Source: Candidatus Micrarchaeia archaeon (GTDB taxonomy: Archaea; Micrarchaeota; Micrarchaeia; Micrarchaeales; CABMGC01). From it: a stretch of 34,434 bases of DNA. The position numbers and the translations under genes were made by a program. The notes under the pieces are model-generated. The model was not told the origin of the DNA. It did not search any database and was given only the letters and a program-made list of their open reading frames with translations. Below are positions 1-34,434 of this stretch, in pieces. The stretch spans positions 1 through 34,434 of the forward strand of contig JBMFIM010000009.1 in the NCBI GenBank assembly GCA_049976305.1, given 5' to 3'. The first letter of the stretch is position 1, and each line of letters starts with the position of its first letter.

Positions 1-1
1 G

Positions 2-379
2 CGGAGTTGGTGCTAGCGCGTTTTGCGAAATCCAAAGTGTTAGAGAATTTTGCGTAAGCTGGTTTGCAACAAGCGTAATGTAGTTTCCTGCGGCTATGCC
101 AGATATAGTTATGGTATTGCCACTTATGCTATTTGGACCTGTAAATAGAAAGTTTGCAGAATAGGGGGCAATACCTCCAGATAGTACTCCATTCTGGTTT
201 ATCGTAATTACGGTTAATTGCCCAATATCAATTGTGGTATTAGAAATAGAATTGCCTGCTGTGCTTGCTATTGCAGTACCTATTACATTTCCAACTAATG
301 GAAAACTTGTTGCATTTGCCATGCCGAGCATTGCCAGAATTGCGATTATGAAAACTTGCACAAATAGTGTTTTCCTCAT
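2..379 (-). CDS. Secreted or cell-surface protein, partial (runs off the left edge)
   Basis: Not in the ORF track. Open frame from ATG at 379: MRKTLFVQVFIIAILAMLGMANATSFPLVGNVIGT... Sec-like signal peptide followed by S/T/N/G-rich sequence; purine-rich GAGAGGGGGG upstream. Confidence 0.75.
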   Translation of the reverse strand, partial: MRKTLFVQVFIIAILAMLGMANATSFPLVGNVIGTAIASTAGNSISNTTIDIGQLTVITINQNGVLSGGIAPYSANFLFTGPNSISGNTITISGIAAGNYITLVANQLTQNSLTLWISQNALAPTP

Positions 380-428
380 TGACCATCCCCCCTCTCTGTT
401 GTCCTTATTTACAATTAAGCTTTTAAAT

Positions 429-1424
429 TTATTGTGCTCCGCCTCCACTTCCAATTTCAATCTCGCTTTCCATCGTGCAGTCCTCGGGCTTCTTGTCGTT
501 TCTCAGCCTGATGAAGGCCGGCGCCCTTAGCATGCGCTCTTTTGTCATCTCCATAAACCTGACCTCTGCAACAAGCCTTGGCGAAGTGTATGTTATTGTT
601 TTTCCAGGCTCTGCCTCGCCTACCTCTACTATCGGCTTCTTGAGCTTGTCCTTTGACAGTTCGTTGAATAGCGCTTCACGCTCCTCTTCGCTGAATCCTG
701 TGCCTACTCTGCCTATGTAAACAAGCTGCCCGCCGGAGTAGAGCCCAAGCAGCAAGGCGCTGAGCTTCTCCTGCTCGCTGGAGGTGAAGCCTATTATAAC
801 AGCATCTATTGTGTTTAACGCCTTTATCTTAAGCCAGTCCTTGCTTCTCTTTTGCACATAGGGCGAGTCTATCCTCTTTGCCATTATGCCTTCCAAGCCC
901 TGTCCCTTGACTTTGTTGAAAAGCTCTATTCCCTTTTCGAATATAAATGAGGACTTTATGGCATAGTTGCTCTCTGTTAGCGTCTTGTCCAGTATCTCCT
1001 TTCTTTCTAGGAGTTTTTTGTCTAGAAGGTCTTCGCCATCTTTGTGAAGTATGTCAAACACCACATAAGTGGCAGGATGAAGCTTTGACAGTATTTCTAT
1101 TTTTGTCTGCTCTCCGCTCTGCTCCCTCTCCTGTAGCAGGTTGAAATCTGGCCTGCCATTGTGGAATACTACAAGCTCGCCATCGAGAATTGCCCTCTTT
1201 GCATCTACTTGCTTGTAAAAGTCTGCGAACTCCGGATAGCGGGCTTGGAAGAAGATCATTCGCCTGTTTAAGAACATTACGCGCCTTGCCTGCGTGTCGA
1301 TATAGGCTATGCACCTAGTGCCATCATACTTTATCTCCATCAAGAAGTCCTTGGAATCGAAAGGCTTTGAAGGAAATGCTAGCATGGGCTTTACCAGCAC
1401 AGGCTCCTTGTCCCAAAGGCTCAT
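429..1424 (-). CDS. ligD: ATP-dependent DNA ligase, LigD-type ligase domain only
   Basis: Motifs I EIKYDGTR, III ILDGELV, IIIa YVVFDIL, IV EGIMAKR, V WLKIK, VI LRAPAFIRLRNDK; OB domain with GRVGTGF; 4 nt downstream of Ku. Confidence 0.93.
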   Translation of the reverse strand: MSLWDKEPVLVKPMLAFPSKPFDSKDFLMEIKYDGTRCIAYIDTQARRVMFLNRRMIFFQARYPEFADFYKQVDAKRAILDGELVVFHNGRPDFNLLQEREQSGEQTKIEILSKLHPATYVVFDILHKDGEDLLDKKLLERKEILDKTLTESNYAIKSSFIFEKGIELFNKVKGQGLEGIMAKRIDSPYVQKRSKDWLKIKALNTIDAVIIGFTSSEQEKLSALLLGLYSGGQLVYIGRVGTGFSEEEREALFNELSKDKLKKPIVEVGEAEPGKTITYTSPRLVAEVRFMEMTKERMLRAPAFIRLRNDKKPEDCTMESEIEIGSGGGAQ

Positions 1425-1428
1425 TGTA

Positions 1429-2190
1429 TCATTGCTTCAAGCTTTCTGTGAGGCTGTCTATAAGGCTCTTTGCAGCCTTTACCTCCTTCGCCGCTTTTAC
1501 CTCGTATTCCTTGCCCGCTGCCTTTGCCTTTATTAGCTCTCTCAGCGCCTCAACGTAGGTATCCTTAAACTGCTCTATTCCTATCGTCTCTTTGCTCATT
1601 TTTTGAATGAGCAATTGTGCGAGCTCTAGCTCCTTCTTTTCCGGTTTTTCCTGATTCTTTAGTTCACTTATTCCCTCTACTGGCACTACCTCATCAGCAT
1701 AGTGCAAAGTATGCATCAACAAAGAATTCTGGTAGGGTCTTAATGCGACAATGTGCTCGCGTTCGCTCATTGTGAGAGTGCCGACTGCTAGTTTGTTCAA
1801 CAGCCCCATTGCTGAAAGGAGAAGGAAATAAGCATGGCTGCCTCCTTTGTCAGGTGCTACGTAATAGCTCCTCTCCACATATATGGGGTCGAGCTGCGAC
1901 GTATCGACAAACTCCTTAATTTCTATGCGCTTTGTAGAGGGTATTTTGATCTTTTCCAAGTCTTCCTTTTCCAGCACTACAAACTTGTCTGCCGATAGCT
2001 GAAAGCCCTTCTTAATCTCCTGCCAAGAAACTTCCCTGTTTTCTACAGGGCACCATCTCTTGTATACAATCCTGTGCCCATTCTTGCACAAAGAATGCAA
2101 GGGCGGTTCGGCGTCGTGTGTGGCAAGGTATACCTTTACAGGTATATTTACAAGGCCGAAGCCTATAGCGCCGTTCCAGATACTCTTCAT
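1429..2190 (-). CDS. ku: Ku DNA end-binding protein (prokaryotic NHEJ)
   Basis: N-terminus IWNGAIGFGLVNIPVKVY, IEIKEFV...DPIY.ERSYYVAP, TLHYADEV, ELELAQLLI, FKDTY; typical prokaryotic Ku core without a long basic tail. Confidence 0.95.
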   Translation of the reverse strand: MKSIWNGAIGFGLVNIPVKVYLATHDAEPPLHSLCKNGHRIVYKRWCPVENREVSWQEIKKGFQLSADKFVVLEKEDLEKIKIPSTKRIEIKEFVDTSQLDPIYVERSYYVAPDKGGSHAYFLLLSAMGLLNKLAVGTLTMSEREHIVALRPYQNSLLMHTLHYADEVVPVEGISELKNQEKPEKKELELAQLLIQKMSKETIGIEQFKDTYVEALRELIKAKAAGKEYEVKAAKEVKAAKSLIDSLTESLKQ

Positions 2191-2332
2191 AATTTTACCA
2201 TTAAAAAGTAAAAGATAAAACGTTATCCATCTTTCTCTCAGCCATTATCTGCTTGCTGCTTTTACTTTTATGTATGCCTTTGTATTTTTCTGCAAAATTC
2301 TTTATTCATTTTCCTCTAATCCAAGCACAAAC

Positions 2333-2340
2333 TTTTTAAA
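2333..2340 (+). promoter_or_regulatory. TATA box for the permease operon (probably leaderless transcript)
   Basis: TTTTTAAA about 22 nt upstream of ATG 2362, preceded by an A-rich BRE-like stretch. Confidence 0.5.
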
Positions 2341-2361
2341 AATATATGTTTTAACACTTAT

Positions 2362-3939
2362 ATGAAAACGGGCGGGCGGAATTTTGGAAAAGAATCCAGC
2401 CCGAGGGTTTTTGTAAGGCAATCTACAGGGCTGGTTAAAAACGCAAGCTTTCTCGATGCCGTAAGCATTAACATAAGCAACATGTCTGCAGGCGCCGCGC
2501 TAGCAACTATAGGTTTCACTACTGTACTTTTAAGCTCGATGGCAGGCGTCAACCTTGTCATAGCCTCTATCCTTGCTTTCATTCTTATGCTGCCGCAGCT
2601 CATCATCTACACAATAATGAATAGGCGAGTTCCAAGGACAGGCGGGGACTACGTTTGGACTTCCAGAATCTTTGGCGGTGCACTTGGCGGTTCTCTAGCG
2701 CTCATGGGCTATGTTTTCGAGACGATGGCGTATTTCGCGCTAATCGCCCTTTCAACAGTCTTTGCAATAGGCTCTGTTGGTGTGGCTCTAGGAAAAAGCA
2801 GCTTTCTTGGCCTTGCACTTCCAGCTAATACCTCTGGCTCTCTACCTTTGCTTCAGTTTATAATAGCAGCAGTGCTGTTTGCAATACTTATCTATATTAA
2901 CATAGTAAGGCCAAAGGTCGGCTACAAGCTGGTTACTGTTTTTGTTTCTTTCGGAATAATTATGCTTCTTGTTTCAATTGCCGTACTTCTGCTTGCAGGT
3001 AGGCCGGGAGTAGAGTCATATATTAGCAGTTTGCAATCTACTGGGTTCAACGAAACGTACTCGCAGGTAGCAGCTTCGGGCGGCAATGGCGGCACAACGC
3101 TAAGTGCGGTCCTATTTCTGCTGCCTTTCTTCGCAATATTCGTATACCCTTGGATTGATGCTTCGCCTGCGATCTCTTCTGAGATAAGAGGCAAGAAGGG
3201 GATAAAGTGGGCCATACCTGTCGCATCGCTGATCGTCATGCTGCTCGTCACAGGCAGTTTTGCTGCAATGTACTACGCTGGCGGGACTAGGTTCATAAAC
3301 GGCGCACTAAGCAATCCTACGCTTGTATTCGATTACTCTTTCAACTTCTGGACGCTCGCAATGGGCGTCACAGGCTCTTATCTGCTTAAGGTGCTTATTG
3401 GCCTAGGCTGGATCGCATGGGATATCGCCATACTTGCATATGGGATTATTGTATTCTCTAGGTATGTCTTTGCAATGGCCTTTGACAGATTTCTACCTGA
3501 GAGGCTTGCACACATAAGCCCGAGATACGGCTCCCCTATAAATGCCCATCTGCTAGACCTGGCGATTACCGTGGTTTTGATAGCCTTGGCAACATTCATA
3601 TACGGCCCCTTCTCATCGCTTTACGGTGCCGTTGTTGCGGCAATGATCTATTTCGCTTTTGTAGGCATAGCCGCAGCGGTTTATGGAATAAAAAACGAAA
3701 GCCAGGCTCTTACTAAAGGCGCATTGGTTGTTTTTGGCATACTCACAACTCTGGTATTTGCATACATAACCTATCAATTCCTTGCGTATCCAAGCATATG
3801 GGGAGGCAACGCACTCGCCTATGGCTATGTCGTAGTTTCATTCCTGGTAGGCATAGTGCTTTATGCAGTGTCAAAGAAAAGGTATGCTAAAAGAGGAATA
3901 GACATAGGTCTTGCTTTCAAAGAGATACCGCCTGAATAG
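2362..3939 (+). CDS. APC superfamily amino-acid/amine permease
   Basis: About 12 hydrophobic segments; VFVRQSTGLVK start, PRTGGDYVWTSR, SRYVFAMAFDRFLP, terminal FKEIPPE typical of archaeal APC transporters. Confidence 0.9.
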   Translation: MKTGGRNFGKESSPRVFVRQSTGLVKNASFLDAVSINISNMSAGAALATIGFTTVLLSSMAGVNLVIASILAFILMLPQLIIYTIMNRRVPRTGGDYVWTSRIFGGALGGSLALMGYVFETMAYFALIALSTVFAIGSVGVALGKSSFLGLALPANTSGSLPLLQFIIAAVLFAILIYINIVRPKVGYKLVTVFVSFGIIMLLVSIAVLLLAGRPGVESYISSLQSTGFNETYSQVAASGGNGGTTLSAVLFLLPFFAIFVYPWIDASPAISSEIRGKKGIKWAIPVASLIVMLLVTGSFAAMYYAGGTRFINGALSNPTLVFDYSFNFWTLAMGVTGSYLLKVLIGLGWIAWDIAILAYGIIVFSRYVFAMAFDRFLPERLAHISPRYGSPINAHLLDLAITVVLIALATFIYGPFSSLYGAVVAAMIYFAFVGIAAAVYGIKNESQALTKGALVVFGILTTLVFAYITYQFLAYPSIWGGNALAYGYVVVSFLVGIVLYAVSKKRYAKRGIDIGLAFKEIPPE

Positions 3940-3948
3940 AGGGAAAGA

Positions 3949-4476
3949 ATGCAGCCCAATGAATTGGAGGCAAGGTTGAAAAGCAAGATAAGAAGCATTC
4001 CAGACTTTCCAAAGAAGGGAATAATACTAAGAGACATCACTCCAGTTTTTCAGGACTATGAGCTTTTCAATGCCTGCATAGATGCCTTTGCGGAAAGATT
4101 TAGAAGTGCTGATTACGTAGCAGGCATAGAAGCAAAAGGCTTTATTCTCGGTGCTGCCCTCGCGCGCAAACTAGACATCGGCTTTGTTCCTGTGTATAAG
4201 AAAAATGATATCCCGGTGGAGAAGATAAGCAAGCAGTATGAGCTTGAATACGGCACAGATGTGCTTGAGGTGTTTACCGAGTCTGTGGAGAAGAGTAGCA
4301 GAATTGTCATAGTTGACGAGCTGATTGCGACTGGCGGCACTGCCCATGCTGCCGCTGAACTCCTGGAAAAGCTTGGCGGGCATGTTGTCGGGGCCGCATT
4401 TGTGATAGAGCTTGAGGCTTTGCACGGAAGGGACAAGCTTAGGGGCATAGAAGTCTTTTCGCTTGTGAGGTATTAG
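3949..4476 (+). CDS. apt: Adenine phosphoribosyltransferase-like protein with atypical catalytic motifs
   Basis: IPDFPKKGI..RDITP, YELEYG, IVIVDELIATGGT; overall APRT layout. Confidence 0.85.
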   Translation: MQPNELEARLKSKIRSIPDFPKKGIILRDITPVFQDYELFNACIDAFAERFRSADYVAGIEAKGFILGAALARKLDIGFVPVYKKNDIPVEKISKQYELEYGTDVLEVFTESVEKSSRIVIVDELIATGGTAHAAAELLEKLGGHVVGAAFVIELEALHGRDKLRGIEVFSLVRY

Positions 4477-4477
4477 C

Positions 4478-5446
4478 ATGCTAGGATCAAAAGTTGCAAG
4501 GTTCTTTTTTGTGAGCGATCTGCACGGCTCATCAACAGTTTTCAACAAGGTCATAAACGCCGCCGAGTTTTATAGAATAGGCACAATAGTGGTTGGTGGG
4601 GACCTGACCGGCAAGGTCCTTGTGCCGATAGTAGAATCAGCTTCTGGCTATGCTTTGGAGTTTCAAGGGGAGCTTATAAGAATAAGAAAGAATGAAAGGC
4701 AAAAGCTTGAGGCTTTGGAGAAGGAGATAAGGGCAACAGGCGCATACTATTCAATAATGGATGAGAATGAGTATAATGAAGTGCTAAAAAATCCTAGGCT
4801 GATGGATGCCAAGTTTGTGGAGGCTATGAAGTCTAGCATCGATGATTTCTTCCAGAAGGCAGAAGAAAGACTTGGCGAGCTTGGCGCTAAAATGTACGTA
4901 ATACCTGGCAATGATGACTATAACGAGGTGGCAGAGTATGTTGCCAAGAAGGCAGGCGAGTGTGTTGTACCTTTTGACAATAAAGTAGTTGAAGTGCAGG
5001 GCTATTCTCTGCTGGGTTATGGCTACTCCAACCCCACTCCCTGGAGAACCCCCAGAGAAAAGGAAGAAAAGGAAATTTATTCAGATTTAAAGAAGCTGGT
5101 TGAGAAGGTTGATGGCGAAAAAGCCATATATGTTATACACGCCCCGCCCTACAAAACAGAAATAGACAAGGCACCTAAACTTGGAAGCGACATGAGGCAA
5201 TCTGCGTATGAGTTTCAGCATGTGGGTAGCGTGAGCGTTAGGAGGATAATTGAAGAAGTGCCGCCGTCGCTCGGTCTGCACGGCCATGTGCACGAATCAG
5301 GCGGCATAGATTTTGTAGAAGCTAAGAACAAGGCCAAAGTGCCAGTTATAAATCCAGGGAGTGAGTATAGCTCAGGGCTTCTAAGAGGGGTGATCGTTGA
5401 GCTTGAAGGAATGAGTCTTAGCAAGTATGTTTTCACAAAAGGATAA
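4478..5446 (+). CDS. Calcineurin-like metallophosphoesterase
   Basis: SDLHG, GGDLTGK, PGNDD, HAPP, HGHVHE, NPGS motifs. Confidence 0.9.
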   Translation: MLGSKVARFFFVSDLHGSSTVFNKVINAAEFYRIGTIVVGGDLTGKVLVPIVESASGYALEFQGELIRIRKNERQKLEALEKEIRATGAYYSIMDENEYNEVLKNPRLMDAKFVEAMKSSIDDFFQKAEERLGELGAKMYVIPGNDDYNEVAEYVAKKAGECVVPFDNKVVEVQGYSLLGYGYSNPTPWRTPREKEEKEIYSDLKKLVEKVDGEKAIYVIHAPPYKTEIDKAPKLGSDMRQSAYEFQHVGSVSVRRIIEEVPPSLGLHGHVHESGGIDFVEAKNKAKVPVINPGSEYSSGLLRGVIVELEGMSLSKYVFTKG

Positions 5447-5447
5447 C

Positions 5448-7022
5448 ATGGCGAATGAGGAGCTTCTTCAGAAGGCGTTGCAAATAATAAGCGAAGCGGA
5501 GAAAAGGGGAATAGAGGTAAGGCTTCTTGGCGGTCTTGCTTTTGCCTATTTATCTGGTGCATCAGACGAGTTGAAAGTGTTCAAAAGACACTACAATGAC
5601 ATTGATTTAGCAAGCACTAGGCGCCAAGCGTCACAATTGAATGCGTTGCTTACTGAACTCGGTCTAGTACCAAACAAAGTTTTCAACGCTTTGCACGGCT
5701 ATGATCGATTGCAGTTCTTCTATGGCCAAACAAAGGTAGATGTTTTCCTTGACGAGTTTAAGATGTCCCATTATCTTGACTTAAAAGCAAGGCTTGGCTT
5801 GTCACACGTTACAATTCCAGTTTCAGACCTGCTTCTTACAAAACTTCAGATACATGAGCTAACAGAGAAGGATATGCTTGACGTTGCTTCCCTGCTTGCA
5901 AAATTCAAATTCGGAAATGCCGATTCTTCCACAACCATAGACGCAGGCTATATAGCAAACCTTCTTTCCAAGGACTGGGGGTTCTACAAGACCGCCACTG
6001 ATAACATCCGCAAGATAGAGGCGCATGTACAAGGCTTAAACATAAGCCAGGAAATAAAGAGCAAAATAATCGGCGAGCTCGAATACCTGCTTGGAGCTAT
6101 AATGGAAAAGCCTAAAAGCGCCAGCTGGAAGATTAGGGCAAAAATAGGAGAGCGAGTAAGATGGTATGCGCTTCCTGAAGAAGTTGGTATAGCTGCGCCA
6201 CAGCCCGAAGAGCTTTCATACAGGTGGGTAAGCTTTAGCGAAATGGACAAGATGGCAAAGGCAATAGCTGATAAGGTCCTGAGTAAGTATGGAAGGCCAG
6301 GGGCGATAGTCTACATAGAGCGTGGCGGAATGGTCTTTGGGACCCTTTTAGCGAAATACCTGCATGTTAGCAATATTGCCGGCTTGCAGGCGATTAGCTA
6401 CAAAAGACTCGGCGAAAGAGGGAAGACAGTTTTGTTGCAGAGGCGTGTGGACATAGTACCAAAAGGGTATGTGCTTCTTGCTGATGACATCGCAGATACA
6501 GGCGAGACACTGAGGAAGGTTTCAAGCCTGCTTTCAAAAAAGTACAAGCTGATAACAGCTACTATTGCGTATAAGCCAAGATCGGTAGTTGCGCCAGACA
6601 TTTATGGAATGAAAGTAGACAACAACACTTGGATAATCTTCGATTACGAAGAAAAGGAGGTTATGGACAGCCTTAACGGCAAAGTAACACCGATGGCTTT
6701 TGGAGCGGAGGAAAAGGCATATGCCCAAACAAAGGAAAAGTGCAAGCAGGTTGCTTCTGCTCTTGAAGCAAAATCATTCAAGCCCGATGCAATAATCTAT
6801 TCTTTAGGCTCTGCAATAGAGGCAAGACTGCTGAGCGACTATCTGGATGTCAAGCGTGTGGAGGGAATAAGCAGCAACAAGGAGCTAAAGCCTCAGCTTG
6901 CCAAGCTTCCGAAAAGCAGCAGGCTACTTATAGTTGCAGGAGCTTACGAAGCGGAGAAAATAGAGAAGGGCATAAGAAGGATACGGCCCGGAATGAAGAT
7001 AGAGATAGCAAATTTTGACTAG
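5448..7022 (+). CDS. Fusion of a Pol-beta-superfamily nucleotidyltransferase, a purine (Gpt/HGXPRT-like) phosphoribosyltransferase and a degenerate second PRT-like segment
   Basis: N-terminal LLGGLA...NDIDL...KVDVF...LLLTKLQ...KDMLD; then IERGG, VLLADDIADTGETL, AYKP, WIIFDYE; C-terminal PDAIIYSLGSAIEARLLSDYL. ATG 5448 lies 1 nt after the upstream stop and is preferred over 5427. Confidence 0.8.
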   Translation: MANEELLQKALQIISEAEKRGIEVRLLGGLAFAYLSGASDELKVFKRHYNDIDLASTRRQASQLNALLTELGLVPNKVFNALHGYDRLQFFYGQTKVDVFLDEFKMSHYLDLKARLGLSHVTIPVSDLLLTKLQIHELTEKDMLDVASLLAKFKFGNADSSTTIDAGYIANLLSKDWGFYKTATDNIRKIEAHVQGLNISQEIKSKIIGELEYLLGAIMEKPKSASWKIRAKIGERVRWYALPEEVGIAAPQPEELSYRWVSFSEMDKMAKAIADKVLSKYGRPGAIVYIERGGMVFGTLLAKYLHVSNIAGLQAISYKRLGERGKTVLLQRRVDIVPKGYVLLADDIADTGETLRKVSSLLSKKYKLITATIAYKPRSVVAPDIYGMKVDNNTWIIFDYEEKEVMDSLNGKVTPMAFGAEEKAYAQTKEKCKQVASALEAKSFKPDAIIYSLGSAIEARLLSDYLDVKRVEGISSNKELKPQLAKLPKSSRLLIVAGAYEAEKIEKGIRRIRPGMKIEIANFD

Positions 7023-7486
7023 CTTCTTTTAGAGGCTCCCGTCGCCATTTTCGCCAAGTAAAAATTGAGGAGGCAATAGGTTAAGACCTGGTCTGGGCGA
7101 GAGTTCGGTTTTTCTGGCAATGAGTCTATAGCCCTTACGAGGTCCTCGTCTATGTGGAGAATGTCCTTAAGCTTTATCATTTCCTTAAGCTCTTTGCTAT
7201 AGATCTCAAGCACCGCGCCTAGGTCTTGTTTATTTATAATAAATCTGAATATTTTTGCAACTTCTTCAACATCTAATTTTTCAAGTGCGCTTTTTAGCGC
7301 ATTTATTTCGAAGCTTTCAGCATTTACGCCAAGCTCCTTGTACTTAACAGCAAGATTTGGATGCATTTCTGCCTGTTGCTGAAAGGAGTAATTGAGAAGC
7401 CCCTGAATAAGGAACGTTTTTGCCATTTCCTTGTCTATGCCCAAGCTTTCCAAGCTCTCACTAAAGCTCCTCTTTTTTATCAGCAA
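7019..7486 (-). CDS. Hypothetical helical protein (start uncertain, TTG 7486 or 7453)
   Basis: 155-codon ORF filling the gap between two + strand genes, with plausible K/E/L-rich composition. Confidence 0.6.
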   Translation of the reverse strand: MLIKKRSFSESLESLGIDKEMAKTFLIQGLLNYSFQQQAEMHPNLAVKYKELGVNAESFEINALKSALEKLDVEEVAKIFRFIINKQDLGAVLEIYSKELKEMIKLKDILHIDEDLVRAIDSLPEKPNSRPDQVLTYCLLNFYLAKMATGASKRS

Positions 7487-7636
7487 GCAATCGTGTATAA
7501 ATTTGGTATGAAAAATTAAATAAATCTGCTTTTACTTTGCAGCATTTGTTTCTGCAAGCTTGCTTTTTCATAATTCCCTTCCTGAATAAAATCAAAAGCA
7601 ATATATTTTGTCTAAGTAAACAAACTAAGGAGAAAT

Positions 7637-8152
7637 ATGGCTGTCCTGACAAAGAGTGAAATAATAAAGCTGATTAGACAAGGCAAGCTCAGAATAGCTC
7701 CATTCAACTACAGCCAAATTGGCGCTGGGTCGATAGATTTGCATTTAGGGAAGGAGTTGCTGATTTTTCGAAAGACAAAGAAAGTCATAGATTTGGAGGA
7801 GGGTACGGATTACAAAGAACTCGGAAAGAAAATAGAAATGGGTAAAGAAGGCATAGTGATAAAGCCGGGTCAGTTCGTAAACGGAATAACGGAGGAGAAA
7901 GTAACGCTGCCTAAGGGATACGCCGCAAGAATAGAAGGCCGTTCAAGATTTGCAAGAATAGGTCTGTTAGTCCATGTGAGCAGCGGGTTTATACAGCCCG
8001 GCACAGAAGGCAAGATAGTGCTTGAAATTGTGAATTTTTCGCCAAACAAGATAAGGCTCAGGCCTGGCGTAAAGATCTGTCAGATAATAATAGAGGAGGC
8101 AAAAGGAAAAGATGCATACTCCGGCCGCTTCTATGGCCAGACAAACATCTAG
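7637..8152 (+). CDS. dcd: dCTP deaminase
   Basis: GSIDLHLG, EGRSRFARIGL, GKIVLEI.N, ICQ, YSGRFYGQ; AAGGAG upstream. Confidence 0.9.
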   Translation: MAVLTKSEIIKLIRQGKLRIAPFNYSQIGAGSIDLHLGKELLIFRKTKKVIDLEEGTDYKELGKKIEMGKEGIVIKPGQFVNGITEEKVTLPKGYAARIEGRSRFARIGLLVHVSSGFIQPGTEGKIVLEIVNFSPNKIRLRPGVKICQIIIEEAKGKDAYSGRFYGQTNI

Positions 8153-8204
8153 GTTTGGCGAAGTATATCAAAAGCCATAAAATCCTACACGGGGGAAGGC
8201 TATT

Positions 8205-9506
8205 ATGCAATTGTTGCCTTTTGTAGAAAAGCTAAATTCGGAGAACAAACTGCTTCACATTTCGAAGGAAGTCAGTACAGATTATGAGATTGCAGCATAT
8301 CTAAAGAAATACGACGGTAGGCCGGTGGTTTTTGAAAATGTCAAAGGTTCGCAGATAAAAGTAGTAGGAAACCTAATGAGCAACATGGACTTATTCTGCG
8401 AGTGGCTTGATATAGACAAGAGGGCTTGGATACAAACTCTGAAAAATGCGATAGAGAATCCAGGCACGTTTAGAGAAGCAAGCAATAACCCATTTATGTT
8501 TTATGAGCCGGATCTGCCATCCCTGCCAATACTCAAGCACTATCCAAAGGACCAAGGCAAGTACATAACCTCTGGCGTGGTTTTTGCCAGCAGAAATGGA
8601 ATTAGAAATATGTCTTTCCATAGGCTTGCGGTGCTTGGGGAGAATAGGCTTGTTGGAAGGCTTGTTGAGCAGAGAGATTTGCATATGCTCTACCTAGATG
8701 CCAAGGAACACGGCGAAGACTTGGACGTGGCGATAGCAATAGGCAACAGCGCAGGCGTGCTTGTGGCTGCCGCCACTAGTGTCGAAAGAGGGAAATACGA
8801 GCTTGGCATTGCCTCTGCTTTAGAGAGAAGGCCCATCGAAGTTGTGCAGGCAAAGACCAACACAGCGCATTATCCTGCCGATTCTTTGATTGTGCTTGAA
8901 GGTAAGATTCTGCACGATGAGACGGCAAAAGAAGGTCCTTTTGTTGATCTTACCAATACCTATGATATTGTACGGGAGCAGCCTGTGTTCGTAATAGACA
9001 GGGTAGCGATGCAAAAAGACGCAGTTTATCAAGCGCTTCTCCCCGGTGGCAACGAGCACAAAATACTCATGGGCGCGCCAAGAACTCCAACAATCTACAA
9101 AGCCCTTGCCGATTCCGGAATAGATGTGGCAGACATTTATCTAACAGAAGGCGGCAGCGGCTGGTTAGACGTGGTTATAGCGATAAGGAAAAAAAGCGAG
9201 GAAGATCCCAAAAAGGCCTTCGATGCAGCGATAAAAGGCCATAGAAGCCTGAAGAAGATAACAGTTGTTGACGATGACATAAACCCAAGAGACGCCAACG
9301 ATGTGAATTATGCAGTTACTATGTATTGGCGTGCAGGAAAGGAAACGGTGCTTGACAATGTAAAGGGCTCTTCCCTAGATCCGATGGCCACGCCCGATGG
9401 CTTCGGGAGTAAGCTTTTCATAGACGCTACAAGGCCTTTGAATGTTCCTGAGGAAAAGCTGCTTAAGATGAAAAAGGCAAGCATGGATTTCAAAATAGAT
9501 GGTTGA
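8205..9506 (+). CDS. UbiD-family prFMN decarboxylase, probable trans-anhydromevalonate 5-phosphate decarboxylase
   Basis: NMSFHR, EGPFVDLTNTYD, LPGGNEH, VVDDDI, GSSLDP, KLFIDAT; adjacent to aconitase X. Confidence 0.88.
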   Translation: MQLLPFVEKLNSENKLLHISKEVSTDYEIAAYLKKYDGRPVVFENVKGSQIKVVGNLMSNMDLFCEWLDIDKRAWIQTLKNAIENPGTFREASNNPFMFYEPDLPSLPILKHYPKDQGKYITSGVVFASRNGIRNMSFHRLAVLGENRLVGRLVEQRDLHMLYLDAKEHGEDLDVAIAIGNSAGVLVAAATSVERGKYELGIASALERRPIEVVQAKTNTAHYPADSLIVLEGKILHDETAKEGPFVDLTNTYDIVREQPVFVIDRVAMQKDAVYQALLPGGNEHKILMGAPRTPTIYKALADSGIDVADIYLTEGGSGWLDVVIAIRKKSEEDPKKAFDAAIKGHRSLKKITVVDDDINPRDANDVNYAVTMYWRAGKETVLDNVKGSSLDPMATPDGFGSKLFIDATRPLNVPEEKLLKMKKASMDFKIDG

Positions 9507-9510
9507 TACA

Positions 9511-10989
9511 ATGCCTGAGCTTTTTACGAAACAACAAATATCTTGGCTAGATGATGTGGACAAAGAGGGCAACATAATCAATCCAAAGCATGAGCTTTAC
9601 GGAAAGAACATAGCCGGCTCAATTTTGCACATGCCTGCAGCTTCTGGCTCCACTGTTGGAGCGGATAGGCTTGTCAACTTGGCAGTGCATGGCAAGGCAC
9701 CAAAGAAGATAGTTCTTGAGCGCACAGACCCCATCACTATGTGGGGCGCAATACTTGGCAATGTTGACTTGGAAATAGAAGGAAGGGAGAAAAAACCTAT
9801 TGACAGGAGCAAGCTCGACAAGCTAGGCTTAGAGCCTGAGATTGCAGAGTTTCTTGCTAGGGCAGGCGAGCTTTTAGGTACAGATGAGTTTATCCCGGCA
9901 GATTATGTGCAGATAGCAGGCGTAAGCTACAAGACGATTACAGAAACAGGTCTAGAACTGAGAAGATATTTTGCTTCAAAATACAGGTTTAGAGCTAGAA
10001 ACGTAACAATAAACCCGGCAGGCATGGATCTTGAAGCTTGGCAGAGGCAAAACATACCGAAGGAATTTGCAGAGAAGCAGAAGGAAATAATAGACCTTTA
10101 CATTAAGATGGGCGCTCTGCCTACCATAACGTGCACTCCATACCTTGTGGGCAACACGCCCCCGCCATTTACCGACGCTTTTCTTTCAGAGTCTTCAGTG
10201 GTTACGCTTGAGAATTCCCTGTTTGCAGTAAGGAGTAATAGAGAAGCAGGCTTGAGCACGCTTCTTTACGCTATTGCAGGATACGGGCCTAGGTACGGGT
10301 TGCATTTGCAGGAAAACAGGAAGCCAAAGCTCGAGGTAAAGGTTGAAACAGAGCTAAGCGGAGCTGTAGACTATGGGCTTCTCGGCTACAAGATCGGAGA
10401 GCTAGCAAATGGAAGAATTCCATACATAACTGGCATAAGCTCATTGCCCACTATAGAAGAGTTCAAAGAGCTTGCCGCAGCGAGTGCGGCTTCTGGTTCT
10501 GTAGACCTTATGCATATCGAAGGCATAACGCCAGAAGCGAAGCACAAGATGATCAGGCTTGACAGTATCGAAGAAAAGGTAGAAATAGATAGGCAGACTC
10601 TCAATGATCTGAAGGAGGAGCTTAACACAGCAGTTCCTGAGGAGATAGACCTTCTCGCAATTGGTTGCCCACACGCTTCAATAAATGAAATAAAAGAAGT
10701 TGCCACGCTTATAAAAGGTAAGCATCTAAAAGCAGGCAAGCAACTCTGGATAACGACGTCGCGCACCGTCAAGGAAATAGCCCAGAAACTTGGTTATGTA
10801 AGTATTATAGAAGAGGCAGGAGGGCAAGTGGTAGCAGATACCTGCATGGTGGTCTCGCCAATAGAAGACCTTGGCTTTGCCACCACAGCTACAAACTCGG
10901 GCAAGGCTGCAAAATACCTTCCTAGATTTTGCAAGCAGAAAGTAGTGTTCGACGACCTTCAGACGCTGCTCTCAAAAATCATAGAATAG
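9511..10989 (+). CDS. Single-chain aconitase X (swivel + catalytic subunits fused), probable mevalonate 5-phosphate dehydratase
   Basis: N-terminal HEL.GK.IAG.IL.MP...GSTVG...L...GKAP (small subunit), then IAGVSYKTI, TINPAG, TCTPY, SESS, GCPH, DTCMVVSP, TNSGKAA.Y. ATG 9511 chosen from SD-like spacing; 9499 is the alternative. Confidence 0.88.
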   Translation: MPELFTKQQISWLDDVDKEGNIINPKHELYGKNIAGSILHMPAASGSTVGADRLVNLAVHGKAPKKIVLERTDPITMWGAILGNVDLEIEGREKKPIDRSKLDKLGLEPEIAEFLARAGELLGTDEFIPADYVQIAGVSYKTITETGLELRRYFASKYRFRARNVTINPAGMDLEAWQRQNIPKEFAEKQKEIIDLYIKMGALPTITCTPYLVGNTPPPFTDAFLSESSVVTLENSLFAVRSNREAGLSTLLYAIAGYGPRYGLHLQENRKPKLEVKVETELSGAVDYGLLGYKIGELANGRIPYITGISSLPTIEEFKELAAASAASGSVDLMHIEGITPEAKHKMIRLDSIEEKVEIDRQTLNDLKEELNTAVPEEIDLLAIGCPHASINEIKEVATLIKGKHLKAGKQLWITTSRTVKEIAQKLGYVSIIEEAGGQVVADTCMVVSPIEDLGFATTATNSGKAAKYLPRFCKQKVVFDDLQTLLSKIIE

Positions 10990-11049
10990 CATAAAAGCAT
11001 AAAAAGATAATTTTATATCTCGGAATGGCAAAAATCTAATTACGATTGG

Positions 11050-12690
11050 ATGAAGTACATCGTTACATCAGCGCTGCCTTATGTGCAAGATGTAATTCAT
11101 TTGGGCAATTTGGTAGGCTCGATATTGCCAGCCGACATTTTCTACAAATACCTTGTTATGAAAGGCGAGGATGCAATATTCATATGCGGATCTGATGAGC
11201 ACGGCTCTGCGATAGAAATTGCAGCGCTCAAGCAAGGAACCACGCCAAAAGAACTTGCAGACAAGAATCATGAGAAACTGAAACAACTTCTTACAGATTC
11301 CTACCTGTGTACTTTTACCCATTATGGCAGAACAGGCACTGAGCAGAACAAAGAAATTGTGTACAATATATTCAACGCCTTGGACAAAAACGGCTATTTG
11401 GTAGAAGTTAGGAGCGAGCAACCATATTGCAATGTCGACAAGCGTTTTATCCCTGACAGGTTCATAGAAGGCACGTGCCCTTATTGCGGCTATGAGCATG
11501 CGCGTGGCGACCAATGCGACCGCTGTGGCAGGCTCCTTACCCCAAAGGACCTTATAAACCCGCATTGTAATATTTGTGGCAAAAGCGACATAACCTTCAA
11601 AGAGGTTAAGAACCTTGCCATAAACCTAGAAAAGCTCCAGCCTAAAATAAAGGAATACCTTCTTTCGCATTATTCAAACAGTTGGAGCAAAAACGCAATA
11701 AACAACAGCCAAGGCTATATAGAAAAGGGGCTTAAAAACAGGGAGATTACTAGAGAGATCAAATGGGGTTTTCCGGTTCCGAAAGCCGGCTTTGAAGATA
11801 AGGTGTTTTATGTATGGTTCGATGCGCTTATAGGCTACATTGGAATATCATACGAGTACAACAAGGAAGTTGCGGAGAAGTATTGGCTCGGCAACACTAC
11901 TAGGCTCATTCAGTTCATGGGTAAAGACAACATAGAGCCGCATACGCTTTTATGGCCCGGCATGCTCATAGGAAGCAATCTGGGTTATGTTCTGCCTACT
12001 ACCATTTATGCCTACGAATTCCTCAATTGGCAAGGTCAGAAGTTTTCAAAAAGCAGGCACATAGGAATGAACATTGAAGAAGCACTCAGCCTGCTGCCAG
12101 GAGAATACTGGCGCTTTGTCCTCGCTTCCATACTTCCCGAAACCGCAGACACCGACTTCACCGCAGAGCTCCTTATGCAAGCAGTAAACAATGAGCTTAA
12201 CGACATAGTGGGCAACTTCATACACAGGACTCTAACTCTAATCAAGAACAATTTTGACAGCACTGTGCCGAGCCCTTCAAGCAAGCCAGAAATCGTTGAA
12301 GAGATAAACAAGCATGTTAACTCCTATCTCAGTCTGTTTGACTCCATACAAATCAGAGAAGCACTCCGCTCGGTAATAGAACTTGCTGGATTGGGCAATG
12401 AGTTTCTAAGCAAAAGCGAGCCTTGGAAGAAAATAAAGCAGAACCCTGATGAGGCAGCAGGTATAGTATATGCAAGTGCTATGATCGCCAAGGCAGTTGG
12501 CATATTGCTTTACCCGTTCATGCCGAACAGCAGCCAAAAAGTATGCGACTATTTCTCAGTAGAGCCGAAGCTAGGGCAAATAAGTTTAGACATAGCAGGC
12601 AGGAAGCTTAACTTAGAAAAGCTCGAGCCTCTCTTTTCAAAGATAACAGAAAAGCAGCTCGAACTTTTGAAAGAATTCTCTGGCAAATAA
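11050..12690 (+). CDS. metG: Methionyl-tRNA synthetase (no C-terminal Trbp111-like domain)
   Basis: TSALPY, HLGN, GSDEHG, zinc-knuckle CxxC motifs, YVWFDA, GKDN, KFSKS. Confidence 0.97.
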   Translation: MKYIVTSALPYVQDVIHLGNLVGSILPADIFYKYLVMKGEDAIFICGSDEHGSAIEIAALKQGTTPKELADKNHEKLKQLLTDSYLCTFTHYGRTGTEQNKEIVYNIFNALDKNGYLVEVRSEQPYCNVDKRFIPDRFIEGTCPYCGYEHARGDQCDRCGRLLTPKDLINPHCNICGKSDITFKEVKNLAINLEKLQPKIKEYLLSHYSNSWSKNAINNSQGYIEKGLKNREITREIKWGFPVPKAGFEDKVFYVWFDALIGYIGISYEYNKEVAEKYWLGNTTRLIQFMGKDNIEPHTLLWPGMLIGSNLGYVLPTTIYAYEFLNWQGQKFSKSRHIGMNIEEALSLLPGEYWRFVLASILPETADTDFTAELLMQAVNNELNDIVGNFIHRTLTLIKNNFDSTVPSPSSKPEIVEEINKHVNSYLSLFDSIQIREALRSVIELAGLGNEFLSKSEPWKKIKQNPDEAAGIVYASAMIAKAVGILLYPFMPNSSQKVCDYFSVEPKLGQISLDIAGRKLNLEKLEPLFSKITEKQLELLKEFSGK

Positions 12691-12718
12691 ACCTAATTGC
12701 AGATTTTTATAAAAGAAG

Positions 12719-13462
12719 GTGCAAGGTTATTCTGTGTGGCTGAACAAAGATGTTGAGCTTCTCGAAGGCCTGCCCCTGGTATATGTCAAGTCCTTGAATG
12801 CATTTGTTTGCGCAGACCTTCACCTTGGCTATGAAGGAGTAATGGCCGACAGGGGTATTTTTCTACCAAAGGTTAACCTGGCAAAAATTAAGCAGATTTT
12901 GGAAAAAGCTTATTCTAAAGAAAAAGCAGACACGATAATAGTAGATGGAGATATAAAGAACGAATTCTCCGAAGTCCACCTTGAGGAATTCAACGAATTC
13001 AAGGAGTTTGTGGATTTTACAAGGTCTATGGGCATAAAGCATATTGTAATTATCAAGGGCAACCACGACAACTTCATAGACAAGTATAAAGATCCTTTCA
13101 AGATAGAAATTTACAAGCAGGAGGCACTTTTTGGTGAATATGCAATTTTCCATGGAGAAGATATACCTCATTTAGCAGGAGCTTTCTACATAATGGGGCA
13201 TATACACCCTGCAATAGGCGTTTTCAACAGGGCAGGCAGCAAGGAAAAGCTCAAATGCTTCCTTTACGGCAAGATAAAAAACAAACCTCTACTCATACTT
13301 CCAGCCATGAACTACTACGTCGAAAACGTGGAAGTAAACATAGAGGACATGTTAGAGCTTTCTCCAGTATTTAATAAACTGGTTGATGTTTATGATATGC
13401 ATGCATACTGCATTGGCGTTGGCGAGACTTTGGATTTTGGCATGATAAAAGACCTAGGGTGA
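12719..13462 (+). CDS. Metallophosphoesterase (archaeal ICC-like/MJ0037-type)
   Basis: ADLHLGYE, GDIKNEF, KGNHD, FHG, MGHIHP, ILPA. Confidence 0.88.
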   Translation: MQGYSVWLNKDVELLEGLPLVYVKSLNAFVCADLHLGYEGVMADRGIFLPKVNLAKIKQILEKAYSKEKADTIIVDGDIKNEFSEVHLEEFNEFKEFVDFTRSMGIKHIVIIKGNHDNFIDKYKDPFKIEIYKQEALFGEYAIFHGEDIPHLAGAFYIMGHIHPAIGVFNRAGSKEKLKCFLYGKIKNKPLLILPAMNYYVENVEVNIEDMLELSPVFNKLVDVYDMHAYCIGVGETLDFGMIKDLG

Positions 13463-13466
13463 TCAA

Positions 13467-13889
13467 ATAAAGTTCTTTGTATATACTGATGGGGCTTCAA
13501 GGGGAAATCCTGGCAAAAGTGCATCGGGCTACGCGATATACGACGATAAATTTAATCTTGTAAAAGAGTACGTTTTCTATAACGGGATAGCGACAAATAA
13601 CGTTGCCGAGTATAAAGCTATTATTGCAGCTTTAAAAGAAGCAATAAAGCTGGGCGCTGATGAAATTGTGCTGTTCAGCGACAGCAAGCTCGCGATAAGC
13701 CAGCTTCAAGGTAAATACAAAATAAAATCAGCAAACCTTAAACAGCTTAACAATGAGGCAAAGGGGTTGCTTTTAAGTCTTAAGTCTTATAAGCTGGAGA
13801 ACCCTAGAAGGGAAAATGCCTACATAAGCTCTGTTGACAAAATGCTTAACAGGTTTCTTGATTCTCTCGAGAAAAAAAGTGATGGCTAA
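13467..13889 (+). CDS. rnhA: Ribonuclease HI (proposed ATA start)
   Basis: The frame of the 73-aa ORF extends upstream as KFFVYTDGASRGNPG...TNNVAEY...FSDS...RREN...VDK, with all four acidic catalytic residues. In-frame TAG at 13455 and no ATG/GTG/TTG before the first Asp. Confidence 0.88.
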   Translation: MKFFVYTDGASRGNPGKSASGYAIYDDKFNLVKEYVFYNGIATNNVAEYKAIIAALKEAIKLGADEIVLFSDSKLAISQLQGKYKIKSANLKQLNNEAKGLLLSLKSYKLENPRRENAYISSVDKMLNRFLDSLEKKSDG

Positions 13890-13927
13890 ACAAAAAGCAT
13901 AATTAAGCATTTGGTTAATTCTTAATC

Positions 13928-15088
13928 ATGGTAGATGTTTCCACCTTATCAAAGGAAGAACTCAGAAAATTGGAGCTTTTCAAAAGAAGGCCGACAGAAG
14001 AGATACTCACAGAAGAGCAGCTTGTAAAGTACATAATGGAAAAGCAACAGTTCAGGCACTACATTGGCTACGAAATATCGGGCTATGTGCACTTGGGCAC
14101 AGGTATAGTAAGCTCGAGCAAGATTGCAGACTTCCAAGAAGCAGGCGCCAAGACCACAATATTTCTTGCGGATTTGCACGCTTGGATAAACAAGAAGCTA
14201 GGCGGGGATCTCGATACTATACGGAAGGTTGCTAAAGGCTATTTCGGGGAGGCAATGAAGGCTTCGCTCAGATGCGTTGGCGGGAATGTCGATGAGACTA
14301 GCGTTGTGCTGGCATCAGAGCTTTATGAAAAGCTCGGCGAGGATTACTTTGAGACTGTCATAAAGATAGCAAACAGCATGACCCTTGCCAGGGCTATGCG
14401 CAGCATAACCATAATGGGAAGAAAGCAAGGAGAAAGCATTAGCCTTTCGCAGCTTGTGTACGTGCCAATGCAGGTTGCAGACATATTTGCCCAGCAAGTA
14501 AACATAGCCCATGCAGGAATGGACCAGAGAAAAGCCCACGTTGTTGCAATAGAGGTTGCCGGATTATTCGATTACAAGCCAGTCGCAATACACCACCATC
14601 TTCTTCTTAGCATGCAGCTTACTGACGAAGACAGGAAGGCAATGCTGAATGCAAAGCAGAATCGCAACACTGAGCAGTTGCAAGACGAGTATTTGGACAT
14701 TAAGATGTCGAAGTCGAAACCTAACACAGCAATTTTTGTACACGACAGCGAGGAGGAGATCAGAAAAAAGATAGGCTCAGCTTACTGCCCTGCAGGCGAG
14801 TTAGAGTTTAACCCTGTGATAGATGTTGTAAGGAATGTGGTTTGGCCTTATCTTACAAAGAAGGGCGAGCCTTTAGTAGTTGAAAACAAGAAGAAAGGTA
14901 CGACTGACGAGTTTGCAAAGCTTGGCGATCTTGAAAAGGCCTTTGCATCTATGCAGGTCCATCCTGCAGACTTGAAGCAGGCAGTTGCCGCGTATTTGAT
15001 AAGAATCCTCGAGCCTGCAAGAAAATATTTTGAAGGGCCGGGCAAAAAATACTTGGAAGAAATGGAAAGCATCAAAATAACACGCTAA
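13928..15088 (+). CDS. tyrS: Tyrosyl-tRNA synthetase
   Basis: [50 protein letters not shown]. Confidence 0.96.
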
Positions 15089-15099
15089 ACTACAGGCAG

Positions 15100-15173
15100 C
15101 GGGCCTGGTGGGATTTGAACCCACGACTTAGAGGTTAAAAGCCTCCCACTCTGCCATCCTGAGTTACAGGCCC
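15100..15173 (-). tRNA. tRNA-Lys(UUU), CCA not encoded
   Basis: Minus strand GGGCCTG TA ACTC AGGATGGCA GAGT G GGAGG CTTTTAA CCTCT AAGTC GTGGG TTCAAAT CCCAC CAGGCCC G; anticodon at 15137-15139. Confidence 0.96.
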
Positions 15174-15234
15174 TAGTTATTTATTTTATACTTAAAAAGC
15201 AATATTAAGTTTGCCTTAAAGGAGAGGCGAAGCA

Positions 15235-16353
15235 ATGCCATACAAAGATGCACTCGAAGAAAAACTAAAGGAGCTGCAAGAAGAATACGCCAATACCAAG
15301 TACAATAAGGCTACCGACAAGCACCTCGGCAAGCTGAGAGAGCGAATGGCAAAGCTAAGGAGGGAAATAGCGATAAAATCTAGGAAAAGGAAGGGCCTTG
15401 GCTTTGGTGTAAAGAAAACAGGCGATGCTACCGCAGTGCTCGTTGGATTTCCAAAGGCAGGGAAATCCTCTTTGCTAAACGCGCTCACAGGCACGGAGTC
15501 GAAGGTTGCTGATTACGCTTTCACTACGCTTGATGTAATACCGGGCATGCTGGAATATTCTGGTGCAAAAATACAGTTGCTAGACCTTCCAGGGATAATA
15601 GAGGGCGCTCATCTCGGCAAGGGCGAAGGGACAAAAGTGGCAAGCGTTATGCGTACTGCTGATATCTTGCTGGTCGTAGTAGATGCCACGGCTGTTGAGC
15701 AGCTGAAGGATCTGCTTGAAGAACTCTACTTGCTCGGCATTAGGCTGAACAAGGAAAAGCCAAGCGTCGAGATGGAGAAAACCAGCAGGGGTGGAATACA
15801 GATAGCAGGTGCGATAAGCCAAAAAGACAAAGACGAGCTATCCAAAGCATTATTATCAGCAGGCATATATAACGCCAATGTTGCAATAGCGAAGCCAGCA
15901 CAAGTCGGTGAAATTCTCGATTTTCTGCTAGGCAACGTTACTTATGTAAAGGCCATAGTTGTGCTAAATAAGATAGATTTGCTTAGTAAAGAAGATGCAG
16001 AAAAGGCAATAGGGCGTGCTAAGCAGATAGCTAATGCAGAGGTATTGGCTGTAAGCGCAACTACTGGAGAAAACTTAAATGTGCTTAAGGAAGCAATCTT
16101 CAAGAGTGCAGGGTTGATAAGAATATACCTAAAACCAAAGGATTCTGAGCCTGACTTGGAAAAGCCATTAATTGTAAATGCAGGCAGCAGCATAGAGGAC
16201 ATAGCGAAGAAGCTAAATGCGAAGACCGCAAAGTACCTCAAGTATGCATTGGTAAGCGGGCCTAGCGTCAAGTTTCCAAATCAGAAAGTAGGAAAAGAGC
16301 ACGTTGTAGAAGACAAGGACGTGGTTACGTTGGTGTATGAAAAGCACGTATAG
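15235..16353 (+). CDS. DRG/OBG-family translational GTPase with TGS domain
   Basis: YNKATDKH, GFPKAGKS, YAFTT, DLPG, NKID, SAT, C-terminal TGS-like QKVGKEHVVEDKDVV. Confidence 0.93.
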   Translation: MPYKDALEEKLKELQEEYANTKYNKATDKHLGKLRERMAKLRREIAIKSRKRKGLGFGVKKTGDATAVLVGFPKAGKSSLLNALTGTESKVADYAFTTLDVIPGMLEYSGAKIQLLDLPGIIEGAHLGKGEGTKVASVMRTADILLVVVDATAVEQLKDLLEELYLLGIRLNKEKPSVEMEKTSRGGIQIAGAISQKDKDELSKALLSAGIYNANVAIAKPAQVGEILDFLLGNVTYVKAIVVLNKIDLLSKEDAEKAIGRAKQIANAEVLAVSATTGENLNVLKEAIFKSAGLIRIYLKPKDSEPDLEKPLIVNAGSSIEDIAKKLNAKTAKYLKYALVSGPSVKFPNQKVGKEHVVEDKDVVTLVYEKHV

Positions 16354-16357
16354 CCAG

Positions 16358-16429
16358 CGCCCTGAGTCGGGATCGAACCGACGACCTACCGGTTAACAGC
16401 CGGTCGCTCTGCCACTGAGCTATCAGGGC
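16358..16429 (-). tRNA. tRNA-Asn(GUU), CCA not encoded
   Basis: Minus strand GCCCTGA TA GCTC AGTGGCA GAGC G ACCGG CTGTTAA CCGGT AGGTC GTCGG TTCGATC CCGAC TCAGGGC G; anticodon at 16395-16397. Confidence 0.97.
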
Positions 16430-16474
16430 ACAAGATTATTTGGCATAGCATGCTTATCTTCTTTTCCCATTCTT

Positions 16475-16993
16475 TTATTTCTCAACTTTGTAGATAATTC
16501 TGGCCTCTTCCGGAGAGACCTTCCTCGCGTCTATAAGCTTAAGTTTTGCCCCGAACTCCTTGCCTTCAAATAGCCTTATACCTGATGTAAGAAGGCGTGG
16601 TTCGAGGTCAAGCACAATCTCATCTATGAGTTTTTGCTTTGCAAAGCTTGCATTTACATGGCCTCCGCCTATGAGCAACGCCTTTTGAAAACCCTTTGAG
16701 GAAAGCATGTCAAGTACTGCCTTTGGTGACTTGTTGGTAAATATGACCTTATCCGGCCATCTGTTTTTGAATTTCTTGGGCGATTTGGTGAGGACTATGT
16801 TTAGGCAGTTGAATGGGAACTTGCCCTTCTTCAGCAAAGCCTCGTAGGCCCTCCTGCCCATTATGCAGTTGCCTGCATCGTATGCCTCTTTCATCATGCC
16901 CTGCCATTCGGTTTCTGTAACGAAGCTAAGGTCGTCGCCCTTGCCAGCTATAAGGCCGTTGGGCGTTATCACAGAATACAGCCTAACCTCCAC
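16475..16993 (-). CDS. Dihydrofolate reductase / RibD C-terminal family protein
   Basis: TPNGLIA, IMGRRAY, LIGGG..NASF, LIDEIVL..EP...G..LF. GTG 16993 preceded by GGAGGTGA, so the ORF-track N-terminal extension is unlikely. Confidence 0.85.
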   Translation of the reverse strand: MEVRLYSVITPNGLIAGKGDDLSFVTETEWQGMMKEAYDAGNCIMGRRAYEALLKKGKFPFNCLNIVLTKSPKKFKNRWPDKVIFTNKSPKAVLDMLSSKGFQKALLIGGGHVNASFAKQKLIDEIVLDLEPRLLTSGIRLFEGKEFGAKLKLIDARKVSPEEARIIYKVEK

Positions 16994-16997
16994 AAAC

Positions 16998-18734
16998 TCA
17001 CCTCCTAGACTTGAAAAGCTTAAGCAGTTTGTCAAGCGGATATGTGTTTATAACCTCATCCTTGGTAAGCCACCCTCGTCTTGCAGTGCCCACGCCATAG
17101 CGCATAAACTCCAAATGGGCTGTTCTATGCGAGTCTGTGCCTATAGAGAACAGCAGCTTATAGCTTCTTGCCTTAAGTATGTTTTCATCGTTGAGGTCAA
17201 GCCTGTTTGGAAAAGCGTTAATTTCCATCACCACTTTATTGTCGGCTGCGGCCTGGAACACTGTATCGAGGTCGAAAGCCATCGGTTCGCGTTCGTTTAT
17301 AAGCCTGCCCGTAGGATGCGCCAATATGTCTACATAGCCCGAGCTCAGTGCCTTCACTATCCTTTTAGTAAGCTCCTCCTTGCTCATGTTCGTGTTTGTG
17401 TGCACAGCGCCAATTACATAATCCATTTTCTCGAGTGTGCTGGGCTTCAGGTCAAGACTTCCATCTTTCAAAATATCCACCTCTCCACTTTTCAATATCT
17501 TTATCTTGCCTTCGTATTTCTCATTCAGCTTGTCGACCTCTTCAAATAGCTTCTCATACGCTACGTCATCAAGTCCTTTTGCAACGTGCTCGCTCTTTGA
17601 ATGGTCTGAATTTCCTATGTACTTCCTTCCAAGTTTGATTGCTGCCTGGACCATTTCCTCCAGCGTGTTTGCGCCGTCTGTATGGTTTGTGTGCGTGTGG
17701 AGGTCACCTTGAATATCTTGCAAAGTGATGAGCTTAGGAAGCTTATGCTCCATTGCGAGCTCTATTTCTCCTCTATCTTCACGCATCTCAGGCTCTACAT
17801 AGTCAAGGCCGAGAAGTCTGTAGATTTCTTGCTCCTCCTTGTTTGCTACAAGGTTCTTGTTATTCTTATCAAAAAGCCCATATTCGTTAAGCTTGTATCC
17901 CTTCTTTATTGCTATCTCTCTTAACTTTATGTTGTGGTTCTTGCTGCCAGTGAAGTACTGCATAGCTGCGCCAAAGCTTTCAGGTTCTATCACCCTAAAA
18001 TCGCAGCTTAATCCTATCTTCAGCCATACTGTTGTTTTTGTAGGGCCTTTTACTACTATGTGGTCCACTTCGGGCAGATTTGTGACAAAATCCATGACTT
18101 CTAAGTTCTTTCTAGAAATTACTAATATGTCAAGGTCTCCTACAGTCTCGCGCATCCTTCTTGTAGACCCACAGATAGCTACTCTTTCTACCAGGCCGGA
18201 CTTGAGAAGCTTGTCTCTGAGTGTCTCGGCTTCAGGCAATGCAGTACCGAGAAGCATTCTACCGCTGCTCTGCTCGAGCAGCGCTATACCCTTAGCTATC
18301 TCCTCCTCGCTCTTCTCTCCAAATCCCTCAACATTTCTGATTTTATGCTCTTCTACTGCTTTTTTGAGGTCTTCGAGATTTCTTATGCCGAGAGCCTTGT
18401 AAAGCTTGTATGCCTTCTTGGCGCCCATGCCTTGTATCTTTGTCAGGCTTGCGAAGTCTATTGGAAACTTTTTCTTCAACTCCTCATACTTTTGTATTTT
18501 GCCAGTTTTGAGATACTCAACGATCCTTTCCGCTATGGTCTTGCCGACCCCGGGAAGCTTGGTAAGGCCCTCAATGCCTTCCTTTGCATATATTTCGCCA
18601 ACGTCCTGTTGCATCGTGCCTATCGTCAACGCTGCCTTTCTGTAGGCAAGAGGCTCGAACCTGTTCGCCTTGGAGTCGAGCTCGAGCATGTCTGCGATTT
18701 CTTCAAACAGCTCTGCTATCTTGGAATTTTCCAC
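16998..18734 (-). CDS. polX: DNA polymerase X with C-terminal PHP domain
   Basis: HhH LPGVGK, GSTRR, GDLDIL, CDFRV, YFTGSK.HN, LNEYG; PHP DLHTHT, SDHS, AHPTGR, GTDSH. Confidence 0.96.
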   Translation of the reverse strand: MENSKIAELFEEIADMLELDSKANRFEPLAYRKAALTIGTMQQDVGEIYAKEGIEGLTKLPGVGKTIAERIVEYLKTGKIQKYEELKKKFPIDFASLTKIQGMGAKKAYKLYKALGIRNLEDLKKAVEEHKIRNVEGFGEKSEEEIAKGIALLEQSSGRMLLGTALPEAETLRDKLLKSGLVERVAICGSTRRMRETVGDLDILVISRKNLEVMDFVTNLPEVDHIVVKGPTKTTVWLKIGLSCDFRVIEPESFGAAMQYFTGSKNHNIKLREIAIKKGYKLNEYGLFDKNNKNLVANKEEQEIYRLLGLDYVEPEMREDRGEIELAMEHKLPKLITLQDIQGDLHTHTNHTDGANTLEEMVQAAIKLGRKYIGNSDHSKSEHVAKGLDDVAYEKLFEEVDKLNEKYEGKIKILKSGEVDILKDGSLDLKPSTLEKMDYVIGAVHTNTNMSKEELTKRIVKALSSGYVDILAHPTGRLINEREPMAFDLDTVFQAAADNKVVMEINAFPNRLDLNDENILKARSYKLLFSIGTDSHRTAHLEFMRYGVGTARRGWLTKDEVINTYPLDKLLKLFKSRR

Positions 18735-18962
18735 AAATAAGAAGTATCATTCAGATTTAATAATTGTTTCTTGTGTGCTTTCAGCCTCATAATCCCCAAT
18801 CGGTTAATGGTTAATGTCAAATAAAAAGTATCTTTGCTCTTCTACTTGCTTGTTCCTGTGTTGATGCTTTGCTTGTAAGATAGCCGGATAACTGATACCG
18901 TTTCCGAAGTAAAACATTATTAAACTTTTCTGAGATTAATGTAAGAGGAGACCGGTGGTAAA

Positions 18963-19217
18963 ATGGTAAAATATGTGATTGCGGAGCAGCTTATTGGCAA
19001 GGAGGTAATAACTTCTGACGGCATAGACATAGGCAAGTTTTTGGATGCTGAGCTTAACGAGGTAACAGGAAAGCTCACGCACCTGGTAGTAGAGCCAAAT
19101 CCAGACAGCGATTTTGTAAAGAAGCTTGATGTCAAGGAAGGCAAGCTGAGAGTGCCGTATGAGAGCGTGATGGCGGTAAACGACTATATTATCGTTGACA
19201 GGAAGGGTCTTGCCTGA
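18963..19217 (+). CDS. PRC-barrel domain protein (CdpB-like)
   Basis: LIGKEVITSDG..IG, D......TGKL..LVVEP, VPYESVMAVNDYIIV. Confidence 0.88.
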   Translation: MVKYVIAEQLIGKEVITSDGIDIGKFLDAELNEVTGKLTHLVVEPNPDSDFVKKLDVKEGKLRVPYESVMAVNDYIIVDRKGLA

Positions 19218-19292
19218 CCTTCTTTTCTCTTTTTCTTTCTTAATAGTGTTAGGAATAAATACTTTGGCGCTTATTCTTCTTTTGGTGTTAGC

Positions 19293-19991
19293 ATCATAAT
19301 AGCAGGCGGAGACGAAGCAGGAAGAGGCTCAGTAATAGGGCCCCTTGTCGTAAGCCTAGTGGCGATCGGCAAGAACAAGGAGAAGAGGCTCGCAGATATA
19401 GGTGTTAGGGACTCTAAGCAGCTTACTCCGAGGCAGCGCGAATTTTTGTTTGGAGAAATATACAAGATTGCAGAGGAAATAGGCTATTATGTGATAACAA
19501 ACGAGGAGATAAACGCGGCGATGAGAAACGGTATATCGCTGAACGAGCTAGAAGCCATGCATTTTTCAAAGCTGCTTGACTCTCTCAATTCTCGCATTTC
19601 TAAGCTCTATATAGACTCGCCTGACGTAATACCTGGAAGGTTTGGCACGCGCATAAGTATGTATTCCAAAAAGCCTGTAGCTTCAGTCGGCGTAAAGGTA
19701 AAGGCAGAGGAAGAGCCTATCAGGGTCATAGCAGAGCACAAGGCAGATGTGCGATATCCTATAGTCTCAGCAGCGAGCATAGTTGCGAAGGTAATCAGGG
19801 ACAGGGAGATCGAAAGGATAAAGCAAGAGCTAGGTATAGATTTCGGCTCTGGATATCCTTCCGACAAGCTTACTCGGCAGGCTTTGAAAAGCAACCTCTC
19901 CAATGCAGAATTTCAGGGTTTTGTAAGGCAGAAGTGGCGCACACTGCAGGAGATAAGGCAAAGCCACATAGAAGAATTCTTCCAAGGCTGA
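19293..19991 (+). CDS. rnhB: Ribonuclease HII (proposed ATC or ATA start)
   Basis: The catalytic IIAGGDEAGRGSVIGP (about 19296-19343) lies upstream of the first canonical start, GTG 19359. Also DSKQL, YIDSPD, HKAD, SAASIVAKV.RD, GSGYPSD. Confidence 0.92.
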   Translation: MIIAGGDEAGRGSVIGPLVVSLVAIGKNKEKRLADIGVRDSKQLTPRQREFLFGEIYKIAEEIGYYVITNEEINAAMRNGISLNELEAMHFSKLLDSLNSRISKLYIDSPDVIPGRFGTRISMYSKKPVASVGVKVKAEEEPIRVIAEHKADVRYPIVSAASIVAKVIRDREIERIKQELGIDFGSGYPSDKLTRQALKSNLSNAEFQGFVRQKWRTLQEIRQSHIEEFFQG

Positions 19992-20000
19992 TTTCTATTT

Positions 20001-20417
20001 CTAGCTAACCTCCAGTATCGCCCTTTTTCTAACAGCATTAAGCACGTGGCCGTAGTCTAGATAATGAATGAACGCGGTTAGAGAAAGAGTGTATTCGCCT
20101 TTATCTGTTCCTGCGTCGCCGTAAACATCAGCAAAGACCTGCTTTTCCTCGCCCGGCGCGAGCATCCCAAGCCTAAGCTCTTTTTCCTTCGTTATGCCCG
20201 TATCGTCAAGGCTTAGCCCTTTTGGCACTTCAACAACTACTGAAGTAAGCGTGGGCTCGTTTGTCAAATTCTTTACTCTTATAAACATCCTGACGCTGTT
20301 CTTTCTGTTTGCATAGAGCCTATATGGTACAAATTCCGACATTACCCTATAAGGCACTTCTTTAGTAATTTCTTCTGACGCGTCCTTTTTGCCAAAGAGC
20401 CCAAACAGCTTTGCCAT
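20001..20417 (-). CDS. Hypothetical beta-sandwich-like protein
   Basis: ATG 20417 with GGCGA upstream; alternating beta pattern with VKN.T and L.PGEEK, reminiscent of Ig-like folds. Confidence 0.7.
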   Translation of the reverse strand: MAKLFGLFGKKDASEEITKEVPYRVMSEFVPYRLYANRKNSVRMFIRVKNLTNEPTLTSVVVEVPKGLSLDDTGITKEKELRLGMLAPGEEKQVFADVYGDAGTDKGEYTLSLTAFIHYLDYGHVLNAVRKRAILEVS

Positions 20418-20537
20418 CTGATCGCCCAATATCAACTAGTAAACAAAATATTTTAAGCTTAGTGATTTTGGACTTGGCTCGCTCGCCAGCATTCTCGCTA
20501 CCGCTAGGCTGGGCATTTATCTTTTGCAGAGATCGTG

Positions 20538-20813
20538 TTACTCTTTTATCGATTCCAGCATGCTCAGCAAATTCCAAATCGCTGTTCTTGCATAAGGCGG
20601 CAGGTTTACGTCGTTGCTTACCTCGTCTATCTTGTAGATCGCCGTAGAAGCCCTAACAGAATACGCATCTTCTTCTTTCTGCAAAGCCTTTTTAGCCTCG
20701 TCAAGCGCGTTTTTCACGTTTCTAGGCACGCTGGTATCATTAAGCAACAAGTCGATTTGCTGCTTGATCTGCTCAATAAGCTCATCGTACTTTGTGTTTT
20801 TTCCGTTTGCCAT
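20538..20813 (-). CDS. UPF0147 family protein
   Basis: DTSVPRNV, DEVSNDVNLP.YART.IWN..S.LE. Confidence 0.9.
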   Translation of the reverse strand: MANGKNTKYDELIEQIKQQIDLLLNDTSVPRNVKNALDEAKKALQKEEDAYSVRASTAIYKIDEVSNDVNLPPYARTAIWNLLSMLESIKE

Positions 20814-20832
20814 AAGATCGCCTCTTTTAATG

Positions 20833-20927
20833 CGGGCCCGGTGGGAGTCGCATAAGCAAGGCTTATTTTGAACCCACGGCCATCAGCTTAGAAGGCTGCC
20901 GCTCTGTCCAAGCTGAGCTACGGGCCC
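20833..20927 (-). tRNA. tRNA-Arg(UCU) with a 20-nt intron at 59/60 (intron 20847-20866)
   Basis: Minus strand GGGCCCG TA GCTC AGCTTGGACA GAGC G GCAGC CTTCTAA GCTGA TGGCC GTGGG TTCAAA [ATAAGCCTTGCTTATGCGAC] T CCCAC CGGGCCC G; anticodon at 20890-20892; G27-A43 mismatch. Confidence 0.93.
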
Positions 20928-21649
20928 TGAACAATATTTATGTTGAAGAGGTTTCTAATATTTTGCGTTATTGCATCAGCAGCACTTTCCACGCTAACAC
21001 CCTTTATTCTTGCAATAATCCCAACAGCCTTCAAGACCTCACTAGGCTCTTTACCTGCAAATGGCGAATCTGTTTCTGTTAATATATTGCTTAGCGAGAG
21101 CATCTTTATAATCCTATTCCTTCTTGAGCTCTCCAAAGGAGGAAAAGAAAGTAAGTAACCCATGTTAGCAAGTTCAATTGCTTGTTTTTCATCTCCTTCG
21201 AAGAAGTGCAGCATTGCCTTCTCAACTTTCTCTTCTTTGAGTATCTCTATTACCCTGTCTATCATTTGCCTTGAATGCACCACTATCGGCATGCCAAACT
21301 CTTTTGCAAGTTTTATTTGCTCTCTAAATACCTCTTCTTGCTTCTTCACGCTGCATTCTACCTTCGCATCAAGGCCTATTTCGCCAATCCCTACTACTTT
21401 TCCTTTGTTTTCTTTTACCTTTTCTTTCATCCACTCTGCATAATCTGTTTCTTTGCATGCAAAATCAGGCCCAACGCCTATTGTGGCAAATATGTGCTTG
21501 CCGTCTGCAAGCTCTATGCACTCCTCGCTATCTTTCAAGCTGTCTCCAGAGCAGATTATTACCGCTACGCCTTTTTCCAACGCTGCGCTTATTGCCTCTT
21601 TTGGATTCTTGGCCAAGTTGATATGGCAATGTGCATCTACGAGCAGCAT
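20918..21649 (-). CDS. tatD: TatD family nuclease
   Basis: LVDAHCH, VGIGEIGLD, VVHSR, MLHFF, LTETDSP; ATG 21649 follows the upstream stop. Confidence 0.92.
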   Translation of the reverse strand: MLLVDAHCHINLAKNPKEAISAALEKGVAVIICSGDSLKDSEECIELADGKHIFATIGVGPDFACKETDYAEWMKEKVKENKGKVVGIGEIGLDAKVECSVKKQEEVFREQIKLAKEFGMPIVVHSRQMIDRVIEILKEEKVEKAMLHFFEGDEKQAIELANMGYLLSFPPLESSRRNRIIKMLSLSNILTETDSPFAGKEPSEVLKAVGIIARIKGVSVESAADAITQNIRNLFNINIVQGP

Positions 21650-21653
21650 ATAA

Positions 21654-23486
21654 TCAGCCACAAACCGGGTTAGAGACGTAGTAATAGTTGCTTGAGTAAA
21701 AGGCAGCATATGCACATTTGGCTTTGGAGATATTAGCTACTGCAACAAAGTTGTAAGTTCCAGTGCCATTGAGCAGTATTTTGTTTGTGTTCGCATAGCA
21801 TGTATCCGTGTTGCATAGTTCTTGCTTCAGTTTCCCCTTTGGCAAAAGTATTGTTTGATTAACCAGGCCAAATTCATATGCGTGGGTTGCATTAATTACT
21901 CCGATAAAAGCATAGACTGTTTTATTGCCTGTTACTGAGTATCTGAGCGTGCCTGTTATTAAGGAAGTGCCGTTAATTGATCGCAGCGATTGATTCGTAA
22001 GTTCGATGTTAAAGCCTTTCAAATAGGCGGTGTGCGCTCGAATAATAAGAAAAAGCGCTAAGCTCACAATCAAGGCCACAATGATGAAAAAGTCGCGCTT
22101 GTTTTTTCTTATTGCTTTAGTTAGTATACCTTTTTTCCTCTTTTCTTCTGCTTCGAACAGCGCAAACGCAAAGAGGACGCCAAACATAGTGTAGTAAGTT
22201 ACTATAGACCTGTCAAACAGTAAGAAGACAAGCATGCTGAAGAGGAATACCATGGGCTTTCTATTGTGGTAAAGGAGCAAAAGGCTGAAAACAAGTAAAT
22301 ATAGGCCGAAAAGAAGAGGGTAAACAGAAACATCTACGCCCAACAATTTTATAAGCGCAAAACCGATTGGCGAGGTATTAGATGGCAAAGGCTGGTAAAG
22401 CGGCATGAACATGCTTGCAAAAAAAGCGCCAGGCTTTGATGCAATGAACCACGCACTTATTGCGAGAAACACGCCGATTGCCCCGGCAAACTGCTTTGCC
22501 GCATGCTTCACGCCCTTCTCGTTAGCTAGATAGACAAGCATAAACATAACTGGTACCCACAAGAGCTCCTGCAACGAAATTGCTACGCCTATAAAGAGCC
22601 AAGCATATTTAGACTCGAGTTTTGAATATGCAAGCAGTAATACAGCTACAAGAAGCATATCCATAACCGCAGAAACCAACACAATTGATACTGCTACGAC
22701 AAAAGCAAAGGGAAGCGATAGCGGCGCTAAAGATCTGCTGCTCTTCCTCACCAAGAACAAAGTAGCTAAAAAGAAGAAAAGATAAAAGCCATACGAAACA
22801 AGAAAGCTTGCTTCAGCATTGCCGTGCGAGATTATGTAGAATGGGGCATATGCAAGCAGGAACAACGGAGGATATTGTAGGTTTCCAAGAATTGTGTTTT
22901 GCAGGCTGACAGTAGGCAAAAAGCGAGAGCTGTTCGAAAGAAGTTGGCTGGAGAAAGAAACTGCATAAGGATTGACTCCCCTGAGCAGTAGCTGTGTAGC
23001 TTTTACTACTATGAACATTTCGTCGTCTTCCCCCATTCCTTTGAGAACAAGCATAGTGCCAAATAAAAGCATTATCACTACAAAGGCAGAAAATAAAAGT
23101 ACGGCAAAAGCGCTCTTGTTTTTCTTTGCGAAGTAGGCTGCAAGCGAAAGCATAAAGAACGTTGCAAACAACTCCACGAAGAATACGAGCGAGACTATGC
23201 CCCAAATTACGGTGGCTTTTATGAATTGTACCGCAGCATGCGAAACAAAAATTGCAAAACCAAGCAACGCAATTGCTATTATAAAAAGTAGATGGGTGTT
23301 TTTGTGCTTTGGAGGTTCAAGCGAAAAATAGTAAAAATAAGCGGATGTTAGCACTGCAAAAAGCACAAATATAATATAGCTTAGTAAAGAGAATAGCGGG
23401 AGAATGTATGCTGTGATTTCAAAACTGAAAAACAGAAAAAGCAACAATGAAAATTCAAACTTTTCCTTAACTAGCCCTTGTAGCAT
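21654..23486 (-). CDS. Multi-pass membrane protein, possible GT-C fold glycosyltransferase
   Basis: Many TM segments; acidic EDDE after a TM, G.NPY and YPPL motifs; C-terminal extracellular domain with N-x-S/T sites and cysteines. Confidence 0.6.
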   Translation of the reverse strand: MLQGLVKEKFEFSLLLFLFFSFEITAYILPLFSLLSYIIFVLFAVLTSAYFYYFSLEPPKHKNTHLLFIIAIALLGFAIFVSHAAVQFIKATVIWGIVSLVFFVELFATFFMLSLAAYFAKKNKSAFAVLLFSAFVVIMLLFGTMLVLKGMGEDDEMFIVVKATQLLLRGVNPYAVSFSSQLLSNSSRFLPTVSLQNTILGNLQYPPLFLLAYAPFYIISHGNAEASFLVSYGFYLFFFLATLFLVRKSSRSLAPLSLPFAFVVAVSIVLVSAVMDMLLVAVLLLAYSKLESKYAWLFIGVAISLQELLWVPVMFMLVYLANEKGVKHAAKQFAGAIGVFLAISAWFIASKPGAFFASMFMPLYQPLPSNTSPIGFALIKLLGVDVSVYPLLFGLYLLVFSLLLLYHNRKPMVFLFSMLVFLLFDRSIVTYYTMFGVLFAFALFEAEEKRKKGILTKAIRKNKRDFFIIVALIVSLALFLIIRAHTAYLKGFNIELTNQSLRSINGTSLITGTLRYSVTGNKTVYAFIGVINATHAYEFGLVNQTILLPKGKLKQELCNTDTCYANTNKILLNGTGTYNFVAVANISKAKCAYAAFYSSNYYYVSNPVCG

Positions 23487-23506
23487 TCATATACCGGCCA
23501 CTTTTC

Positions 23507-23893
23507 TCATGGGCAGCTTACCTTTACTCCAGCGCTACCAGCAGCCACACCCAAACCTGTTATCATTGAAACAAGAGGCTGTGCGATTATGAATATTATT
23601 ACAGCTACTACTCCTGCAAAAAGCATACCCATTGCCCATCCTTGTATGCTGCTCCTAAGATTACCAGTTGAAGGCAGGAAGTGACCTACAGCATAAAGGA
23701 CGCCACCAAGTATAAACAGCACTACGGCGAGTACTCCTACTATTGCCCTTACAAAACCTACTATGCCGCAAAGAAGTGAAAGAACTGATGCCTGTAAAGA
23801 GGAGGATTGTGCAGCAGTTACAACACCTGTTGCCAAGGTAATTGCTGCTAGTATATAGATTGCCTTTCTAAAGTCCCAAGCCAGCAAATTCAT
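23507..23893 (-). CDS. Small membrane protein, VirB2/TrbC pilin-like
   Basis: Signal peptide, two hydrophobic helices separated by a short polar loop, two Cys. ATG 23893 is preferred over 23914 because TTTAAATA (23921-23928, minus strand) lies about 28 nt upstream. Confidence 0.6.
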   Translation of the reverse strand: MNLLAWDFRKAIYILAAITLATGVVTAAQSSSLQASVLSLLCGIVGFVRAIVGVLAVVLFILGGVLYAVGHFLPSTGNLRSSIQGWAMGMLFAGVVAVIIFIIAQPLVSMITGLGVAAGSAGVKVSCP

Positions 23894-24287
23894 AACACCA
23901 CAATATCTTCTCATCTTTCGTATTTAAATATTTTACCTTTTCGCCTACGCACCTATGCAGGTAGTGCCATATTCGGTTGATCAACGATGTCAGACATATT
24001 AAACGAGTTGAGTTTGGGTAATCAATAAAAACGAGTGATAGTTAAGTATAAATAGCTTAGAAACTGTTATGGCGGTCAACAACTATTTGGCTTAGCACGA
24101 AATTTTTAACCTCTTCTAATTCGGGCAGAGGGGAAGACGCTCAGGGAGAGAGTGTAAGACCTCAACATGTTTACGGTGGGTGTCACAAGCACATAATGTT
24201 AAGATATTTATACTTTTCTATAAATATGACGACACCAATTGACATATATGCTTTATTTATCGCCAAGATTATTTAGCTCTCTTGGGG

Positions 24288-25208
24288 TTACGATACTGTC
24301 GCTACAAGCCCGTCAATTATTCCCTTTACACCTATGCCCCCTGTAGCCCTTACTACTATTCTGTGGCTAAGCACGGGCTTTGCCAGCGCTTTTATGTCTT
24401 CTATGCTTACCTCTCTTCTGCCATATATTAGTGCCCGCGCCTTGCCGCAAAGCATAAAGGCGATGTCTGCCCTAGGGCTTGCTCCCATAACCACGTGTAT
24501 GTCATTCCTTGTAGCAGCAACAAGCTTGGTAATGTAGTCCGCCACTTCTTCAGGCATCTTTACCTGCTTAATCGCTTCTTGTAGCTGTATAACTTGGAGA
24601 GTGTCGATAACGGGTTTTATTTCTTGCTGCACAGCTTCCTGTTCCTTCAGTCTTAGCATCTCCTTCTCTTCCTCTTGGCTTACATAGCCGACATCAATCT
24701 TTACAAGAAACCTGTCTGCAAGGACCTTTGGTATAGGCACTGTGCCTTCTATGTTGAGCGGGTTCTGGGTTGCAAAGGCTATGAAAGGTTTCAGCAAGGG
24801 CAAAGTTTGGTTTCCTATTGACACCTGCCTTTCTGCAAGGGTTTCAAGGAATGCGCTCATAGTCTTTGGCTGCATCCTGTTTATCTCGTCTACAAGCAGT
24901 ATGTTTGTGAAGATGGGGCCTTTTGCGATCTTTACCTCGCCTCCTTCCAGATATGTAAAGCCGATTATGTCCCTGGGCTCCAAGTCTGGCGTGCCTTGTA
25001 TTCTCTTGAAATCTGCCTGTATAGTGCTTGCAAGGGCCTTTGCCATAGTTGTCTTTGCAACGCCAGGCACGCCTTCCAGAAGCGCATGGCCATTTGCTAG
25101 GAGAGAAATGAACATAAGCTCGATTACTTGTTCATTGCCTGAAATCTGCTTTTTCACTTCTCTAAGCACTGCTTGGTATATTTCTCTGGGCTCCAACAAA
25201 AGCACCAA
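24288..25208 (-). CDS. moxR: MoxR family AAA+ ATPase
   Basis: HALLEGVPGVAKT, RIQGTPDL.P.DI.G, GPIFTNILLVDEINR, ATQNP, DRF, GASPR, VLSHRI; exact start uncertain (25208-25196). Confidence 0.93.
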   Translation of the reverse strand: MVLLLEPREIYQAVLREVKKQISGNEQVIELMFISLLANGHALLEGVPGVAKTTMAKALASTIQADFKRIQGTPDLEPRDIIGFTYLEGGEVKIAKGPIFTNILLVDEINRMQPKTMSAFLETLAERQVSIGNQTLPLLKPFIAFATQNPLNIEGTVPIPKVLADRFLVKIDVGYVSQEEEKEMLRLKEQEAVQQEIKPVIDTLQVIQLQEAIKQVKMPEEVADYITKLVAATRNDIHVVMGASPRADIAFMLCGKARALIYGRREVSIEDIKALAKPVLSHRIVVRATGGIGVKGIIDGLVATVS

Positions 25209-25251
25209 GAATAAGCAGGCATTCTAAACTTTTATACCTAACGCTTTGCGC

Positions 25252-25722
25252 TTACACCTTCTTGCCTTCTTGCTGTATGCTCTCCTCGCTTATCCCCAGA
25301 CCGGTTATGCCTGCAAGCTTGTCAAGCAGCTCCTCTGACTTTTCCACAGGCCCTGCGCACATAATTATTCTGTCCGCCTCACCTGCGCCTACTATCTCTC
25401 TTATGAAAGCCCTTTCATCTTCGCTTACCATTTCGTGTGCATCGGTATAGACAAAGGCATCGGCGTCTCTTATGTTGCCTATTATGCTTTCCATGCTCTT
25501 TATTGCGTTTGCTTTTGCGTTAAGTGCCAGCACCCGGCCGCCTTTGCTGATTACGTTTTGTATCTCAGGCCTTTTTGTATTAACGAAAGCGCTGGTAACG
25601 TCAAAAAGAAGAGTGCGAGCATGTCTCTGCTTTCTGACATAGTTTGTAGCCGGCCTGTCAAATTTCTGTATTAAAATGCCCACCGCAACCAATGCAGCGA
25701 TTGCTATGTAATAAGGTTTTAT
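25252..25722 (-). CDS. Membrane-anchored protein with a possible degenerate vWA-like domain (start uncertain: ATA 25722, ATG 25767, or N-terminally truncated)
   Basis: KPYYIAIAALVAVGILI anchor, DRP...TLLFDVTSAF and AFVYTDA motifs; directly upstream of moxR on the same strand. Confidence 0.55.
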   Translation of the reverse strand: MKPYYIAIAALVAVGILIQKFDRPATNYVRKQRHARTLLFDVTSAFVNTKRPEIQNVISKGGRVLALNAKANAIKSMESIIGNIRDADAFVYTDAHEMVSEDERAFIREIVGAGEADRIIMCAGPVEKSEELLDKLAGITGLGISEESIQQEGKKV

Positions 25723-25765
25723 TGCTTCGCCAAGCAGCGGGGAATATGCGAGATGGGACAAAAGC

Positions 25766-26436
25766 ATGCAGATCCTGCTCTCAAAGTATGGCGTAACCTG
25801 GCGTTCTTCGTGGGTTGTCCACAGGCAGCTCGGCTTCTTTCCTTTGCGGAACGAGCTCCTCGAAAGGTTGCAAATAAACCATAAGTACAAACCTCTGCTC
25901 GAGCTGCTTAATTCCAATGCAAGGCTCTCATTCAGCGAGATTTCAAGAAGGCTTGGCATGCATTTCAACACTGTCGCATACAATTTCAGGAAGCTTATGC
26001 TCAGTGGCTATGTTGTCAGGCCGACTATAGTGATGCAGCCTAGACCAGAGCTCACCTTTATGTCTTTCTTCACCAAGTACAGCCCTTCAGAAGGCTATGA
26101 AGAAAGCTCTGCACAGGCTAGAAAGGCCTTCATGAGCGACGACCCATATTCGCTGATTAGCAGGTATCTTGTCTGCGCGCCACTTATTGGCAGCTATGAT
26201 TTCTTTACCCTTGGGGTGTTTGACAATTTCAAGACAGCGCTGAGGCAGGATGTGCAATACCACAAGAGCTGTTTGTGAAGCACAAGATAAGGATGGAATA
26301 TGCGGTGGTTGATAAGGTGCTCCTTGGCTACTTGCCAATACGCAGCATTGATACTGCAAAAGAATACAAGCTAATAAAGTGGAGCGTAGAGCCCAATGCC
26401 GAGCCTCTATCTGCAAGCCAGCCTGTTAGAAAGTAA
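25766..26436 (+). pseudogene. Lrp/AsnC-type HTH regulator, frameshifted near 26266 and probably 5' truncated
   Basis: LLELLNSNARLSFSEISRRLGMHFNTVAYNFRKL HTH. After HK the -1 frame continues ELFVKHKIRMEYAVVDKVLLGYLPIRSID... to TAA 26434-26436. Confidence 0.65.
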
Positions 26437-26482
26437 TTAGGTTTTTATTTTTTGCGTTTGAATAATGAAAGGTGGAATAGAC

Positions 26483-26887
26483 ATGAAAACAAAATATTAT
26501 TTACCACTGCTCGCGTCTCTGGCGCTTTTACTGCCTTCCCTGATTTCTGCTGCAAATCTAGTTTCTTGTGTAAGTTGCAGCAACGTCACATGCCCTGCTG
26601 GCACTGTCTGTGGCAATATAGGTACATGCCCTAACGGCTTTATAAAATGGGGTTGCAAATACCCTAACAACGGCATGCCAGTAGCTACAAGCCTAAACGC
26701 CACACTCCAGGTCAATACTACTACCATCGCCACAACAGTACCTGCTCCTGCAACAACCCCCTCACCAGCACCTTCAGCGCCTGTTTCCCCATTTGGCCTT
26801 GAGTGGCTGGCAGCTTTGGTAGTGATACTCATAATCGTTATTCTTGTTTACTACTTTGTGGTTGCAAAGCGCATTTCAAAGCAGTAG
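26483..26887 (+). CDS. Small surface protein: signal peptide, 6-Cys module, P/T/S/A stalk, C-terminal TM anchor
   Basis: MKTKYYLPLL...; CVSCSNVTCPAGTVC.....C........C; TTVPAPATTPSPAPSAP; WLAALVVILIIVILVYYFVVAKR. Alternative start at 26465. Confidence 0.8.
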   Translation: MKTKYYLPLLASLALLLPSLISAANLVSCVSCSNVTCPAGTVCGNIGTCPNGFIKWGCKYPNNGMPVATSLNATLQVNTTTIATTVPAPATTPSPAPSAPVSPFGLEWLAALVVILIIVILVYYFVVAKRISKQ

Positions 26888-26936
26888 CCACCCTGCAAGC
26901 TAAGCTCCTTTTCTTTTGGTTAAGAAGTGCCTTGTA

Positions 26937-26950
26937 GAAAAGTATATAAG
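26937..26950 (+). promoter_or_regulatory. BRE-TATA promoter for rpo4
   Basis: GAAAAGTATATAAG about 30 nt upstream of ATG 26981. Confidence 0.55.
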
Positions 26951-26980
26951 GTTGATTTGGAAAATACAATCGTGCTTTGA

Positions 26981-27313
26981 ATGTTAAACCCAATAGACAA
27001 GAAGCCCGTCACGCTGGCAGAGGCTTACGAGATACTGGCAAAGAGGCAAAAAGATGGCGAGCTTGGCTACGAGCAAAAGCTTGCTTTCGAGCATGCTAGC
27101 AAGTTCAAGAAGCTCAGCGCTGAGAAAGCAAAAGCAATGCTGCAAGAGCTTGAAGGCATGGGCTTGTCCAAGCCTACTGCAGTGAAGGTAGTGGATATCT
27201 TGCCGATAAGCAAAGACCAGCTAAAGCAGGTGCTGATAATAGAGAAAAGGCCTATTGAAGAAAGCCAAGTGGAGGAAATAATGAAGATAGTAGAGAAGTA
27301 CAGGGGCAAATAG
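26981..27313 (+). CDS. rpoF: RNA polymerase subunit Rpo4 (F)
   Basis: VTLAEA..IL, LGYEQ..A.EH..KF, AVKVVDILP; adjacent to DUF655. Confidence 0.92.
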   Translation: MLNPIDKKPVTLAEAYEILAKRQKDGELGYEQKLAFEHASKFKKLSAEKAKAMLQELEGMGLSKPTAVKVVDILPISKDQLKQVLIIEKRPIEESQVEEIMKIVEKYRGK

Positions 27314-27331
27314 CATGAATGGTGCTTGCGC

Positions 27332-27889
27332 ATGGAAGAGAACGAAGAACTTGAGGAGTATGCGTATGTGCTTGACTTTTTGCCTACTGGCAAGTCTTCT
27401 TCCTTGCGCTCGGAGCCTATAGTCCAGCTTGTTGGCGAAAGCAAATTTACGCTTCTCGAAGCGGTCACCAAGACCAAGGAAATTAGAATAGGCGAGAGGG
27501 TATACATCGGCAGGGGCGAGCGGGACAAGATCCAGCAGATAAAGGGCAGGATAACCTACGAGGAATTGACAGAAACTGCAAAGGGCGAGCTGCCTGTGCA
27601 AGTTGCAAACATAATAAAGCAGAATGAGGCCAAGTTTGTGAAGTTGTTCAACACAGCAGGCCCTCTAAACATGAGGCTTCATTCCTTAGAGCTTCTGCCA
27701 GGTATAGGCAAGAAGCACCTTGAAGCCATTTTGCAGGCAAGGGAAGAAAAGCCTTTCGAGAGCTTTCAAGACCTTGCCTCAAGGGTGCCGCTGCTTCAGG
27801 ACCCAGTGAAGCTGTTGACAGAGCGCGTGATAGAAGAGCTCAAAGGAGGAAGCAGGTTCTATATACTGACTAGGCCATATAGAACCTGA
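27332..27889 (+). CDS. DUF655 family putative RNA-binding protein
   Basis: EEYAYVLDFLP.G, FTLLE, RVYIG.G.RDKI, RLHSLELLPGIGKK, PFESF.D. Alternative TTG start at 27326. Confidence 0.9.
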   Translation: MEENEELEEYAYVLDFLPTGKSSSLRSEPIVQLVGESKFTLLEAVTKTKEIRIGERVYIGRGERDKIQQIKGRITYEELTETAKGELPVQVANIIKQNEAKFVKLFNTAGPLNMRLHSLELLPGIGKKHLEAILQAREEKPFESFQDLASRVPLLQDPVKLLTERVIEELKGGSRFYILTRPYRT

Positions 27890-27901
27890 GCCTGCCGCTA
27901 T

Positions 27902-28601
27902 TCATTGCTGCTTCTTTGGCGGGTTCAGAGCAAGGCCTTCCTGGTATATTTCATTCGAAAGCTTGTATCTCGACACAGTATGGGTAAGCACCCTGCCTTT
28001 TCCTTCGAACTTTGCAAGGAACAAGCCTACCCGGCAAACATGGCGCTTTTTATGTTGTCAACGAAGGTTATTTTGTATGCCAGCCCAGCATCAAACCCTG
28101 CAATATGCCTAGGGTCTACTTCAAGCTGAGTTGTGCCGTCTAGCGTGTGCACTACAACGCTGCCTGTCACATGCAAAAACACAGTGCCGGGGCCCTTGAA
28201 CCTTTGCAAAATAAAGCCTGCCCCGCCAAACAACGCTGCGCCGATATTTACGGGCTCTATGCTAAACGCAACAGAGTCCGTTGCTGCAAGGAAAGACTTG
28301 TCCTCTGCGATGAACTCTTCGCCTTCTTTAAGCTCTATCGGAAACACCTTGCCAGGCATTATGCCGGCAAGCGTCACCACCCCTGCCCACTTCCAGGCTC
28401 TATGCTGAAATCGGTCACGAAAGCAGACACGCTGACCATTTTCCTCTCTATTGCTCCGAGAAGGTCGCCCTTCATTCTTGGCACCATTTTGACGTTTGCA
28501 TGCTTGCTTACAAGCTTGCCTGCGTCTGCGTAGACAACGTCGCCTTCGCTTAGCGTCAGCTTCAGAGCCTGCATGTTCTCTCCAAGAATTTCATACTGCA
28601 T
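27902..28601 (-). pseudogene. AIM24/TIGR00266 family protein split by two -1 frameshifts (near 28381 and 28030)
   Basis: MQYEILGENMQ...GSGQG / VVTLAGIMPGK...GGAGFILQRFKGPG...MFAG / VGLFLAKFEGKGRVLTHTVSR...KKQQ stop 27902-27904. Confidence 0.85.
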
Positions 28602-28647
28602 GCTATCAATCATTTATTGCCTTCGCAAAATCTAAGTTTCTTTGCTT

Positions 28648-29616
28648 TCAAGACGTTCCGTAAATGGTGCCTATCTTCGTGGCTTCAGGGGTTCCGTTGC
28701 TGGTATAGAGGGCCCACACATAAGCAGTGAACTGCTTACCTTTTGAATACGGGATTATCTTGCCTGTTGAGTCGGTAAATGCCACATTTACCACCTGGCC
28801 AAGTTGCAGTGTCGAAATTTTTGCACTTTCTATTCCTGGGCAGCTTTGTGGTGTTAGCGTGACATTGCTGTTTACCAAGCAGAAAGTGACATTGGACCAC
28901 TGGCCTGCGGCCTGGCCAAGGCTAATTGTTAATTTGCTAGGAGCAACTGTCAGGTTTGAACACAAAAAGCCTGCCTGAGGAATGCACAGATTGCTTACTA
29001 AGCTGCTAGAGTTGTATACTCCTAACCAGAAAGGAAGCGCAACCACCAAACCAACTATAATGCCTACCACTATGGAAGGTACAAGCCAACCTACAAAAGC
29101 CATTTTGATACTTATCTGGTGCTGCTTTGCCAAGGTAATTATCATCACTACCGCAACCCATATGGCGATTACGAATTCTACATATGGCAATTGGGTAAGC
29201 CAAAGAAAGAATATACTTGGAAAAATAGAGAATACGCTTGCGGTGAGAGTCCTGTTGTAGCCTCCTTGCCAGAACTTGAAAAGGTTTTTGGAGAAGAACT
29301 GCAATATTGCGGAGAAAACGACTATTCCTATTGGTATAAATATAAATACATCAACAAGATACCCAACCACAACCAGCGCCAGAAGTGACGATTGTATAGT
29401 AGCCTTGCCCATTGTAGTCAAGCTGGAGCTGGAGCTTGTAGCAATGCTGAGTAGAATGTACGAAACAATAACGCCTAATATTGCAGAGATAACAAAAGGA
29501 ATTACAGCAGCCCTATAGTAGAATTTCAATGCGGCGCCTGTACTCATTTCCTCGGTGTTTAAGCTCGGATGCAGCATTCCTCTAAAAGCTCTTTTCGTGT
29601 CGTTCCATAGTGACAT
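28648..29616 (-). CDS. Yip1-like membrane domain fused to a C-terminal extracellular Cys-containing domain
   Basis: MLHP start, about 5 TM helices, G.YNRTL, LAKQHQISI..A, then CIPQAGFLC...FC...SC beta-rich tail. Confidence 0.7.
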   Translation of the reverse strand: MSLWNDTKRAFRGMLHPSLNTEEMSTGAALKFYYRAAVIPFVISAILGVIVSYILLSIATSSSSSLTTMGKATIQSSLLALVVVGYLVDVFIFIPIGIVVFSAILQFFSKNLFKFWQGGYNRTLTASVFSIFPSIFFLWLTQLPYVEFVIAIWVAVVMIITLAKQHQISIKMAFVGWLVPSIVVGIIVGLVVALPFWLGVYNSSSLVSNLCIPQAGFLCSNLTVAPSKLTISLGQAAGQWSNVTFCLVNSNVTLTPQSCPGIESAKISTLQLGQVVNVAFTDSTGKIIPYSKGKQFTAYVWALYTSNGTPEATKIGTIYGTS

Positions 29617-29712
29617 AGGCTCACGCTACCCTATCTCTGCTAACTTTTAAAAATTAATCATTTTCCGCTCCAAGCAACGGTCAGGAGAGTGCCTTATCTT
29701 GCTAGCAAAATC

Positions 29713-29720
29713 TATTTATA
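29713..29720 (+). promoter_or_regulatory. TATA box for the C/D sRNA
   Basis: TATTTATA preceded by GCAAAA, about 23 nt upstream of box C. Confidence 0.6.
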
Positions 29721-29742
29721 GTTCGGCTGCGAAACACCAATG

Positions 29743-29791
29743 TTGATGAAACGAGGTATTTCTGACCTGTGATGAGAAGAAGGTTAGCTGA
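29743..29791 (+). ncRNA. Box C/D methylation-guide sRNA
   Basis: C TTGATGA 29743-29749; guide AACGAGGTATTT; D' CTGA 29762-29765; C' GTGATGA 29769-29775; guide GAAGAAGGTTAG; D CTGA 29788-29791. Both guides are 12 nt. Confidence 0.92.
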
Positions 29792-29794
29792 AAG

Positions 29795-31234
29795 CTAATA
29801 GGACCTCGCAAAATTAGCCATGTACTTTGCCTTTTTGCCGCAGTATATGCATACAGCATCTTCTTTTAGTGCGCTTTGGTCGAAAGGAATGTTTGTTATC
29901 TTTGCACCTGTCTCCTCCTTTATCTTTGCTTCGCATTCGGCGCCGCCGCACCATGGTGCATGCACTATGCCCTTCTTTTCTTTTAGCGTCTTCTTCAGGG
30001 ATTCATAGTCATACGCTATGTGCACGCTTTTCCTAAGCATTTCTTCAGACTTCTCGTAGAGCCTTTTCTGCATTTCGTCCAGCATTTCTTTGACTCTCTG
30101 CCCAATATTTTCCTTGCTTATCTTTTCCTTCTTTCCTGTGTCTCGCATTACGCAGGTTGCGCTAGAGTTCTTCAATTCCTCGGCACCGATCTCTATCCTT
30201 ATGGGTACGCCTTCAAGCTCGTACTTGTTGAATTTGTAGCCAGGAGAGTATTCTTCGCTGGCATCTATCTTCACCCTTAGATCTTTCAGCATTGATTTTA
30301 TTTCGTTGGCATAAGCTACAAGCTTCTCCTCCATTCCTTTCTTTGGTATGGGCACTATTACTACTTGTACATACGCGAGCTTTGGAGGAAGCACAAGCCC
30401 TTTATTGTCTCCATGCGTAGCTATCATTACCCCAAGCTCCCTGGTGGTTATCGCATATGTGTTCTGCCAAGCGTATTCATACTTGCCTTCTTTGTTCAGG
30501 AACCTTATTCCAAAGGCCTTTGCAAAATTCTGGCCGTCGAAATGGAAATCAGGCCCTTGTATAGCAAAGCCGTCAGGAAGAACGTGCTCAATGCTGTAGC
30601 TATTCACTGCGCCGGCGAACTTCTCGCTTTCGCTCTTCACTCCAACAATGCCTGCCAATGCAAAGTACTCCCTGAGAATTTTTGTGTAAATTCCCAGGAT
30701 GACGTCTCTCTCAGCCTCAGCCTCCTCTCTGCTTGCAAATACGCTATGGCCCTCATTCCACAGGAATTCTCTTGTGCGTATGAAAGGAGTAGGGTGCTTG
30801 AACTCCCACCTCACTACGTTGTTCCATTGGTTGTAGCGCAGCGGCAGATCGCGCCACGACCTTATCCACTTTGCATAGCTTGCATACATTATGGTTTCAG
30901 AAGTAGGCCTTACTGCAAGCCTCTCATCAAGCTTTGAGTTGCCTGCTTCGGTAACCCAAGCGACCTCTGGGGTGAAGCCCTTGAAATGCTCTGCCTCTTT
31001 CTTGAGGAGCCTTTCAGGAATGAACAGAGGGAAGTAAACATCCTCTACGCCCACTGCTCTTAGCTCCTTGTCTACAGCGTTCGCTACTGTCTGCCAAGCA
31101 AAGTAAGCAGCTGGCCTGAAAACAAGCGTACCAGAAACCTCGCTGTAGTCTACGAATCTTGACTTTATCAATACCTCTGTGTACCATTCAGAGAAGTTTT
31201 CCTCCTTTTTAGCCTTTATGCCTTCTTCGTTCAT
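29795..31234 (-). CDS. proS: Prolyl-tRNA synthetase (archaeal/eukaryotic type)
   Basis: FSEWY, RPTSET, QWNNVVRWE, RTREFLW.EGH, HGDNKGL.LPP, C-terminal zinc Cys residues and ARSY. Confidence 0.97.
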   Translation of the reverse strand: MNEEGIKAKKEENFSEWYTEVLIKSRFVDYSEVSGTLVFRPAAYFAWQTVANAVDKELRAVGVEDVYFPLFIPERLLKKEAEHFKGFTPEVAWVTEAGNSKLDERLAVRPTSETIMYASYAKWIRSWRDLPLRYNQWNNVVRWEFKHPTPFIRTREFLWNEGHSVFASREEAEAERDVILGIYTKILREYFALAGIVGVKSESEKFAGAVNSYSIEHVLPDGFAIQGPDFHFDGQNFAKAFGIRFLNKEGKYEYAWQNTYAITTRELGVMIATHGDNKGLVLPPKLAYVQVVIVPIPKKGMEEKLVAYANEIKSMLKDLRVKIDASEEYSPGYKFNKYELEGVPIRIEIGAEELKNSSATCVMRDTGKKEKISKENIGQRVKEMLDEMQKRLYEKSEEMLRKSVHIAYDYESLKKTLKEKKGIVHAPWCGGAECEAKIKEETGAKITNIPFDQSALKEDAVCIYCGKKAKYMANFARSY

Positions 31235-31839
31235 AGCAATCCCAGCCTGCGAAGATCCTTGTCTAGCTGCATATTGTTTTTAAACAGGATAGCTTTTATA
31301 CCAATCTCCCTAGCCCCCTTGATATTGTTTTTGTCATTGTCTATAAAAACAGCCTCTTTAGGCTTGACATCCATTTTGCTGAGCACAAGCCTAAAAGCGG
31401 CATGCTTAGGCTTTGCAATTCCAAGCTTGCACGAAGCAAAGTGGTAGTCAAATAGGTGCATGTAGGGTGCCATAAGCTTCAGCATCTTCACATATACGGC
31501 ATTATCGACATTAGAGAAGAAGGCAGTTGTATATTTTGGCTTTAGCCTTTTTATTGTGTTTATGGTTTTTGCATTCACTTTTGCCCTCTCCACAAAGTTT
31601 TCCACCCATTTGACCTCTTTTTTCCTTATTCCGAGCCTTTCCGCCATCTCATCGTAGAATTTCCTTGCCGGAATTTTGGCTTCGTAGAACTTCGGGAGAA
31701 GCTCTCCCTCAACTATCTTCCGCGCCAGCTCCGCGTCTACGCCAAGCTCCTTTTGAAGGTATCCGGCATAGTAGTCTCTGTAGTTGCTATAGTCCACTAC
31801 CACGCCTCCCATGTCAAAGATTGCCGCTTTTACGTTCAT
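31231..31839 (-). CDS. HAD family phosphatase
   Basis: IFDMGGV, FSN, GIAKP, VFIDN...NI.GA...G. Confidence 0.9.
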   Translation of the reverse strand: MNVKAAIFDMGGVVVDYSNYRDYYAGYLQKELGVDAELARKIVEGELLPKFYEAKIPARKFYDEMAERLGIRKKEVKWVENFVERAKVNAKTINTIKRLKPKYTTAFFSNVDNAVYVKMLKLMAPYMHLFDYHFASCKLGIAKPKHAAFRLVLSKMDVKPKEAVFIDNDKNNIKGAREIGIKAILFKNNMQLDKDLRRLGLL

Positions 31840-32222
31840 AGTTCTTGATCCTTTCTTTTCAAAAACATAATAAGCTCTTCAGGCCGCTCAATGTTCTCCT
31901 TGTTTTTCACAGCAGCATTCATTCTCGCAATTACTTCCTCATCTTTAAAATGCTTGGAAAGCAGCTCTGCGGCGTCTGAGATTATCCCCAAAGCGATTCT
32001 AGGGTTTCTCTCATAGGCCAAGATAACGCCCATTGCGCTGTTGAGCACAGGATAAGGATCTTTTGCACATTCGCAAAGGCTTTCAAGCTCATATGCAATT
32101 GCTGTCTTTGAGTCTTTGTCGTCTTCCGGCAAAAGGCTGAGAAAAGACCTTATCTTCTCCTCGAATTTGGCCGAAGTTTTCTCTGCAACCCTGGCCAATG
32201 CGCGGTCCAGTTCATAAGGCAT
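31836..32222 (-). CDS. Hypothetical helical protein
   Basis: GGTGA SD upstream and a 4-nt overlap with the HAD gene. Confidence 0.75.
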   Translation of the reverse strand: MPYELDRALARVAEKTSAKFEEKIRSFLSLLPEDDKDSKTAIAYELESLCECAKDPYPVLNSAMGVILAYERNPRIALGIISDAAELLSKHFKDEEVIARMNAAVKNKENIERPEELIMFLKRKDQEL

Positions 32223-32226
32223 TTTG

Positions 32227-33069
32227 TCACCTTTCTATCGCAAACCCGCCTGCGGGCAGGTGCTGCATTATGTAGTCAAGGTCGTCAAATCCAAGCTTCT
32301 TTGCAAGCTCCTTTGCTATCTCAGACTTCTTAATTGGCCCAGGCTTCAATGCAATTGCGTTCATCAGCCTTTTCTTCTCGCAGGCCTTTTTCGGTATTAC
32401 GTTAAGCACAGCTGTGCTTGAAACCAAAAGGCTTGTGGGCACAAGGTTTGTAACAGCGTTGGCCTCTGGATTGCTCAGCTCTATCTTTACCTGGCCAACG
32501 AAGGCGCAGAGCTCCAGTGGCATGTTCTTGAACCACTCTCGCTCGCCGCTTATAAGGAAGCTGCCTGTCGCGAGGTAGCCTTTCTGAGAAGACTTGCTTA
32601 CCTGCTCTTTCTTTGCGGCGAATACGTCTATGCTGCTGAGGCCGTTTTCCCAGGCTTTGGAAAAGCAAGCAGCAAATTGTGCCGCCTCTTCCTTGTCCTC
32701 CTTCTTCGCGTTTGCCCCATTTTTCAGCAATGTCACAGAAGCCCCGAATATGTTTGCATGAAAGAATAGGTCGTTTTGAGAGAAATATTTGGCATACAGC
32801 TCCTCGTTCTGCTGCGCGCTTCTTCCGCTTATTACCAGCATGCCGTTTGTGGTGAAGAACCAATTGAACTTTTCATACCATTCTTTTTTCCTCATAAGCT
32901 TTAGCTTTCTTTTCTCGGCAGGCTCGCTTTCTAGCTTCGCCTTAGCCTCTTCTAGCTTTTCTATGGCCTCCTCAGCGCCCCGAGCCTTTTTCTCAAGCTC
33001 TTTGGCCTTTTTGAAATATTCTTCGGCGTTTTCCTGTGCCGTTTTCGTGTAATCAAGCTCTATCTGCAT
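32227..33069 (-). CDS. NFACT RNA-binding domain protein (C-terminal half of Rqc2/NEMF)
   Basis: IELDY.KTAQENA..YF.KAK coiled coil, WYEKFNWF, GRSAQQNE, FFHA...GAS, FS.AW, QVSK...GYL..GSF.I.GERE; ATG 33069. Confidence 0.88.
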   Translation of the reverse strand: MQIELDYTKTAQENAEEYFKKAKELEKKARGAEEAIEKLEEAKAKLESEPAEKRKLKLMRKKEWYEKFNWFFTTNGMLVISGRSAQQNEELYAKYFSQNDLFFHANIFGASVTLLKNGANAKKEDKEEAAQFAACFSKAWENGLSSIDVFAAKKEQVSKSSQKGYLATGSFLISGEREWFKNMPLELCAFVGQVKIELSNPEANAVTNLVPTSLLVSSTAVLNVIPKKACEKKRLMNAIALKPGPIKKSEIAKELAKKLGFDDLDYIMQHLPAGGFAIER

Positions 33070-33230
33070 AATTGTATTATTTGCAAACAAAATAAAAGAT
33101 TGATGCAAGCAATAAAGCCACGCGTCACTATTCTCGGGCAAGGCAGAAGCCAAATGGCCTTTTTATTTTTACACTTTGGGCTTCTTAGCAAATTGTTATT
33201 ATTTGTTTCTTTTTCATATATACTGATATT

Positions 33231-34403
33231 ATGCAGAACCTCCCTAGAGACATTGTTGAAGAAGCGCAGATTTACGATTATGAGGAAGCAGTATCAAAGG
33301 TGCTTAGCAAGATAAAAGAAGAGGGTGCAGTGGTAATAACAAGGAATGGCGAATATTTCGGAATAGTCGACGACAGGGCCCTTACCCAGGCCAGTATTGC
33401 CAAGCTGCAGAATACTGCGGTTGGCAAATATGCTATACGTGTGCCATTGCTCTCCGACGCCGTTGAGGTAGAAGAGGCGGTGAAGATATTCTACGATTCG
33501 AACGCAAGAGCTATTCCGTTTGGGGAAGAGGGCAAGGTTCTCGGGAAGGTGAAGGCAAGCAAGATGCTTGGCTTTTTGCTTGACGCAAAGGCTTTTCCAA
33601 AGATGAAAGTAGAGGAGGTAATGGCCTCGCCAGTAATAGGAATAGACGCGAAGGCGAATGTGGCAGAGGCCATAGCGACAATGCAGAAGAACAAGATAGA
33701 TAGGCTGCTGATAATAAGCAAGGGCAAGCCCAGCGGCATAATAACCAACACAGACATTATGTTCGCAGTTGCAAAGCCTCCTGAGAGGCTGCCGCACATG
33801 AAAAAAGAGGCATATGGGCTTGAGGGCATAATTGTGGAAAGCATAGGTACTCCATACTTCCACACGATAGACCACTCAAAGAGCCTTGAAGAGGCAGCGA
33901 GGGAAATGCTCCAGCAGGGCGTGCTCGCCCTTGCAGTCACCAAGGAAAACAAGGTAGTAGGCTTGCTTACTGCTAGGGAGCTTTTCAAGGCTATACTGCT
34001 TTCTTCCAAGAAGGAGGTGCCAGTCTATGTTTCAGGCTTAGAGGGCTATGCCAAGGAGAACGAGGAAGACATCAAGCAGGCCCTTGCAAAAACAGCTGAG
34101 AAGATTGCCAAGTTTACTAAGCTCACAGCAGAAGGCGTATATGCAAACGTGAAGATTGCAAAAAGCCTTTATGAGCTTAGCGCCAGCATAAGGTTTGCAA
34201 AGGGAAAGGAGCTGCATGCAAAGGCCAGCGACCCAAGCTTTGACAAGGCGATAAAGGAGCTTGCAGTCAAGCTGTATGAAATGGCTAAGAAGGAAAAGGA
34301 GCTTATGCTTACAAAGAAGCAGAAGGCAGAGAGGTTTTATAAAAGTGAGCGGGAAAACCCACGATTTCAATCGTGGGATGAAAGCGAACAGAAGAATATA
34401 TAG
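33231..34403 (+). CDS. Four CBS domains plus a C-terminal HPF/RaiA-like domain; probable ribosome hibernation factor
   Basis: Repeated CBS patterns (GIVD..., GIIT..DI, GLLT..EL), then VYVSGL - helix - three strands - helix with a basic tail. Confidence 0.75.
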   Translation: MQNLPRDIVEEAQIYDYEEAVSKVLSKIKEEGAVVITRNGEYFGIVDDRALTQASIAKLQNTAVGKYAIRVPLLSDAVEVEEAVKIFYDSNARAIPFGEEGKVLGKVKASKMLGFLLDAKAFPKMKVEEVMASPVIGIDAKANVAEAIATMQKNKIDRLLIISKGKPSGIITNTDIMFAVAKPPERLPHMKKEAYGLEGIIVESIGTPYFHTIDHSKSLEEAAREMLQQGVLALAVTKENKVVGLLTARELFKAILLSSKKEVPVYVSGLEGYAKENEEDIKQALAKTAEKIAKFTKLTAEGVYANVKIAKSLYELSASIRFAKGKELHAKASDPSFDKAIKELAVKLYEMAKKEKELMLTKKQKAERFYKSERENPRFQSWDESEQKNI

Positions 34404-34434
34404 ACTTTTACAGTGAATAAATGATCGTCAGGCA

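Follow-up and report, generated by a model that had tools for sequence, protein, structure and literature searches.

Gene organization of the locus

The window (the whole stretch of 34,434 nucleotides analysed, from a Candidatus Micrarchaeia archaeon) carries four co-directional open reading frames on the plus strand, encoding in order an APC-type permease, an adenine phosphoribosyltransferase (APRT), a metallophosphoesterase (MPE) with a GNDD motif and a fusion of a Pol-beta-fold nucleotidyltransferase (NTase) to a purine phosphoribosyltransferase (PRT) (Table 1). These gene and domain calls agree with those of the first-pass annotation, as do the gaps of 9, 1 and 1 nt read at the junctions. 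The permease stop codon (TAG, 3937-3939) precedes the APRT start at 3949, the APRT stop codon (TAG, 4474-4476) is separated by 1 nt from the MPE start at 4478, and the MPE stop codon (TAA, 5444-5446) is followed by an ATG for the fusion at 5448. The fusion gene (5427/5448-7022) also has an alternative in-frame ATG at 5427, which would give a 20-nt overlap with the MPE gene; in alignment, the fusion homologues begin near the Met at 5448. The placement of a TATA-like stretch ahead of the first gene suits the promoter of a near-leaderless archaeal transcript, and a promoter role is predicted for it.

Table 1. Features of the permease-APRT-MPE-fusion locus (positions are those of the window).
Feature	Position	Strand	Family, evidence or remark
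TATA-like A/T-rich stretch TTTTTAAAAATATAT	2333..2347	+	~15-29 nt 5' of first ATG
APC-superfamily permease, 525 aa, ..FKEIPPE-tail subfamily	2362..3939	+	PF13520
Cytoplasmic N-tail motif FVRQSTGLVK, permease residues 17-26	2410..2439	+	
Permease C-terminal tail RGIDIGLAFKEIPPE, residues 511-525, protein end	3892..3936	+	
Adenine phosphoribosyltransferase (APRT), 175 aa	3949..4476	+	NF002636, TIGR01090
Calcineurin-like metallophosphoesterase, GNDD family, 322 aa	4478..5446	+	PF00149
NTase domain of fusion, residues 8-255 of 531-aa reading	5448..6191	+	fold, motif
Type I purine PRT domain of fusion, motifs intact, residues 262-415	6210..6671	+	PF00156
Degenerate PRT-like C-terminal domain of fusion, residues 428-531, and stop	6708..7022	+	hhalign

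Permease and APRT

The permease scores 74.8 bits against AA_permease_2 (cut-off 27), and a hydropathy scan places its hydrophobic segments across residues 43-503. It shares 66-80% identity with its counterparts in related genomes and 21-27% with permeases found in the same gene triad (defined below) in other phyla. In the N-tail motif, R19 and G23 are invariant and a Ser or Thr always precedes the Gly (27/27 triad permeases); part of the motif is common to APC transporters in general. The ..FKEIPPE tail is kept to the very C-terminus, again in 27 of 27 triad permeases, contains no invariant Ser, Thr or Tyr, and is not present in the two other APC permeases of the genome. Complex prediction weakly suggests that this tail docks on the MPE (0.58, best control 0.00), a result that was dependent on the MPE chain. 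In one Bathyarchaeota genome, nine permeases bear the tail, and four of these lack an MPE within a distance of 4.5 kb.

The product of the second gene had been described as an altered APRT, which it is not to any meaningful extent. It carries a Pribosyltran domain, passes both NCBIfam equivalog cut-offs (NF002636, 207.2 vs 125 bits; TIGR01090, 205.1 vs 185.85 bits) and can be aligned over its whole length with solved APRTs (4lza, E 1.1e-47). The sole change is a conservative Asp to Glu in the PRPP loop (VDDL to VDEL), which reads VDELIATGGT where 4lza has VDDLLATGGT.

Metallophosphoesterase

The MPE has a Metallophos domain (28.9 bits, cut-off 21.5) that keeps every metal-ligand motif, without variation among aligned homologues, these being D14, H16, G41-D42, G144-N-D-D147, H221, G269-H270 and H272. 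Motif III is GNDD and not GNH[DE], with Asp in place of the His in 20 of 20 aligned homologues. Since the motif III His is also missing from other active MPEs, the motifs point to a protein that is likely to be active. Its structural model (pLDDT 94.7) is closest to aq_1956 (Z 24.5, rmsd 3.1, 235 residues aligned), TT1561 (Z 22.5) and MPPED2 (Z 20.6). Both aq_1956 and TT1561 are uncharacterised metallophosphoesterases.

NTase and PRT domains of the fusion

The NTase belongs to a family that lies below every Pfam and NCBIfam cut-off and has no name in either database. Its match to NTP_transf_5 (PF14907) is 25.4 bits, under the gathering cut-off of 31.2, and nine stand-alone homologues gave one sub-threshold match to NTP_transf_5, one sub-threshold match to AbiEii and, in seven cases, no match. 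The model (pLDDT 94.0) resembles ANT(2'')-Ia (Z 12.2, rmsd 3.5, 154 aligned), MenT1 (Z 11.9), LnuA (Z 10.3; Foldseek E 1.5e-4), JHP933 (Z 9.6) and MenT3 (Z 9.2). Residues G35, D58, D60, H115, K139, Q141 and D152 are invariant. With respect to the Pol-beta signature, 47 sequences show no variation in the Gly-rich turn (G35-G36) or in D58-x-D60 and conserve D105 to at least 90%; this G..DxD..D pattern, together with the predicted fold, confirms membership of the Pol-beta-type NTase superfamily. The family comprises 2956 clusters at 50% identity, and approximately 3000 clusters carry the NTase alone with no PRT. A toxin-antitoxin or defence system of the MenT/AbiEii type was considered and rejected, as the NTase has a permease and an MPE for neighbours, with no antitoxin. 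Neither the fusion nor the permease was matched by PADLOC, which returned only generic matches, for the MPE (PDC-S10, E 2.7e-9) and the APRT (ShosT, E 0.0025).

The central domain of the fusion scores 45.8 bits against Pribosyltran (cut-off 26.3), and its nearest solved relatives are Sulfolobus GpT-2 (4z1o, E 1.3e-12) and a Pyrococcus horikoshii PRT (1vdm, E 2.2e-11). The fusions retain the ERGG loop, the PRPP loop (DDIADTGET), K383 and W402, with E298-R-G-G301, D353, D354, D357, G359 and T361 at least 90% conserved among those aligned. The domain falls outside the E. coli-type XPRT/HGPRT equivalogs (NF006613, 61.6 vs 138 bits; TIGR01203, 34.1 vs 150 bits), and these sequence comparisons place it nearer to the GpT-type enzymes of archaea. 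A related PRT is also found fused with a transporter ATPase in a Thermoplasmata protein. The C-terminal domain of the fusion aligns to the PRT domain by hhalign (probability 98.6%, E 1.1e-15, 97 columns) and has lost the ERGG and DDxxDTG loops.

Conservation of the permease-MPE-NTase triad

A triad was defined as the three genes within 6 kb, with a permease ending in ..[KG]E[IL]PP[ED] and an MPE with GNDD, all of which are found at the window locus. Of the 80 MPE loci compared, drawn from a wide span of archaeal and bacterial phyla, 57 have the three genes together within 6 kb, 68 the permease and 58 the NTase, with a range extending from Micrarchaeota to Actinomycetota, Chloroflexota, Desulfobacterales, Bathyarchaeia and Sulfolobales. 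The first-pass annotation had left its reading to depend on such linkage, and NTase homologues are indeed strongly linked to the phosphoesterase and permease. In five of five genomes where an MPE locus has no NTase, one is encoded elsewhere in the genome. As the triad recurs in these loci from distant phyla and the order permease-MPE-fusion in 6 of 41 related genomes, the arrangement is not due to chance. Attachment of a PRT to the NTase, the frequency of which had also been raised, occurs in seven of the 80 loci, all in a single clade (100/99 support), and an APRT at the triad position is found only in the closest relatives. The conserved unit is thus the permease-MPE-NTase triad, and the purine enzymes are a lineage-specific add-on. 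The earlier view that the composition matches no described pathway stands, as none was found in NCBIfam, Pfam, PADLOC or literature searches.

Elsewhere the flanks of the triad vary by locus, with amine catabolism and sugar kinases represented, and are unrelated to purines. The flanking ORFs (n=57) include eight Aminotran_3, four Aldedh, three FGGY, two IMPase and one choline kinase, with no PRT. The Desulfobacterales triad encloses a choline/ethanolamine-kinase-like gene. A single genome can carry many paralogous triads, with nine NTase copies in one case, which fits substrate-specific chemistry as well as specific regulation.

Purine metabolism of the host

The clade with the fusion consists of genome-reduced DPANN archaea, labelled Micrarchaeota/Marsarchaeota at NCBI and Microcaldota by one tool. 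Further nucleotide genes adjoin the fused form, among them an APRT, a PGM/PMM-family mutase placed between permease and MPE, an NT5C-like nucleotidase, dNK-like kinases and a dCTP deaminase. The host of the window is a tiny symbiotic DPANN archaeon with a genome of 723 kb. In its assembly (93.7% complete), purA, purH and PRPP synthetase were not found, the last being present in a near-identical relative, nor was an NCS1/NCS2 base transporter. The genome has IMP dehydrogenase (IMPDH), purine nucleoside phosphorylase (PNP) and PGM/PMM, and the fused PRT is the only gpt-like PRT found in it.

PRPP synthetase scores over the cut-off in four of six genomes with the fusion and in eight of 35 others. 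Because this enzyme accompanies the fusion in those four genomes and all PRT motifs are kept, the fused PRT looks catalytic; the same two observations speak against a sensor role of the PyrR/PurR kind, which the first-pass annotation had entertained.

Proposed function

Our favoured explanation, offered tentatively and at a little under an even chance of being correct, is that the locus adapts a widespread, undescribed permease-accessory module to the uptake and salvage of purines. In one DPANN clade, the NTase would have been joined to a two-domain purine PRT, with one domain active and the other degenerate, and in the genus of the window an ordinary APRT gene would additionally have been inserted. 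The permease would import purine bases or a close purine compound. Judging from homology and intact motifs, the APRT would then produce AMP, and the fused 6-oxopurine-type PRT would use PRPP to form IMP, GMP or XMP. Both would be needed because the cell appears to be without purA and the de novo genes, yet has IMPDH. The MPE may be docked on the cytoplasmic tail of the permease, and MPE and NTase would form an accessory pair acting on the transport complex and not on its cargo, since flanks elsewhere have no connection with purines and the catalytic residues of both enzymes are invariant. The chemistry of this pair would most likely be a nucleotidylation/hydrolysis cycle that gates uptake or couples it. 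By tethering the PRT to the transport complex, the fusion would allow an imported base to be trapped at once as a nucleotide.

A number of observations count against this explanation. No APC-family (AA_permease) protein is known as a base transporter, and elsewhere the same permease subfamily adjoins amine catabolism. Bases could also arise inside the cell, given the nucleoside phosphorylase. PRPP synthetase is among the genes not found in the assembly, the permease tail has no invariant Ser, Thr or Tyr, tail-bearing permeases occur in Bathyarchaeota with no MPE close by, and the paralogous triads fit substrate-specific chemistry equally well. With regard to the accessory pair, the closest NTase structures modify small molecules (ANT, Lnu) or tRNA (MenT) and not proteins.

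A more specific proposal, which we consider unlikely, is that NTase and GNDD MPE are a writer and eraser docked on the permease tail and gating uptake through reversible nucleotidylation, with the writer welded to the purine PRT in these DPANN archaea. If true, this would represent a PII-free principle of transporter control common to thousands of archaeal and bacterial permeases. Purine import and phosphoribosylation would be one membrane-bound machine, reviving group translocation of purines, which is an old idea.

A related switch, to which we likewise give a low probability, would have the NTase attach a covalent nucleotidyl mark to the permease or to some other protein of the operon and the MPE take it off, while the PRTs report PRPP or purine-nucleotide status non-catalytically. 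PyrR and PurR, PRT-fold proteins which act as sensors, are the model for such a role. Conservation of the NTase and MPE catalytic residues beside permeases with unrelated cargo genes is consistent with a switch, as are the conserved cytoplasmic permease motifs, including the N-tail Ser/Thr, and the degenerate C-terminal domain could be regulatory. However, the main PRT domain has every catalytic motif and is the sole protein of its gpt-like type found in the genome, the module contains no PII-like or other target protein, and protein-AMPylating NTases are missing among the closest folds. With respect to the GlnD/GlnE type of switch that the first-pass annotation had in mind, no PII, GS, ACT or HD was found in the four genes or their neighbours.

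It is also improbable, to a similar degree, that the module processes the substrate itself, a more general form of the conjugate-salvage option in the first-pass annotation. Like ANT and Lnu enzymes, the NTase would nucleotidylate the imported compound on a hydroxyl or an amino group, and the MPE would cleave the phosphodiester and pass a phosphorylated or released product to the enzyme downstream. The substrate in this archaeon would be a conjugate that contains a purine. The nearest folds, ANT(2'')-Ia and LnuA, are small-molecule NTases, several paralogous triads occur per genome, and the kinase-like gene within the Desulfobacterales triad is reminiscent of lic-type operons, which are uptake-activation operons. 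Against this, the NTase/MPE active-site residues remain constant while the cargo enzymes vary (PRT, aminotransferase, FGGY kinase), nucleotidylation at the expense of an NTP followed by hydrolysis would be costly, and purine bases have no obvious acceptor hydroxyl.

Very unlikely is a second-messenger module, in which the NTase-fold protein makes a signalling nucleotide, an Icc-like MPE degrades it and the permease is sensor or target: the Pol-beta NTase superfamily does include alarmone and cyclic-oligonucleotide synthases, B. subtilis Rel is among the fold matches (Z 6.8), one source labels MPE homologues 'Icc-related predicted phosphoesterase' and the closely matching MPPED2 is a metallophosphodiesterase, but an effector or receptor domain is missing, the NTase resembles Rel and CD-NTases only weakly and in the core alone, and it is without a PADLOC match.

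On the favoured purine-uptake and salvage explanation, the two routine purine enzymes serve as a label on a module of undescribed function. Its NTase is retained next to a GNDD phosphoesterase and a permease with the tail in lineages ranging from DPANN archaea to Actinomycetota of soil and Chloroflexota. With the PRT fusion, the enzyme downstream has, for the first time, one well-understood class of substrate, and the module can therefore be tested with simple purine uptake and PRT assays. Binding studies could use the conserved tail as a defined peptide. With regard to DPANN biology, the locus points to a likely route of purine entry in a symbiont unable to make purines.

Comparison with known systems

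The APRT differs from those of TIGR01090, NF002636 and 4lza only by the Glu that takes the place of the second acidic residue in the PRPP loop, and its gene is placed inside the triad in the closest relatives alone. With S. solfataricus GpT-2 (4z1o) and the P. horikoshii PRT (1vdm), approximately 150 residues align to the centre of the fourth gene product and share the RGG loop, the DDxxDTGxT PRPP loop and the KP..PD and WI.F motifs; the PRT here differs in being flanked by an NTase domain on one side and a degenerate PRT copy on the other. The Zobellia galactanivorans HGPRT/adenylate kinase fusion (PMC7326950) joins a PRT to a kinase that acts on the PRT product. It resembles the present protein in combining a purine PRT with a second nucleotide-handling domain, the partner here being an NTase-fold domain and not a kinase.

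The NTase shares its Pol-beta core, helical C-domain and G..DxD..D pattern with ANT(2'')-Ia, LnuA, MenT1/MenT3 and JHP933. Identity to these is 9-18%, there is no resistance or toxin-antitoxin context, and H115, K139, Q141, D152, W184, K230 and R237 are invariant residues of its own family. The MPE has its fold and dimetal ligand set in common with aq_1956 (2yvt), TT1561 (1uf3) and MPPED2 (3rl3), from which it differs in the GNDD motif, a conserved TPW..PRE motif and its linkage to permease and NTase.

As a whole, the module may be compared with AmtB-GlnK-GlnD, which controls ammonium uptake and in which a Pol-beta-type NTase writes a nucleotidyl mark that a hydrolytic activity removes, so that uptake is matched to metabolic status. 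Here also, the gene of a transporter lies together with those of a Pol-beta-type NTase and a predicted hydrolytic enzyme. Unlike AmtB-GlnK-GlnD, the module has no PII, ACT or HD, its transporter is of another family, and its candidate eraser is a separate MPE.

Organization of the operon and its neighbours

The first-pass annotation had described four plus-strand genes separated by gaps of 9, 1 and 1 nt, and this was borne out when the ORFs and their junctions were read directly from the sequence, provided that the fusion gene begins at the ATG at 5448. An alternative in-frame ATG at 5427 would produce a 20-nt overlap with the metallophosphoesterase (MPE) gene and is disfavoured, because homologues of the fusion begin near the methionine at 5448. 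The identities it assigned, namely permease, APRT, phosphoesterase and nucleotidyltransferase-phosphoribosyltransferase (NTase-PRT) fusion, were likewise upheld by domain matches, motifs and models.

Features of the operon, of the fusion protein and of neighbouring genes in the window
Feature	Position	Strand	Basis
Ku homologue beside ATP-dependent DNA ligase	429-2190	-	PF02735 (E 3.6e-45); PF01068, PF04679
TATA-like A/T-rich stretch	2333-2347		read from sequence
Permease gene	2362-3939	+	ORF
APRT gene	3949-4476	+	ORF
MPE gene	4478-5446	+	ORF
NTase-PRT fusion gene	5427/5448-7022	+	ORF, two candidate ATG starts
NTase domain of fusion	residues 8-255		sub-threshold NTP_transf_5, 25.4 bits against a cut-off of 31.2
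Type I purine PRT of fusion	residues 262-415		closest Sulfolobus GpT-2 (E 1.3e-12), P. horikoshii PRT (E 2.2e-11)
Degenerate PRT copy of fusion	residues 428-531		hhalign probability 98.6%, E 1.1e-15 against the PRT domain
155-aa ORF	7019-7486	-	ORF
UbiD-family decarboxylase gene overlapping fused AcnX gene	8205-10989	+	
Two tRNA genes	15100-15173 and 16358-16429	-	Rfam

The Ku and ligase genes are divergent from the operon and form a predicted NHEJ-type pair in this 723-kb DPANN genome (completeness 93.7%). The 155-aa ORF, which converges on the fusion gene, matches nothing in Pfam, NCBIfam or PADLOC, and only the two closest relatives keep it, at 82-99% identity. Further downstream, the UbiD-family decarboxylase gene and the fused AcnX gene (aconitase X with swivel domain) form a pair which we take to match enzymes of the modified archaeal mevalonate pathway. 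An Rfam search of the window gave no regulatory RNA, the two tRNAs being the sole matches. Among the sequencing runs listed, one DNA run, from a hot-spring metagenome, had a match and no RNA run did.

The permease-MPE-NTase triad

A search with an MPE alignment against one genome per species returned at least 600 matching stretches, and the best-scoring 80 loci, which are not a random sample, were analysed. Their gene content was assessed by tblastn with the window proteins and a 6-kb limit; ORF clustering was discarded owing to spurious ORFs in high-GC DNA. Homologues of both the permease and the NTase lie within 6 kb of the MPE in 57 of these best 80 loci, so that the neighbourhood comparison is positive for linkage of the NTase to phosphoesterase and permease; the remainder have the permease only (11), the NTase only (1) or neither (11). 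The conserved unit is the permease-MPE-NTase triad. The 80 loci come from archaea (Micrarchaeota, Marsarchaeota, Bathyarchaeia, Nitrososphaeria and Sulfolobales) and from bacteria (Actinomycetota, Chloroflexota, Desulfobacterales, Spirochaetota, Bacillota and Caldisericum). For five of five MPE loci lacking an NTase gene, a homologue was present elsewhere in the genome (E < 1e-49 in four, 2e-10 in one), and a Bathyarchaeota genome (G045, reached via locus L092) has nine NTase copies and 16 APC-permease matches.

Stand-alone triad NTases are of approximately 250-275 aa. None of six exceeded an NCBIfam cut-off (one gave a chance GntR match, E 0.0087), and none of nine had a Pfam family above cut-off. 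Clustered at 50% identity, the family forms 2956 clusters with E up to 1e-3, and 1043 with E up to 1e-30. A divergent stand-alone member (37% identity; locus L017, 7349-8260, genome G008) sits between FtsZ and PolX-PHP genes, with no MPE or permease homologue within 7 kb.

Outside the DPANN clade, 57 of 103 listed flanking ORFs were scanned, these being hand-picked and mostly adjacent on the same strand. They include eight class-III aminotransferases, four aldehyde dehydrogenases, four AsnC-type regulators, three FGGY kinases, three NuoF-like proteins, two inositol monophosphatases and one choline/ethanolamine-kinase-like protein, the last located inside the triad; no PRT was found among the 57. 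The neighbours in the PRT-fused Micrarchaeota/Marsarchaeota clade are nucleotide-related (APRT, a PGM/PMM-family mutase, an NT5C-like nucleotidase and dNK-like kinases), and there is also a dCTP deaminase gene in the window. The cargo of the triad would thus vary between lineages and be purines here. In a genome of the same genus (G001; locus L014, 784-2070), the slot between permease and MPE, occupied by APRT in the window, holds a four-domain PGM/PMM-family mutase, possibly a phosphopentomutase feeding PRPP synthesis, a function that we infer.

Permease, APRT and phosphoesterase

Gene 1 is assigned to the APC superfamily by its AA_permease_2 match (74.8 bits) and its hydrophobic segments over residues 43-503. 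Each of the 27 aligned triad permeases terminates precisely with (R/K)G(I/V)D..(L/M)x(F/Y)(K/G)E(I/L)PP(E/D), despite overall identities of 21-27%; the tail of the window permease is ..RGIDIGLAFKEIPPE. The N-terminal tail F.R.[AS][ST]GL[VI]R is likewise common to these 27 proteins. Two other APC permeases of the window genome have neither the C-terminal tail nor an adjoining MPE or NTase gene. In genome G045 the tail was counted in nine of the 16 APC matches (seven by pattern and two ending in ..PPL by eye), and an MPE lies no more than 4.5 kb from five of these nine. Among the seven tail-less matches, one, which is partial, has an MPE at most 1 kb away and another is 5.9 kb from the MPE of a neighbour, giving a positive but loose association between tail and MPE adjacency.

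Complex prediction with the MPE, the NTase and permease residues 496-525 as partner supported docking weakly, scoring 0.58 with the best of three controls at 0.00, including one in which the MPE was replaced and the NTase kept (0.00). The runs agreed in at least 59% of contacts, with a partner pLDDT of about 51. In calibration 116 of 157 solved complexes attained the acceptance mark, as did two of 215 mismatched pairs; at scores of 0.60 or below only 18 of the 157 did so, along with both passing mismatches. Passes in this range are wrong in the majority of cases unless the interaction was likely beforehand, and the modelled docking is therefore taken as a lead only, that the permease tail might bind the MPE.

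The first-pass annotation had called the APRT altered. Gene 2 scores as an ordinary APRT, however, passing two NCBIfam APRT equivalog cut-offs and matching a solved APRT with an E-value of 1.1e-47. The label is unjustified since the sole deviation is VDEL instead of VDDL in the PRPP loop. Of the five relatives' loci compared, only those of the two closest have APRT in the slot separating permease from MPE. In one of these two (locus L023, 1585-2099; the same as L013, genome G004) tblastn splits the APRT homologue into two segments, covering residues 1-129 and 137-175, that are separated by 11 nt and differ in frame, an apparent frameshift or assembly error.

Gene 3 is a calcineurin-like metallophosphoesterase, with its metal-ligand motifs and GNDD invariant in 20 of 20 homologues. 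The structures nearest to its model (pLDDT 94.7) are two uncharacterised structural-genomics proteins (Z 24.5 and 22.5) and MPPED2 (Z 20.6); a sequence search against solved structures gave an E-value of about 0.01 at best.

The NTase-PRT fusion

The model of the NTase domain (pLDDT 94.0) has a Pol-beta NTase fold, nearest to ANT(2'')-Ia (Z 12.2), MenT1 (11.9), 5uvd (11.1), LnuA (10.3) and JHP933 (9.6). G35, D58 and D60 do not vary across 47 archaeal and bacterial homologues, and D105 hardly does. The PRT domain has conserved ERGG and DDIADTGET loops, both of which are lost in the degenerate copy.

The full fusion is present in six of 41 related genomes, and in a collection of 5.8 billion proteins 21 of 24 matches were full-length fusions of 527-582 aa. 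The order permease-MPE-fusion is retained in all five relatives with fetched loci. The NTase is seldom fused: a PRT occurs in 11 of 55 proteins of 292-930 aa that contain it, and the sole other recurrent partner is a Redoxin/AhpC-TSA domain, joined to a triad-type NTase in two (P0146, 443 aa; P0180, 433 aa). Seven PRT-fused NTases form a single clade (support 100/99, midpoint-rooted drawing), consistent with a single fusion event. Genes that look like unfused forms of the C-terminal part were also seen, these being a PRT plus degenerate-PRT protein without NTase (locus L018, 3573-4403, genome G006) and two tandem stand-alone PRT genes (locus L020, 786-1780, genome G010).

Purine supply of the host

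The window genome has three Pribosyltran genes in total, with the fusion as its sole gpt-like PRT. IMP dehydrogenase, one PNP-family phosphorylase and one PGM/PMM gene are present; purA, purH and any NCS1 or NCS2 base transporter were not found in the 93.7%-complete assembly. PRPP synthetase (including Pribosyltran_N) was also not found in this assembly. It scored above cut-off in 12 of 41 relatives, which are not mutually independent, including the near-identical genome and four of the six fusion genomes. Its absence is probably an assembly gap, because the near-identical relative and three other fusion genomes carry a full ribP_PPkin; for the same reason, the idea that the PRT substitutes for a missing PRPP synthetase was rejected. 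Most nucleotide biosynthesis genes are reported to be missing from a cultivated member of the group (PMC8784108). Together with the gene content and the relatives' PRPP synthetase, this is consistent with catalytic PRTs that support purine salvage in an auxotroph.

Proposed function and comparison with described systems

The reading that we tentatively prefer, at a little under even confidence, is one of purine uptake. The APRT and the intact purine PRT are shown by homology; the permease would supply bases to both, and the fusion would tether its PRT to the transport complex. NTase and MPE would be accessory enzymes of that complex and not of cargo chemistry, because their catalytic residues are fixed while the neighbouring pathway changes. 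A pathway of substrate nucleotidylation is favoured by the nearest NTase folds, which act on small molecules or tRNA; set beside this constancy of the catalytic residues, we consider it unlikely. The nucleotidylation switch with the PRT as sensor, an option of the first-pass annotation, is similarly improbable, with the gene content of the host fitting catalytic PRTs. A defence system was rejected, as neither the NTase fusion nor the permease had a PADLOC match, and the others had only a generic MPE match to PDC-S10 (E 2.7e-9) and a weak APRT match to ShosT.

That no described pathway has this composition agrees with our literature searches, which found no paper on the triad or the NTase-PRT fusion (supplements of DPANN genome papers could list the genes), none combining metallophosphoesterase, nucleotidyltransferase and APC family permease, and nothing relevant on Micrarchaeota with purine salvage or PRT. 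A paper that mentions PF14907 describes the family only as uncharacterised. A parallel to the purine-uptake reading is offered by a 753-aa protein of a Thermoplasmata archaeon (P0025), in which a PRT 42% identical to that of the fusion comes after two ABC-transporter ATPase domains; by its domain content, this is a second case of a fusion-type PRT joined to a predicted uptake component.
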